64,000 bases of DNA from Polynucleobacter sp. (GTDB taxonomy: Bacteria > Pseudomonadota > Gammaproteobacteria > Burkholderiales > Burkholderiaceae). A program made the translations under genes and the position numbers. The stretch is taken from NCBI RefSeq assembly GCF_044342855.1, contig NZ_JBIIPA010000008.1:146-64145 (forward strand), in the 5' to 3' direction. A model generated the notes under the pieces. It was not told where the DNA came from. It saw only the letters and a list, made by a program, of their open reading frames with translations, and did no database searches. Positions 1 through 64,000 of the stretch are shown piece by piece. Numbering within the stretch: the stretch's first letter is position 1; each line of letters begins with the position of its first letter.

Positions 1-30
1 GCCCTAGGCAATCAATTTCAGGAGACCACC

Positions 31-318
31 ATGCAACCCAATCAATATTCAGTTGAAGTATTTAATGACAACCTAGCCCGGAATGAAAGTCCATGGATTA
101 GGTTGGGCATATTTAATAGGCTGGACCAAGCCATTTCAGCATGTAGGAAAGTTATTGATGACTATCTAAACCAACATAGGCATTTGACGCTAACCGCTGA
201 TCAGCTGGCCACAAACTATCTAATGTATGGGCCAGCGCCCTGCATCAATGGCACGGAAAATCTCAAATCATTCGATCTATATGAATACCTTAATAGGCGG
301 TGCGCTGAAGTTTCTTAA
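31..318 (+). CDS. hypothetical protein (95 aa)
   Basis: ATG ORF with GGAG about 6 nt upstream. No motif I recognise. It lies directly upstream of the APE-type cluster. Confidence 0.4.
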   Translation: MQPNQYSVEVFNDNLARNESPWIRLGIFNRLDQAISACRKVIDDYLNQHRHLTLTADQLATNYLMYGPAPCINGTENLKSFDLYEYLNRRCAEVS

Positions 319-397
319 AGAGCGAAAATGCGCCAAACTGGTGCCTGGAAGTAAGAACTCTGTATATTTAAGCTATTTACAAGACTCTTGAATCCCA

Positions 398-1117
398 ATG
401 GAAAATTGGTCGACCCCATTTGAAGTAACGCACTGGCATGCATGGAGTCCGGCCGTCCAAACTAGGGATGCCTGGCTTGAATGGGCGAAAGCGCCCTACT
501 CTACAAATGGCGAAGGCTCGCCTGCGGTCGAGGGAATGCAGCCAATGAATAGGCGCCGCCTAAAGCAGCTTGGCAAAATGGCCCTTGATCCGACCTATCG
601 CCTACCCCCTACAGATAGCCCCATTATCTTTAGCACTCAATACGGCGATCTCACTAGATGCTATGAGCTACTCAAGGAGCTCACTGAAACGGGAGCCATA
701 TCACCCCAATCTTTTGGCTTAAGTGTGCATAACGCCATACCCGGGCTTTACACTATCGATAGGAAGTTGCATTCAAATGTAACGGCGCTCGCCTCAACGG
801 ATGGAGTTATGTCAGCGCTAATTGAGGCTCTAGGATTTTTTGCCCAGGGTGAGTCAAGCGCTCGAATTATTGTTGTTGAAAATGCAGTTCAGCAAGAATA
901 CAAAAATTACTGCGACTTTGTTGACGAATCATACGGCTTCGCAATGGATGTATCTCCGGGCGGAAACCTACAATTCACCTTAAGCAGCGCAACAACCAAC
1001 AATCAGACAAATCCAGCATTACCAAGCAATCTCAATATATTTAGATTTTTAATTGGGGAAGACAAGGCATTTTCAGAGGTTATTAATAACACCCTCTGGA
1101 AAATGAGGAGAGTCTAG
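398..1117 (+). CDS. beta-ketoacyl synthase chain-length-factor-like protein (ApeC-like)
   Basis: 239 aa half-KS without an active-site Cys. The N-terminal WHAWSP...W..W and SPQSFGLSVHNAIPG stretches are typical of APE-cluster CLF proteins. First gene of the co-directional cluster. Confidence 0.7.
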   Translation: MENWSTPFEVTHWHAWSPAVQTRDAWLEWAKAPYSTNGEGSPAVEGMQPMNRRRLKQLGKMALDPTYRLPPTDSPIIFSTQYGDLTRCYELLKELTETGAISPQSFGLSVHNAIPGLYTIDRKLHSNVTALASTDGVMSALIEALGFFAQGESSARIIVVENAVQQEYKNYCDFVDESYGFAMDVSPGGNLQFTLSSATTNNQTNPALPSNLNIFRFLIGEDKAFSEVINNTLWKMRRV

Positions 1118-1885
1118 TTGAGCAATAGAGCTTGGCGAATCATTGGGACTGGCCTGTCCTTCTCCATCTTTGGAGTCGTTGGCGCAATGCTATCCATCGG
1201 CTTGATACCAATTATTCTAATTACGCCTGCAAGCGAGTTAAGACAAAGAATTGGAAAGCGCCTAGTAAAAATCTGTTTTCAGACATTTCTGAAAATCATG
1301 CAGCTTCTGGGTGTAATGTCATTAAAAACAGAGCATTTAGAGCGCCTAAAGACTGGCGGCCGCCTGGTATTAGCTAATCATCCGAGCCTAATAGATGTTG
1401 TTATTTTGATTGCCCTCGTCAATAACCCTGATGGCGTAATTAAAACACCCCTGCTCTTTAACCCCTTTACCCTCGGTTTGTTGAGATTTGCTGGGTTTAT
1501 TCGAAATGAGGAGGGCCCAGAACTCATTGTAAAATCTATAAGATCTGTGAAAAGTGGTAACAATTTGATTATTTTTCCAGAGGGCACTAGAACAAGAGAT
1601 ATAAACGCATTAACGTTTAAGCGTGGGGCTTCAAATATTGCCGTCAGAGGAAAGCTAAATATCACGCCAATTTTGATATTTACCTCCGAACCAGTTCTGC
1701 AAAAAGGAACTAAATGGTACAAAGTCCCGCAGCAAAAACCTGTGTTTACGATCTCAGTTTGTGAAGAAATTGAAACGGGTAAGGTAGTTAATTGCGATGG
1801 GGATTTATCCATCGAATCCAGAGTATTAACCAGGTATTTAGAAGACTATTTCAGACATAAGCTTAGAAGCCATGCAAGAACTTGA
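1118..1885 (+). CDS. lysophospholipid / 1-acyl-glycerol-3-phosphate acyltransferase (PlsC family, ApeD-like)
   Basis: NHPSLIDV (HX4D) and FPEGTR acyltransferase motifs, with an N-terminal TM helix. TTG start directly after the upstream TAG, with GAGGAG 7 nt upstream. Confidence 0.8.
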   Translation: MSNRAWRIIGTGLSFSIFGVVGAMLSIGLIPIILITPASELRQRIGKRLVKICFQTFLKIMQLLGVMSLKTEHLERLKTGGRLVLANHPSLIDVVILIALVNNPDGVIKTPLLFNPFTLGLLRFAGFIRNEEGPELIVKSIRSVKSGNNLIIFPEGTRTRDINALTFKRGASNIAVRGKLNITPILIFTSEPVLQKGTKWYKVPQQKPVFTISVCEEIETGKVVNCDGDLSIESRVLTRYLEDYFRHKLRSHART

Positions 1886-2132
1886 ATTAGAAATTAAACA
1901 GCTCATCATTGAATGCCTCAACCTTGAGGATTACAAGCCTGCAGATATTGAATCCGGAGCGCCCCTTTTTGGCGAAGGCTTGGGATTAGATTCTATTGAT
2001 GCACTAGAGCTGGGCGTCGCCCTACAAAGAAAATATGGCCTTAGTTTTTCTGGTGGCACCAAAGAGAATAAAGAGCATTTCTTCTCCGTGGAAACATTGG
2101 CTAAATTCGTAACAGCAAATAAGATTAAATAG
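1872..2132 (+). CDS. acyl carrier protein (ApeE-like)
   Basis: 86 aa with an LGLDSIDALEL phosphopantetheine attachment motif. Confidence 0.85.
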   Translation: MQELELEIKQLIIECLNLEDYKPADIESGAPLFGEGLGLDSIDALELGVALQRKYGLSFSGGTKENKEHFFSVETLAKFVTANKIK

Positions 2133-2139
2133 TACGAAT

Positions 2140-2382
2140 ATGGAAAAGTCCGCAATCTTTGATGTACTAAAACAAAACTTAGTTGAATTCTTTGAGGTTC
2201 CTGCGGATAAAATTGTGCCTACAGCAAAGTTATATGAAGATTTGGACATCGATAGCATCGATGCCGTTGATCTTATTGTTCGCCTAAAAAAATATACAAA
2301 TAAAACGATGACGCCAGAAATGTTTAAATCTGTACGCACCGTTCAAGATGTTGTAGATGCCATTCATAAATTGAGCAATTAA
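2140..2382 (+). CDS. acyl carrier protein (ApeF-like)
   Basis: 80 aa with an LDIDSIDAVDL attachment motif. Tandem with the first ACP. Confidence 0.85.
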   Translation: MEKSAIFDVLKQNLVEFFEVPADKIVPTAKLYEDLDIDSIDAVDLIVRLKKYTNKTMTPEMFKSVRTVQDVVDAIHKLSN

Positions 2383-2387
2383 ACCCA

Positions 2388-2906
2388 ATGGGGTATTTGT
2401 TTGCTCTACTCATCCCCCTGTCTTTCTGGATTTGCCTTTGGTTTGGTATTCCGCTCTGGTGGATTGGCGCACTATTACTGCCAGCAATCTTTTTAAAAGG
2501 TAATCTCTATTGGGGTAAGTTGCTTGCTTGGCCAGGTGCAGCATTAGGACTCATGGCTCTGACACTCCAATCAAGCCAGGCAATCTTCTTTTATCCAGTC
2601 GCCATTAATTTAAGCCTATTGATTGCCTTTGCCTTGAGCCTACATAAAGGTCAGCCAGTTATAGAGAAGTTTGCGCGTCTTCAATACCCAAATCTTCCCG
2701 ACTCCGAAATCCCCTATACAAGGAAATGCACGCAAGCATGGTGCCTATTTTTCGCCATCAATGGAACAATCGCACTGATTACTGCCTTACTTGAAGATAA
2801 GGAATACTGGACTATCTACAACGGTGGAATAGCCTATTTACTGATGGGATGTATGTTTGCGGGTGAATGGATGATTCGCCAAAAGAGATTGAAGCATGCT
2901 AAGTAA
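2388..2906 (+). CDS. polytopic inner-membrane protein (ApeG position)
   Basis: 172 aa with about 5 hydrophobic helices. No catalytic motif recognised. Its position in the cluster is conserved. Confidence 0.55.
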   Translation: MGYLFALLIPLSFWICLWFGIPLWWIGALLLPAIFLKGNLYWGKLLAWPGAALGLMALTLQSSQAIFFYPVAINLSLLIAFALSLHKGQPVIEKFARLQYPNLPDSEIPYTRKCTQAWCLFFAINGTIALITALLEDKEYWTIYNGGIAYLLMGCMFAGEWMIRQKRLKHAK

Positions 2907-4566
2907 TACCTTAGCCAACCTACTGGTATCCGATCGGGCCGACTCAATAGTCGTAACAGATGACGGCCTCACCTTTGGCCAATTCAAGACTGATGTTGGC
3001 AATGCAGTCGCAACACTATCAATCCAAGATAAGACTCGGGTGGCATTATTTGAGCCCGATACCTATAGCTTTATGGTTTGGCTTTTTGCAGCATGGCAAT
3101 TAAAGCGCTCAGTTCTACTTCCACCTGAAATGGAAACTTTTAATCAGGCTAATTTTTCCAACTACATTCTTATTGGCTCATTTGAAGGAGCTGATATGAG
3201 CGCATGGGGGGAGCCCAAATCCCCCGCACAATTTGAAGCGCTAGATCTAGATGCGGAAGTTTTAGAAGTCTATACATCTGGCTCAACTGGCGAGCCCACA
3301 AAAATTACCAAAAAATTATGGCAGCTTGAAAATGAAATTAAAGCTGCTGAATTTACATTTGGGCCAAGCATTTCTGTAGATCGATTATTTACAGGATCAG
3401 CAAGTCATCAACATTTTTTTGGACTGCCTTTTAGAGTATTGTGGCCGCTAGCCCGAGGATCACGTATTGCTCGCTCCCTCATTGCCTACCCACATGAATG
3501 GGATACAAGCATCCCGCAGGTATTCGTAACAAGCCCATCCTTCTTGAAGCGAGTTGCACAAACCTCCAATATTCAAAAACAATCCAATCCAGACTTCATC
3601 AGTTGCTTTGCTGCTGGCGGCATATTGAGCGCTGAAATTTCAAAAGAAATACGTGACTTAACAGCTAACTATCCATATGAAATTTATGGCAGTTCCGAGA
3701 CTGGGCATATTTCATATAGACAGCTACCAGGGGATGTTTGGAAAATGCAGCAAGGGGTTGAATTTAAAAAGCCAATAGCTGAAACCCTCGAAATCAAGTC
3801 GCAATTTTTGCCCGACGATAGCTGGTTTAAAACTGCTGATACAGCAACGGAGAGCAATGGATCATTTGAAATTCATGGTCGCACCGACACCATACTAAAG
3901 ATTGAAGATAAAAGAATATCGACCCCCCAAATTAACAAAGCAATCCTCAGCTCTTGCCTTGTTGCCGAATGTCATATCCTAGACCTGGGAAATGGCTCCA
4001 GAGATCAATTGAGCGCGATTGTGGTTCTTGATGATGCCGGACTAAACCTAATCAAGAGGCAAGGGAAGTTAGCAGCAATAACTGCCATTAAACAAGCTAT
4101 GGCATCACAGGTAGACCCTGTGTGCATCCCCAGAAAATGGAGATTTATATCATCCTTACCAAGGAATTCATTTGGAAAGATTACAAAAGCCCAATGCCTG
4201 AGGCTGTTCTCAACACCAATTAAATCTCCTGCAATTATTGCTGCCACTACGGCAAGTGGTGTCTCCAGCTTCTGCCTCGACATATCAGACAACCTGGAGT
4301 GCCTCAAGGGCCACTTTGATAAATTCCCCCTAGTGCCGGGCGTGGCCCAGCTGCAATGGGCAATTGATATCGGACTTAACCACTTTGGAATTACACAACG
4401 AAAATTCTCCTCAATGGAGCAAGTCAAGTTCAGAGATTTTTTAAAGCCCAACCAGATCATTGAACTTGAAATCACCCTAAATTCTGAAAATAACTCTCTT
4501 AAATTCAAGTACCTTAAGGGTGACTCAATCTTTTCAACCGGAACTATCAAGTTTCACAAGGATTAA
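2896..4566 (+). CDS. AMP-dependent synthetase/ligase fused to a C-terminal hotdog dehydratase (ApeH + ApeI-like)
   Basis: YTSGSTGEPTKI adenylation core and YGSSETG. The C-terminal ~130 aa carry GHFDKFPLVPGVAQLQW, a FabZ/FabA-type hotdog signature. Confidence 0.75.
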   Translation: MLSNTLANLLVSDRADSIVVTDDGLTFGQFKTDVGNAVATLSIQDKTRVALFEPDTYSFMVWLFAAWQLKRSVLLPPEMETFNQANFSNYILIGSFEGADMSAWGEPKSPAQFEALDLDAEVLEVYTSGSTGEPTKITKKLWQLENEIKAAEFTFGPSISVDRLFTGSASHQHFFGLPFRVLWPLARGSRIARSLIAYPHEWDTSIPQVFVTSPSFLKRVAQTSNIQKQSNPDFISCFAAGGILSAEISKEIRDLTANYPYEIYGSSETGHISYRQLPGDVWKMQQGVEFKKPIAETLEIKSQFLPDDSWFKTADTATESNGSFEIHGRTDTILKIEDKRISTPQINKAILSSCLVAECHILDLGNGSRDQLSAIVVLDDAGLNLIKRQGKLAAITAIKQAMASQVDPVCIPRKWRFISSLPRNSFGKITKAQCLRLFSTPIKSPAIIAATTASGVSSFCLDISDNLECLKGHFDKFPLVPGVAQLQWAIDIGLNHFGITQRKFSSMEQVKFRDFLKPNQIIELEITLNSENNSLKFKYLKGDSIFSTGTIKFHKD

Positions 4567-4567
4567 T

Positions 4568-5305
4568 TTGAAGCTTTGCGCAATCATTCCCTTTTATAAC
4601 CATCCAGAACCAATAGCTGGGGTTGTTGATAGCCTGTTAGAGAAACAGATTCCATGCTTCATTGTTGATGATGGAAGCGATATCTATTCGAAGGGAGAGC
4701 TGGCAAAGCTTGCAGGAGATCCCTTGGTTACAGTTGTAACCAGAGTTATTAATGGCGGCAAAGGTGCTGCTGTTATTGATGGGTTACGAGCTGCCTTAGC
4801 TGAGGGCTATACACACGCCCTTCAGATAGATGCTGACGGTCAACATGACGCCAATGAAATTCCCGCCTTAATGAAAGAGGCGCAGGATTATCCAGACGCA
4901 ATCATCTCTGGTATGCCCGTGTATGGCAAAGATGTTCCAAAGTCACGCCTAATTGGTAGGTATGCCACCCATATTTGGGTGTGGATTAACACCCTCTCCC
5001 TTGACATCAAAGACTCCATGTGTGGATTTCGCATCTACCCAATAGCCCCAACATTGAATGTAATCAATAAAACACCTGGTCTTGGCCTTCGCATGGATTT
5101 TGATATCGAAGTGCTTGTACGGGCCTATTGGAGCGGGTTAAAAGTAAGACAGATTCCTGTTGGCGTTCACTACCCACTCGATGGCATATCGCATTTTGAT
5201 GTAATAAAAGACAATATCGCGATCTCCAAGATGCACACCAAACTATTCTTTGGCATGATCCCAATTGCTCCGAGGTTGATATTTAGAAAGCTTAGAGGGC
5301 GTTAA
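4568..5305 (+). CDS. family 2 glycosyltransferase (ApeJ-like)
   Basis: AIIPFYNH, VDDGSD and DADGQH (DxD) motifs. I prefer the TTG at 4568 right after the upstream stop; the ATG at 4520 is the alternative. Confidence 0.75.
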   Translation: MKLCAIIPFYNHPEPIAGVVDSLLEKQIPCFIVDDGSDIYSKGELAKLAGDPLVTVVTRVINGGKGAAVIDGLRAALAEGYTHALQIDADGQHDANEIPALMKEAQDYPDAIISGMPVYGKDVPKSRLIGRYATHIWVWINTLSLDIKDSMCGFRIYPIAPTLNVINKTPGLGLRMDFDIEVLVRAYWSGLKVRQIPVGVHYPLDGISHFDVIKDNIAISKMHTKLFFGMIPIAPRLIFRKLRGR

Positions 5306-6222
5306 TGCATTGGGCAAAAATTAATGAGGTAACCACCTCCTCTGGAATTAAATTTGCATTTGGTATTTACAAACTATTCGGGCACCTTCCAGTTAGGCTC
5401 ATTCTGTACCCAACTATTTTTTGGTACTTGCTTACGCACTCAATCGCGAGAGGCGCCTCAAGAGAGTATCTCGGGCATCTTTATAAGTACACCAAAGGTA
5501 AATCTCCCAAACCATCCATCATCAATATCTTCAAGCATTTCTTTGCATTTGGGGAGTGCATCCTTGATAAGCTCATTATTTGGAGCGGCAATATTCAAGA
5601 TATTGCGTACTCGTTCAAGTCTGACGATAGCTTCGTAAGCACAGTTAATAACGGTCAAGGTGCCATCATCGTGGTCTCTCATATTGGGAATCTTGATCTT
5701 AGTCGCGCCATTGCCAATGACTTCCCTAACCTAAAGCTAACTGTCCTGGTTCACACTTCTCATGCGGTTAAATTTAACGAATTACTCAGGGAAATAAATC
5801 CTGAAAGTGCAATCAACACTCTCCAGGTTTCCGAGTTTGATGTTGAGGATGCAATTTCATTTTCAGAAAAAATTGATAATGGAGAAGTGATTGCAATAGC
5901 AGGAGATCGCATTCCGTTATCAGGCCACGGAACAATTAATATTGATTTTTTAGGGGGTCAAGCTCCGCTACCAATTGGCCCCTATGCTTTAGCTCGAGTC
6001 CTGAAGTGCCCACTCTACTCACTAACTTCGGTTAAGGTGAATGGTCAATACATTATTCAAATCAATGAAATAGCCTCATCCGATGCCCTCAGTACAAATA
6101 GAGCCCATAGCGCCAAAATTGCTGCGCAATCATTTGCAAACGGACTTAGCGATATTTGCGTACAAGCCCCATTTCAGTGGTTTAACTTCTACCCGTTTTG
6201 GGCGAAGAATAGTGGAAAATAA
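5305..6222 (+). CDS. LpxL/HtrB-family (lipid A-type) acyltransferase
   Basis: 305 aa with an N-terminal TM helix and the VSHIGNLD (HX4D) motif of lauroyl/myristoyl acyltransferases. The ATG overlaps the upstream TAA (TAATG). Confidence 0.65.
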   Translation: MHWAKINEVTTSSGIKFAFGIYKLFGHLPVRLILYPTIFWYLLTHSIARGASREYLGHLYKYTKGKSPKPSIINIFKHFFAFGECILDKLIIWSGNIQDIAYSFKSDDSFVSTVNNGQGAIIVVSHIGNLDLSRAIANDFPNLKLTVLVHTSHAVKFNELLREINPESAINTLQVSEFDVEDAISFSEKIDNGEVIAIAGDRIPLSGHGTINIDFLGGQAPLPIGPYALARVLKCPLYSLTSVKVNGQYIIQINEIASSDALSTNRAHSAKIAAQSFANGLSDICVQAPFQWFNFYPFWAKNSGK

Positions 6223-6226
6223 AGCC

Positions 6227-6649
6227 ATGGAAGATAAGCTACTAACCGCCGCTGTAGATATAGAAATCCCATTTCACGATGTGGATTCAGTACATATCGT
6301 TTGGCACGGTAACTATGCTAAATACTTTGAGATCGCCAGATCTGCCCTACTGCGAAAAATTAACTACGACATTCCGCAAATGTCTGAAAGCGGATATGGC
6401 TGGCCAGTTGTAGACCTTCAAGTGAAATATATAAAGCCATTGAAGTACGGCCAAAAAATAAAGGTTGTGGCTAGCCTTATAGAGTATGAGAATCGACTAA
6501 AAGTATCCTATGAGGTAATTAGCCAAACAGATGGGTCAGTCACCACCAAAGGTCAGACCACTCAACTAGCAATTGACATGCAAACTGGTGAGACTTTATT
6601 TGCCACACCCGAGATCTTTCGAACAAAAATACTGGCCTCAAAAAATTGA
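6227..6649 (+). CDS. 4HBT/YbgC-type acyl thioesterase (ApeK-like)
   Basis: IEIPFHDVDSVHIVWHGNYAKYFE hotdog thioesterase signature. The start was moved to the internal ATG at 6227, after the upstream stop. Confidence 0.75.
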   Translation: MEDKLLTAAVDIEIPFHDVDSVHIVWHGNYAKYFEIARSALLRKINYDIPQMSESGYGWPVVDLQVKYIKPLKYGQKIKVVASLIEYENRLKVSYEVISQTDGSVTTKGQTTQLAIDMQTGETLFATPEIFRTKILASKN

Positions 6650-7242
6650 AAAGGGCATTTCTTTCTCTTCTCCTGCTATTTTCAACAGCACCATTTGCCC
6701 AGAGCCTACTGAGCGATGTTCAGCAATCGGTAGTCAATGCGCCAATTATCAAAGGCGAGTTTCATCAAACTAGAGCTCTGATTGGCGTCAATAAAAAGCT
6801 TATTTCTGAGGGTTACTTTTTAGTAGATAAATCCAAGGGAATTCTCTGGGTGACCGAAAAACCATTTCCTCAAACGGTCAAAATTACACAATCAGAGTTA
6901 CAGATACAAAACAATAGTCAAGTTGTAATGAGACTTAATTCCGAATCCCAACCTGGAATTAAATACATCAACGAATTGCTACTATCTATTTTCTCAGGGA
7001 ACATACAAATCATTGAGAAGATGTTTGATATTAACGGTCAATCAACAAAAAAGGGCTGGTCGCTTCACCTCACTCCAAAAAAATCAGGCCCCTCAATACT
7101 CAGAAATGTGGATCTAGCAGGCAAAACTGTCGTTGACTTCGTGTCATTTGAAACAAATACTGGCGACCTAACTCAGATCAATTTTAGTAAGGTTAAAACT
7201 CCGGATTCTTTAAGCCCTGATGAAGCCGCAAAATTTAATTAA
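6646..7242 (+). CDS. LolA-like periplasmic carrier (ApeL-like)
   Basis: Signal peptide ending FA-QS, and an FHQTRAL...LISEGYFLV...ILW pattern as in the LolA fold. The TTG start overlaps the upstream TGA. Confidence 0.65.
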   Translation: MKRAFLSLLLLFSTAPFAQSLLSDVQQSVVNAPIIKGEFHQTRALIGVNKKLISEGYFLVDKSKGILWVTEKPFPQTVKITQSELQIQNNSQVVMRLNSESQPGIKYINELLLSIFSGNIQIIEKMFDINGQSTKKGWSLHLTPKKSGPSILRNVDLAGKTVVDFVSFETNTGDLTQINFSKVKTPDSLSPDEAAKFN

Positions 7243-9505
7243 ATGGCTTGCCTCTGCTTTTGCTCTAACAACATTTGGGTTGTTAATATGGGCCGGCCTT
7301 AATTTCACCTATATCAGCCGTCAAATTGACAATGATCTGATGTCCCTGCTACCAAGATCTGAGCGGGATCTTAATTCAGAGAAAATTATCTCGAGAATTG
7401 CAAAGAAAGGTGAGAATTCGCTTGTACTTCTTATCGGATCTGAAAATCTTCAGGAATCCCTAAAAGCTGAAAAACTACTTCAAGACCAATTTGCAGCGCT
7501 TGACTTAAGGCAGGCCAATTCAAATCTTGATTTAAATGAAATTGCCAAGTTCTACCTCCCTTACAAGGGGCGCCTCCTCTCTGCCGAGGATGTCCATCAG
7601 CTAGACAACAATTCAAGCACCTTCTGGTATGACAAATCAATATCCTTAGCCTACTCATTTTCCGGAATGGCAGTTAGCTGGAAAGATGATCCTTTTGGCC
7701 TATTAAGTGATTGGCTAAGTTCTCTAGCCAAAACAAAGATCAGACCTTACGGATCTAGCTTAATCATTGAGGATTCAGGCTCCACTTTTGTTGTAATGCC
7801 TCTTGAGTTAACAAATACTGATCTCAACATGGGTCAAAGAAATATCTTGGCAACCTCAATCATCCAGGCGATTGAAAAAACACAGCAAGACATCCCCTCA
7901 GTAAAAATTCAAAAAGCTGGCGTACTTTTTTATGCTACAGCAACAGCAATAAAAGCAGAGTCTGAAATATCAATCATTGGCATCGTCTCGGCAATTGCGG
8001 CACTAGCACTTATCACCTTAGCCTTTAGAAGTTTTATTGCGATTGGGGCAGTCCTTTTAACAGTCTGTATTGCTTTTTTATATGCCCTATTAATTTGCAT
8101 CTTCATCTACCCAAAGGTTTACTTGCTAACACTGGCATTTGGAACGAGTCTGATCGGCATGTCAGTTGATTACTGCCTATATTGGCTAACAGGCTCTATC
8201 GACGACAACAAGAGCCCAGAGGACAGAAGGAGATACCTTTTCCCAGGAATGGCTTTAGCACTCCTAACAACCATACTTGGTTATGCACTTCTTGCGGCGA
8301 CGCCCTTCCCGGTTCTTTCTCAAATGGCTGTGTTCTCAATTGGCGGCTTAATCGCTGCCTGGCTTTCTGTCGTTCTTTTTTTTCCAATGCTTAATCAAGT
8401 GCAGTTTAAAAAGAATAATTTCTATCGCATTTTTAAGGTGATTAAGCCTGGATTCGGAATTTCCAACGTCTTTTCCAAATTAGCACTCACCTCACTAATG
8501 TTGAGCCTAGGGGTTTACGGAGCAATAACATTCAAGGGGACAGATAATATCCGCGCCCTTGCCTCTTATGATCCAAACCTGGTCGCCGAGCAAACGGCTA
8601 TCTCAAAATTAATGGGCTTGCCAAGTCCAGCGCAATTTTTCATCATTTCTGGCGACTCACCCAATGAGGTGCTCTTATCCGCTGAAGGATTGTCTAAAAA
8701 ATTACAGCCTTTAGTTCGGGGTGGAAAAATTTCAAGCTACCAAGTAATTAGCGACTACATCCCGTCGTTAGAATTCCAAAGGAAAAATGTTGAATCCTAT
8801 GGGAAATTGGTTGATGAAAAGGTTCTGCAAAAGATAGGCAAAACCATGGACATGCCGGGTTCATGGGTTAGCTCTCAAGAGCCGTCTTCAACAATGCTTA
8901 CTTTCGAAGAGTTTGAAAAATCCCCACTCTTTAATCAACTGCAAGGTCTTTGGTTTAAGGAGGACGGTAAAAATTTTACCGCTGTACTGCTATCAGGCAT
9001 CAGCGATCAATCCACCATTGATGAACTGTCAAGGATGGAAGATGTCTCTATTTCTTGGGTCAATAAGCCCAATGAAATTTCAGAAATCTTCAAGCGATAT
9101 AGAACGCTTTTTTCAATTTTGATCGCCATAGGCTACATCATTGCGTTTATAGGCATTTCAATTCGCTACAAAAAAGAGGCGTGGCGATCGATTGCTCCAC
9201 CTGTATTGGCTACATTTATTACTATCGCAATATTAAGCACACTGGGTGAACCCATTAGCCTTTTATCCATCTTAGCTTTTGCACTACTACTTGGTGTTGG
9301 GACTGACTACGGCATATTCCTATTGCAATATCCAGCCGATGAACGCGTCACATTCTCCATTACTCTAGGCGCCCTTATGAGCTTAGTATCTTTTGGAACT
9401 TTGACGATTAGCCATGTACCAGCTCTGCATAGCTTTGGCATCACTTTATTGTTTGGCATCAGCCTTTCGTGGGCGCTGACCATCTTTTTCTCTAAGAAGG
9501 CTTAA
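7220..9505 (+). CDS. MMPL/RND-superfamily exporter (ApeM-like)
   Basis: 761 aa with two 5-6 TM bundles separated by soluble loops. GMSVDYCLYW and GVGTDYGIFL motifs. Confidence 0.75.
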   Translation: MKPQNLIKWLASAFALTTFGLLIWAGLNFTYISRQIDNDLMSLLPRSERDLNSEKIISRIAKKGENSLVLLIGSENLQESLKAEKLLQDQFAALDLRQANSNLDLNEIAKFYLPYKGRLLSAEDVHQLDNNSSTFWYDKSISLAYSFSGMAVSWKDDPFGLLSDWLSSLAKTKIRPYGSSLIIEDSGSTFVVMPLELTNTDLNMGQRNILATSIIQAIEKTQQDIPSVKIQKAGVLFYATATAIKAESEISIIGIVSAIAALALITLAFRSFIAIGAVLLTVCIAFLYALLICIFIYPKVYLLTLAFGTSLIGMSVDYCLYWLTGSIDDNKSPEDRRRYLFPGMALALLTTILGYALLAATPFPVLSQMAVFSIGGLIAAWLSVVLFFPMLNQVQFKKNNFYRIFKVIKPGFGISNVFSKLALTSLMLSLGVYGAITFKGTDNIRALASYDPNLVAEQTAISKLMGLPSPAQFFIISGDSPNEVLLSAEGLSKKLQPLVRGGKISSYQVISDYIPSLEFQRKNVESYGKLVDEKVLQKIGKTMDMPGSWVSSQEPSSTMLTFEEFEKSPLFNQLQGLWFKEDGKNFTAVLLSGISDQSTIDELSRMEDVSISWVNKPNEISEIFKRYRTLFSILIAIGYIIAFIGISIRYKKEAWRSIAPPVLATFITIAILSTLGEPISLLSILAFALLLGVGTDYGIFLLQYPADERVTFSITLGALMSLVSFGTLTISHVPALHSFGITLLFGISLSWALTIFFSKKA

Positions 9506-9510
9506 GGTAA

Positions 9511-10050
9511 GTGCTCTCATTCCGACACACAATTTTGCTTTTGACGACAACTCTTTTGATTGGATGCCAAGGTCATTCAAATCTCCTTGCATTCAATCTT
9601 GCTCCAGAAGAATTGGGCAATTCTCGAGTTCTGCAAATGCAAACTCAAATCTCTTACGGCGATCAGTCTTATGCAATGGAGAATATAGTTGATATCTCAA
9701 AAGAAAAAATTCAGATTATTGGAACTGCAGGCGGAATTCGAATTTTTACAATTATCTATAACGGAAACGAAATCATTAACGGCCCAGGAATTGGGATGCC
9801 CTTCTATTTCCCGATAAACTCCATTACAGAAGATAACTTATTTGTACTGGCCAGCCCCGCTACCATTCAATCTCATTTAACAACTAACTACACATTAGAG
9901 AGCAATACTAACGAAAAGAAGCTTTTACAGTCGGGTAAAGTGGTTATGCGGATGGAGCGCCGCCCAGATGGCAAAGGGAATTCTATAATTACCCTCTACA
10001 GGACTTCTCCAGAATACAAACTCAATATTGTGATGAGTGAGGTTAAGTGA
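9511..10050 (+). CDS. lipoprotein, DUF3261-like (ApeN position)
   Basis: GTG start and lipobox LLIGC. Conserved position before the KS gene. Confidence 0.5.
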   Translation: MLSFRHTILLLTTTLLIGCQGHSNLLAFNLAPEELGNSRVLQMQTQISYGDQSYAMENIVDISKEKIQIIGTAGGIRIFTIIYNGNEIINGPGIGMPFYFPINSITEDNLFVLASPATIQSHLTTNYTLESNTNEKKLLQSGKVVMRMERRPDGKGNSIITLYRTSPEYKLNIVMSEVK

Positions 10051-11204
10051 GCGTTTTTATTAATGGCATTGGGATCAATAGCGCTCTTGGCTCAGGACTC
10101 AAGGAGACTGCTGCCAATCTATTTTCGGGCATAAGTCCGGGGATGCTTAAAACAGATAAGTACAGCTCAAATAAGCCAGTTTTTATTGGAGCCGTAGACA
10201 ACAATCTTCCGTCGGTGGCTAATTTTGATAAAAAATTGCGGTCCCGCAATAATCAATTACTGCTTTCCGCGTTTCAAGAAATCGAACCCTTAGTAGCAAA
10301 AGCACTTGAGGGTATTGATAAGAATCGCGTTGCGATTATCATCGGCACAAGTACCTCAGGAATTTCAGATGAAGAAGAGGCATTCCCTCACTTACTTGCT
10401 ACCGGCAAATTTCCAGATAACTTTGATTTACACCAACGTGAGTTTGCATCCCCATCTAATTTTCTAGCGGCACTTCTTGGCACTACTGGGCCAACATACT
10501 CCATATCTACTGCCTGCACTTCAAGTGCTAAAGCTTTGGCTAGCGGCGCAAGATTATTAAAAACCGGCTTAGTGGATGTCGTAATCGTAGGCGGCGTTGA
10601 TTCGCTTTGTAAATTTACTATCGCCGGGTTTGATGCGCTTGAATCAATCCCCCCTGAGCGGACCAACCCATTTTCAATCAATCGCAATGGCATCAATATT
10701 GGTGAAGCGGCAGCTCTATTTCTTATGAGTATGAAGGAAGGCCCCTATAAGCTCACTGGCTGGGGCGAGAGCTCAGACGGCCACCATATCTCCGCGCCCG
10801 ATCCAGCTGGCATTGGAGCTGCGTTAGCAATTAATTCAGCCCTGAGCATGTCCAAATTAGGCGCAGATGACATCGATTATGTCAATCTACATGGCACTGG
10901 AACACAGCAAAATGATGCTATGGAAGCTGGCGTAATCTCTCGATTATTTGGCGATACCGCTGCTAGCTCTACCAAACCTTTAACTGGTCATACATTAGGT
11001 GCAGCAGGTGCAGTAGAGGCAATCATCTCCTGCTTAGCGCTTGAGCATCAGAAGTATCCACCTCACTTGTGGGACAAACAACAAGATCCGGCATTGCCCA
11101 TCTTAAATTTCAATGGTGATATTGGAAAACCTATCAATACGATCATGACCAATAACTTTGCTTTTGGTGGCAACAACACATCCTTAATAATCGAGCGCTC
11201 TTGA
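10047..11204 (+). CDS. beta-ketoacyl-ACP synthase (ApeO-like)
   Basis: Cys-His-His triad context: STACTSSAKAL, HGTGTQQND and GHTLGAAG. The GTG start overlaps the upstream TGA. Confidence 0.85.
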   Translation: MSVFINGIGINSALGSGLKETAANLFSGISPGMLKTDKYSSNKPVFIGAVDNNLPSVANFDKKLRSRNNQLLLSAFQEIEPLVAKALEGIDKNRVAIIIGTSTSGISDEEEAFPHLLATGKFPDNFDLHQREFASPSNFLAALLGTTGPTYSISTACTSSAKALASGARLLKTGLVDVVIVGGVDSLCKFTIAGFDALESIPPERTNPFSINRNGINIGEAAALFLMSMKEGPYKLTGWGESSDGHHISAPDPAGIGAALAINSALSMSKLGADDIDYVNLHGTGTQQNDAMEAGVISRLFGDTAASSTKPLTGHTLGAAGAVEAIISCLALEHQKYPPHLWDKQQDPALPILNFNGDIGKPINTIMTNNFAFGGNNTSLIIERS

Positions 11205-11647
11205 TCTCCGATTTAGCCAAACTCCTCCCTCACGATGCGCCGATGGTCTTAATTGATCGTCTTATTAGCTATGAGGAGAATAAGATCGTAGTTGAGGTCA
11301 CAATTAAGGATGAATACCCATTTTGCGGTCCATTTATAGGTCCATGGGTTGCCATTGAATTTATGGCGCAAGCGGCAGGTGTTCATGCGGAACTCACAAA
11401 ACCAAATCCTGATGAAGAGGTCAAGATAGGATTCCTGCTTGGAACGCGACGCTTCACCTCAAACGTTTCGGAATTCATACCCGGATCAACTGTTACTGTC
11501 TCAGTTATCAGGGAATTCACTAGCGATGAGGGTGTTTCCGCCGCTACCGGGACAGTTTTTGACAGTATTGGCAATATTCTGTGCGAAGCCTCTCTCAGTT
11601 TGTTCCAGGCCAAGGACAATACTTTATATTTGAGGGATGAACCTTAA
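11201..11647 (+). CDS. hotdog-fold 3-hydroxyacyl-ACP dehydratase (ApeP-like)
   Basis: 148 aa with an LLPHDAPMVLIDRL N-terminus and an AIEFMAQAAG core. The TTG start overlaps the upstream TGA. Confidence 0.65.
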   Translation: MISDLAKLLPHDAPMVLIDRLISYEENKIVVEVTIKDEYPFCGPFIGPWVAIEFMAQAAGVHAELTKPNPDEEVKIGFLLGTRRFTSNVSEFIPGSTVTVSVIREFTSDEGVSAATGTVFDSIGNILCEASLSLFQAKDNTLYLRDEP

Positions 11648-12371
11648 TAAAACCGTTTTAATTACAGGTGCCAATAAAGGCATTGGATGCGCCATTGCTC
11701 AGCGCTTGGCAAAAGACGGCTACACCCTAGTTCTGCACTGCAGATCAAATATCGACCAATTAAAGCAAGTAGCAAAAGATATTGAGGCTACTACCCCAGT
11801 AAAGATTCAACTATTACAGTTTGATATCTCCAACAGAGCCCAAGCGAAAGAAATACTAGATGCCTACATTGAAGCGAATGGCGCTCCATATGGCGTTGTT
11901 TGCAATGCCGGAATAGCGGCTGACAATGCCTTTCCTGCAATGCTAGGCAATGAGTGGGATGAGGTTGTCGATACCAATCTTGGATCCTTCTATAACGTAC
12001 TCCATCCATTGGTAATGCCAATGGTATCGGCGAGAAAGCCCGGCCGAATTATCACTATGTCCTCAGTCTCTGGTATTGCAGGCAATCGAGGTCAAGTTAA
12101 TTACAGCGCATCAAAAGCTGGAATCATTGGCGCAACTAAAGCGCTTGCGGTTGAGTTAGCCAAACGCAACATTACCGTTAACTGTGTGGCTCCTGGGCTA
12201 ATCGATACAGAAATGGTTTCGGAAGAAGTTTTAGATGCCGCTCTAAAAATGATCCCAGCCCAGCGAGCAGGAAAGCCAGAGGAAGTTGCTGCAGCAGTTT
12301 CATTTCTCTTAAGCGATGATGCTGCATACATTACAAGACAAGTCATCTCGGTAAACGGGGGAATGATTTGA
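11637..12371 (+). CDS. fabG: 3-oxoacyl-ACP reductase, SDR family (FabG / ApeQ-like)
   Basis: TGANKGIG cofactor motif, NAG, and the YSASKAG catalytic YxxxK. Confidence 0.9.
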   Translation: MNLNKTVLITGANKGIGCAIAQRLAKDGYTLVLHCRSNIDQLKQVAKDIEATTPVKIQLLQFDISNRAQAKEILDAYIEANGAPYGVVCNAGIAADNAFPAMLGNEWDEVVDTNLGSFYNVLHPLVMPMVSARKPGRIITMSSVSGIAGNRGQVNYSASKAGIIGATKALAVELAKRNITVNCVAPGLIDTEMVSEEVLDAALKMIPAQRAGKPEEVAAAVSFLLSDDAAYITRQVISVNGGMI

Positions 12372-13612
12372 GCAAGAATAGACGCGTAGTAATTACCGGC
12401 TTTGGTGGAATCTCCCCGCTAGGCTGCGACTGGGAAACCATTTTCTCGAACCTGAAATCTTGCAAAAATAAAATTCAAAAGATTGCCGAATGGGAAGAGT
12501 ACAAAGGATTAAATACCCATCTTGCAGCACCAGCAGCTGATTTTGAGCTCCCTGCAGATAGATATAACCGCAAATCAATGAGAAGTATGGGGCGTGTTGC
12601 CCTAATGTCTTGCCGGGCAACGGATATGGCTCTAGAGGATGCTGGACTAACGAATACGGATACAGTGACCTCCGGTCGTACCGGCATCGCCTACGGCTCG
12701 TCTACAGGCTCTCCAGAGGCTCAATGTGACTTCTTCCAGCTGTTGGTAGATAAATCCACAAATGGCATCAATGCCTCCAGCTACATCAAAATGATGTCTC
12801 ATACTGCGGCGGTCAATATTGCTGTTTTCTTTGGCGTCACTGGTCGTGTCATTCCGACCTCTAGCGCTTGCACTTCCGGCAGCCAAGCAATTGGTTACGC
12901 CTATGAAGCAATTAAGTATGGGCATGCGGATGTCATGATTGCCGGCGGCGCTGAAGAGTTATCTCCAAGCGAGGTTGTTGTCTTTGATACCCTATTTGCC
13001 ACAAGCACCATGAACTCCACTCCTGAGCTTACTCCAAGCCCCTTTGGCAAGGATAGAGACGGGCTAGTTATCGGGGAAGGTGCTTGCACTGCCATTATTG
13101 AGGAATACGAACATGCCGTTAACCGAGGCGCCAAGATATATGCCGAGCTAGTTGGCTTTGGCACCAACTGTGATGGCACACATGTGACTCAACCTCAATC
13201 GGAGACCATGGCAAAGGCTATGGAATTAGCTCTTGCGGATGCTGACCTTGAGCCATCTAAAGTGGGCTATGTAAATGCACATGGCACAGCTACCAAGGAA
13301 GGTGACACTGCTGAAACAAAGGCTACAGAAAAGGTCTTTGGAAGTCGCATGCCGATTTCATCACTCAAAAGCTACATGGGTCACACCCTTGGCGCTTGCG
13401 GCGCTCTAGAGGCTTGGATGACCATTGGAATGATGAATGATGGCTGGTTCGCACCAACCCTCAATCTCCACGAGGTTGATCCAGCCTGCGGCAACTTGCA
13501 ATACATTAAAGGCAACGGCACACAGCTTGATTGCGACTACACCATGAGCAATAACTTCGCTTTCGGTGGAATTAATACCTCCTTAATCTTCAAGCGAATC
13601 CAAACAAATTAG
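12368..13612 (+). CDS. beta-ketoacyl-ACP synthase I/II type (ApeR-like)
   Basis: 414 aa with SSACTSGSQAIG, HGTATKEGD and GHTLGACG. The TTG start overlaps the upstream TGA. Confidence 0.9.
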   Translation: MSKNRRVVITGFGGISPLGCDWETIFSNLKSCKNKIQKIAEWEEYKGLNTHLAAPAADFELPADRYNRKSMRSMGRVALMSCRATDMALEDAGLTNTDTVTSGRTGIAYGSSTGSPEAQCDFFQLLVDKSTNGINASSYIKMMSHTAAVNIAVFFGVTGRVIPTSSACTSGSQAIGYAYEAIKYGHADVMIAGGAEELSPSEVVVFDTLFATSTMNSTPELTPSPFGKDRDGLVIGEGACTAIIEEYEHAVNRGAKIYAELVGFGTNCDGTHVTQPQSETMAKAMELALADADLEPSKVGYVNAHGTATKEGDTAETKATEKVFGSRMPISSLKSYMGHTLGACGALEAWMTIGMMNDGWFAPTLNLHEVDPACGNLQYIKGNGTQLDCDYTMSNNFAFGGINTSLIFKRIQTN

Positions 13613-13616
13613 AGCA

Positions 13617-14246
13617 GTGACTAGCCCGATCAAGATTTACCTACTCTGCACGAATTCGAATACATACGAGTCTTTGAGTGGTGGTTATCAGTTAAGCCCA
13701 TCAAGCAGGCTGAAACTTCAAGAGCGAAAAACAGAATTAGCGAAGAAACAGTTCATTGCTTCGCGAGCGCTGATTCATCACATTTATATCAATGACTTCA
13801 ATACCAAGACGGATAATACCGTGCAAATTATTGAGGGGGTTACCCCTAAGATGGAAGACTCTCCTGAGCTGCACATAGCAATTTCACATAGCCAAGAATA
13901 TGTAGCCGTCGCAATCTCTGAACAACTCATCGGACTAGATATCGAGCGCCCTCACAGAGACAGAAATTATCAGGAGATAGCCAACAAAGCGTTTCACATC
14001 AATGAATCAACGTGGATCAAAAACTCTACAAATCAAGAAGAGCTTGAATCTCGATTCTTTCAGGTATGGACAGCCAGAGAAAGCCTTTACAAACTTGGCA
14101 ATCTAGAAAATTTATTAGATCAAAATGTTGATGTACTTCAAGAAATAAAAAAGGAGGATTTTTCCTCCTTTTTCCATAAAGAAACAAATTTATATCTTTT
14201 CGCGGTTACAGCAATACCCGCGACCTTCGAAATAAATTTGATCTAG
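13617..14246 (+). CDS. 4'-phosphopantetheinyl transferase (Sfp/EntD type)
   Basis: IGLDIER followed about 43 aa later by WTARESLYK, the PPTase superfamily motifs. GTG start. Confidence 0.7.
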   Translation: MTSPIKIYLLCTNSNTYESLSGGYQLSPSSRLKLQERKTELAKKQFIASRALIHHIYINDFNTKTDNTVQIIEGVTPKMEDSPELHIAISHSQEYVAVAISEQLIGLDIERPHRDRNYQEIANKAFHINESTWIKNSTNQEELESRFFQVWTARESLYKLGNLENLLDQNVDVLQEIKKEDFSSFFHKETNLYLFAVTAIPATFEINLI

Positions 14247-14249
14247 CCA

Positions 14250-14570
14250 TTACTTCTTAGCTGGCTCTCTTGAAGCTGGCCCTACGATACATTTGAAGTC
14301 CAAATCAAATCTTGACATACCGCCTTCATTCATTGGATCTTGAGACATTTTTTCACCAACCACTAGAATAGATTTTCCACCCTGTTCTTCAGCACAGTAT
14401 TTCTCAGCGTGCTGATATGCACGTAATTTAACCTTGCCAGCATCTCCACGGTAAACCTCGATGGTATAAACGCCATTGCCCTTTGGCAAAACACCTGTTG
14501 TAGCAGCACAAGCAGCCAAAAACAAAACTAATAACAGTGAAAAAACGGATTTAATTTTCAAATTAGACAT
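14250..14570 (-). CDS. small lipoprotein (106 aa)
   Basis: Lipobox FLAAC. The start was trimmed to the ATG at 14570, which has AGGGG 5 nt upstream. The mature part has the two-Cys pattern YC...FKC. Confidence 0.6.
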   Translation of the reverse strand: MSNLKIKSVFSLLLVLFLAACAATTGVLPKGNGVYTIEVYRGDAGKVKLRAYQHAEKYCAEEQGGKSILVVGEKMSQDPMNEGGMSRFDLDFKCIVGPASREPAKK

Positions 14571-14702
14571 AATCGCCCCTTTTAATTTAATGTGAAATAT
14601 TGTCTTGGAATAAATATTCAAGCCATGAAGATTAGAACTTTGCCGACTGAGCTCTTATATCCATCATTAGATTAGAGACCCATTCGTTGTATTTTGGATG
14701 AA

Positions 14703-14825
14703 TCATAGCCTTTCCAGACTCATTGACCCTTGCATTCCTTGCGCCATTGGAATTACTCCAGACGTTGATACGCAAGCAGCCAAACCTATCGCGACAATAG
14801 CTGAGAAAAGTAAGCTTATTTTCAT
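14703..14825 (-). CDS. short lipoprotein-like ORF (40 aa), possibly a truncated paralog of the flanking lipoproteins
   Basis: My own translation gives MKISLLFSAIVAIGLAACVSTSGVIPMAQG... with lipobox GLAAC and an SGVIPM stretch like STGVVPM in the 14941 gene. It is below the 60-aa ORF-track cutoff. Confidence 0.3.
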   Translation of the reverse strand: MKISLLFSAIVAIGLAACVSTSGVIPMAQGMQGSMSLERL

Positions 14826-14940
14826 TATTTATTACGCGCTAAATGCGGGCCTTATTTGGAATTCATACATTTCATTATATTTATTAAAGCTATCGAAAGC
14901 CACCTAGTAAACTAGCGATATATCGATTTTGGAGCCTCAA

Positions 14941-15210
14941 TTGAAATATCTTCTATTTGCAATTCCTCTATTTCTATTGGCCTGCTCAAGTACTGGGGTA
15001 GTGCCAATGGATGGCGGCACTTTTATGATTGCCCAACGAAGCGCTCAAGTTGGTTTTGGCCCTCCAGATGGAGTTAAAGCGGATGTTTACAAAGAGGCTA
15101 ACGAGTTCTGCTCCAAACAGCAGAAGACTGTTGAGACTATTAAGCTCGATGTTACGAATTCAGGGTTTGGTAGACCAGGAAATGTCTCCCTGCAATTTAA
15201 GTGCAAGTAA
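14941..15210 (+). CDS. small lipoprotein, paralog of 14250-14570
   Basis: Lipobox FLLAC and the same FC...FKC two-Cys pattern. I prefer the TTG at 14941 with GGAG 7 nt upstream; the ORF track starts at 14929. Confidence 0.6.
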   Translation: MKYLLFAIPLFLLACSSTGVVPMDGGTFMIAQRSAQVGFGPPDGVKADVYKEANEFCSKQQKTVETIKLDVTNSGFGRPGNVSLQFKCK

Positions 15211-15231
15211 CAAGCTTTATTCAGGAATTAA

Positions 15232-15915
15232 ATGAATCTCCAGACTGACTTCTATCCAGATAGCAAATTCGGCGACTGGTTTATCAGATCTAATATCTGG
15301 TCTAAATATGTACTCAGGGAGACTATCTCCTCCCTGCGGGGTCTATACAAATCAATTCCAGCAAAAAGTAAGCCCGTCATCCTTGATGCGGGTTGCGGTT
15401 ACGGGCATTCATTTAAGTACCTCATTCGCTTCTTTAATCCAGGAGAAATTCTTGCCATTGATATCGACCCAAAAGTAATTCGGGTCGCCCAAATAGAGGC
15501 CAGAAAGTTTATAACCCCCGTGAAAGTTGAGACTGGCGATTGCTCCAGATTGCCATACGAAACAGCTTCCGTAGACATCATCTTTTGCCATCAAACACTA
15601 CATCACCTACTGGATCAAGAATCGGCCTTAAAAGAATATGCACGCGTTCTTAAGGCGGATGGAATCCTTGTGATGGCTGAGTCTACCAAGCTCTTTATTC
15701 AATCATTCATTATTGATTTATTGTTTAGACATCCGAACGCCTCTCAGAGGACAAAAGATGAGTACTTAGAGTTAATAAAGAATGCGGGCTTCGATACCAA
15801 CCTTGCTGCAATTGAAACCCCATTCCCCTGGTGGACGAAAAATCCTGTAGCCAAAAGAAATAGAGAGCCCCTGCTTTACATGGTTGCCCCTAAATCCCAG
15901 GCGGGAAATCAGTAA
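15232..15915 (+). CDS. class I SAM-dependent methyltransferase
   Basis: ILDAGCGYG motif I, and a DIIFCHQTLHH region typical of the Methyltransf_11 type. Confidence 0.8.
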   Translation: MNLQTDFYPDSKFGDWFIRSNIWSKYVLRETISSLRGLYKSIPAKSKPVILDAGCGYGHSFKYLIRFFNPGEILAIDIDPKVIRVAQIEARKFITPVKVETGDCSRLPYETASVDIIFCHQTLHHLLDQESALKEYARVLKADGILVMAESTKLFIQSFIIDLLFRHPNASQRTKDEYLELIKNAGFDTNLAAIETPFPWWTKNPVAKRNREPLLYMVAPKSQAGNQ

Positions 15916-16859
15916 TGATCTTATTAACAGGTGCCACTGGATATATTGGCTCACACCTCTGGGCTGAGCTATTAAAATCAAATTATCCAGTCATTGGCAT
16001 AGATAATTTATCCAACTCAAATCGAGAAACCCTTGAGGTAATTAAGGAAGCATCGGGATCGTCGCCTATATTTTTGGAGGGTGATGTAAGAGATACTCAA
16101 TTTCTTGATCATGTTTTTACAAAATATCCAATTGATCTAGTTATTCATTTAGCAGCACTTAAAGACATTCAAGACTCCATGTTACATAGGCAGGAGTATG
16201 AAGATTGCAATGTTGGCGGGATGAGATCTTTGCTACAAATCATGAATGAATATCGCTGCAAGAAGCTTGTATTTAGCTCTTCGGCAGCTATTTATGGCGA
16301 TCAGGCCATTTCACCAATCAGCGAAACATCGATACCAGCGCCCTCTAATGTTTATGGCGAAACAAAGCTCGAATGCGAGCGACTCATTTCATTAGAGCCC
16401 AGCATAAAAAGTATCGTCTTAAGGTTTTTTAACGTCTCAGGAAGCTATCTTCCAATAGCCCGCATTAATTCACACTCGTTATTTGATGCGATTGAAAAGG
16501 TCACCTCACACAGCACTGATAAATTAAATATTTTTGGCGGGGATTGGCCGACGAAAGATGGAACCTGCATAAGAGACTATCTTCACATTAGCGATTTAAT
16601 TGATGGGCATATCTCAGCAATATCACTTTTAAACTCAAATGGAAAATCCGCCACAATCAATCTTGGCTCTGGCAAAGGCTTTAGCGTGCTAGATGTCATT
16701 AAGACCTTTGAGGAAATTTCTGGCGCTGAGGTGCCCAAGACAATTGCTTCAAGACGACCCGGAGATATTGCAATCAGCCTTGCTGATGTAAATTTAGCCA
16801 AAAATCTTATTAAATGGAGCCCCAAAAGAAATTTAATGGATATCTGCCAAAGCATATAA
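15915..16859 (+). CDS. galE: UDP-glucose 4-epimerase
   Basis: LLTGATGYIGSH Rossmann motif, SSSAAIYG, YGETK (YxxxK) and DGTCIRDYLHISDL. Collinear with E. coli GalE. Confidence 0.8.
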   Translation: MILLTGATGYIGSHLWAELLKSNYPVIGIDNLSNSNRETLEVIKEASGSSPIFLEGDVRDTQFLDHVFTKYPIDLVIHLAALKDIQDSMLHRQEYEDCNVGGMRSLLQIMNEYRCKKLVFSSSAAIYGDQAISPISETSIPAPSNVYGETKLECERLISLEPSIKSIVLRFFNVSGSYLPIARINSHSLFDAIEKVTSHSTDKLNIFGGDWPTKDGTCIRDYLHISDLIDGHISAISLLNSNGKSATINLGSGKGFSVLDVIKTFEEISGAEVPKTIASRRPGDIAISLADVNLAKNLIKWSPKRNLMDICQSI

Positions 16860-16892
16860 TATTTAGAATTATTAATGTTAAGGTTGAATTCA

Positions 16893-17537
16893 ATGAATTT
16901 CTCACTAAAGCTAGTTTCCAGTCTTTTTATTACCATTGCTGTTACAGGGTGCGCCACTAGCCGCAGCAGTTTAGATATTCAAATACCAAAAGCTCAAAAT
17001 GCCCAATCCAATGGGAAGCAGGTATACATTAATTCAGTCTCCGACAAAAGAGTCTTTCAGGTAAGCCCTCCCAATCCAGATATCCCATCTCTAGATCCAT
17101 CAGAGGATCAGAATGAGCAAATCAAACTCAGGGCAATTGGTCGTAAGCGTAATGGCTTTGGAAAGGCCTTAGGCGACATGCTCCTCAAGGAAGGGGAAAC
17201 TGTCCAATCCCTAACCAACCAGTCAATTCAGCAAGCCTTTGCTGAAAAGGGTTACACGGTTCTTAGCTCGAAAGACCAAGTGACTAAAGACACTTATATT
17301 GTTGATGCAAATATTCAAAAATTCTGGGCATGGATGAATCCTGGCTTTTGGCAACTCACTTTGAGCGGCGAAATTTCCACAGATTTAGCTATCAAGGCGC
17401 CAAAAGGCACTACATCCCAGCAGATCTCAGTTAAGGCAGCCGACGGCTACCAGGTTGCAACTGAGGCCAATTGGGCGGAAATTATTCAAAAGTCTATTCA
17501 ACTTTATATCAACGATCTAAAGTCAAAACTAAATTAG
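16893..17537 (+). CDS. lipoprotein (YajG-like architecture)
   Basis: Lipobox VTGC. Its length and alternating beta-type pattern resemble YajG, but the family assignment is weak. Confidence 0.5.
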   Translation: MNFSLKLVSSLFITIAVTGCATSRSSLDIQIPKAQNAQSNGKQVYINSVSDKRVFQVSPPNPDIPSLDPSEDQNEQIKLRAIGRKRNGFGKALGDMLLKEGETVQSLTNQSIQQAFAEKGYTVLSSKDQVTKDTYIVDANIQKFWAWMNPGFWQLTLSGEISTDLAIKAPKGTTSQQISVKAADGYQVATEANWAEIIQKSIQLYINDLKSKLN

Positions 17538-17686
17538 TACAATTGATTTTGAGCTGGAAGGCGGCTTTTAGCTCGATCTCCCGTCGACTCAATATTTTTG
17601 AGCAATGTTTTGCTGGTGGGTAGACTGGTGGGTAGGCAAGACTCTAAAGAATGAAGCCTTATGTATAAAGGCTCTCATGTCGATAC

Positions 17687-17776
<90 letters not shown>

Positions 17777-17830
17777 GTTAACTACAGGATATAACTTAAA
17801 CACCATCCCCACTTAAAGTCCGGGGTTTTA

Positions 17831-18235
17831 TTACTCGCAAACACCTGTCATCAGAAGCGCACCAGAAAAGAATCCAAAAGGCTTCTTGCTGCCTTTTACA
17901 AACTCTTCGATGCTGAGATATTCCACAAAAAAGCCATTCTTACCTTCAGCTTTTTGGGTCCAAATGACTTTATAGGCATTGCCCTTGCTTCCAGATGCGA
18001 TGACCTTAGGCTTCCCCAAAGAATCCATCACATCTCCAACAACTTCCCCAGTTTTCTTAATCACCACAAATTCCAGACCAACTCTAGGGCTGTCTTGAAC
18101 TACCGCTAACCCCCCATTAGTTTTAATGTATGCATCACTTAATACTTCGCAGCGATAGAATTTTTCAGCAGCGAAAATACCTGGAGATATCAATGCTGCG
18201 CCAATGAAGCTTAAAACTATTGAGCACTTATTCAT
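17831..18235 (-). CDS. exported hypothetical protein
   Basis: Signal peptide MNKCSIVLSFIGAALISPGIFA-AE. One Cys near each end of the mature protein. No family recognised. Confidence 0.5.
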   Translation of the reverse strand: MNKCSIVLSFIGAALISPGIFAAEKFYRCEVLSDAYIKTNGGLAVVQDSPRVGLEFVVIKKTGEVVGDVMDSLGKPKVIASGSKGNAYKVIWTQKAEGKNGFFVEYLSIEEFVKGSKKPFGFFSGALLMTGVCE

Positions 18236-18266
18236 TTGACTGAGCCCACTTTTCACTTGCTCTAAG

Positions 18267-19592
<1,326 letters not shown>

Positions 19593-19634
19593 TTAGGGTA
19601 TGGTGGGTGCGAATTTTTTATTGCTAATGTAGCT

Positions 19635-20318
19635 CTAGTTTAAGCGTAAGACTTCCGCTCCAGCGGGCGGTACAAAAGTAAAGCGATTGGCAGGCAGGTT
19701 CACATTGAGCTGGATCTTATCCAAGGTGACCAACACCACACTACCTAAGCCATCAATGAGTTCTAGCGCTTTAGGTAGGCCATTGACCATTCCTACGGAG
19801 ATCTTGGTGTACGGCAAGTCGTTGCCATTTTTGGCATTAGGATTCTTCTTGGGTACGAGAGCAACCCATTTCATACCCAGGCGATCCTCGCCTTCAACTA
19901 AATCAAAATGCTGATCTAGAGAGGTCTCACCAAATAGGATTGCAGCAGGGGTAGCAGCCAAAGCCTGACCAGCAGGTCTGAAAGTTGCTTGATTTAAATC
20001 CTTATCCCACAAAATAAGTTGCTTGCCATCGGCAATCAGTTTTTGCTCATATGGCTTTTGGGTATCCCAGATAAATCGGCCTGGGCGCTGAAACACAAAA
20101 CGCCCTTGTGTTTGACGAACCACTTTTAAACCTTTGTCTTGTGGTTCATTTGCTTTGGGTGCGCGCAACTGCTGCTGCACAAAGTCACCCTCAGCTGTTT
20201 TGGAGTTACGCACAAACTGACGTAACTGCTCCGCACCACTCTCACCATCCGCAAATACTATGCTTGGAGATAAAAGAACTGTGAGCCCTAAAGCTGCTGC
20301 TGAAAAAAATCTACGCAA
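19635..20318 (-). CDS. lolA: outer-membrane lipoprotein carrier protein LolA
   Basis: Signal peptide followed by the FxQ...GxF LolA pattern, in the classic ftsK-lolA-serS order. I chose the TTG at 20318; the ATG at 20369 would overlap ftsK by 41 nt. Confidence 0.85.
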   Translation of the reverse strand: MRRFFSAAALGLTVLLSPSIVFADGESGAEQLRQFVRNSKTAEGDFVQQQLRAPKANEPQDKGLKVVRQTQGRFVFQRPGRFIWDTQKPYEQKLIADGKQLILWDKDLNQATFRPAGQALAATPAAILFGETSLDQHFDLVEGEDRLGMKWVALVPKKNPNAKNGNDLPYTKISVGMVNGLPKALELIDGLGSVVLVTLDKIQLNVNLPANRFTFVPPAGAEVLRLN

Positions 20319-20328
20319 GGGGATCGCC

Positions 20329-23637
<3,309 letters not shown>

Positions 23638-23663
23638 TTCAAGCTAAGTAAGGGAAATCAAAT

Positions 23664-23695
23664 AAAAATGCCTAGCAATGCTAGGCATTTTTATT
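23664..23695. terminator. bidirectional rho-independent terminator between trxB and the TA pair
   Basis: An 8-bp stem TGCCTAGC/GCTAGGCA with an AAT loop, flanked by an A-run and a T-run. Confidence 0.6.
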
Positions 23696-23708
23696 TCTAA
23701 GCTAGCTA

Positions 23709-24050
23709 TCAAACACTGAGGGCTAATAATGCAATCTCAGGCGCCCTATCCAAAATCTTCAATAAAGCTTTAGCCGCACCAGTAGGTCTACGCTTTCCTT
23801 GCTCCCAGTTTCGAATGGTTTCTAAAGATACTTCGATCCGTTTGGAAAACTCCTGCTGAGATAAACCAATTCTTTCTCGTACGCCTTTTGCATACTTAGC
23901 AGCATCCAACATTGCCTCTGCATCATCTTGCCGTTGATGCAACTTAATCAAACGCTCTGATGTCGCATCCAGTAATTTTTTATCGACGAATCCTTTAGGG
24001 AAGCTACTAGGATCATTGAGATCCACGCTAACTCGAACGGTTTTCTTCAT
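23709..24050 (-). CDS. HTH (XRE-type) antitoxin partner of BrnT
   Basis: 113 aa with a C-terminal LSQQEFSKRIEVSLETIRNWEQGKRRP helix-turn-helix. It overlaps the upstream toxin gene by 23 nt. Confidence 0.7.
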   Translation of the reverse strand: MKKTVRVSVDLNDPSSFPKGFVDKKLLDATSERLIKLHQRQDDAEAMLDAAKYAKGVRERIGLSQQEFSKRIEVSLETIRNWEQGKRRPTGAAKALLKILDRAPEIALLALSV

Positions 24051-24306
24051 AACGCCTCACCTCCCTACGATTTGCCCGTCTAGCTGAAATAATCCTAATG
24101 GCTGCAGGCCTCTTTGTATAAATCACTACAAATACTTTTTCGTCTAACAAGCCCAATGCCCGAAATCGCTCCTCCCCATAATCCCAGCGCTGATCTCTTT
24201 CTATGAGCAAATTCGGATCTATAAAAATTGATATCACATATGTGAAATCAAAATTTCGAGAGATCTGGCATAAATCACTTTTAGCCATATCCCATTCAAA
24301 ATCCAT
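24028..24306 (-). CDS. BrnT-family (DUF497) toxin
   Basis: 92 aa with FEWD..K near the N-terminus, YGEERF, and the RIISARRANRREVRRYEE C-terminus characteristic of BrnT. Confidence 0.8.
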   Translation of the reverse strand: MDFEWDMAKSDLCQISRNFDFTYVISIFIDPNLLIERDQRWDYGEERFRALGLLDEKVFVVIYTKRPAAIRIISARRANRREVRRYEENRSS

Positions 24307-24316
24307 TAGTTCTATT

Positions 24317-24333
24317 GTAGGCCATTGGCCTAC
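24317..24333. promoter_or_regulatory. inverted repeat, candidate TA operator
   Basis: GTAGGCC-ATT-GGCCTAC, 11 nt upstream of the brnT-like start codon. Confidence 0.35.
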
Positions 24334-24506
24334 TATTAGTCAAGCAACCTAGGGCACCTATCTATAGGCATTGCTGCAGAAAGCCTTAAACTAGAGGCCA
24401 TAAAGCATTCATGGCTTTAATAGCAGGAAATAGATTCAATCTTCAGCAGCATGGCTCCGCCTCTTTGCTAAGATCGAACGCACATTAATCACTAACCGGA
24501 GTATTT

Positions 24507-25043
24507 ATGAGTTACGACAAGGTCAGCCCAGGTAAGAAAATCCCAGAATCATTCAACGTCATTATTGAGATCCCAATGAATGCGGATCCAGTGAAGTATG
24601 AAGTGGACAAAGAAACTGGTTGCCTCTTCGTAGATCGCTTCATGGGCACAGCAATGCACTACCCATGCAACTACGGTTACATCCCTAAAACAGTTGCTGG
24701 TGACGGCGATCCTGTGGACGTTCTCGTTATCACTCCATTTGCATTGGTTCCAGGCTCAGTAGTGAGCTGCCGCGCTATCGGCATGCTAGAGATGGAAGAT
24801 GAAGGCGGACAAGATGCGAAGTTGTTGGCTGTTCCAGAAGACAAGATTTTGCCAATCTACAAGCATTTGCAAAAGCCTGAAGATGTAAACGAATTACTCC
24901 TCGCCCAAATTCAACACTTCTTCGAGCACTACAAAGATCTCGAAAAAGGTAAGTGGGTAAAAGTTAAAGGCTGGACTGGTGTTGCTGCTGCCCATAAAGA
25001 AATCTTGGACGGCATCGAAGGTTACGCTAAGTCACAGAAGTAA
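24507..25043 (+). CDS. ppa: inorganic pyrophosphatase (family I)
   Basis: 178 aa with the YPCNYGYIP and DGDPVDVLV metal-site motifs. Confidence 0.95.
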
Positions 25044-25054
25044 TTTAGTAGCAA

Positions 25055-26680
25055 TTGGGAGTGAGCTCGCAAAAAATCGCCTTAGCGCAAATCAACCCTC
25101 TTTTGGGTGATTTGCCTGGCAATGCGCAGCTCATCTCGCAAGCCGCCGCAGAGGCTTACGCACAAGGCGCCACAGTAGTTCTCACGCCAGAGCTATCGCT
25201 CACTGGCTACCCTCCAGAAGATTTGCTATTGCGCCCTGCTTTTATTGAGGCCGCCGATCGTGAGCTCAGTTGTTTAATGCTAGAGCTACAGAAATTTCCG
25301 GGGCTGACCGTGATTATTGGTCACCCAAAAAAGACTACCGCTGGTTTACAAAACTATGCCTCCGTTATTTGTGATGGCAAAGTGATTGCTGGCTATGCCA
25401 AACAAGAATTGCCCAATCATGAAGTGTTTGATGAGGTACGTTATTTCACGCCAGGCAATGAAGCCTGTGTTTTTGAAAATGCCGGCATTCAGTACGGACT
25501 CATTCTTTGTGAAGATGCTTGGCATGCAGGCCCCGCTAAACAAGCCCATGCAGCTGGCGCCCAAGTTCTATTGGTTCTCAATGCCTCCCCCTATCACCTC
25601 CAAAAAGAATCTTTACGTATTGAGGTACTACGCAAACACATTGCTGTAAGTAAGATGCCTTTGGTCTATGTCAACACAGTAGGCGGACAAGATGAACTTG
25701 TTTTTGATGGCGGGTCATTTGCCTTAAACAGTGCAGGCAAGGTAGTGATGACTATGCCGCAGTTTGAAACTGCCCTCGGCTTTGTGACTGTCAATGCATC
25801 AGCTGACTTAGAACCAGGAATTCTGGTTAAGTCATCTAGCGTAGAAGCTCAGGCTTACCAAGCACTTGTTTTGGGCGTGCGTGACTATGTTCAGAAGAAT
25901 CGTTTTCCAGGCGTCATCATTGGCCTCTCGGGTGGCGTGGATTCCGCATTGGTGCTAGCGATTGCGGTGGATGCCTTAGGCGCAGACAAAGTACGCACCG
26001 TCATGATGGCTTCGCGTTACACCGCTGACATATCCTGGATTGATGCCGGAGAAATGGCTCAGAATCTGGGCGTTCAATACGATGAGATCCCCATTAGCGA
26101 ACCAGTTGATGCTCTAGAGCAGGCCTTGGCTGAACAATTCAAAGGCTTGAAGCTCGACGCTACTGAAGAGAATATTCAGGCACGAGTGCGCGGCACCCTC
26201 CTCATGGCACTCTCCAATAAAACTGGCCGACTAGTTTTAACAACCGGCAATAAGAGTGAAATGGCTGTCGGCTATTGCACTCTCTACGGAGATATGGCCG
26301 GGGGCTTTGCCGTCATTAAAGATATCGCCAAGACCTTGGTCTATCGCTTGTGCGCCTATCGCAATAGCATTACCCCAATTATTCCGGAGCGGATTTTGAC
26401 GCGCGCGCCTTCCGCAGAATTACGCCCTGATCAGACCGATCAAGATAGCTTGCCATCCTACGAAGTATTGGATGGGATCGTAGAGCGCTATATGGAGCAA
26501 AACCAATCTATTGCCCAAATTATTGCCGCTGGCTTTGATCCCGATAGCGTAGAAAAAGTAACTCGCCTAATTAAGCTCAACGAGTACAAGCGTCGCCAAG
26601 CACCTCCAGGCGTTCGTGTGACTACCCGAGCTTTCGGGCGTGACTGGCGCTACCCCATTACATCCCAATTTAGGGCGTAA
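25055..26680 (+). CDS. nadE: glutamine-dependent NAD+ synthetase
   Basis: N-terminal CN-hydrolase domain (PELSLTGYPPEDL, CEDAWH) and a C-terminal synthetase with the SGGVDSA PP-loop. Confidence 0.9.
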   Translation: MGVSSQKIALAQINPLLGDLPGNAQLISQAAAEAYAQGATVVLTPELSLTGYPPEDLLLRPAFIEAADRELSCLMLELQKFPGLTVIIGHPKKTTAGLQNYASVICDGKVIAGYAKQELPNHEVFDEVRYFTPGNEACVFENAGIQYGLILCEDAWHAGPAKQAHAAGAQVLLVLNASPYHLQKESLRIEVLRKHIAVSKMPLVYVNTVGGQDELVFDGGSFALNSAGKVVMTMPQFETALGFVTVNASADLEPGILVKSSSVEAQAYQALVLGVRDYVQKNRFPGVIIGLSGGVDSALVLAIAVDALGADKVRTVMMASRYTADISWIDAGEMAQNLGVQYDEIPISEPVDALEQALAEQFKGLKLDATEENIQARVRGTLLMALSNKTGRLVLTTGNKSEMAVGYCTLYGDMAGGFAVIKDIAKTLVYRLCAYRNSITPIIPERILTRAPSAELRPDQTDQDSLPSYEVLDGIVERYMEQNQSIAQIIAAGFDPDSVEKVTRLIKLNEYKRRQAPPGVRVTTRAFGRDWRYPITSQFRA

Positions 26681-26723
26681 CTGGGGCATTCGTTTTCAGT
26701 TCTAGGTATGATTACCGTATTAA

Positions 26724-27071
<348 letters not shown>

Positions 27072-27105
27072 GCATCAGCATTCAATGCGCTAATCCCCTC
27101 AAGGG

Positions 27106-28134
27106 TTAGCGCTGCTGAGAATCTGTCCGGTCTGCGGATGGAACCACCACTTCAGCAACCTCCAATACCAAAGTTTTGTAATTCAAATTTGGCAGGCGAA
27201 CTTTTGCGCCCTGAAAAAATACGTCTGCTTGAGCAAGCCCACCAGTCAGCACTTTAAATGGCGGCTTGCCATAAAAGGATGCGCCTACACCAGGCTCAAC
27301 CATCTTGTTCTGCATCTTTCCAGAAGCATCACTCACGCAAACAACCTGCTTTGATTTCACCTGCACATACACCATATCCGCCGCTTTACGAGGCGCATCT
27401 GGCTTATAACTAATAATGCCTTCCTCAGCAGGGCAGGCTGTTGAAGCCTCAGTGCTGACTGCGGGAACTGCAACTACAGGCGCAACAACTGCTGAAGTGA
27501 CGGGCGCAGGCACTACTGGGGGTGCCGGCTCAATAATTTCTTCTTTTACAACAACGATTTCTTCTGGCTGATCAGCAAAGAAGAGTGGGCGTAAATTAAT
27601 TATCGCGAAAACCAATGCAGCCAATACGCTAATCCAAAGAAGCAACTTCTTTGATGAGGCAGGCTTTGATCTTGCTGAAGTCGCAGATAAGGGAATTTCT
27701 TTTGAGGTAACTTTTGTAGACTCTACTTTTTTGACTGAATCTTTTTTTTCTTCCTCAATCACCAATGCTGGAGTTTGAGTTTCCTCCGCTACTTCTTTGA
27801 GTTCTACAGCTTCTTTTTTTGACTGCGCTTTTTTTTCTGGAGCTTTATTAGACTCTTCAACTTTTGGCGGTTCAATATTTTTTACTGGGGTTTGAAGGCC
27901 ATAGTCGAATACTTCCTCGTCACTTAATTTGAGAAGATTTGCCACTTTTCTAGCGGCAGTAAATTTATTCTGAGCTCCGTAGAAATAGCTGGATTCGCCA
28001 TTTTCAATTTGAGATATTTGATGGTGTGAAAGACAGGCCATCCTACCGAGATCTTTTGTGCTCAGACCGTGCGCTTCCCTAGCCTTAGAAAATGCCTCTT
28101 TACGGATCTCAGGAAGTTTGGGTTTGATGTTCAC
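27106..28134 (-). CDS. RodZ-like cytoskeleton/HTH membrane protein
   Basis: N-terminal XRE-type HTH, a Lys/Glu-rich linker, a single TM helix (LLLWISVLAALVFAII), and a C-terminal DUF4115-like beta domain. Confidence 0.6.
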   Translation of the reverse strand: MNIKPKLPEIRKEAFSKAREAHGLSTKDLGRMACLSHHQISQIENGESSYFYGAQNKFTAARKVANLLKLSDEEVFDYGLQTPVKNIEPPKVEESNKAPEKKAQSKKEAVELKEVAEETQTPALVIEEEKKDSVKKVESTKVTSKEIPLSATSARSKPASSKKLLLWISVLAALVFAIINLRPLFFADQPEEIVVVKEEIIEPAPPVVPAPVTSAVVAPVVAVPAVSTEASTACPAEEGIISYKPDAPRKAADMVYVQVKSKQVVCVSDASGKMQNKMVEPGVGASFYGKPPFKVLTGGLAQADVFFQGAKVRLPNLNYKTLVLEVAEVVVPSADRTDSQQR

Positions 28135-28216
28135 AAAAGTATTTAAAGTGATTTATCTATCGAAATAATGCCCATTAACAGTGGCTATATAAAGCCAGGG
28201 GGAACTAGCCCTAGAG

Positions 28217-28843
28217 CTAGCTATTCTGGATGTTTTCTAAATCGGATTCAAGATACTTCGCTACTAATGTTTGAACTGACTCCACATGCATCTTGTTCAT
28301 TACTCTAGCCTTGTGGACTTTAATCGTGGCATCTGTCGTCCCTAGTTTGACGGCAATATCCTTATTCAGCAATCCCTTGACCAACCAAAAGCAGACTTCT
28401 TTTTCTCTAGGAGTGAGGGTCGCATGATCTTTCTTGGTTTCGACCTCTTTGGAAACGCGTTTGAGCTGGCGTCTATCAAATTCAAGGGCATCAGCAACAG
28501 CCTTCAGTAAATCCTCCAAATTGAAGGGTTTAAAGAGAAAATCAACCGCTCCTCGCTTCAGGCTTTTCACGATTTGATGGGGGTGGCTTTTACCGCTTAC
28601 AAATACAATCGGGGTTTTACGACCCAGTTCGACCAATTTTTCCTGCAAATCTAGGCCAGTCATATCGGGCATTTGCATATCCAGCAAGATGACGGCTGGC
28701 GCTACTGGCACTGAATGCTCTAAAAATGTCACCGCAGAGGAGAAATCCTCCACGACATAACCCACGTCCTTGAGCATTCTACTTAAGGAGGTACGCAACA
28801 ACTCATCGTCGTCGATTAGGTAAATATGGCCAACTTTAGTCAT
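28217..28843 (-). CDS. response regulator, LuxR/FixJ-type DNA-binding output
   Basis: Receiver domain (IYLIDDD, LLDMQMPDMTG, KP) plus a C-terminal LTPREKEV...GLLNKDIAVKLG HTH. No kinase gene is adjacent. The start was trimmed to MTKVGH. Confidence 0.8.
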   Translation of the reverse strand: MTKVGHIYLIDDDELLRTSLSRMLKDVGYVVEDFSSAVTFLEHSVPVAPAVILLDMQMPDMTGLDLQEKLVELGRKTPIVFVSGKSHPHQIVKSLKRGAVDFLFKPFNLEDLLKAVADALEFDRRQLKRVSKEVETKKDHATLTPREKEVCFWLVKGLLNKDIAVKLGTTDATIKVHKARVMNKMHVESVQTLVAKYLESDLENIQNS

Positions 28844-29072
28844 TGAATTTAAAGGGAAAAGTAGTAGACAAGGCAATGTACCGCAGCTTTTTTGCGAAGG
28901 ATATTAGCCCTCAAGCTAATGATGAGCTCAAATCACCAAATACAATAGAGAAATCTGCTTGTTGCGGCGTATGACAAGAACACAGGAAAAGCTACATAAA
29001 CCCCTGCGTTCCGCCTAGTCTCACGGCACAATAGAGCTTTTCGACAAATTCTTTTCTGGAGTCCATATCAGC

Positions 29073-30761
29073 ATGAAACGCCTCAATGAACGCTCGCGCA
29101 ATGTCACCGAAGGGGTTGCTCGCGCACCCAATCGCTCAATGTATTACGCGATGGGCTATGAAGAGAGGGATTTTGTCAAGCCGATGGTTGGTGTAGCAAA
29201 TGGTCATTCCACCATTACCCCCTGCAATAGCGGTTTGCAAAAACTGGCAGACGCGGCAGTATCGGCGCTTGAAGAGGCCGGTGCAAAAGCACAAATGTTT
29301 GGCACCCCTACCGTCTCCGATGGTATCGGCATGGGCACTGAGGGCATGAAGTACTCCCTCGTCTCACGTGAAGTGATTGCGGATAGTATTGAGACTTGCG
29401 TCAACGGCTTATGGCAAGACGGCGTTCTAGTCATTGGCGGTTGCGACAAGAACATGCCAGGCGGGATGATGGCAATGGCCCGCACCAATGTACCAAGCAT
29501 CTATGTTTATGGCGGAACGATTAAGCCCGGCCACTTTAAAGGCAAGGATCTCAATATTGTTTCTGCATTTGAAGCTGTTGGTGAATTCACCTCAGGTCGC
29601 ATGAGTGAAGGCGACCTTAAAGGCGTAGAGCAGCATGCTTGCCCAGGTAGCGGCTCTTGCGGTGGCATGTACACCGCCAACACAATGAGCTCCTCCTTTG
29701 AAGCTTTAGGCATGAGCCTGCCCTACTCTTCCACTATGTCCAACGTAGATGCTGAGAAGGTTGCCAGCGCGCATGACTCAGCCTTAGTGCTAGTTGAGGC
29801 AATTAAGAATAATTTACGTCCACGCGACATCATCACCAAGAAATCGATTGAAAACGCAGTCAGCGTGATCATGGCTGTTGGTGGATCTACCAACGCTGTT
29901 CTCCATTACCTAGCAATCACTAGCGCTGCTGAAATCGACTGGACTATTGATGACTTTGAACGCATTCGTAAACGTGTGCCTGTCATCGTGGACATGAAGC
30001 CTTCTGGCCAATACTTGGCAACTGATCTTCACCAAGCTGGTGGCATTCCGCAAGTCATGAAGATTTTGCTGGATGGCGGACTCTTGCATGGTGACTGCAT
30101 GACCATCACTGGCAAGACTATTGCTGAAACATTGAAAGATATTCCATCCGTACCGCGCGCTGATCAAAAAGTGATTCGAACTTTAGATAATCCTTTGTAC
30201 AAGCAAGGTCACTTAGCTATTCTGAAAGGCAACATCTCTCCCGAGGGTTGCGTTGCCAAGATTACTGGTCTAAAGAACCCATCTATTACCGGCCCTGCAC
30301 GTGTATTTGATTCTGAAGATGATGCAATGGCGGCCATCATGGCGCAAAAGATCAAGGACGGCGATGTCATGGTGATTCGTTATGAAGGCCCTAAAGGCGG
30401 TCCTGGTATGCGTGAGATGCTTGCCCCTACCTCTGCCCTAGTTGGTCAAGGTTTAGGCGAGACAGTAGGTCTGATCACTGACGGACGCTTCTCTGGCGGC
30501 ACTTGGGGAATGGTTGTGGGTCACGTTGCTCCTGAGGCATTTGTAGGCGGTGTAATTGCCCTTATTCACGAAGGTGACTCGGTGACGATCGATGCCCATA
30601 AGTTACTCATTCAACTCAATGTAAGTGATGAAGAGATTGCGAAGCGTCGCGCTGCTTGGGTACAACCTAAGCCACGTTATACCCGTGGATTACTTGCCAA
30701 GTACGCTCACCTTGCAAGCACTGCAAGTAAGGGTGCGGTAACTGATCTGAATTTGGATTAA
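29073..30761 (+). CDS. ilvD: dihydroxy-acid dehydratase
   Basis: 562 aa with [20 protein letters not shown] and DGRFSGGT motifs. Confidence 0.95.
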
Positions 30762-30791
30762 GTATTAGCAATAAATCCAAAGCATCAAAAT

Positions 30792-30826
30792 AAAAAGCCC
30801 CTAAGTAAAACTAGGGGCTTTTTTAA
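30792..30826. terminator. bidirectional terminator between ilvD and the PCu(A)C gene
   Basis: Stem AGCCCCTA/TAGGGGCT with an 8-nt loop, flanked by A5 and T6 runs. Confidence 0.6.
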
Positions 30827-30846
30827 TACCTCAGAACAATAGAAGC

Positions 30847-31335
30847 TTAGTGTTTCATCGCTCCACCGTGACCGGCACCAGGATTACCCATCGCATTAAC
30901 CGGCATCTTTACCTCTACTTCGCCTGCCTTGGCAAACTTGAGCTTAACTGGAACGGTCTCGCCGGCAGCCAATGGCGCCTTGATGTTCATGAACATCAAA
31001 TGCATACCGCCTGGCTTCAATTCCACCGCACCACCTGCTGGTACAGGGATATCTTTCACTTGGCGCATTTTCATAACATTGCCTTCCATCGCCATTTCAT
31101 GCAACTGCACTTCACCAGATACTGGTGAGCTTGCAGAAATGAGTTGGTCGGCAGCACCTTTGTTCTCAATCTTCATAAAACCGCCGGCTGCCATTTGACC
31201 AGGAACAGTCGCGCGCGTATAAGCGTTTTCAATTTGCACGCTACCCACTTTAGCGTTTTGAGCTTGTGCAGTAGCAGCTAAACCAAAACCCACAGCAGCA
31301 ACCAATAAAGCATTTAATAATTTATTGCGTTTCAT
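30847..31335 (-). CDS. periplasmic copper chaperone PCu(A)C (DUF461)
   Basis: Signal peptide, plus the HEMAMEGNVMKM and GGMHLMFMN His/Met motifs of the PCuAC family. Confidence 0.8.
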   Translation of the reverse strand: MKRNKLLNALLVAAVGFGLAATAQAQNAKVGSVQIENAYTRATVPGQMAAGGFMKIENKGAADQLISASSPVSGEVQLHEMAMEGNVMKMRQVKDIPVPAGGAVELKPGGMHLMFMNIKAPLAAGETVPVKLKFAKAGEVEVKMPVNAMGNPGAGHGGAMKH

Positions 31336-31442
31336 TTGTACACCCTCCTAGTTATTCTTAAATCCCGAGATATTCCTCGAGCTCTCTTTCAAATTTAATT
31401 CTTATCCGTTAACTTTATCGCAACTCATCGCCCAAGGACATA

Positions 31443-31757
31443 CTATTTTTTAGGCCTGTCAGAATCTATTAATGGATATGCATCTGCTACATAAGCTGGC
31501 CCTTTTGAAAGCATCACAATCAAGGCGGCTATAGCCAAGGTCAAAACCATACCCAAAAAGAATATTTCTGTACTGATCACCAGTATGTCAATGATCCTCT
31601 CTGCTTTGGGCGACATCAGCAATCTCGCCAGCAAACTAGGCAGCGCTATTGCCAGGCTACCCATTACGGTAAATTGGGGCAGCTGATGCAATACCTTGCG
31701 CTCCAAACCTGGTTCATAGGTTTGATACCCAGGCAGTTTCCTTAGCCACTTACTCAT
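31443..31757 (-). CDS. small 2-TM membrane protein, unknown family
   Basis: 104 aa with two long hydrophobic helices. Its ATG overlaps the stop of the upstream gene (ATGA). Confidence 0.45.
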   Translation of the reverse strand: MSKWLRKLPGYQTYEPGLERKVLHQLPQFTVMGSLAIALPSLLARLLMSPKAERIIDILVISTEIFFLGMVLTLAIAALIVMLSKGPAYVADAYPLIDSDRPKK

Positions 31758-32341
31758 GCTGCAAGTCTATCGTAATAGCTATTGGCACTGCCACGCACGA
31801 AGATATCTCTTTTTCCAGCCAGCTCAGATCTCAAGGTGTCGAGCCTCTCATCAATCATGGCATAGACAGGTCGCAAGGATTTGGCCTGTTCAGACAAGAG
31901 GCTACTGAGTTCTCTCTTAGAAAAAACACTCATACCAGCAGTGCCCATTAAGGCAAAAATACCGGTACCCAGCTGACGCTTGTACTTTTCGATGTCATTA
32001 ATCTTTTTATACAAAATCGCGAGATCTTTTAAGTAACTCCTGCCGATCTTTTTAGGAACATGGCCCAAGTAGTGATCATCAAACCCCTGAATCAAAGCAT
32101 CATCTGAAGATAAGTCCTTAGGCAACTTAACCAGAAATGCCCTTCTAGAGGAGTGATTGATCCAAATATATCGAATAAGCTCTACACAGGAATAGCGATC
32201 AATCGGCTTACGCGATGGGAAGTGATTATCGCAATAATGCCCTTCGAGCAGATTGCTCGGCAGCAAGATCTCTTGCGATACTTTAGAAATAATCTGTTTT
32301 GCTGTAGCCCCATTTTCAGGGCGCTCAATAATGGCGTACAT
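31754..32341 (-). CDS. hypothetical protein (195 aa), unknown family
   Basis: The start was trimmed to the ATG at 32341, which has GGAGG 5 nt upstream. One hydrophobic segment (GTGIFALMGTAGMSVF). No motif recognised. Confidence 0.45.
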   Translation of the reverse strand: MYAIIERPENGATAKQIISKVSQEILLPSNLLEGHYCDNHFPSRKPIDRYSCVELIRYIWINHSSRRAFLVKLPKDLSSDDALIQGFDDHYLGHVPKKIGRSYLKDLAILYKKINDIEKYKRQLGTGIFALMGTAGMSVFSKRELSSLLSEQAKSLRPVYAMIDERLDTLRSELAGKRDIFVRGSANSYYDRLAA

Positions 32342-32421
32342 CAAAACCTCCAAATGCATTCTTAAATCAAAGGCAAAAATTCTTGCCAAACGACATGACA
32401 AAGCCATGCCAACAAAGTGAT

Positions 32422-32799
32422 TTAAGACTGGGTAGGAGGCGCTCTAGAGGGAAGCCTGACCCATGCAGACAGAATCTGAGGGGCTTGATAGGAACTTAAT
32501 GATCGAGCTACATAGCTCTGTGGAGCGGCGAACTCAAATGCACAAATACTTGGTAACAAATAGATTGGCTGCACCACACAGTATGGGCAGTGGCTACCCA
32601 TGGCGGGTGATGAAGAGGTCTCATCATCACCGATGACCTGGGTCATCTTGCTACCATTGCTAGAGCAAATCTCAACCACAAATCCTTGACCATTGTTGGC
32701 TAAAGACAAGGCTTGTGAAACAGCAGGCGCAAGCGCACCCAGCAAGATAGCTAAAGCGGCTATCCAGTGAACGAGCTTGCGGTACTTAATAAAGTACAT
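32422..32799 (-). CDS. DUF2946-family protein, copy a
   Basis: N-terminal HWIAALAILLGALAPAVSQA, a CPYC motif, and a PSRAPPTQS C-terminus. Divergent paralog of the other two copies. Confidence 0.65.
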   Translation of the reverse strand: MYFIKYRKLVHWIAALAILLGALAPAVSQALSLANNGQGFVVEICSSNGSKMTQVIGDDETSSSPAMGSHCPYCVVQPIYLLPSICAFEFAAPQSYVARSLSSYQAPQILSAWVRLPSRAPPTQS

Positions 32800-32822
32800 C
32801 TTTAACAATTAAATACATCCAA

Positions 32823-33233
32823 TTACCAGCTCATTGTCTTTGTGCCGTCTTTGAACAAGGCATCACCAGTAACTTTTGGGCTACCAAGTTGAACTCCGGA
32901 AATTAAATCTGCTTCAGAGTAGCCGGCTTGCTTTAAGCACATTGGGCACATAATGACTAAGCCACCTTTAGCAGCAATATCTGACAGCTCTTTTTGTTGA
33001 GCGGCATACTTCTCTGACCCAGCTTTAACACCCAAGATAACGGATTTGTCATTCAAGAAAATGCTCAATGGGTGGCCGTTGGCTGAGTGATGCTTACCAA
33101 AGTTAATCGCCATGGTTGAGCGATGCATTTCATCGGTTGAAAGGTTGATAAAGAGTGGGTCATTAGCGCCAGCAAAAGCCGATAAAGACAAAGTTGCCAA
33201 TACAGCAATGACTACAGATTTAAGTGATTTCAA
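32823..33233 (-). CDS. exported DsrE/DsrF-fold protein with CPMC motif
   Basis: Signal peptide ...SAFA. The core pattern INLSTD...MAI...G.PLSIFLNDKSV.LGV...VIMCPMCLKQAGY matches the DsrE/YchN-like fold. TTG start. Confidence 0.55.
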   Translation of the reverse strand: MKSLKSVVIAVLATLSLSAFAGANDPLFINLSTDEMHRSTMAINFGKHHSANGHPLSIFLNDKSVILGVKAGSEKYAAQQKELSDIAAKGGLVIMCPMCLKQAGYSEADLISGVQLGSPKVTGDALFKDGTKTMSW

Positions 33234-33339
33234 AAATATAGTGGTATTCCCTTTTTAATAAAACAGTTTATTTTCTTAGTAAATCCAATAAGTGGTTTGA
33301 TTTAAATCAACCCCACCTAAAACCTCGCGACCAAAATAA

Positions 33340-35284
33340 TCAGTTAAAGCTTGCAGATAAACCAATTGACCCCCAAGTCCCTGGCATTGGGTAACCCTGG
33401 CGATAGCTGTATTGTTGGTTAAAGATGTTCTCAATCATTACAAAAACCTCACCCTTCTTACCTAACTCTGGAACTGGATAGGACGCGCGAGCATTAGCCA
33501 CTGCAAAGCCATCAACTTTCGTTGTGTTGGTAAATCCACTATTTCGGGCTAAGTTTTGTGTATATATCGATGTTTGAAACTGAGCGTCTACAGATACCCT
33601 AAACTTATATACATAACCCGTGAGTGCAGCGTTAAACGCATTCTGGGGCATATAAGGGAGGTTGACTGTGCTGTTGTTATTTAGATAAGTCCAGCCCAAA
33701 AATCCAGTTAACTCAGGAATGATTTCGCGTTGACCTGAGAGCTCGACACCCTTTGTGGTGTACTGGCCAATTGACACCCAATTAACAACTGGTCCAGCCT
33801 CTGTAAATGTTGCACGATTGCTAATAGCATCCTGAAAGAGACTCAAATCAATTCGGCTCTTCTTGTCCGGATAGAACTTTCCACCAACCTCAATATGATT
33901 CATTTCTTCTGGCGAAAGATTTGCCCATGAGTTGTTAGCTGTTGCACCAAATGCCTGCGTCCAAACTGCGTTAGCTGCATTCATCGCCGGACCCTCTAGG
34001 CCGGGATAGTTAATACCTTTAGACGCATTGGCAAACAAAGTTGCTCTATCAGAGATCAGGGATAAACCACCGTAAGGCGCGGCCTTGGAGGCGTAGTAAT
34101 TATTCTGATATGTACGAACACCAGCGGAAGGTTGTAGAGACCAAGCATCACTTACCTTCATGTTGTGGCTTAAACCAACATACGGAGAAGTCAGTTTAAA
34201 AGTAGGTAGATTTGTTTTAACTGTTCCAGTAACTGGCGGCCCAACCCTGCTTTGAGTAACGCTTCCATATGAAGTGTCGTAATCCAACCCAAGAACTAAG
34301 CTACCCCCAGTCCACGGGGTAATGTTTTCCTTCCAACGGAAACCCTGCATAGTAAATGGATTATTTTCGGTACCCCACCCACCAGCACCATTGTCATTAT
34401 TAAAGTTGCCCTTGCCAGTATTGCTATAGAAACGGAACTCACCTTCGACCGCATCATATTGATGCTTTACAAAGGCTGTAACCATTTGAGCAGCAGAATC
34501 ATAAGTTGGCGCAATCGCAGGCGCCGGCAAGGTGTTATTTCCCGGGTCGGTTGCTGTATTGTTAATAGCCATTCCACTCACGCCAACCGACCAATTGCGA
34601 TCTAGCTTTAATCCTAAGCCACCCATAATGTTGCTCAACTGGCCGCTAGCATTAGCTCTTTGGCCATTGGATTTAGAAAATCCCTGAGCAAGATTAAAGT
34701 CAACATCATCATGACGTCCAGCCATATCCACCTGCTCAATCACCGTATTGAATGAGCCATATGAAACTCTTGCATTCCCTGACAGACCATTTCCAGGGCC
34801 CGCTGACTTGGTATTCATATTGATCGAGGCAAAGTTATTACCGTTTACCTGAGGCTGTGCGCTCTTGTAGATGGTAATGTCCTTCATACCGTTGACTGGT
34901 AGCAGGTCCAATAAGGCATGATTCCAGATCGGCATATACATCGGTACGTTATCAATGTAGGTTTTAATTTCACTACCAGGCCTACTTAAACCCATACCGC
35001 GAATAAAGATTGATCCACCCTCAGCCCCACCATATGAGCCCACCGGGTTGTATCGAGAGATCTGAGTTTCTGGCGTGTTACGCAAGGCAGATGCTATCGG
35101 CTGCATGTAAGTCGCGAATTGTTTCATCAGTGATTACGGCGGAGGTGCTGGAGAACTTGTCAATTTCAACCTCAGCAATATCCGGCTTTGCCGTCACAAT
35201 GACGTGAGGAACGCTTTGTGCATACACATTGCCAGCCACGATGAGTGATGCAGCAAGCGCTAATTTGGTTTTATATAAATTCAT
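33340..35284 (-). pseudogene. TonB-dependent receptor, interrupted by a frameshift
   Basis: The signal peptide and the start of the plug (ORF 35078-35320) lie in a different frame from the rest of the plug and barrel (33340-35127; terminal ...GLSASFN). The two frames overlap at 35078-35127. Reading suggests a 1-nt indel near 35086-35092. Confidence 0.7.
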
Positions 35285-35297
35285 TTTTAGCCTCGAA

Positions 35298-35780
35298 TTA
35301 ATGTTTTGAATCAGATTCATGCTGCATGCCGTGACCCATAGTCACGACACCATCAAATGAATCCAGTTGTTTAATTTTTTGCGGGGAAAGCGTTGCTTCT
35401 GCAGTCTTAAGTTTTGCCGTGATGTTGTTAGCAATCTCTTTAGAAATACCTGCCGATGCAATAGTACTAGGATCTTTAAATCCAGCACCTCCACAAGCAA
35501 TGATTTCCCAATCAGCATGTTTTCTTCTGAGAAGCGCCCGGCCACCCTTTTGACCTTGAGTCCAATCTGCAATGGCAACTTTCCCCTCAATGACGATCGG
35601 GTTGGTTTGCACCTTCAAATTGGGCTGATCAAACGTCTTTGAAATCAACGCCTTGATCTTCTCCTGAGACTCTGCCTCAGCCTGTGGATGAGCAATAGCA
35701 TTAGAAGCTATGCAAATAGCTGTAAATATGAATAATGAAATCTGCCTTAAAGAAGGCCAACTCACTTGAATTGAAAACAT
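35298..35780 (-). CDS. exported protein with a C-terminal His/Met-rich tail (copper-uptake associated?)
   Basis: Signal peptide ...NAIA-HP and a MGHGMQHESDSKH tail. The start was set to the ATG at 35780, which has GGAG 6 nt upstream and lies inside the repeat. Confidence 0.45.
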   Translation of the reverse strand: MFSIQVSWPSLRQISLFIFTAICIASNAIAHPQAEAESQEKIKALISKTFDQPNLKVQTNPIVIEGKVAIADWTQGQKGGRALLRRKHADWEIIACGGAGFKDPSTIASAGISKEIANNITAKLKTAEATLSPQKIKQLDSFDGVVTMGHGMQHESDSKH

Positions 35781-35802
35781 GTAATTCTCCACACAACATC
35801 AC

Positions 35803-35817
35803 GGCAACTTGGTTGCC
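35803..35817 (-). promoter_or_regulatory. conserved hairpin in the spacer after DUF2946 copy b
   Basis: GGCAAC-TTG-GTTGCC palindrome lying between the DUF2946 stop and the next RBS. An identical copy sits at 39047-39061. Confidence 0.35.
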
Positions 35818-35849
35818 AACTACATAGCTAGGCTATGCCCTAAAAAGAC

Positions 35850-36224
35850 TTAGGCTTGTGAAGGAGGTGCTGCTGAAGGGGGTGTTACCCAAACAGCGAG
35901 AGGCTTGGGTGATTGATAGAAAAGCTGTGGCAGTAAAGCCAGTGTTTGCGGCACCTGAAAGGTGAGGTTGGTATTAAATGCTGGCGTGATGGCTGCATGA
36001 GCGATGCAATAGGGGCATGGCTGATCTGATTCAGCCAGTTCTGTACTCTCAAGGCTTTGAATACTAATTTGTGACCTTGCTCCATCTGCCGCACAAATTT
36101 CCATGGCAAAACCTTGGCCATGTTTCGCTAGCGATACCGCTTGAGAAACTGCTGGCGCAAGCGCACTCATTGCGATTGCTAGAGCAGCAATCCAGTGAAT
36201 GAGGCGGTTTTTGCGGAAATTCAT
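35850..36224 (-). CDS. DUF2946-family protein, copy b
   Basis: HWIAALAIAMSALAPAVSQA, a CPYC motif, and a PSAAPPSQA C-terminus. Confidence 0.7.
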   Translation of the reverse strand: MNFRKNRLIHWIAALAIAMSALAPAVSQAVSLAKHGQGFAMEICAADGARSQISIQSLESTELAESDQPCPYCIAHAAITPAFNTNLTFQVPQTLALLPQLFYQSPKPLAVWVTPPSAAPPSQA

Positions 36225-36236
36225 GATGGGGAGATT

Positions 36237-36614
36237 TTATCGATTATTTGAATGTTCTGCTCCAAGCACTACACCCTGTACTAAATTGATGAGGGTAAAC
36301 CCGTAATCCTCCAAGCAAGTTGGGCAAACAATGATGGTTGCACCATTTGCAATAGCCTGCCTTATCGCCTCTTGTTCTTTGGAAACGTTTCCTGATTTAA
36401 CCTCTACCCCAAGATTAACTGCCTTGTCATTGAGGTAGATAACAATCGGATACCCTTTTTCTGCGTATTGCCGACCCGCATCCAAAGCCATTGAAACCTT
36501 GGCTGGATCATTGGTGGCAAGATTAATGTAGATTGGCTCTTTCGCAGCTAGAGCGGATAAGGGTAAAGCAATGACTGCTAGCACAGACAATATTCTGAGT
36601 ATTCTAGAAATCAT
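36237..36614 (-). CDS. exported DsrE/DsrF-fold protein with CPTC motif
   Basis: Signal peptide ...SALA. Same core pattern as 32823-33233 (INLATND, IVIYLNDKAV.LGV, IIVCPTCLEDYGF). GAGGGAAG RBS. Confidence 0.55.
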   Translation of the reverse strand: MISRILRILSVLAVIALPLSALAAKEPIYINLATNDPAKVSMALDAGRQYAEKGYPIVIYLNDKAVNLGVEVKSGNVSKEQEAIRQAIANGATIIVCPTCLEDYGFTLINLVQGVVLGAEHSNNR

Positions 36615-36650
36615 CGCTTCCCTCGTCTTTTATCTTAGATAATTAACTGC

Positions 36651-38798
36651 TTAAAACTTCATGTTGGCTGAGACATAGAAAGTTCTACCCATCCCGGCCA
36701 CTCCCGTACCCCAAGCTACGCCATTCATGGACATGGTCTTGCCTTGACCTACATACGCCCCACCCTGCGGTAGTGCATAGAGTTTATTTAGCAAGTTCTC
36801 AATGCCAAAGTTCACGCGATATTTTTTATCATCATATGAAGCACGCAAGTTATATAAAGAATATCCACCAGTAGCAATCTCATTTCTAACAGCATTAAGA
36901 TTGGTCTTAGCTGCCACGAACTGCCCTTCAACAGTGTTAGTCCAATTCGCACCCAAGTACTGCACTAAGCCAATTTTTCCGTTAAGCGGCATGATGTTGT
37001 AGAGATTCCCACCGGTTGTCACGTTTTGACCCCGCGTATATGAAGCTATACCAGTCATCTGGAAGCTGCCTAATTGAGGCAGTTTGCCCAACATCACATT
37101 GCCCGATAAATCTAAGCCGTAGAGTTGCGCGTCTTGGTTAACATATTTCAGCACATTGAATTTATTCACGGTACAAGTTGTGTTGCATGCTGCATCAATG
37201 TAGTTACTCACATAGGTGTAGTAAGGATTAGTCTTGAATCCCCATGACTCTTTATTAGCATCATGCCAATCACTCGCGAAACTCACTGTGTTTGCAACCT
37301 CGGGGGCTAGCGTAATTTGACCTACATAACCATTGCCATCACCTACAAAGTTATTCATTACGGCTGCCATAGGGACGGAAGACCATGAGTAACGCTCATA
37401 GAGATTTGGTGACCTAGTTTTACGAGAATAGCCAGCCTCGTAATTTTGACTGTTATCCGGCTTATATCTAGATAACGCAGTTAAATCCCAGTTGTAATCT
37501 GTTTGCTGACGTTGCTGAGCATTAAATCGATTGGCATCAGCGTTGTACGCAGTAGCGCCATAACCCGCTACATTTCCTGCATTAGAAGCCACTTGCTCGA
37601 CACGAACCCCAGCTAGACCCATCCACTCCTTAGTCCACTGTTGCTCAAACTCACTAAACAATGCCAGTCGATCTCTAGTGCCATTATTAATATTATGAAA
37701 TGTGTTTGGCCCCATCATCCCCGTGGTGGAGTATGCAGCAGGCCACCAATCATTTAATTTATAACCCCGCCATTCCGTACCCAATCTCACTAACTGAGTA
37801 TCGGAGAGTGACATAGTGCCCTTAATAATGGCACCATTGGTTGAGCTTGCAGTCAGCATAGGCATGGCTGGAGAAGTTCTTGCTCCAGTGTTGTCATCCA
37901 TCTGGTGATTCACCATCTGGTTGTAGGCTTGGGCTTCTAATTTTCCCCAGTCATGCTGACCGGTATATTTCAGATTAAATTGTGAGCCAATGTTTTTAGT
38001 CATGTCCATACGTTGGTTTGAATAACCTTCGAATGGTATGAATTGATATCCCGCCTTAAACTCCACTAAGTGGTTGTCTTTTTGCCAAGCTAAAGAGAGC
38101 TGTTGATTGGTTGCAATATATTTAGAGGCGCCGACTGTGCTCGGAGATATCCCATTTCCAGCAGGCTTGAAGTTGCCACCAGCGGTGTAATTTCCTGCCT
38201 TTGCAGAATCTACCGTGTAGTTGGCGCTGAATTCATCGCCAGCAGCGGTCACATTTAAGTTACCAGCAATTGCGCTGGCATTACTACTGTACGATGCGCC
38301 AACCTCACCTTGGGTAAGCGTCTCACCCTTTTTGGCAAAGACTGGTGGTAAAGACTGAACTGAGACTACACCACCTAAACTGTCACCACCCGCACTCACT
38401 GGTGAAAGGCCAGTGATCACTTTGATGCTACCAACATTGGATGGGCTGATATACGAAAGTGGTGAGTTCATATGGTTTGGGCAAGATGAGATTAAATCTA
38501 AGCCGTCAACTTTGACTGCCACGCGATCATCTGCTAAACCGTGTATTGATGGCAATCCAGAAACACCTCCCCCGGTATACATGCTTACACCGGGGATATT
38601 CAGGAGCATGGCTGCAGTATTTGGCGTGTTTACACGTGACTGATTGAGCTCTTTGCCTGAGATCGTTGTTTGCGTAAGAGGCGCCTCCTGAATCCCAGTC
38701 ACAGTGAGGGTATCCAAATTAGGGGCGGCTTGACCGTATGCATTAGTAAGCATCAAAGATGCAACTAAGGCTATCGGCGTTATTTTTAATGCGTTCAT
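36651..38798 (-). CDS. TonB-dependent copper receptor (OprC/NosA-like)
   Basis: 715 aa with a signal peptide, a plug, and a barrel ending in the terminal F. CPNHM (C106, M110) and HQM (H298, M300) fit the CxxxM/HxM site described for OprC. Confidence 0.7.
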   Translation of the reverse strand: MNALKITPIALVASLMLTNAYGQAAPNLDTLTVTGIQEAPLTQTTISGKELNQSRVNTPNTAAMLLNIPGVSMYTGGGVSGLPSIHGLADDRVAVKVDGLDLISSCPNHMNSPLSYISPSNVGSIKVITGLSPVSAGGDSLGGVVSVQSLPPVFAKKGETLTQGEVGASYSSNASAIAGNLNVTAAGDEFSANYTVDSAKAGNYTAGGNFKPAGNGISPSTVGASKYIATNQQLSLAWQKDNHLVEFKAGYQFIPFEGYSNQRMDMTKNIGSQFNLKYTGQHDWGKLEAQAYNQMVNHQMDDNTGARTSPAMPMLTASSTNGAIIKGTMSLSDTQLVRLGTEWRGYKLNDWWPAAYSTTGMMGPNTFHNINNGTRDRLALFSEFEQQWTKEWMGLAGVRVEQVASNAGNVAGYGATAYNADANRFNAQQRQQTDYNWDLTALSRYKPDNSQNYEAGYSRKTRSPNLYERYSWSSVPMAAVMNNFVGDGNGYVGQITLAPEVANTVSFASDWHDANKESWGFKTNPYYTYVSNYIDAACNTTCTVNKFNVLKYVNQDAQLYGLDLSGNVMLGKLPQLGSFQMTGIASYTRGQNVTTGGNLYNIMPLNGKIGLVQYLGANWTNTVEGQFVAAKTNLNAVRNEIATGGYSLYNLRASYDDKKYRVNFGIENLLNKLYALPQGGAYVGQGKTMSMNGVAWGTGVAGMGRTFYVSANMKF

Positions 38799-38844
38799 TT
38801 CTACTCCGAGATATTTAAAGTCTATGAATTAATCTGAATTGGAT

Positions 38845-39024
38845 TTATTTCTGAATAGATGAAATTGGCGTGAGCACAATCTCTGCGCTACCCAAGGCGG
38901 TATGGGTATTGGTTGCATTTGAAAGAATGAGATAGCTGGCATAGAGGAGCCAAATGGCCACACCCATAGCAATACCAACATAGACGCGCTTTAGGCGTAA
39001 TGAAATTTTTTCAGATAAAAACAT
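38845..39024 (-). CDS. small single-TM ORF (59 aa), uncertain
   Basis: It shares its RBS and first codons with the 35780 gene because these lie inside the repeat. The rest is unrelated, with one hydrophobic helix. Confidence 0.3.
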   Translation of the reverse strand: MFLSEKISLRLKRVYVGIAMGVAIWLLYASYLILSNATNTHTALGSAEIVLTPISSIQK

Positions 39025-39046
39025 GTAATTCTCCACACAACATCAC

Positions 39047-39061
39047 GGCAACTTGGTTGCC
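39047..39061 (-). promoter_or_regulatory. conserved hairpin in the spacer after DUF2946 copy c
   Basis: GGCAAC-TTG-GTTGCC, identical to 35803-35817. Confidence 0.35.
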
Positions 39062-39093
39062 AACTACATAGCTAAGCTATGCCCTAAAAAGAT

Positions 39094-39465
39094 TTAGGCT
39101 TGTGTAGGAGGTGCTGCTGAAGGGGGCGTTACCCAAACAGCAAGAGGCTTGGGTGATTGATAGAAAAGCTGTGGCAGCAAAGCAAGTGTTTGCGGCGCTT
39201 GGAATGTGAGGTTGGTATTGAATGCTGGCGTAATGGCTGTTTGAGCAATGCAATATGGGCATGGCTGTGCCTCTGCGCGGTCTGCCTGGTCTTCGCTTTG
39301 AATATTAATTTGCAATTTATTGCCATCAGGAGAGCAAACCTCCATTGCAAAACCTTGGCCATGCTTCGCTAGCGATACCGCTTGAGAAACTGCTGGCGCA
39401 AGCGCACTCATTGCGATTGCTAGAGCAGCAATCCAGTGAATGAGGCGGTTTTTGCGGAAATTCAT
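39094..39465 (-). CDS. DUF2946-family protein, copy c
   Basis: The first ~40 aa are identical to copy b. CPYC motif and a PSAAPPTQA C-terminus. Confidence 0.7.
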   Translation of the reverse strand: MNFRKNRLIHWIAALAIAMSALAPAVSQAVSLAKHGQGFAMEVCSPDGNKLQINIQSEDQADRAEAQPCPYCIAQTAITPAFNTNLTFQAPQTLALLPQLFYQSPKPLAVWVTPPSAAPPTQA

Positions 39466-39502
39466 GATGGTGAGATTTTATCGGAATTTTGCTTTTTGCA
39501 TG

Positions 39503-39526
39503 AAAAAAGGGGCTTGCGCCCCTTTT
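39503..39526 (-). terminator. rho-independent terminator after tctA
   Basis: Stem AAGGGGC/GCCCCTT with a 4-nt loop, followed on the minus strand by a T6 run. Confidence 0.55.
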
Positions 39527-39562
39527 CCCTTATGAAATCGCTATTTCTAGCTTATTTCACTC

Positions 39563-41062
39563 TTATGCTGCAGCAGCTTTTTTCTTGCCTACAAACTTGC
39601 CAATCAATGGCCAGAATAGTAATAGCAATGCGAGACCTGTAATACCGCCTACCAATGGGTTGGAGAAGAAAATATCTAAGCTACCTTGTGAGAACAACAT
39701 GGACTGGCGGAATGAGTCTTCTGCACGGTCGCCCAACACCAAGGCCAAGACCATAGGTGCCATTGGGTAATCGAGCTTCTTAAAGACATAACCCAGCACA
39801 CCGAAGCCCAACATCAACCAAACGTCAAACATCGCGTTGTGGACGGTGTATGCACCAACCGCACAAATCACAATAATGACTGGAGCAATGATGGAGAACG
39901 GAATTCTCAAGATTGAGGCAAACAATGGAACGCAAGTTAATACGACAAACAAGCCTGCCAAGTTACCTAAGTACATACTAGCAATCAAGCCCCAAACAAA
40001 GTCTGGTTTCTCAACGAAGAGCAATGGACCTGGCTGCAAGCCCCAGATCAACAAACCGCCAAGCAACACAGCAGCTGTTGGTGATCCTGGGATACCTAAT
40101 GACAACATTGGCAACAAGGCAGCTGTACCAGCAGCATGAGCTGCTGTTTCTGGAGCAACAATACCTTCCATTTTTCCAGTACCAAACTTGTCACCTTCTT
40201 TAGATACGCGTTTTGCAACACCGTAAGCCATGAAAGATGCAGGAGTAGCACCACCTGGAGTGATACCCATCCAGCAACCAATCAAGCAGCTGCGCAATGA
40301 AGTTGCCCAATATTTTGGTAACTGCTTCCAAGTTTCCCAAACAACCTTACCGCGAATCTTCGCTGCAGCACCTTGGAATGCCAAGCCCTCTTCCATTGAA
40401 AGAAGAATCTCGCCAATACCAAACAAGCCGATAACCGCGATCAAGAAGTCAAAACCACGCATCAACTCTGGGTTACCAAAAGTTAAACGCAACTGACCTG
40501 TAACCGTATCCATACCAACGGTAGCCAACGCAAAGCCCAACATCATTGCTGAAATTGTCTTGAAAGGCGAACCTTTATTCATGCCCACAAAACTACAGAA
40601 GGTAAGTAGGTAGACCGAGAAGAATTCCGGCGGACCGAATTGGAGAGCAAACTTCGCAACCAATGGTGCCAAGAAGGTAATCATCACAATCGCAAAGAAC
40701 GCTCCTACAAATGATGATGTGAACGCTGCAGTCAATGCTTCACCAGCTTTACCGTTACGAGCCATTGGATAACCATCAAAGGTTGTCGCAACTGACCAAG
40801 GTTCACCAGGAATATTAAATAGTACGGATGTAATCGCGCCACCAAACAATGCACCCCAGTAAATACAGGACAACATGATGATTGCGGATGTTGGCGGCAT
40901 TGTGAAGGTCAATGGCAACAGAATCGCGATGCCGTTTGCGCCACCCAAACCTGGCAAAACACCGATGATCACACCGAGCGTTACACCAACTAACATTAGC
41001 AATAAGTTAAAGGGTGTCATTGCAACGGCAAAGCCGTTGAATAGAGCGTTAATTTCTTCCAA
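39563..41062 (-). CDS. tctA: tripartite tricarboxylate transporter permease TctA
   Basis: 499 aa with about 12 TM helices and the characteristic GVLPGLGGANGIAILLPLTF N-terminal region. Confidence 0.9.
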   Translation of the reverse strand: MEEINALFNGFAVAMTPFNLLLMLVGVTLGVIIGVLPGLGGANGIAILLPLTFTMPPTSAIIMLSCIYWGALFGGAITSVLFNIPGEPWSVATTFDGYPMARNGKAGEALTAAFTSSFVGAFFAIVMITFLAPLVAKFALQFGPPEFFSVYLLTFCSFVGMNKGSPFKTISAMMLGFALATVGMDTVTGQLRLTFGNPELMRGFDFLIAVIGLFGIGEILLSMEEGLAFQGAAAKIRGKVVWETWKQLPKYWATSLRSCLIGCWMGITPGGATPASFMAYGVAKRVSKEGDKFGTGKMEGIVAPETAAHAAGTAALLPMLSLGIPGSPTAAVLLGGLLIWGLQPGPLLFVEKPDFVWGLIASMYLGNLAGLFVVLTCVPLFASILRIPFSIIAPVIIVICAVGAYTVHNAMFDVWLMLGFGVLGYVFKKLDYPMAPMVLALVLGDRAEDSFRQSMLFSQGSLDIFFSNPLVGGITGLALLLLFWPLIGKFVGKKKAAAA

Positions 41063-41102
41063 CTTGGACTCTTTTTTAATCTTTTTTAATAGTTATACTT
41101 TT

Positions 41103-41630
41103 TTATTCCACGCCCAAGAACTCGAGTGGATTAATCCATGAGCCATGTGGCAATGGAACCTGGAACCAGTATTCGAACATCAGGTACAGGGCCGCACTCA
41201 CACCAACTGACACGGCAACTGCCTTCCAAATTGGGTATTTACCTAACCACACCATGAAGATCGCGATATAGAAGGCCGAAGAAACATAGATACCAATCAA
41301 TTGCACACCTAGAACAAACACAATCGCCGGCAACAAGACTGCCATTACCTGCTTAGAGGGCTCTTTTTCAACAAACGATTCTGTTTTCTTTTTCTTATTA
41401 ACGATTGCAGCTTGATACAGAGTCACCGCACTGGACAACATGATGATCAAGCTAATGTAAAAGGGAAAGTAACCAGCCTCTGGACCATCAGCACCCCAGC
41501 TAGCACCCAACTTCAGACTACCAACCATTACCGTCAGACCTACAGCCAGGAATGCAATAGAGGTGATGATATCCATCGCTCTAACGCTAATCACTGAGTC
41601 TTGATTTGTATTATTTGTATGTTCAGACAT
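41103..41630 (-). CDS. tctB: tripartite tricarboxylate transporter TctB-family small subunit
   Basis: 175 aa with 4 TM helices, immediately upstream of tctA. Confidence 0.7.
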   Translation of the reverse strand: MSEHTNNTNQDSVISVRAMDIITSIAFLAVGLTVMVGSLKLGASWGADGPEAGYFPFYISLIIMLSSAVTLYQAAIVNKKKKTESFVEKEPSKQVMAVLLPAIVFVLGVQLIGIYVSSAFYIAIFMVWLGKYPIWKAVAVSVGVSAALYLMFEYWFQVPLPHGSWINPLEFLGVE

Positions 41631-41675
41631 TTTTATACTTTTTTAATAAAGTTAATAAACACAATTACTCAAAAA

Positions 41676-41703
41676 ATAGGACCCCTTACTAGTGGGGTCC
41701 TAT
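41676..41703 (-). terminator. hairpin plus T-run after tctC (intra-locus terminator/attenuator)
   Basis: 10-bp stem ATAGGACCCC/GGGGTCCTAT with an 8-nt loop, followed by TTTTTT on the minus strand. Confidence 0.55.
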
Positions 41704-41718
41704 TTAGTTTCTTGAAAA

Positions 41719-42722
41719 TTACTTAGCTAAGAAGCCAGCTTCAGTCATTAACTGCTTATGCAAAGCTTCATTTAATGTAAGCCAATTTCTGAACTCTTTA
41801 CCAGTCATAAATGTCTGATTGAACGCACCATCAGCCATGAACTTCTTCCACTCTGGTGTAGCGCGTACTTTTTTGAACACATCGATATAGTAATCAACCT
41901 GCTCTTGAGTTACGCCAGGAGCCATGAAAATACCGCGCAACATGACATAGTCAGTAGGAACGCCGGCTTCTTTACAAGTTGGCACGTCATACCATGATTG
42001 GGTATCGGTAACCTTCTCTTTGTATGGCATGCGAGTGTCATCAAATACGCACAATGCGCGTAATTTGTTTGCACGCCATTGAGCAACCGCTTCAATTGGA
42101 TTGTTCACAGAAGAATCAATGGATTACCAACGAGTTGCACAGCCACGTCGCCACCCCCTTTGAATGGGATGTATGTGAACTTAGCGCCAGTTGCCTTTTC
42201 AATCGCTACAGTAATGATCTGGTCTTCCGATTTAGATCCAGTACCACCCATTTTGAACTTGCCAGGACCAGCCGCCTTAGCTGCGTCGATATATTCCTTG
42301 GCAGTTTTGTAAGGCTTATCAGCGTTATCCCATAAAACAAATTGATCGAGAGCCAACATCGCTACTGGAGTCATGTCCTGCCAGTTAAATGGAACACCCG
42401 TTGCCAATGGAGTTGTGAACAAGTTTGAGAGGGTAATTACGATCTTATTTGGATCGCCCTTAGCTTCTTTCATTGCTAAGAAGCCTTCAGCTCCTGCGCC
42501 AGCACCCTTGTTCACAGAAATCACTGCCTGTTTCATCAAGTTATTTTTTGTAATGATTCCTTGGATCATGCGAGCCATCTGGTCAGCACCACCGCCAGGA
42601 CCTGCAGGAATGATGAACTCAACTGGCTTGGTTGGTTCCCAAGCAGCGAAAGCGGGTGAAACACTAGCAACACCGAGGGCTAATGCGGTGGAAATCAATG
42701 CCCCCTTTAACTTCATCTTCAT
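41719..42722 (-). pseudogene. tctC: Bug/TctC-family periplasmic substrate-binding protein, interrupted by a frameshift
   Basis: The N-terminal part (signal peptide, GGGADQMAR, to ...VAVQLVGN) and the C-terminal part (IDSSVNNPIEAVAQW... to the end) are in different frames. Reading suggests a missing base at about 42121-42122. Confidence 0.7.
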
Positions 42723-42902
42723 GAACGCTCCTCCAAAAAATTTTGTATGCCAATAGTACTTTGGCTTCTCTTTGTTATGCATGGATTTTTATCCATAACA
42801 GGGCATGAATACTTGATTGCCATCAATAATTGCCAAATGGGCAGTTAGGGGTAACACTAGCTTATTGGTAGTAACCCTATAAGGATTTTGTAGAAAAAAT
42901 TC

Positions 42903-43379
42903 TTAGCGGAATCGATCTAAAAGCTTCTTACTCACTTTATCTAGCTGAGTGGAATCCTTGATCAAAAATTGGAGGCCATTGGAGTCAGCAATCAGAAGCG
43001 TATTGCCAGCAATTCGACGAATGTCTTCTTCACCCTTAAGGCGAATTCTGGTGGGGCCACGGTCAGTCTCGATATCCCAAATACTCGGGGTAGCAAAAGT
43101 AGATACCTTGGTGATTTTTTCGATTACAGGCATGAACTCACGAGCAGCCAACTCTTCCTCAATTAGAGCTAATTCGCCCTCCGGAATGGCAGTGACACCA
43201 TCAAACCAGCACAATTCTTTACCAGACTGATCCATGATGGAGATTCCAGCGCCTGGGGCGGTAATGGGGAAGGCTCTGACTGGATAGACGCCCGTATGCC
43301 GAGTGCCAGAAGCGTCAATGAATACGAGTCGACCTAGCGCATCACGCTCTAAGGCGTGCGACTGTTGATGATGACTCAT
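42903..43379 (-). CDS. DUF1854-family protein (cyanophycin-locus associated)
   Basis: 158 aa. Its start overlaps the stop of the ABC gene (ATGA). I recognise the family from memory as the usual partner of this ABC type. Confidence 0.65.
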   Translation of the reverse strand: MSHHQQSHALERDALGRLVFIDASGTRHTGVYPVRAFPITAPGAGISIMDQSGKELCWFDGVTAIPEGELALIEEELAAREFMPVIEKITKVSTFATPSIWDIETDRGPTRIRLKGEEDIRRIAGNTLLIADSNGLQFLIKDSTQLDKVSKKLLDRFR

Positions 43380-45742
43380 ACGCCACCTCCAGTTTCTTTG
43401 GCAATCAGTTGCAGGCGCTCTTCTTCGCGTTCATTTTTGTTTTCTTCAATGCTTTCACCAATAGCGCCACCTTCAACCAACTCGGCAGCATGGCGTAACT
43501 GCGCTTGATACAAGGCGTAGTACGCGCCCTGCGCATCCATGAGCTCATCATGCGAGCCAATCTCCACAATCTCACCCTTATCAAGCACAACCAAGCGGTC
43601 TGCTTTTCTTAGGGTGGAAAGTCGATGGGCGATCGCAATCGTAGTGCGGCCCTTAACCAGATTATCTAAAGCACGCTGAATTTCTTTTTCAGTGGTGGTG
43701 TCTACCGACGAGGTGGCCTCATCCAAAATCAGAATGCTTGGATTAATTAAGAGCGCACGTGCAATTGAAATACGTTGACGCTCACCGCCCGAGAGTGATT
43801 GACCACGCTCACCCACTAATGAGTCATAACCCAGTGGTAGGCGAAGAATAAATTCATGGGCATGTGCGGCACGTGCGGCTTCAATAATTTCTTCACGAGT
43901 TGCATCCGGTTTTCCGTAAGCAATATTTTCTGCAATCGTTCCAAAGAATAAAAATGGCTCTTGTAAAACTAATCCAATACGCTTGCGATAGTCAGCAATG
44001 CCGATGCTACGAATGTCGCGCCCATCCAATGCAATAGAGCCAGCACTCACATCATAGAAGCGGCAAATTAAGTTCACTAGAGTGCTCTTACCAGAGCCGC
44101 TATGACCAACTAAACCAATCATTTCTCCAGGGGCAATATCTAGATCAATGCCTTTAGAAACCGCGCGGTTACCATACCGGAAACCCACGCCCCGCAAGGA
44201 GATGCGGCCTTTGACTTCGCCCAAGGGCGCTGGATTAATTGGCTCGGGAACGCTCGAGACATGATCCAAGATATCAAAAATGCGCTTTGCACCTGCAGCT
44301 GCTTTTTGCGTATGAGAAACGATGCGACTCATCGAATCGAGTCGAATATAGAAGCGTCCAATATAGGCAAGGAATGCAATCAATACACCAACCGTGACCT
44401 TTTGATGTGCCACCTGCCAAATACCGAAACCCCACACCACCAAGAGGCCAGCTTCAGTTAGAAGCGTGACTGTTGGAGAAAATAATCCCCATACGCGATT
44501 AACGCGATCATTGATTTGTAAATTGTGTCTATTGGAATCGACAAAACGTTTGAGCTCGCGGTCCTCTTGAGCAAAGGCTTTCACTACTCGAATACCTGGA
44601 ATCGTATCAGCCAAGATATTGGTTACTTCAGACCAAACACGATCAATCTTTTCAAACCCAAAACGGAGTTTGTCTCGCACTACATGAATCATCCACACGA
44701 TAAATGGCAATGGAGCCAAAGTGACCAATGCGAGCAAAGGATCAATCGACACCAAAATTGCGGCCGTCATCGTGATCATGATGACGTCGGTCGCAAAGTC
44801 CAATGCGTAAAGTGACAGAAATACGCAAATGCGGTCAGTCTCTGCGCCAATCCGCGCAATTAAGTCGCCCGTTCTTTTGCCACCGAAATACTCTAAGGAT
44901 AATTTAAGTAAATGCTCAAAAGTCGTATTACGTAGATCTGCGCCGATACGCTCACTCACTAATGCGAGTAGGTAAGTCTTCCACCAACCCAAACCCCAAG
45001 CTACAATTGCCGCAGCAAACAAGGCGAACAGATACTTGCTAGCCAAATAAAAATCGATGGGATTGCCTTTTTCATATGGGATCAACACATGATCCATTAA
45101 AGGCATCGTCAGATAAGGTGGAATTAGCGTGGCGCTGGTTGACAGTAAGGTCAGGAAAAAGCCCAGTAAAAGCTCTTTTTTGTAGGGGCGAGCAAAGCGC
45201 CACAATTTAAATAAGGTCCAAGTAGATGGAGGGGCATCATCCTCTGGATCGCAAGTCGGGCAAGCATCTGAATTAGCAGGCTTAGGGCTCAAGCAAACTG
45301 GACAAACCTGTTTATCGTATTCAGAGGCCTCAGGCTCTTTAGCGGTCTGGTCACCCTGGATTAAACGCTTAAAGCTACTCTGTAGGCGCAATACCTGAGG
45401 ATTAACAGCCAAGGTGAAATACCAAAGCCGCAGCAGACTGGTCTCGGACTCTAGCTTGAGGTGCCCTACTCCAGCATGATCGCCATGTAAAAGGTGCGCT
45501 CCAGAGCTAATAGACCAGAATTCTGACTCTGTGCCGTCACTCCAAAATAGACCCGATCGAATTAAGCAAAGCAGGCTTTTTTCAAAACGCATTTCCCCAT
45601 CGAGATCGAGCTCAACCCATGCCAGTATTGAGTTGGTGTTTTTTACTGGGGATTGAGGTGCTTCTAAAGCGCTAGCCCAATGAGTTGGCAAGGGGGGAGC
45701 GGATAGGGAAATTTCTGGCTTCATTAGTATTTCTGGCTTCAT
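43376..45742 (-). CDS. ABC exporter (fused TMD-NBD) with a ~175-aa N-terminal cytoplasmic extension
   Basis: GHSGSGKST Walker A, LSGGERQR signature and ILILDEATS Walker B, with a 6-TM exporter core. The N-terminal extension includes CPVC-x11-CPTC. Confidence 0.85.
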   Translation of the reverse strand: MKPEILMKPEISLSAPPLPTHWASALEAPQSPVKNTNSILAWVELDLDGEMRFEKSLLCLIRSGLFWSDGTESEFWSISSGAHLLHGDHAGVGHLKLESETSLLRLWYFTLAVNPQVLRLQSSFKRLIQGDQTAKEPEASEYDKQVCPVCLSPKPANSDACPTCDPEDDAPPSTWTLFKLWRFARPYKKELLLGFFLTLLSTSATLIPPYLTMPLMDHVLIPYEKGNPIDFYLASKYLFALFAAAIVAWGLGWWKTYLLALVSERIGADLRNTTFEHLLKLSLEYFGGKRTGDLIARIGAETDRICVFLSLYALDFATDVIMITMTAAILVSIDPLLALVTLAPLPFIVWMIHVVRDKLRFGFEKIDRVWSEVTNILADTIPGIRVVKAFAQEDRELKRFVDSNRHNLQINDRVNRVWGLFSPTVTLLTEAGLLVVWGFGIWQVAHQKVTVGVLIAFLAYIGRFYIRLDSMSRIVSHTQKAAAGAKRIFDILDHVSSVPEPINPAPLGEVKGRISLRGVGFRYGNRAVSKGIDLDIAPGEMIGLVGHSGSGKSTLVNLICRFYDVSAGSIALDGRDIRSIGIADYRKRIGLVLQEPFLFFGTIAENIAYGKPDATREEIIEAARAAHAHEFILRLPLGYDSLVGERGQSLSGGERQRISIARALLINPSILILDEATSSVDTTTEKEIQRALDNLVKGRTTIAIAHRLSTLRKADRLVVLDKGEIVEIGSHDELMDAQGAYYALYQAQLRHAAELVEGGAIGESIEENKNEREEERLQLIAKETGGGV

Positions 45743-45952
45743 TAGTTCTAAAAGTATAGTGGAGCTAGATTTTTTAGATTTAGTAACTCTGTCAACTTTA
45801 CAGGGCAGAAAGCCGTTAGCTTAAGCAAGTAGGCTTTTTTGTGTATTTTTGCTAATTTTGTGGATTTTGAATAATTACTAGAACCAGAGAGATAGTCTGA
45901 GTCATCCCCGCCCTTACCTTCAGAAGCAGCACTGAGACCCCCCATTCCACAT

Positions 45953-48145
45953 ATGCCCCAATTACTAGATAAAACCATTGAGATCTTGAGCGTCAAGCAT
46001 CTCCGCGGCCCCAATATGTGGACCTACCATCCCGTTATTGAAGTTTGGCTCGATATTGGCGAATTAGAGGATTTCCCCTCCAACCTCATTCCTGGGTTTT
46101 ATGGCCGTCTTGTCAAAGCCCTCCCTAGCCTTCAAGAACATCGCTGCAGCTATGGTGAAGCTGGTGGATTCCTCAAGAGAGTTGAAGAAGGCACTTGGCC
46201 TGCTCACATCCTTGAACACCTTACACTCGAATTACAAAATTTAGCCGGCATCCCTGGCGGCTTTGGTAAAGCACGTGATGGCGATCGCCGCGGTGTTTAC
46301 AAAGTCATGGTGAGCGCTATTAATGAAGAAGTGACTCTCACCGCACTCAAATATGCTCGCGATCTGTATCTTGCGCTAGCGCAAGATACTAAGGATCCTG
46401 TTACTCTTGTTAGCACCATTATTGAAGAGCTGCGCGAGCTTGGCGATGATTTATTGCTTGGACCAAGTACTGCCTGCATCGTGAATGCAGCCGAAGAACG
46501 TGGCATCCCCTCTATTCGCCTGTCTGAAGGCAACCTAGTACAACTTGGCTATGGGGCTAAACAGCGTCGCATCTGGACTGCTGAGACAGATCAAACTAGC
46601 GCAATCGCTGAAACGATTTCTCGCGATAAGGATCTCACTAAGAGTCTTTTATCTAGCGCAGGAGTCCCTACGCCTGAAGGCCGCACCGTTACTAGTGCTG
46701 ATGATGCATGGGAAGCAGCACAAGATATCGGCCTACCAGTAGTGGTCAAGCCGATTGATGGCAACCATGGTCGCGGTGTATTTATTAACCTGTATACCCA
46801 GCAAGAAATTGAAGCAGCCTACGCCGTTGCAATTGATGAAGGTAGTGAAGTGTTGGTGGAGCGTCACATTATTGGCGATGAACATCGCTTGTTGGTTGTT
46901 GGCAATAAAGTGGTTGCGGCAGCTAAAGGCGAAACTATTTGGGTTACTGGTGATGGCAAACATACCGTACTTGAACTCATTCAAATTCAGATTAACTCTG
47001 ATCCGCGCCGAGGAACTTCTGAGGAGCATCCACTCAACCCAGTGCGCATTGATTCCGCCGTGGAGTTAGAGCTTGCACGTCAGAAACTCACTGGCGAAAG
47101 TATTCCAGCCTTGGATCAGAAAGTACTCATTCAAAGTAATGGCAATGTTGCATTTGATGTCACCGACTTAGTTCATCCAGAAGTAGCCAGCCAAGTTGCT
47201 CTAGCCGCTCGCGTAGTGGGGCTGGAGATTGCAGGCGTTGATCTAGTTGCGCAAGACATTAGCAAACCATTAGAAGAGCAAAATGCTGCCATCGTTGAAG
47301 TGAATGCTGGCCCAGGTTTATTGATGCACTTGAAACCTGCCAGCGGCAAACCCCAACCGGTTGGCAAAGAGATTGCAAATCATCTTTTCCCGCCAGGCGC
47401 CAATTTTCGCATTCCAGTAGTTGGCATCTGCGGTGCTCGCGGTAAAACGCCTGTTGCTGAAATGATTGCCCACTTCTTGCGACTCACCAATTTGTACGTT
47501 GGATTATCTTGCAGCAAGGGCTTGTTTTTTGGTCATCGCTCAATCCAAAAGAGCAATGCTGCCAACTGGGAAAATGCCCGTCGTACTTTATTAAATCGTG
47601 CAGTTGAAGCGGCTGTTATCGAGAACAATAATCTATCTATGTTGATAGAGGGCCTAGCTTATGACCGCTGCCAAGTGGGCATTGTTTTGAACGTAGATCC
47701 AAAAGCCAACTTCCCTCAGTACGCCATCTACGACGAAGACCAAGTATTTAGCATCGTTAGGACCCAAGTGGATGTGGTCTTGCCAACTGGTGTTGCCGTT
47801 CTGAATGCGGATGACCCTATGGTGGCGAGCATGGCAGAGCTATGCGATGGTGAAGTAATCTTCTTTACTCAAGACTCTGCCTCACCCATTGCGCAAGAGC
47901 ACCTTAAGAATGGTGGTCGCGCCGTATTGATTGGTAATCAACAAATTATCCTGAAGTCCGCTAAGCATGATCAAAAGAGCATTCCGGTGCCGCGCAATTC
48001 TGAGCTTAGTATTAGCGAACCATGGAAACCGATAAATCTTGGTGCTGCGATTGCTGCAGCTTGGGCTTTAGATATTCCGTTCAACGTAATTGAAGCTGGT
48101 GCTGAAACCTTTGTTTCTGACGCCAGCATTCCAGCAGGGGCTTAA
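45953..48145 (+). CDS. cyanophycin synthetase-like protein, C-terminally truncated paralog (730 aa)
   Basis: Collinear with the downstream CphA through the N domain, the ATP-grasp domain (VVKPIDGNHGRGV, VEVNAGPGLLMH) and the Mur-ligase central region (GARGKT). It ends where CphA continues with VPGRFN...DYGHNPDA. Confidence 0.8.
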   Translation: MPQLLDKTIEILSVKHLRGPNMWTYHPVIEVWLDIGELEDFPSNLIPGFYGRLVKALPSLQEHRCSYGEAGGFLKRVEEGTWPAHILEHLTLELQNLAGIPGGFGKARDGDRRGVYKVMVSAINEEVTLTALKYARDLYLALAQDTKDPVTLVSTIIEELRELGDDLLLGPSTACIVNAAEERGIPSIRLSEGNLVQLGYGAKQRRIWTAETDQTSAIAETISRDKDLTKSLLSSAGVPTPEGRTVTSADDAWEAAQDIGLPVVVKPIDGNHGRGVFINLYTQQEIEAAYAVAIDEGSEVLVERHIIGDEHRLLVVGNKVVAAAKGETIWVTGDGKHTVLELIQIQINSDPRRGTSEEHPLNPVRIDSAVELELARQKLTGESIPALDQKVLIQSNGNVAFDVTDLVHPEVASQVALAARVVGLEIAGVDLVAQDISKPLEEQNAAIVEVNAGPGLLMHLKPASGKPQPVGKEIANHLFPPGANFRIPVVGICGARGKTPVAEMIAHFLRLTNLYVGLSCSKGLFFGHRSIQKSNAANWENARRTLLNRAVEAAVIENNNLSMLIEGLAYDRCQVGIVLNVDPKANFPQYAIYDEDQVFSIVRTQVDVVLPTGVAVLNADDPMVASMAELCDGEVIFFTQDSASPIAQEHLKNGGRAVLIGNQQIILKSAKHDQKSIPVPRNSELSISEPWKPINLGAAIAAAWALDIPFNVIEAGAETFVSDASIPAGA

Positions 48146-50716
48146 TTGGAAATCACCCGTATTCGCATGTTGCGCGGCCCAAATTTATGGAGCCGCCATA
48201 CCGCCTTAGAGGCAATTGTTTCCTGCGACGAAACAGAACGCTCCATCGATTCAATTCCGCAGTTTGAAATCAAGATTCGTGAGCGCTTTCCTCAATTAGG
48301 CAGCATGCGTCGTGGTGGACATAATGAAATCCTCTCTCTCGCACATGCTCTAGAACATGCTGCTTTAGGTCTTCAGTCTCAAGCAGGCTGCCCAGTTACC
48401 TTTAGTCGCACTGTGCAAACTACTGAAGTCGGCATATTTCAAGTGGTGGCGGAGTACACCGAAGAAGTTGTTGGGCGCATGGCCTTTGACTTCGCCTTTG
48501 CGCTAATCCAGGCAACACTCAATGATGTGCCGTTTGATTTAACAGCCGCCCTCTCAGAATTAGAAGCTTTGTATGAAGATGTTCGTCTGGGGCCAAGCAC
48601 TGGATCCATCGTGGATGCTGCCGTTCAAAGAAATATTCCCTATCGCCGCATGACTGAGGGCAGTATGGTGCAGTTTGGTTGGGGTAGCAAGCAAAAACGC
48701 ATTCAAGCTGCTGAGACCAGCGATACCAGCGCAATAGCAGAAGCCATTGCACAAGATAAAGAGCTCACTAAAAATCTATTGGCAGCTGCGGGCGTATCTG
48801 TTCCGATTGGCGAAGTGGTTACGACCGCTGATGATGCGTGGCGCGCTGCCCAAAAGATTGGCGGCCCGATTGTTCTTAAGCCTAAAGACGGCAATCAAGG
48901 CAAAGGCGTTGTCGCCAACATTCAAACTGAAGCAGAGGTACGTGCAGGCTTTGTAGTTACGCAAGCCTTCGGACGTGAAACGATTGTTGAACGTTACTTA
49001 CCTGGCGCTGACTATCGCTTGCTAGTGGTTGGCAATCGCCTTTCCGCTGCAGCTCGCCGCGAACCCGCTCAAGTGGTTGGTGATGGCAAGCATAGTGTTG
49101 CTGAACTAGTTGAACTAGAAAACAAAAATCCATTGCGCGGCGATGGCCATGCAACTGCATTAACCAAAATTCGTTTTGATGACATCGCTCTTGCACATTT
49201 AGCCGGCAATGGTTTAAGCCCCCAATATGTTCCCAAGACTGGTGAGCGTATCTTGCTTCGTAATAATGCCAATCTCAGCACTGGCGGCACCGCCACCGAC
49301 GTGACTGATGATGTTCACCCCGATGTGGCTGCTAGTGCAATTGCAGCTGCCCAAATGATTGGGTTAGATATTGCTGGCGTCGACATTCTGTGTGAGGCGA
49401 TTTACAAGCCTTTAGAGGCTCAAGGTGGCGGCATTGTTGAAGTCAATGCTGCACCAGGCTTACGCATGCATCTCAAGCCCTCGTATGGCAAGAGCCGCCC
49501 TGTTGGTGAAGATATCGTCAATATGATGTATTCATTAGGTGAGGATGGTCGCATTCCAGTGGTAGCCGTCACCGGTACCAATGGCAAGACCACTACTGTT
49601 CGCCTGATTTCTCATTTATTGAATGAGACTGGTTTACGCGTCGGCATGACAACCACCGATGGCGTATACATCAATCATCGCCTCATCGATTCTGGTGATT
49701 GCAGCGGTCCTAAGAGTGCTCGTAATGTCCTCATGCATCCCGATGTCGATGCAGCCGTATTAGAAACAGCCCGCGGCGGAATGTTACGTGAAGGCCTTGG
49801 CTTCGACCGTTGCGAAGTTGCGGTTGTGACCAATATTGGTGACGGCGACCATCTAGGCCTAAACTACGTCACTAGCGTAGAAGACCTAGCGATTCTGAAG
49901 CGGGTCATTGTGATGAACGTTGCGCCAACAGGCGCTGCAGTTCTAAACGCCGCTGATCCGATAGTTGTGAAGATGGGTGATGTTTGCACGGGTCGTGTCA
50001 TTTTCTTTGCACAAAATCAACACCATCCTGTAATTGCGGCCCATCGCGCTAAGAATAAAAAAGTGATCTACTTTGATGGCGCTTATATCGTCTGCTCAAA
50101 GGGAGCGCGCGTACTCTTCCGCTTCCCTGTGAGCGAGATTCCATTGACTCAAAATGGTGTCTTAGGCTTCCAGATTGAAAATGCAATGGCCTCTATCGGG
50201 GCTGCCTGGGCTTTAGGTCTGGACGCAGAAAAGATTGCACGCGGACTTCACTCTTTTGAGAGCTCATCCAATGCGGTGCCAGGACGCTTTAATCAATTCC
50301 AACACAAAGGCGCCACTGTAATTGCTGACTATGGTCACAACCCAGATGCCATGCGTGCTTTAGCAAGCGCTATCGAGGCCATGAAGCCTAAGAAGAGTCA
50401 CGTAGTTATTAGTGGTGCCGGCGATCGTCGCGATGAAGATATTCGTGATCTGACCCGCATTCTTGGCAATAGCTTTGACAATGTCATCCTCTACCAAGAT
50501 CAGTGTCAACGTGGCCGTGAAGATGGAGAAGTTCTTAAGCTTCTGCAAGAAGGCTTAGTAGGTACCAAGAAAGCTAAACAGGTTAAAGAAATTACCGGTG
50601 AATTTCTCGCTATCGATACCGTCCTCAACGATTTATCTGCTGGTGATATCTGTTTGATTTTGATTGACCAAGTGGAACAATCTCTGGCCCACCTTAAGGA
50701 AAAGGTGCAACCTTAA
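48146..50716 (+). CDS. cphA: cyanophycin synthetase
   Basis: 856 aa with ATP-grasp motifs (LKPKDGNQGKGV, VEVNAAPGLRMH), the Mur-ligase P-loop GTNGKTTT, and C-domain DYGHNPDA. TTG start directly after the upstream TAA. Confidence 0.9.
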   Translation: MEITRIRMLRGPNLWSRHTALEAIVSCDETERSIDSIPQFEIKIRERFPQLGSMRRGGHNEILSLAHALEHAALGLQSQAGCPVTFSRTVQTTEVGIFQVVAEYTEEVVGRMAFDFAFALIQATLNDVPFDLTAALSELEALYEDVRLGPSTGSIVDAAVQRNIPYRRMTEGSMVQFGWGSKQKRIQAAETSDTSAIAEAIAQDKELTKNLLAAAGVSVPIGEVVTTADDAWRAAQKIGGPIVLKPKDGNQGKGVVANIQTEAEVRAGFVVTQAFGRETIVERYLPGADYRLLVVGNRLSAAARREPAQVVGDGKHSVAELVELENKNPLRGDGHATALTKIRFDDIALAHLAGNGLSPQYVPKTGERILLRNNANLSTGGTATDVTDDVHPDVAASAIAAAQMIGLDIAGVDILCEAIYKPLEAQGGGIVEVNAAPGLRMHLKPSYGKSRPVGEDIVNMMYSLGEDGRIPVVAVTGTNGKTTTVRLISHLLNETGLRVGMTTTDGVYINHRLIDSGDCSGPKSARNVLMHPDVDAAVLETARGGMLREGLGFDRCEVAVVTNIGDGDHLGLNYVTSVEDLAILKRVIVMNVAPTGAAVLNAADPIVVKMGDVCTGRVIFFAQNQHHPVIAAHRAKNKKVIYFDGAYIVCSKGARVLFRFPVSEIPLTQNGVLGFQIENAMASIGAAWALGLDAEKIARGLHSFESSSNAVPGRFNQFQHKGATVIADYGHNPDAMRALASAIEAMKPKKSHVVISGAGDRRDEDIRDLTRILGNSFDNVILYQDQCQRGREDGEVLKLLQEGLVGTKKAKQVKEITGEFLAIDTVLNDLSAGDICLILIDQVEQSLAHLKEKVQP

Positions 50717-50750
50717 TTCTTTGATTGATTGTCAGATGACCCTTTGAAAC

Positions 50751-50782
50751 AAAAAAGCCCGATCACTGATTGGGCTTTTTTG
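50751..50782. terminator. bidirectional terminator between cphA and fbp
   Basis: AAAAAAGCCC...GGGCTTTTTT hairpin flanked by A and T runs. Confidence 0.55.
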
Positions 50783-50816
50783 TTGGATCTTGCTAGCTCC
50801 GAATGCTGCAAATGCA

Positions 50817-51827
50817 TTACACCTGAGAATGATAATGTTGCAAACGCTCAATCTCTTCCTTGGAACCCAACATGACGGAGACGCGCTCATGGAGTTCGGT
50901 AGGAACCATATCCATAATCAATTGATCACCATTGGTCGACGCTCCACCAGCCTGCTCTACCAAGAAGCTCATTGGGTTTGCCTCATACATCAGACGTAGC
51001 TTTCCTGGCTTATGCGGCTCACGTTGATCCCATGGATACATAAAGATACCGCCACGCGATAAGACGCGGTGCACATCAGCAACCATGGATGCAATCCAGC
51101 GCATATTGAAATCTTTGTCACGCTCTCCACTGACGCCAGCCAAGCACTCATCGACGTAGCGACGGACAGGCTCAGCCCAGTGGCGCATATTCGACATGTT
51201 GATAGCGAATTCTTTAGTTGAGTGAGAAATCTCTACCGCATGCTTAATTAAGACAAACTCGCCAGTTACTTTATTCAGGGTGAACATCACTACGCCATCA
51301 CCTAGAGTTAGCGCCATGGTTGTTTGTGGGCCATAGACAACGTAACCGGCGGCTACCTGGTGACGGCCTGACAATAAGAAATCTGCAGTTTGCAAGGGTG
51401 CTGCAGGATCTTGTTTCTTCAGCACAGAAAAAATTGTGCCGATGGATACATTCACATCGATATTTGAAGAGCCATCTAATGGGTCAAATAGCAATAAGTA
51501 GTCGCCAGTACCTTGAACTGGGAGTGGTAACTCCATCTCTTCAGAGGCTAGACCAGCCAATGATTTACATCCCTGCACACCATCAATTAATAAGTCATTA
51601 GCAATCACATCCAGCTTTTGCTGAACTTCTCCCTGGACATTACCGGTACCAGCAGAGCCCAATAAGCCAATCAAGGCGCCTTGAGCAACTTCATGACTCA
51701 AGGTTGAGCATGTATCAGCAACTGCTAATAGCAACTCCTGTAGGCCCGCAGGAATGTCTACACCCTTCACCTTGGTAGAAGTCAGGTATTGCTTGAAATT
51801 GGTATTAAAAGTACTTGAAGTGCTCAA
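50817..51827 (-). CDS. fbp: fructose-1,6-bisphosphatase class 1
   Basis: 336 aa with [18 protein letters not shown] and MRYVADVHR-like ([13 protein letters not shown]) motifs. Confidence 0.95.
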
Positions 51828-51881
51828 AAGGAGTTTCTCCGTGATGGGTTTATTTCTGTATGGACTCTATTTTGCCTTGTT

Positions 51882-54500
51882 CTAGCTGATTGAATTGCCT
51901 AAAGCCTTAGAAACCACTTCTTTCACATCCGCAGAGAGGGTTTCACATGCTGCAACCTGCCTTAGGGCTGACAGCATCTGCTCCTGATAAACTGGTGCAA
52001 ACTGACGCCAGCGATCTAAGCCCCTGGCCAAACGAGCAGCCACTTGTGGATTGATTGGATCTAAGGCAAGAACGGATTCAGCCCAAAATGCATAACCACT
52101 ACCATCCACTTGATGAAAGCTAGCGGGATTATTCATACAGAAAGCATGAATCACGCTCCGAACCCGGTTGGGGTTATTCATTTTGAAAGCTTCGTGCTCA
52201 CGTAAATGCTTTACTTCACTCAAAGTGGATTCGGTATTAGCAACTGGTGGTCTACCCGATTGCAAAGCAAACCACTTATCAATCACTAAAGCATCATCAG
52301 CAAATCGGGTATAGAAATCTTCCAGACAAGCTGCAGCTGATTTGCATCCATGAATCACCAATCCAGCCAAAGCGGCGTATCGGTCAGTCATATTGTCAAC
52401 ATTTTGATATTGATTGACCGCCATGGGCGCCCAGATCAACGGATCGGCTTCGAGCAGCATGCTCAATGCAAGATTCTTTAAAGCACGCTTGCCAGCACTT
52501 GCTGCATCAGGATTAAATGGTCCTGGCGTTTGCATCTGCCGGTATAGGGCAGCCCACTCGATGCGCAACTCGCTGGCAATAGCGTGACGGAAGGCGCGAC
52601 GTGCAGCATAAATCCGCTGAGGATCAACGCTTGCGCACTGTTCATACAGATAAGTCTCAGCAGGCAAAGTCAGCGACAACTCTTTGAACGCGGGATCCAA
52701 CTCCGGATCGGTCAAGAGAGCGCGATAAGCCTCAATCAGCGCTTTATCAGGCAAGCGATTGCCCAAAATCATTTGCATTGCCAACTTCTGACCAGCCTCC
52801 CAACGATTAAACGCATCATCATCACTCGAGAACATCGTGAGTAGATCAGATTCACTTTGATCAAAACCCAAATTAATCGGGGCTGAGAAATTGCGATTGA
52901 TTGATAGCACTGGGCGACTTGCCATTTGATCAAAAGTCCAAGTTTGCTGATCTTGGTTTAACTCTAATAAAGTCTCGACTTGATCATCCGCAGGAGTTAA
53001 TAAACGCATCTTCAATGGAATATGAAACGGTTTGCTGTCTTTGTGTTCGGCATTTGCTGAAGGGCTTTGCGTCAAAGTAATTTGATATTGCTTTTTGTCC
53101 GCATCGTAGGACTCTTGCACCTCAACCTTAGGGGTGCCTGCTTGGCTATACCAATTCTTAAACTGGGAAAGATCACGGTCATTGGCATCCGCCATCGCCG
53201 CCAAGAAATCATCACAAGTCACCGCTTGACCATCATGACGCTTGAAGTACAAATCCATGCCTTTGCGGAAACCCTCAACACCTAATAGGGTTTGATACAT
53301 GCGCACGACTTCAGCGCCCTTCTCATAGACCGTCACGGTATAAAAATTATTAATCTCTTGATACTCGTCTGGACGAATTGGATGCGCCATCGGGCCCGCA
53401 TCTTCAGGGAACTGTAGTTGACGCAATAAACGCACATCCTCAATACGTTTTACCGCCCTGCCAGACTCACTACCCATTTGATCGGCAGAGAACTCTTGAT
53501 CACGGAATACAGTTAAACCCTCTTTTAGAGAAAGCTGAAACCAATCTCGGCAGGTAACTCGATTGCCCGTCCAATTGTGGAAGTACTCATGGGCTACCAC
53601 GCTTTCGATATTGGCGAAATCAGCATCGGTTGCAGTTTCTGCTTGAGCAAGGACATACTTGGTATTGAAAATATTGAGGCCCTTGTTCTCCATCGCGCCC
53701 ATATTGAAATCACCTACCGCCACAATCATGAAGCGCTCGAGATCTAACTCGAGGCCGTAGCGTTTTTCATCCCAATGAATCGAGGCAATCAAAGAATCCA
53801 TTGCATGACGGGTCTTTTTCAAGTCATGTGGCTCAACCCAAATCTGCAATAGCTTTTTTGCGCCACTACTAGCGGTGATGGTTTCTTCAATGCATTCGAG
53901 CTTTCCAGCGACTAAGGCAAATAAGTAAGACGGCTTTGGAAACGGGTCTTCCCAAACAGCGCTATGCCAACCATTCGGTAATTTTTCAGTGGCAATGAGG
54001 TTACCGTTGGAAAGCAGTACTGGATACTCTGCCTCACGAGCGCGGAGAGTTACCCGATAGCGCGCCATTACATCTGGTCTATCGAGGAAGTAAGCAATCT
54101 TTCTAAATCCCTCAGCCTCACACTGGGTGAAGAAATTTCCATTCGAGACATACAGGCCCATGAGAGAAGTATTTTTCTCAGGCACACAAACGCAGATGAT
54201 CTCAACAATGAAAGCTTGCTTACCTTCATTGGGCAGCGCATGAATCGTTAACGTTTCTGGAGTCAACTCAAACTGACGGTGTGCTTCACCATTAATACAC
54301 AAACTCACAAACTCCAGTTCATGACCTTGCAATACCAAAGGCGTGCCAGCTTCATGCCCAGCACCAGGAAGAACCTCTAGGCGACTCTTCACAATCGTCC
54401 TAGCAGGATCTAAAGCAATGTCTAACTCAACCTGTGAAAAGGTGTAATTGGGAGCGCGGTATTCGAGCCTGCGAAAGCTCTGTGGCAGATCAGTTTTCAT
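51882..54500 (-). CDS. pepN: aminopeptidase N
   Basis: 872 aa with GAMENKG and the HEYFHNWTGNRVT...E zinc-binding M1 signature. Confidence 0.95.
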   Translation of the reverse strand: MKTDLPQSFRRLEYRAPNYTFSQVELDIALDPARTIVKSRLEVLPGAGHEAGTPLVLQGHELEFVSLCINGEAHRQFELTPETLTIHALPNEGKQAFIVEIICVCVPEKNTSLMGLYVSNGNFFTQCEAEGFRKIAYFLDRPDVMARYRVTLRAREAEYPVLLSNGNLIATEKLPNGWHSAVWEDPFPKPSYLFALVAGKLECIEETITASSGAKKLLQIWVEPHDLKKTRHAMDSLIASIHWDEKRYGLELDLERFMIVAVGDFNMGAMENKGLNIFNTKYVLAQAETATDADFANIESVVAHEYFHNWTGNRVTCRDWFQLSLKEGLTVFRDQEFSADQMGSESGRAVKRIEDVRLLRQLQFPEDAGPMAHPIRPDEYQEINNFYTVTVYEKGAEVVRMYQTLLGVEGFRKGMDLYFKRHDGQAVTCDDFLAAMADANDRDLSQFKNWYSQAGTPKVEVQESYDADKKQYQITLTQSPSANAEHKDSKPFHIPLKMRLLTPADDQVETLLELNQDQQTWTFDQMASRPVLSINRNFSAPINLGFDQSESDLLTMFSSDDDAFNRWEAGQKLAMQMILGNRLPDKALIEAYRALLTDPELDPAFKELSLTLPAETYLYEQCASVDPQRIYAARRAFRHAIASELRIEWAALYRQMQTPGPFNPDAASAGKRALKNLALSMLLEADPLIWAPMAVNQYQNVDNMTDRYAALAGLVIHGCKSAAACLEDFYTRFADDALVIDKWFALQSGRPPVANTESTLSEVKHLREHEAFKMNNPNRVRSVIHAFCMNNPASFHQVDGSGYAFWAESVLALDPINPQVAARLARGLDRWRQFAPVYQEQMLSALRQVAACETLSADVKEVVSKALGNSIS

Positions 54501-54533
54501 AGGGCAATTTTAAGCCCCTTGGAAAATTTCGAC

Positions 54534-55109
54534 CTAAGCCCAGATGAGGGTAGCAATACCGATGGCAATGAAGGTCACGGCAGCTATAGCATGCACCCAC
54601 TTAATGGGCATACGCTTGGTAAATTTCTGCCCAATCCAGACTGCTGGAGCATTAGCCAACATCATCCCCAAAGTGGTGCCAACCGTTACTGAAAAGACAT
54701 CAGAGTATTTAGCACCCAGAGCGATCGTAGCAATTTGGGTCTTATCCCCCATCTCCGCCAAGAAAAAGAGTCCAACCGTCAACATGAATACTTGAAAGGC
54801 TTTATCAACCACCTTTGACCCACCAGCATCATCAATGTGATCGGGTACTAATAGCCAAAGACCAATTCCTAAAAAGCTCAAGCCCAAGACCCACTTCAAA
54901 AGATCTGGGCTCATAAAAGTGGTTAACCAATGCCCCAGGAAGGCTGCGCAAGCATGATTGGCAATCGTCGCAATGAATATCCCACCAATAATGGCAAGCG
55001 CCTGTTTTGGATAACGCGCAGCCAGCATTAAAGAGAGTAATTGGGTTTTATCTCCCATCTCAGCGAGAGCGACCACACCAGTAGAAAGTGCTAAAGCAGA
55101 TAAGTCCAT
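54534..55109 (-). CDS. TMEM165/GDT1 (UPF0016) family cation transporter
   Basis: 191 aa with 6 TM helices and two copies of the E-x-G-D-K-T motif (AEMGDKTQ). Confidence 0.8.
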   Translation of the reverse strand: MDLSALALSTGVVALAEMGDKTQLLSLMLAARYPKQALAIIGGIFIATIANHACAAFLGHWLTTFMSPDLLKWVLGLSFLGIGLWLLVPDHIDDAGGSKVVDKAFQVFMLTVGLFFLAEMGDKTQIATIALGAKYSDVFSVTVGTTLGMMLANAPAVWIGQKFTKRMPIKWVHAIAAVTFIAIGIATLIWA

Positions 55110-55130
55110 ACTCTGAATGATAGAGGAAAG

Positions 55131-55152
55131 CTTGGGAGTCTAGACTCCCAAG
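55131..55152 (-). terminator. perfect 22-nt palindrome after ald
   Basis: CTTGGGAGTCTAGACTCCCAAG lies between the ald stop and the next gene's start. There is no clear T-run, so its function is uncertain. Confidence 0.4.
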
Positions 55153-55183
55153 ACATTCAATCTCCAGGACTGTATTGAAACTA

Positions 55184-56302
55184 CTAGGCTACTAACATCT
55201 CTTCTGCCGGAACAAAGTCGACTTTCTGCGCTTTCGCTACTGGCTCAGAAGTGAGGTTACCTCGATGCACACTCAATCCATTTCGCAGATGCTGGTTATG
55301 TGAGAGGGCTTTCACCATTCCGCTGTTTGCCAAGGCCTCAATGAATGGATAAGTTGCATTCGTCAGAGCAAAAGTGGAGGTTCTAGCAACAGCTCCCGGC
55401 ATATTTGCAACGCAGTAGTGCAGTACACCATCTACGATAAAGGTAGGATCTGCGTGGGTAGTGGCTTTAGATGTTTCAAAGCAGCCGCCTTGATCAATTG
55501 CCACATCCACTACTACTGCACCCGTTTTCATTTTGCGCACCATCTCTCTGGTCACTAACTTTGGAGCTGCAGCGCCAGGCAACAATACGGCACCAATCAC
55601 AACATCTGCCTCACAGACTTCTAACTCCACTAAAAGTGGGTCGGCGTAAAAGGTTCTCACACGATTGCCATAGAGCATATCAATCTGTCTTAAGCAATCA
55701 ATGTTGCGATCGAAAATGCAAACATCTGCACCCATACCAACCGCCATCTGTAAGGCATTGCGCCCCACTACACCTGCACCCAATATAACCACCTTTGCAG
55801 GTGCCACTCCAGGCACACCCGCCATTAAGATGCCTAAACCTCCATTTGTTTTTTCCAAATGCGAAGCCGCTGCTTGAATGGACATCCTGCCAGCAACCTC
55901 ACTCATTGGAGCTAGCAACGGTAATGATCCACTACAGGAGGTAACAGTCTCATAAGCGATGCAACTCGCGCCTGAGGCAAGCAACGCCTTGGTTTGCTGT
56001 GGATCTGGCGCTAGATGTAAGTAGGTAAAGAGAATTTGCTCTTCACGTAACATCGCACACTCTTGTGGCTGAGGCTCCTTCACCTTCACCACCATCTCTG
56101 CTTTTGCAAACACCTCGGCAGCGCTATTAATCAAGGTAGCGCCAGCTAAGCGATACGATTCATCACTCAAACCAATTTGCTCACCTGCACCACGCTGGAT
56201 TAAAACGGAGTGACCGTGTTTGCACAAGCCCCTCACATTACCCGGAGTTAAGCCAACACGAAATTCATTATTTTTTACTTCTTGAGGTACGCCAACAATC
56301 AT
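55184..56302 (-). CDS. ald: alanine dehydrogenase
   Basis: MIVGVPQEVKNNEFRVGLTP N-terminus and the ILGAGVVG NAD-binding motif. 372 aa. Confidence 0.9.
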   Translation of the reverse strand: MIVGVPQEVKNNEFRVGLTPGNVRGLCKHGHSVLIQRGAGEQIGLSDESYRLAGATLINSAAEVFAKAEMVVKVKEPQPQECAMLREEQILFTYLHLAPDPQQTKALLASGASCIAYETVTSCSGSLPLLAPMSEVAGRMSIQAAASHLEKTNGGLGILMAGVPGVAPAKVVILGAGVVGRNALQMAVGMGADVCIFDRNIDCLRQIDMLYGNRVRTFYADPLLVELEVCEADVVIGAVLLPGAAAPKLVTREMVRKMKTGAVVVDVAIDQGGCFETSKATTHADPTFIVDGVLHYCVANMPGAVARTSTFALTNATYPFIEALANSGMVKALSHNQHLRNGLSVHRGNLTSEPVAKAQKVDFVPAEEMLVA

Positions 56303-56312
56303 TTATGTCTCC

Positions 56313-57695
56313 TTATTTGAATTCACAACTCAGTTTTGTTTTGCGATGTAAGCCAACGATGTAGAACATAGCCAGATACACGCCTAATAAACACGGACCT
56401 AAAACCAATGCAATCCGAGCATCCTCATGAAAGCCCATTAACACCACCACCAAGGCAATAAATGCCAATGCGAACCACGAGGAATAGGGCCACCATGGCG
56501 TGCGATATGCCAACTCAGCAGCCTGGGCTTTTGTAAGGGAGCGGCGAAATTGAATTTGGGTGAGCAAGATCGCAATCCACACCATCAATCCAACAAAGGT
56601 AACCGCAGCCATGACATACTGAAATGCTTTATCTGGTACGAAGTAATTGAGCACCACTCCAGTCATACAAACTGCTACCGTCGCCATCACCGCACGATGT
56701 GGCACACCGTACTTGGATAGCTTGGCAAATGGCGAAGGTGCATAGCCATTAACTGAGAGTGCATATAAGAGACGTCCACCGCTAAAGATACCTGCGTTGC
56801 AAGATGACAAGGCGGCAGTAATCACTACAAAGTTAATAATTCCAGCAGCTTCACGCAAACCAATTCGCTCAAACATCACAACGAATGGACTACCTTGTTG
56901 ACCAACTTCATTCCAAGGGAAGATCGCCAAAATGACAAGGATTGCACCCATGTAGAAAATCAAGATGCGCCACGCCAGAGAATCAATCGCCATCGGAATA
57001 GTTTTGCGTGGGTTCTCTGCCTCACCGGCTGATAAACCAATCATCTCAATGCCAACGAAAGCAAATAAGACCATCTGCAAAGAAAGTAGCATTCCACTAA
57101 TACCATTCGGGAAGAAACCTCCGTGCTGCCATAAGTTACCAAAGCCAATGGGATTCCAGTCGTTGGTGAAGCCAAAGAAAATGACTGAACCACCCAATGC
57201 AATCATGGCAACAATAGCGACTACTTTAATGAGAGCAAACCAAAACTCAAACTCGCCAAATACTTTTACGGCAATGAGATTGATTAGGCCCATCATCACA
57301 ATGGAAGACAAAGCCCAGATCCACTGAGGCGCTTCAGGAAACCAAATAGTCATGTAGATGCCAACAGCAGTCACTTCAGCTATTCCAACAACAATCCAAT
57401 AGGTCCAGTAACCCCATCCGACCATATAACCTGCAAGTGGCCCCACGTAAGTATTGGCATAAGCTGCAAATGAACCTGCGACCGGTTCATGCACTGCCAT
57501 CTCACCCAAAGCGCGAAGGACGATGAAGGCAACGATGCCAGCCAGTAGATATCCCAACAAGATTGAAGGTCCCGCGATCTGAATCGCACTTGCCGAGCCT
57601 AGAAATAATCCAACCCCGATAGTGGACCCCAATGCCATGAGGCGAATGTGCCTCACTTTGAGGTGGCGTTGTAAACCAGTTTGTTCAGTCTGCAA
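56313..57695 (-). CDS. APC-family amino acid permease (CycA/AroP-like)
   Basis: 12 TM helices and LKVRHIRLMALGSTIGVGLF near the N-terminus. The start was set to the TTG at 57695, which has AGGAGG 6 nt upstream. It sits 10 nt upstream of ald. Confidence 0.8.
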   Translation of the reverse strand: MQTEQTGLQRHLKVRHIRLMALGSTIGVGLFLGSASAIQIAGPSILLGYLLAGIVAFIVLRALGEMAVHEPVAGSFAAYANTYVGPLAGYMVGWGYWTYWIVVGIAEVTAVGIYMTIWFPEAPQWIWALSSIVMMGLINLIAVKVFGEFEFWFALIKVVAIVAMIALGGSVIFFGFTNDWNPIGFGNLWQHGGFFPNGISGMLLSLQMVLFAFVGIEMIGLSAGEAENPRKTIPMAIDSLAWRILIFYMGAILVILAIFPWNEVGQQGSPFVVMFERIGLREAAGIINFVVITAALSSCNAGIFSGGRLLYALSVNGYAPSPFAKLSKYGVPHRAVMATVAVCMTGVVLNYFVPDKAFQYVMAAVTFVGLMVWIAILLTQIQFRRSLTKAQAAELAYRTPWWPYSSWFALAFIALVVVLMGFHEDARIALVLGPCLLGVYLAMFYIVGLHRKTKLSCEFK

Positions 57696-57910
57696 AAGAG
57701 ACCTCCTTTCGATTTGTCGTTGGTAAATCACCAACGAAGCAAAGTCTAGGGAGGACTGCGCATCTACACTAGGGCAGAAAAATACGAAAAGTATTTATAC
57801 AAATAAATGTGCTGCGTAAGAAATAGGCAAGCTACGTAAGTACCAGCCTAATAGCGAATTAATAAATTTGGGATGACATCAGAATCCGTAATTTCCTACA
57901 GGGATACCCC

Positions 57911-58693
57911 TTAAGGATTTACTGGCTGATTTGAAGAAATGCATTGCTGAGCAGCAATGAGATTTAAAACTTCGGCAGCTGCAGCCAAACCACAGGCTGC
58001 AGTAACCATCACAGTGGAACCGTAACCAGAACAAGCAAGGCCACCAGTAGCAACCCCTGCACGAGGCTCGTGCGAATAGATTGCGCGAATCCCAATTTTT
58101 CTCTTCAGATTTCTAGAGAAGCCATGATCCTGTCTGAGACCTTGGCGTACTTTTGCCAGCAACGCATCTTGCTCCGTTCTAGAAAGATCGTCGCATCGCA
58201 CAGAGGTAGGATCTGATTTCCCACCAGCAGCACCACACATTACTAGAGCACGCTGATTTTTATTTGCCCAAACTGCCAAAGCAATTTTGGTTTGTACCGA
58301 ATCGGTTGCATCTAAAACAATCGCATTTTTAGGAATTAAAACATCAAGATTTTCTGGCTCCAAAAATGCATCATGGGTAGTGATCGTAATTTCAGGATTA
58401 ATGAGCCTAATGCGATCCGTCATGGCCTGTACTTTTGCCTTGCCAAACTCGCCCTCAAGCGCATGCAACTGACGATTGGTGTTGCTTTCGGCAATGTGAT
58501 CAAAATCAATTAAGACAAGATGGCCAATGGCCGTGCGAGCTAAAGCTTCAGCAGCCCAAGAACCTACCCCGCCCAATCCAGCCACGACGACTTTGGCGTG
58601 ATGAAAACGCTCACGCAGCTCTGGTCCATATAGCCGTGCTACACCCCCAAAGCGACGATCTCCCACACTGTCCTCTATCTTGTCTTCTGCCAT
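57911..58693 (-). CDS. tcdA: tRNA threonylcarbamoyladenosine dehydratase (ThiF-family, TcdA/CsdL-like)
   Basis: 260 aa with FGGVARLYG and the [18 protein letters not shown]1-like nucleotide-binding motif. Confidence 0.75.
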
Positions 58694-58715
58694 AGCTTCT
58701 CTTTATACTGAAAAA

Positions 58716-59351
58716 ATGGACTCCATCGCTCAACTCCGCAAAAACTATACCTTTGGCCAGCTTTCAGAGACCGAGGTTCCGCCCAATCCACTGAGCTTAT
58801 TTCAAGTTTGGTTTGATCAGGCCGTCAAAGCGGAATGTCCTGAACCCAACTCGATGACTTTGGCAACAGCAGATACTGCAGGCAATCCATCAGCTCGTAT
58901 TGTCTTACTAAAAGGCGCTGACGAGGGAGGCTTTACCTTCTTCACCAATTACGAAAGCCAAAAAGGTAAGGATTTGGCCGCTCGCCCTCATGCTGCTTTG
59001 TTATTTCACTGGCATGAACTAGAGCGCCAGGTTCGCATCAAAGGGGTGGTTGAGCGTGTCAGCCCTATCGAGAGTGATGAATACTTCCACTCTCGCCCAG
59101 CAGCTTCCCGTATTGGGGCTTGGGCTTCGCCACAAAGTGCTGAGATTCCTAATCGCGAATTTCTCGAAGAAGCTGAAAAACGTTTCGCAGCTGATTTTGG
59201 AGATAAGCCACCAAGACCTGAGCATTGGGGCGGTTATCGCCTGCACCCTACCGAAATTGAATTCTGGCAAGGTCGACCTTCCCGCCTACATGACCGCATT
59301 CACTATCAACTCGATGGTGCTCACTGGCGTATTGCTCGCCTAGCGCCTTAA
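58716..59351 (+). CDS. pdxH: pyridoxamine 5'-phosphate oxidase
   Basis: 211 aa starting at the ATG at 58716. [17 protein letters not shown] and [24 protein letters not shown] motifs. Confidence 0.9.
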
Positions 59352-59382
59352 TAAGGATTCAACTGCGCCTGATCTGATTTCT

Positions 59383-59955
59383 CTAGAGAAACTCTGGCGC
59401 AATCAGAGATTGGAACTTAGCTCTAAATTTTGCCAACTTAGGGGCAACGACTGCCATGCAGTAGCCCTGCCCCGGATGCTGACGAAAATAATTCTGGTGA
59501 TAGTCCTCGGCTGGATAAATAACCGGCGCCACATCAATTTGAGTCACCACTGGATTGGAATAGATCTTCGACTCCTTCAGCTCTTTAACTACCTCATGGG
59601 CGGTTGCGCTTTGGCTATCGCTATGAGTAAAGATCACTGAACGGTATTGAGTGCCATGATCATTGCCTTGATAGTTCAAGGTAGTTGGATCATGAATAAC
59701 AAAAAAGATTTCCAATAAGTCACGGTAAGAGACTTGTGCCGGATCAAAATAGACATCAACGATTTCAGCGTGTCCCGTTAGGCCTGAGCAAATAGACTCA
59801 TAGTCAGGGTTTGGTATCGCTCCTCCTGCGTACCCCGAAACTACTGCGCTCACGCCTGCGATTTGCTGGTAAACCGCCTCTAAGCACCAGAAACAGCCGC
59901 CTCCCAAAGTGGCGAGTTCAAGACTGGGGTGGTTTTTGAGTATGGATTCGTTCAT
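59383..59955 (-). CDS. msrA: peptide-methionine (S)-S-oxide reductase
   Basis: GGGCFWC active site and GHAE..V.FDP. Confidence 0.95.
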   Translation of the reverse strand: MNESILKNHPSLELATLGGGCFWCLEAVYQQIAGVSAVVSGYAGGAIPNPDYESICSGLTGHAEIVDVYFDPAQVSYRDLLEIFFVIHDPTTLNYQGNDHGTQYRSVIFTHSDSQSATAHEVVKELKESKIYSNPVVTQIDVAPVIYPAEDYHQNYFRQHPGQGYCMAVVAPKLAKFRAKFQSLIAPEFL

Positions 59956-60005
59956 ACCTTTATCCTAATGCCTTATTCAATCGTTTGCTTGCCCTACAAA
60001 ACCCC

Positions 60006-61409
60006 ATGTCGATAAATCGCCTCACACTCCAGTTAGATGAAATCAAGGCAGCTTATGCTGCAGAACCCAACCCTACACTAGAGGTTCGCCTTGAGCGAAT
60101 TGAGCGCATTGAGCAAATGATTTCTGCCAATGAAGAAAAAATCTGCAAAGTCTTGGCCGCAGACTTTGGCATTCGCCACTCGATTGAGAGTCAACTTCTA
60201 GAAGTTCAGATGATCTATCAGGCATGCAAATATGTTCGCAAACACCTTAAAGAGTGGATGAAGCCTCAGCTAGTGACAACACCAGGATTCTTAGGCTCAT
60301 CTCACGCTTGGACTCAAATGCAATCCATGGGTGTGGTTGGCATTATGACTCCTTGGAGTTACCCTGTGCAACTAGCGCTTGTTCCAGCCATCGCTGCATT
60401 TGCAGCAGGTAACCGAGTTTGGCTCAAACCATCAGAAAGAAGCTCACGTACATCTGGATTCTTAGCAACGTTAATCCAAGAATATTTTCACCCAAGCGAA
60501 TTTTGCGTAAGTGTTGGTGGCACTGAAGTTGCTGAATCTTTTGCAGCGCTCCCCTTTGATCACCTCTTTTTTACGGGTTCAGGAGAGATTGGTAAGAAAG
60601 TGATGCGCGCAGCTGCAGATCACCTGACGCCCATCACCCTTGAGCTAGGCGGCAAATCCCCGGCGATTGTCGATTCCTCGGCCAAGCTAAAAGACGCTGC
60701 CGCTAGCATCATTTATGGCAAGCTGGTAAATGGCGGACAAACCTGTATTGCGCCTGATTACGCGGTAGTTCATGCAAGTGATTGCGAGGCATTTATCCAA
60801 GAGTTGCAGAATGCAGCTCAAAAACAATTCTCGAATCCAGAGGAATTGACTGGTGCGATTGACGAGCAGCAGCTAGTACGTTGGCATCAACTAGTTCAAG
60901 ATGCGGTAGATCGTGGGGCACAAGCCGTCCCACTCATCCATTCTGCTGATAACACTGAGTTGCCATTCACACCGGTAGCGCTCTTAAATGTTTCTGAAGA
61001 TGCACTCATCATGCAAGAAGAAATATTTGGACCCATCTTGCCAATCGTAGCAATCAACGATACCGACTCAATAATTCACTACATCAATAAACGTCCAAAG
61101 CCATTGGCCTTGTACTGGTTTGGCAAAAATAAAAAGGTGATGCAACGCATTCTGAATGAGACTTGCTCTGGCGGCGTCACCATCAACGACACCCTATTGC
61201 ACGCAGCTATCGAAGACTTACCATTTGGCGGCATCGGTGCGAGCGGTATGGGTGCATATCATGGCAAAGCTGGTTTTGAGGCTTTTAGTCACCGCAAATC
61301 GGTTTTAGAAGTTCGCGGTTTCTTTGGACTCAATTTCTTACGCGGCACTAAATTAGCGAGACCACCCTATGACAAAGGTGTTGAGCGTTTATTGCGCTGG
61401 CTGCGTTAA
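60006..61409 (+). CDS. NAD(P)-dependent aldehyde dehydrogenase (ALDH3 / coniferyl-aldehyde DH type)
   Basis: ELGGKSP, the catalytic Cys in GQTCIAPDY, and EEIFGPILP. The start was trimmed to the ATG at 60006. Confidence 0.85.
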   Translation: MSINRLTLQLDEIKAAYAAEPNPTLEVRLERIERIEQMISANEEKICKVLAADFGIRHSIESQLLEVQMIYQACKYVRKHLKEWMKPQLVTTPGFLGSSHAWTQMQSMGVVGIMTPWSYPVQLALVPAIAAFAAGNRVWLKPSERSSRTSGFLATLIQEYFHPSEFCVSVGGTEVAESFAALPFDHLFFTGSGEIGKKVMRAAADHLTPITLELGGKSPAIVDSSAKLKDAAASIIYGKLVNGGQTCIAPDYAVVHASDCEAFIQELQNAAQKQFSNPEELTGAIDEQQLVRWHQLVQDAVDRGAQAVPLIHSADNTELPFTPVALLNVSEDALIMQEEIFGPILPIVAINDTDSIIHYINKRPKPLALYWFGKNKKVMQRILNETCSGGVTINDTLLHAAIEDLPFGGIGASGMGAYHGKAGFEAFSHRKSVLEVRGFFGLNFLRGTKLARPPYDKGVERLLRWLR

Positions 61410-61651
61410 TCCGATTGCTTGTAATTAATTCGGGAAAACCCTTGTAATTAGCATCTTAAAATGCCATAATAAAAGGCTTTTTAAAGCAATTTGATTCATC
61501 GCCCCCCAGCTATATTTCAGCGATTAGTTTAGAAGTCATAAACACAACAACGCTGCCGCCTGTCTGATGGTCGATGCCTTTGACCATCACACTCAATAAA
61601 AAACAGAGAGTGTATACACGGAGACATCCCTTAAACGGGATGTGTAATAGC

Positions 61652-63223
61652 ATGACTTTTTCTAAAGAAACTAATCCTACTGGAACTGAGTTCCAGAATT
61701 TCGCCCTCGCGGCGCCACTCCTTAAAAACGTTGCTGAGCTGGGTTATACCCAAGCCACTTCAGTGCAAGCTCAGGTTATTCCTGCTGCTCTCGCTGGTGG
61801 TGACTTATTGGTCAGCAGCCAAACTGGTAGCGGTAAAACCGCAGCCTTTTTATTGCCTTTGATTAATCAACTCATCGAAGACAACCCTAACGGCTCACCT
61901 GTACCAGGTCGCGCACAACCTAAAGTGTTAGTGCTCTGCCCTACTCGTGAATTAGCTCAACAGGTTGCCGCAGATGCAGTGAACTTAGTTCGCGGCATGA
62001 AAGGTATCCGTATTGCAACCGTCATGGGTGGCATGCCTTATGGCAAGCAAATCCAAGCACTGAAAGGTGCAATGTTAGTTGTCGCAACTCCTGGTCGCTT
62101 GCTCGACCTGACCGATAGCAAAGCAATTCGCTTAGATGATGTCAAACAACTCGTTATTGATGAAGCCGATCGCATGCTCGACATGGGATTTGCTGATGAT
62201 CTCGAGGCAATTGATAAGCGTTGCGCTGCTCGCACCCAAACATTGATGTTCTCTGCAACTTTTGCACCGAAGATTATGTCTTTGGCTAATGAGTTAACTA
62301 CCAACGCTAAACGTATTGAGCTTGCTCATGCTGGCGAAAAGCACGCAAACATTGAGCAGAAGCTCCACTGGGCTGACAGCATGTCACACAAACATAAATT
62401 GCTTGAGCACATTTTGGCTGATGCCTCTTTGGATCAAGCAGTGGTGTTTGCAAGCACTCAGATGGAAAGCGAAAAAATTGCTGACACCTTACGTGCCAAT
62501 GGTTACGAAGCTAGCGCCTTACACGGTGCAATGCCTCAAGCTGTTCGTATGCGTCGTCTTGAGTCTTTGCGCAAAGGTCACACCAAGATTTTGGTTGCGA
62601 CTGACGTAGCGGCTCGCGGTATTGACGTGCCACGTATTAGTCACGTGATTAACTTTGGCTTGCCAATGAAACCAGAAGACTATACGCATCGCATCGGTCG
62701 TACTGGTCGTGCGGGTCGTAATGGTGTTGCTATCACCTTGGTTGAACATCGTGATCGCGCCAAGATTCGTAATATCGAGCGCTTTACACAGCAAGACATC
62801 GTTGCTTCTGTTATCGCCGGCCTTGAGCCACAAGCCAAGCCTAGCTTTGGTGGTGGCGGTGGTCGCCCAGGTGGCGGTCGCTCTGGTGGTGGCTTTGGTG
62901 GTGGCAATCGCTCTGGTGGCGGTGGTGGTCGTTATGGTTCTGGTGCTCGTTCAGAGTCTCGTTCTGGTGGCGGAGGCGGTGGCAATCGCTCAGGCAATCA
63001 TTTCGAATCTCGCTCTGGCGATTCCCGTCCATCCGGTGACTCACGTCCATCTGGCGATTCACGTCCTGCTGGTGGCAATCGTTTTGCTGATTCACGTCCT
63101 GCACGCTCTGGTGACTCACGTCCTACCGGTGGCAATCGCTCTGGTGACTCACGTCCGTCGGCTGGCCCACGTTTTGCTAAACCAAAAGCTGGCGGTCAAC
63201 GTAGAAACTTTAGCGGTAGCTAA
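61652..63223 (+). CDS. DEAD-box ATP-dependent RNA helicase with a Gly/Arg/Ser-rich C-terminal tail
   Basis: Q motif (GYTQATSVQ), SQTGSGKTAAF, VIDEADRM, SAT and HRIGRTGRAG. The start is uncertain; in-frame ATGs occur at 61574, 61640 and 61652. Confidence 0.9.
   Translation: MTFSKETNPTGTEFQNFALAAPLLKNVAELGYTQATSVQAQVIPAALAGGDLLVSSQTGSGKTAAFLLPLINQLIEDNPNGSPVPGRAQPKVLVLCPTRELAQQVAADAVNLVRGMKGIRIATVMGGMPYGKQIQALKGAMLVVATPGRLLDLTDSKAIRLDDVKQLVIDEADRMLDMGFADDLEAIDKRCAARTQTLMFSATFAPKIMSLANELTTNAKRIELAHAGEKHANIEQKLHWADSMSHKHKLLEHILADASLDQAVVFASTQMESEKIADTLRANGYEASALHGAMPQAVRMRRLESLRKGHTKILVATDVAARGIDVPRISHVINFGLPMKPEDYTHRIGRTGRAGRNGVAITLVEHRDRAKIRNIERFTQQDIVASVIAGLEPQAKPSFGGGGGRPGGGRSGGGFGGGNRSGGGGGRYGSGARSESRSGGGGGGNRSGNHFESRSGDSRPSGDSRPSGDSRPAGGNRFADSRPARSGDSRPTGGNRSGDSRPSAGPRFAKPKAGGQRRNFSGS
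62849..63160 (+). repeat. in-frame low-complexity and tandem repeats encoding the helicase tail
   Basis: GGGGR/GGxxRSGG units are followed by five copies of G-D-S-R-P (GGYGAYTCHCGTCC-like units) between 63017 and 63157, the first three 18 nt apart. Confidence 0.7.
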
Positions 63224-63225
63224 AA

Positions 63226-63798
63226 ATGGTTCACCGTCGTCGCCTCCGTTCTGCATGGAATCGAGTCGATTCCGGTGAATTGCGCCAAGCGCCACGTAAG
63301 TGGCAGCCTTGGCTCAGCGATACCGGTTCTTTAACCCAAAAAATTGAACGTGCAATTGGACAAAAACTAGAAGTTCTAGTTTTGCGAGATTGCCGTCAAA
63401 ACCTAAATAGCGATGAGAGTCGCTATTTTCATTTCAAGATCAAACGTTGTCGCATCAGAGAGGTATTGCTTTGTGCCAATGGCATTCCGCTGGTGATGGC
63501 GCATAGTATTATCCCCAGCACTAGCTCAAGCGGTAGTAACCACGAGGTTTTGCGCCTAGGTAAAAAGCCTTTAGGTGCAGTGCTATTTGCCAAAACACGC
63601 ATGCACTCCAAACAGAAACCACCTCGAGAAATGGCGCGCCTAGATAAAAAAAGCGCCCTGCGGAGAAAATGCTTCCAGCAATATCCAGAACTGCCATCAG
63701 TCAATTGGGCAAGACGGACGCTATACCAACTGAAAGGTCGCCCACTCTTGGTAAGCGAAGTATTTCTGCCGGCACTACTCAACTACCCTGGCAATTAA
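63226..63798 (+). CDS. ubiC: chorismate pyruvate-lyase
   Basis: TGSLTQKIE, REVLLCANGIPLVMAHSIIP and RRTLYQLKGRPLLVSEVFLPA align with E. coli UbiC (REILLCADGEPW..., [21 protein letters not shown]). Confidence 0.8.
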   Translation: MVHRRRLRSAWNRVDSGELRQAPRKWQPWLSDTGSLTQKIERAIGQKLEVLVLRDCRQNLNSDESRYFHFKIKRCRIREVLLCANGIPLVMAHSIIPSTSSSGSNHEVLRLGKKPLGAVLFAKTRMHSKQKPPREMARLDKKSALRRKCFQQYPELPSVNWARRTLYQLKGRPLLVSEVFLPALLNYPGN

Positions 63799-64000
63799 AT
63801 AGATAACCAAGCTTGCGATGCGGCAATCAAAGCCTCATCGCCAGGCTCGCAAGCAAACACCTCACCAAAACCAATTTGCTCGGCAGCATCAGCAATATTG
63901 TGATGTGGGCAAATAGCTGTTGCGAGATCGAGTGGTAATTTTGCTTGACCTAAATAGCGCACTGCCTCGGATGAGGTGAGAAGCCAAAGTGATTTAGCAA
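63795..64000 (-). CDS. partial CDS (C-terminal 67 aa), possibly uroporphyrinogen-III synthase-like
   Basis: My own translation gives AKSLWLLTSSEAVRYLGQ...ICPHHNIADAAEQIGFGEVFA...; the TSSEAVR and PH..IA..A...GF pattern resembles HemD C-termini. The gene continues beyond the window. Its stop overlaps the ubiC stop. Confidence 0.35.
   Translation of the reverse strand, partial: AKSLWLLTSSEAVRYLGQAKLPLDLATAICPHHNIADAAEQIGFGEVFACEPGDEALIAASQAWLSI

Follow-up and report, generated by a model that had tools for sequence, protein, structure and literature searches.

The locus examined here raises two questions: whether what looks like one copper-uptake module present twice arose by duplication, and which part an exported DsrE-fold protein plays in it. 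The window, the whole stretch of 64,000 nucleotides analysed, comes from the genome of a freshwater Polynucleobacter. We consider it fairly likely that the region forms a single operon for copper acquisition and cuproenzyme supply, placed at the recombination-prone site between tctA and ilvD.

Gene content and boundaries of the locus

All 12 genes were confirmed on the minus strand, and the content, order, strand and coordinates given in the first-pass annotation were correct throughout. In the direction of transcription the features are:

39466..39562, minus strand: tctA–leader c intergenic region, by sequence inspection
39094..39465, minus strand: DUF2946 leader copy c, 123 aa (PF11162 47.5 bits)
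39025..39093, minus strand: structured intergenic region (RNA fold -32.5 kcal/mol, z -3.76)
38845..39024, minus strand: s59, 59 aa, one predicted transmembrane helix, conserved 5' of the OprC-like receptor
36651..38798, minus strand: receptor 1, OprC-like TonB-dependent copper receptor, 715 aa, Plug and barrel
36237..36614, minus strand: DsrE1, exported, 125 aa, VCPTC, signal peptide (PF02635 24.5 bits, just above the cutoff of 22.7)
35774..36242, minus strand: duplicated "portable leader" segment (partner 39018-39483, 88.7% identity)
35850..36224, minus strand: DUF2946 leader copy b, 124 aa, CPYC, PSAAPPSQA (PF11162 43.4 bits)
35298..35780, minus strand: NF033672 exported protein, 160 aa (123.8 bits, cutoff 50)
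33340..35284, minus strand: receptor 2, TonB-dependent, frameshifted (split ORFs 35284-35078 and 35127-33340)
32823..33233, minus strand: DsrE2, exported, 136 aa, VCPMC, signal peptide (PF02635 27.6 bits, just above the same cutoff)
32422..32799, minus strand: DUF2946 leader copy a, 125 aa from ATG, CPYC, canonical PSRAPPTQS (PF11162 60.6 bits)
31754..32341, minus strand: p195, conserved cytoplasmic protein (alignment of 20 orthologs)
31443..31757, minus strand: p104, conserved, two predicted transmembrane helices, motif KGPAYVADAYPL
30847..31335, minus strand: PCuAC copper chaperone, 162 aa, signal peptide (PF04314 136.6 bits)
30792..30823, minus strand: intrinsic terminator at the end of the cluster, 13-bp stem, shared back to back with ilvD

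The region upstream of leader c holds the tctA terminator hairpin AAAAGGGGCGCAAGCCCCTTTTTT, followed by about 35 nt with a TAAAAT-like element. Neither a strong sigma-70 site (promoter scan) nor a Shine-Dalgarno sequence 5' of the leader c ATG was found within 39466..39562, where the promoter presumably lies. The terminator 3' of PCuAC is the single one closing the cluster, and the gaps between cassettes (12 nt and 23 nt) contain no terminator and are too short for a promoter; the genes would be co-transcribed. No PepSY_TM gene is present in the window, and no sco or tlpA gene in the cluster. The nearby tctC is frameshifted by a 1-bp deletion.

At the distal end, we place the start of p195 at the ATG at 32341 instead of 32407, because the alignment of its 20 orthologs begins MYAIIERP, with GGAGG just before. 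The protein has no match in Pfam, NCBIfam, PADLOC, PHROGs or PDB, and its AF2 model (pLDDT 54) is unusable. The end of p195 and the start of p104 overlap by 4 nt, which suggests translational coupling. PCuAC carries H-x10-M-x21-H-x-M from residue 79 and a His/Met-rich C-terminal extension; PcuC is reported to have a core Cu(I) site and a C-terminal Cu(II) site (PMC6669012).

Duplication or mosaic assembly

The region had first been read as an ancestral module of DUF2946, small ORF, receptor and DsrE-like protein that was duplicated in tandem and then diverged. The order of the gene families does repeat, here as in other genomes (L007, L086 and L008); moreover, leaders b and c are 85% identical as proteins, and DsrE1 and DsrE2 are clear paralogs (40% identity). 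However, neither module is a copy of the other. The sole recent DNA repeat joins 39018-39483 to 35774-36242 (466 and 469 nt; 88.7% identical over 469 aligned columns), and it has sharp edges beyond which the flanks match at chance level only. This segment of about 470 nt takes in the DUF2946 gene with the structured intergenic region after it and runs through the ribosome-binding site into the first two codons (ATG TTT) of the gene downstream. Similarity between the receptors is confined to 129 residues (31% identity, E 4e-4), no more than any two TonB receptors share, and their copper-ligand motifs differ. The small genes are also unrelated, s59 being a single-helix membrane protein and NF033672 a periplasmic protein of 160 aa. 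Related genomes, in addition, carry each cassette singly or in different combinations. Tandem duplication is hence highly improbable, and by these comparisons the operon is a mosaic assembled from exchangeable receptor cassettes.

Comparison of about 90 related loci identifies the tctA–ilvD site in Polynucleobacter as a cassette hot-spot. A constant core of DUF2946/CruR-type leader, exported DsrE-fold CPxC protein and PCuAC has received at least five distinct receptor cassettes and one DUF2946-p195-p104 cassette. The bare triad, without a receptor, was scored in 20 of the 26 complete loci, counting one (L034) that holds a 4-kb unassigned insert. The DsrE-like protein thus belongs to the invariant core, and is not an addition brought by each module as had been proposed. 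Directly 5' of PCuAC lies a DsrE-like gene in 51 loci and p104 or p195 in 17, these adjacencies coming mostly from one genus and from phylogenetically non-independent loci. Other receptor cassettes combine TBDR3 with PepSY_TM and a Fer2-like protein, TBDR4 with a TlpA-like thioredoxin, or TBDR5 with a Tat-exported DJ-1/PfpI protein.

In the present operon three cassettes would have been inserted into the core, each bringing its own leader copy. The first would comprise s59, the OprC-type receptor for ionic copper and DsrE1; the second the NF033672 periplasmic protein, an unrelated receptor (dead through a 2-bp deletion) and DsrE2; and the third a RAPP-type leader with p195 and p104. A CPYC-containing DUF2946 gene does stand at the head of each unit, as first noted, in all three copies.

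The receptors and their small partner genes

The closest solved relative of receptor 1 is OprC (6fok; E 2.7e-19 over the N-terminal 320 residues). Its CPNHM (residues 106-110) and HQM (298-300) contain residues identical to the OprC copper ligands C143, M147, H323 and M325 (ligand identities from PMC8610252), and these are kept in every ortholog. In receptor 2, a 2-bp deletion between 35097 and 35096 turns GAT TTA GC, as in four intact orthologs, into GA--TAGC; the identical frameshift is found in another assembly (L004), and judged from its reading frame receptor 2 is inactivated. The OprC-like nature of receptor 1 and the frameshift of receptor 2, both noted in the first-pass annotation, were thus borne out, but receptor 2 proved to be of a different subfamily without the OprC ligands. 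Both CxxxM and HxM are absent from it, and no PDB relative was detectable by sequence search. A copper-chelate (chalkophore) and ionic copper appear equally likely as its substrate.

It is very unlikely that the receptors import iron-siderophore or heme and that the locus is a mixed metal island. Heme-receptor models do score receptor 1 slightly higher than TIGR01778, with all three scores below cutoff, while intact orthologs of receptor 2 match a siderophore-receptor model weakly (74.6 bits, cutoff 223.5) and TBDR5, which other genomes carry at this site, does pass the siderophore model. Nevertheless, the kinship of receptor 1 to OprC with its four ligands conserved argues for copper, as do the flanking genes, which are all copper-related (DUF2946, NF033672 and PCuAC). 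One of these, the His/Met-tailed exported protein at 35780-35298, matches NF033672, the NCBIfam "copper uptake system-associated protein"; its C-terminal sequence is MGHGMQHESDSKH, and no relative of solved structure was found. Orthologs of s59 occur in seven related loci (L001, L002, L007, L009, L021, L024 and L059) with conservative substitutions, and have no match in Pfam or NCBIfam.

The exported DsrE-fold protein

DsrE2, with GHP, VCPMC and a C-terminal tail ...TKTMSW, is typical of a wider exported family. DsrE1, a short form specific to Polynucleobacter, has neither the C-terminal tail of the family nor the His of the GHP motif; the sequence relatives found for it come from Polynucleobacter or metagenome contigs only. 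Its AF2 model (pLDDT 79.7) gives YchN/DsrE-family structures as best Foldseek matches. The first Cys of CPxC occupies the canonical DsrE-family position, and CxxC is the sole invariant motif among 37 diverse family members, most commonly as CPMC. Nearly all members have signal peptides, and the family is small (433 clusters among 1.84 billion representatives).

Several gene contexts connect this family to copper. In a high-GC genome outside Polynucleobacter (L016), the DsrE-like gene adjoins PCuAC and lies 3' of an uncalled DUF2946-like ORF. Two PCuAC::DsrE fusions (P0124 and P0182/P0388), likewise outside Polynucleobacter, are present on several contigs, P0124 directly 3' of a DUF2946 gene; one DUF305::DsrE fusion was also found, and another member neighbours a bufferin (copper RiPP) gene cluster. 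Some members, in contrast, occur in contexts without copper genes (L018) or adjoin genes for glutaredoxin, peroxiredoxin and rhodanese, and such copper-free or thiol-redox neighbourhoods imply that the family could serve a general thiol or sulfur function in the periplasm. Our literature search found nothing on this exported family and no paper joining DsrE and PCuAC, and Roy et al. 2022 mention DsrE neither in their text nor in their supplements, in agreement with the earlier suggestion of a recurrent component new to described copper systems.

We regard the DsrE-like protein as a candidate new component of periplasmic copper handling. It would take charge of copper delivered by the OprC-like receptor, either as a Cu(I) carrier or as a thiol reductant that keeps copper and acceptor cysteines reduced, and would pass the metal to PCuAC and hence to cuproenzymes. 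A doubtful but not negligible alternative casts the protein as a thiol:disulfide oxidoreductase or persulfide carrier of general function in the periplasm, acting in the protection or repair of exported cysteine proteins, with the adjacency to PCuAC reflecting stress co-regulation and not metal hand-off. In the AF2 model CPxC sits at a helix N-terminus after a beta-strand, like thioredoxin-type active sites, and the first Cys is the sulfur-carrier Cys of canonical DsrE. Moreover, the members beside glutaredoxin-family, peroxiredoxin and rhodanese genes are plasmid-borne, a TlpA-like thioredoxin takes a comparable place in another cassette, and AhpC/TSA genes are present in CruR operons. Metal chemistry is nonetheless indicated by the fusions to PCuAC and DUF305, by a DUF2946 leader upstream in three lineages, and by the predominance of Met or His between the cysteines (CPMC, CPHC). 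The alternative also overlaps with the preferred copper-handling role, since a CuA-pathway reductase such as TlpA would still serve copper delivery.

The DUF2946 leaders and their predicted regulation

CPYC, a C-terminal xAPP motif and their 44-residue spacing are conserved among the leaders. Leader c ends in PSAAPPTQA, 44 residues from its CPYC, and over the 3' half its mRNA is rich in C and poor in G (C 20-23 against G 7-9 per 60 nt); leader b starts 12 nt downstream of the DsrE1 stop codon. Leaders b and c, which precede receptors, have AAPP in place of RAPP, the defining motif of the family, which is found in all 22 leader copies that precede p195. In B. pertussis, downstream expression was lost in the R139A+A140S mutant (Roy et al. 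2022, PMC9426467), so that stalling at leaders c and b may be poor, or these leaders may act in another way.

The intergenic regions that follow the leaders are structured (fold z -2.8 to -3.8). At 39025..39093 three hairpins are predicted, enclosed by a helix in which the leader's final codons (CCU CCU ACA CAA) pair with GGAG, the ribosome-binding site of the 59-aa gene. This helix is a consensus structure in 12 related leaders, without covariation, and neither the p195 nor the QGPP leader set yielded it. Complementarity of CCUCC to GGAGG also follows from the Pro-Pro codons themselves. The region 3' of leader a (80 nt, fold z -3.6) contains a terminator-like hairpin (32387-32372).

By analogy with CruR, at low copper a ribosome would stall at the xAPP motif of each leader and would block Rho in the 3', C-rich half of the leader mRNA. 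In this lineage it would probably also open the helix hiding the ribosome-binding site downstream, so that the following cassette is switched on, and copper bound to the nascent CPYC would relieve stalling and turn expression off. Because the gaps between cassettes contain no terminator and are too short for a promoter, transcription would run on to the terminator past PCuAC, with the three leaders as successive checkpoints on a single transcript. In CutF, another DUF2946 member, the logic is opposite and copper induces stalling (bioRxiv 10.1101/2025.02.05.636593). Given these opposite logics and the AAPP motifs here, family membership does not fix the direction of regulation, and we infer both this direction and the copper responsiveness of the locus.

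The missing Arg in leaders b and c, together with the deletions of 2 bp in receptor 2 and 1 bp in tctC, could also mark the locus as a relic of cassette shuffling, in which the first cassette and PCuAC alone still work while the internal leaders and the second cassette decay. The tctC frameshift and the receptor 2 pseudogene indicate that parts of the locus may be in decay. However, about 30 leaders from diverged genomes keep AAPP with the 44-residue spacing intact, which points to a lineage variant, and both Polynucleobacter sp. AM-25C3 (L007) and L086 carry the full composite with receptor 2 intact. The remaining genes are all intact and conserved, and a relic is unlikely.

Comparison with known systems

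The description as a copper locus with CruR/DUF2946, a TonB receptor and PCuAC matches that of Roy et al. 2022. The B. pertussis operon had been given as bp2923-bp2922-bfrG; the operon itself stands as a parallel, but its actual order is CruR (Bp2923)-bfrG-bp2921 (PMC9426467). In both systems the DUF2946 leader has an export-like segment at its N-terminus, CXXC and, at a conserved distance, a C-terminal arrest motif of prolines, and its 3' region is rich in C and poor in G; a TonB-dependent receptor lies downstream. PCuAC is one of the families that operons of this kind are reported to contain. In contrast to the single leader of the CruR operon, three stand in series here, two of them with AAPP and not the CruR-type RAPP, and the intergenic regions are 69-80 nt, AT-rich and predicted to sequester the ribosome-binding site, compared with 162 nt. 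Moreover, the DsrE-like protein, NF033672, s59 and p195/p104 are all present here and go without mention in Roy et al.

OprC of P. aeruginosa (6fok; PMC8610252) matches receptor 1 position by position in its plug CxxxM and barrel HxM ligands, although overall similarity is low and receptor 1 falls below the TIGR01778 equivalog cutoff. The operon partner of OprC is the FoxB-like PA3789, whereas receptor 1 is accompanied by s59 and a DsrE-like protein; a role for a periplasmic partner of OprC was left open (PMC8610252). In CuA assembly by PcuC/PCuAC, ScoI and TlpA of Bradyrhizobium diazoefficiens (PMC6669012), the Cu(I) site, the His/Met extension and the pairing of PCuAC with a periplasmic cysteine-motif protein are alike, but here PCuAC is paired with a DsrE-fold CPxC protein and not with one of thioredoxin fold (Sco CxxxC, TlpA CxxC).

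With DsrE/TusD/YchN (PF02635; 1jx7, 2hy5) the DsrE-like CPxC proteins share the fold, the Cys at the canonical active-site position and the CxxC seen in YchN (CKTC). They differ in signal-peptide export, the lack of DsrF/DsrH-type partners, a family-specific C-terminal tail ...TRTLSW, the copper-gene neighbourhood and the PCuAC fusions. In CutF-cutO-cutG of Rhodobacter capsulatus (bioRxiv 10.1101/2025.02.05.636593), DUF2946 stalling melts a stem that hides the ribosome-binding site, the same design as predicted here. Copper-induced stalling there turns on a detoxifying oxidase, whereas uptake and supply genes stand downstream in our cluster and the opposite copper logic is expected. We place the cluster, in a form of its own, among the known CruR-controlled copper systems, with the DsrE-like partner as its novel candidate element.

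Gene content and mosaic origin of the locus

All genes listed in the first-pass annotation are present on the minus strand. In the direction of transcription they are:

39465-39094, minus: DUF2946 leader gene, copy c
39024-38845, minus: gene for a 59-aa protein (s59)
38798-36651, minus: OprC-like receptor (receptor 1)
36614-36237, minus: exported DsrE-like protein with CPTC (DsrE1)
36224-35850, minus: DUF2946 leader gene, copy b
35780-35298, minus: exported protein with a His/Met tail (NF033672 gene)
35284-33340, minus: frameshifted receptor (receptor 2)
33233-32823, minus: exported DsrE-like protein with CPMC (DsrE2)
32799-32422, minus: DUF2946 leader gene, copy a
32341-31754, minus: p195
31757-31443, minus: p104
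31335-30847, minus: PCuAC

The copper function assigned to this locus at first reading has good support from homology and context. The named close homologs are from Polynucleobacter, which places the window in this genus or a near relative. In Pfam profile searches the leaders match DUF2946 (PF11162; 47.5, 43.4 and 60.6 bits for copies c, b and a, cutoff 23.7), PCuAC matches PF04314 (136.6 bits), and receptor 1 contains a Plug domain (PF07715, 58 bits) and a barrel (PF00593, 94 bits). The two DsrE-like proteins, both with signal peptides, match PF02635 weakly but above the cutoff of 22.7 (24.5 bits for DsrE1 and 27.6 for DsrE2). The His/Met-tailed exported protein is a member of 'copper uptake system-associated protein', NCBIfam family NF033672, whose full model it covers with 123.8 bits (cutoff 50). 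Receptor 2 is split over two ORFs.

The tandem duplication of whole modules that had also been proposed proved wrong. The two receptors have only a 129-residue stretch in common (31% identity, E 4e-4), DsrE1 and DsrE2 are 40% identical, and the sole recent repeat is limited to about 470 nt (39018-39483 against 35774-36242; 466 and 469 nt, 88.7% identical), with flanks at chance level. This repeat is a complete 'portable leader': besides the leader gene and a structured intergenic region it takes in the next gene's ribosome-binding site (GGAG) and ATG TTT. Its 5' edge lies 18 nt before the DUF2946 ATG and in copy b coincides exactly with the stop codon of DsrE1. Judged by its sequence, the locus is thus a mosaic without tandem duplication. 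Because the duplicated segment runs into the following gene, the s59 and NF033672 genes look alike at a 'VENYMF' start, while their true starts are the ATG codons after GGAG. An origin of s59 from a decayed NF033672 gene is ruled out, as 'VENYMF' represents the duplicated leader end, both genes occur together in one related locus (L059), and s59 is conserved.

Variation at the tctA-ilvD site

About 100 related loci were gathered by exact-protein look-ups, one genome scan and one metagenome scan, and their genes were typed by phmmer with the proteins of the window as queries. The cluster lies between tctA and ilvD in every locus with the flanks present, and its contents differ. DUF2946-DsrE-PCuAC alone is the commonest form (20 of the 26 complete loci, P. 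yangtzensis among them; one of the 20, L034, has an extra 4-kb insert). PCuAC directly follows the DsrE-like gene in 51 loci and p104 or p195 in 17. From these counts and forms we deduced the leader, the DsrE-like gene and PCuAC as the invariant core, with the receptors as optional additions. At least three receptor cassettes beyond the two of the window are found at this site in related genomes.

Inserts found at the tctA-ilvD site (locus and coordinates, where given, at the end of each line)
s59 and OprC-like receptor; between leader and DsrE-like gene; comes with the short DsrE1
NF033672 gene and receptor 2; between leader and DsrE-like gene
BfrG-like receptor, PepSY_TM, 86-aa 2Fe-2S ferredoxin-like protein and 92-aa ORF; between leader and DsrE-like gene; L013:5260-8861
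Receptor, 419-aa BNR/GH43-like exported protein and TlpA/ResA-like thioredoxin; between leader and DsrE-like gene; L034:1039-4960 and L030:584-4520
Siderophore-type receptor and Tat-signal DJ-1/PfpI protein; between leader and DsrE-like gene; L021:1736-4902 and L064:958-4201

An optional DUF2946(RAPP)-p195-p104 unit may stand ahead of PCuAC. The full composite of the window recurs in Polynucleobacter sp. AM-25C3 (L007) and in a second locus (L086), and in part in a third (L008). This cassette plasticity at one chromosomal site is a new element, and the exchangeable receptors offer an example of micronutrient-uptake diversification in streamlined freshwater bacteria.

Past ilvD, the window encodes a response regulator of the LuxR type, which has no kinase gene next to it, and an HTH/RodZ-like membrane protein of 342 aa (27106-28876, minus). 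Both are conserved beside the copper locus in each related genome inspected (L001, L011 and L013).

Receptors and frameshifts

The nearest solved relative of receptor 1 is the copper receptor OprC of P. aeruginosa (E 2.7e-19), which binds copper through the plug residues Cys143 and Met147 and the barrel residues His323 and Met325 (PMC8610252). C106/M110 and H298/M300 of receptor 1 align with these two pairs, and the CxxxM and HxM ligands are kept in all 11 receptor 1 orthologs, distant ones included; both receptor 2 and receptor 3 lack them. Receptor 1 scores 120.5 bits against the equivalog model TIGR01778, far under its cutoff of 472.45, and on this score it is a distant relative and not an equivalog.

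A sequence search with receptor 2 found no relative of solved structure, and this protein matches a siderophore-receptor model weakly. Given its NF033672 partner, a copper chelate is a plausible substrate. In the window receptor 2 is predicted to be inactivated by a 2-bp deletion between 35097 and 35096 (GAT TTA GC to GA--TAGC), the four intact orthologs being undeleted. The same lesion is found in L004, the sole other assembly over the site, which is 100% identical over the aligned region and hence not independent. A second frameshifted gene lies within 7 kb of the receptor 2 pseudogene, namely tctC (41719-42782, minus), encoding the periplasmic binding protein of the adjacent tripartite tricarboxylate transporter. 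It is split into ORFs of 225 and 129 aa by a 1-bp deletion near 42121/42122 (AATCACAT to AATC-CAT, compared with the related loci L001 and L011). The two frameshifts could represent real gene decay or assembly errors.

The p195-p104 pair

The 217-aa (p195) and 104-aa (p104) genes gave no family match; for p195 this covers Pfam, NCBIfam, PADLOC, PHROGs and PDB sequence searches. The p195 product is predicted to be cytoplasmic with a long helical C-terminal half, and its single-sequence AF2 model is too poor for use (pLDDT 54). The p104 product, a membrane protein with two predicted helices, carries KGPAYVADAYPL as an invariant motif. Together they form a conserved pair (31443-32341, minus) that always stands behind a RAPP-type DUF2946 leader; at L086:6172-7102 the two genes stand in the opposite order and have diverged much further in sequence.

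The exported DsrE-like CPxC family

An AlphaFold model (pLDDT 79.7) resembles structures of the YchN/DsrE family, with 1jx7, 3mc3, 1l1s and 2hy5 as the top Foldseek matches. In this model the CPxC motif is placed at a helix start directly after a strand. Its first Cys occupies the canonical cysteine position of the DsrE family (aligned with 3mc3 and 3pnx), and the second is common to YchN (CKTC). A profile search of 1.84 billion representatives delimited a family of 433 clusters at E<=1e-3 and 135 at E<=1e-10, nearly all members having 135-150 residues and a signal peptide. The family motifs are 'PLFVNLT', 'GHPxTxFLN', CxxC and a C-terminal '...TRTLSW' tail, of which only CxxC is invariant; CPMC is its commonest form (41 of 115 CxxC-bearing sequences). 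DsrE2 is a typical member, while DsrE1 represents a short form without the tail and the GHP histidine, found only among Polynucleobacter-type sequences. A genome scan with patterns of the DsrE1 subtype gave four Polynucleobacter loci only, and the metagenome scan gave only close relatives of DsrE2.

Outside Polynucleobacter the evidence comes from about a dozen loci, several of which tie the family to copper. For instance, a DsrE-like gene is paired with PCuAC in a high-GC genome (L016 and L017), with an uncalled DUF2946-like ORF (CAFC ... RGPP) just upstream. Moreover, there are two independent PCuAC::DsrE fusion proteins, each on several contigs, one directly downstream of a DUF2946 gene (L104 and L105) and the other in a metal island that also includes ApbE, ZnuABC, CobW and a further DsrE gene (L106). 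DsrE-like domains are also fused to DUF305 in the family protein P0171 (L107:6001-6867) and to CHRD in P0165, and in P0197 the domain follows an unassigned His/Met-rich N-terminal region starting ...MGMNMEDMDHS. In Candidatus Competibacteraceae a bufferin-type RiPP cluster with BufA1, MbnB-like and HvfC-like genes has a gene for an exported DsrE-like protein immediately upstream (L014:7001-10833 and L015). This cluster also contains an ECF sigma factor and a RskA anti-sigma factor, and hemerythrin and NnrU genes are divergently transcribed.

Not all members stand beside metal genes, the locus L018 being a counter-example. Plasmid copies adjoin genes for glutaredoxin-family proteins, peroxiredoxin and rhodanese, in mixed and mostly redox-related neighbourhoods. 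On Acinetobacter plasmids (L101, NZ_CP032268.1, 5920-9088; L103) the DsrE-like gene is near rhodanese-domain genes, a peroxiredoxin gene and tatABC. In p1_010034 a DUF2946 gene with a QSRAPP tail lies about 2 kb from a DsrE-like gene, with an IS5 element between them.

In full-text searches of the literature no paper connected DsrE-fold proteins to PCuAC or to copper chaperones, and DsrE is unmentioned in the text and supplements of the paper on CruR, the DUF2946 leader peptide of Bordetella pertussis (Roy et al. 2022, PMC9426467). The DsrE-fold partner of PCuAC is a new element of the locus. Since the family is paired with PCuAC throughout one genus, fused to PCuAC elsewhere and found under the same leader type in three lineages, it provides a concrete candidate that is cheap to test.

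Leader peptides and their arrest motifs

All three leaders carry CPYC, as do nearly all of about 80 related leaders. The distance from CPYC to the proline motif is 44 residues in the three copies and in every related leader with both motifs; the rule for the CruR family sets the spacing of CXXC and arrest motif at 45 residues, give or take 1-2 (PMC9426467). The proline motif lies 3-4 residues from the leader C-terminus. Only copy a has the RAPP arrest motif (PSRAPPTQS), copies c and b having PSAAPP. Across the survey, RAPP is present in 22 of 22 leaders ahead of p195, and leaders heading receptor or DsrE genes have AAPP (about 30), QGPP (about 11), HAPP (6) or, rarely, RAPP. Since the non-Arg motifs are kept across the surveyed leaders, they are conserved lineage variants and not products of decay. 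Their conservation matters because the R139A+A140S change abolished downstream expression in B. pertussis (PMC9426467). Serial leaders and non-RAPP arrest motifs are likewise new elements of the locus.

Copy c is the first gene of the cluster and is preceded by the terminator hairpin of tctA, while copies b and a lie inside the cluster and start 12 and 23 nt, respectively, past the preceding gene. Both AAPP leaders are without a Shine-Dalgarno sequence, their ATG following ...TAAAATCTC(A/C)CCATC (39466-39483 and 36225-36242, minus). A GGAG-type site is present before all the remaining genes of the cluster. The AAPP leaders may have a near-leaderless or otherwise non-canonical translation start.

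A predicted RNA switch and a possible single transcript

The predicted folds of the leader ends with their intergenic regions are more stable than those of shuffled sequences (z -3.8, -2.8 and -3.6 for c, b and a). Each fold has two or three hairpins inside a closing helix, which joins the Pro-Pro codons and those after them to the next gene's GGAG or GGAGG; that CCUCC and GGAGG are complementary is in itself trivial. With RNAalifold the closing helix is recovered in 12 AAPP leaders heading different genes, in which the ACA CAA GCC codons are invariant and upstream synonymous sites vary. The 12 AAPP leaders show no covariation for the helix, and alignments of p195 leaders or QGPP leaders do not recover it. 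Compensatory CCN/GGN' changes, hinted at by single-sequence folds, were not borne out by these two alignments. From the folds it is reasonable to suppose that a stalled ribosome would unmask the ribosome-binding site, for which CutF (bioRxiv 10.1101/2025.02.05.636593) and SecM provide precedent.

In a promoter scan sigma-70-like sites were rarer than in shuffled controls, and no leader had a convincing one ahead of it. PCuAC is followed by an intrinsic terminator with a 13-bp stem (30823-30792), the only strong one, and p104 and p195 overlap by 4 nt. The simplest reading of this arrangement would be one transcript with three internal checkpoints.

Proposed copper route and its implications

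In the mechanism we propose, ribosomes would stall on the leaders at low copper and the cassettes and PCuAC would be expressed. The OprC-like receptor would import ionic copper, the DsrE-like CPxC protein would receive or reduce it or keep acceptor thiols reduced, and PCuAC would deliver it to cuproenzymes. Under copper sufficiency the leaders would be completed and expression would stop. We infer this direction, with expression at low copper, because the downstream genes are of the uptake and supply kind; DUF2946 proteins are able to act in either direction (bioRxiv 10.1101/2025.02.05.636593).

The most far-reaching reading joins two parts. The exported DsrE-fold CPxC family would be an unrecognised periplasmic copper handler, either a Cu(I) carrier or a copper/thiol reductase acting with PCuAC. 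It would then supply the missing periplasmic step from OprC-type import to the metallation of cuproenzymes, and in some lineages it could stand in for thioredoxin-fold partners of the Sco/TlpA type. The non-RAPP leaders of Polynucleobacter (AAPP, HAPP and QGPP) would be arrest peptides that sense copper and expose the next ribosome-binding site, as serial checkpoints on one operon. Taken jointly, we consider the two parts a tentative proposal, possible but with somewhat less than an even chance of being correct.

The periplasmic copper route from import to cuproenzymes in Gram-negative bacteria is partly known, and this small, exported and well delimited family may fill a role in copper transfer there. 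The interest of the locus rests mainly on the family as a testable candidate for the missing step of copper supply. In addition, the natural A, H and Q variants in place of Arg, together with the series of three leaders, could show what an arrest peptide requires and whether transcription attenuation and masking of the ribosome-binding site are combined.

Comparison with known systems

The DsrE-like family agrees with the DsrE/DsrF/YchN family in fold and active-site Cys. However, the cytoplasmic sulfur-relay role with partner proteins does not fit it, as nearly all its members have a signal peptide and about 100 neighbourhoods contain no DsrF/DsrH or TusBC partner genes. Compared with the CruR operon of B. 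pertussis, the gaps downstream of the leaders are shorter (69, 69 and 80 nt for c, b and a, against 162 nt). In leaders c and b the 3' half is rich in C and poor in G (20-23 C and 7-9 G per 60 nt; the bias is weaker in copy a) and resembles in this respect the rut region proposed for cruR, and the lack of a Shine-Dalgarno sequence in the same two leaders fits the low translation reported for CruR. Finally, PCuAC has the motif H-x10-M-x21-H-x-M from residue 79 and a His/Met tail, the counterparts of the Cu(I) site in the core and the Cu(II) site in the tail of PcuC, respectively (PMC6669012).
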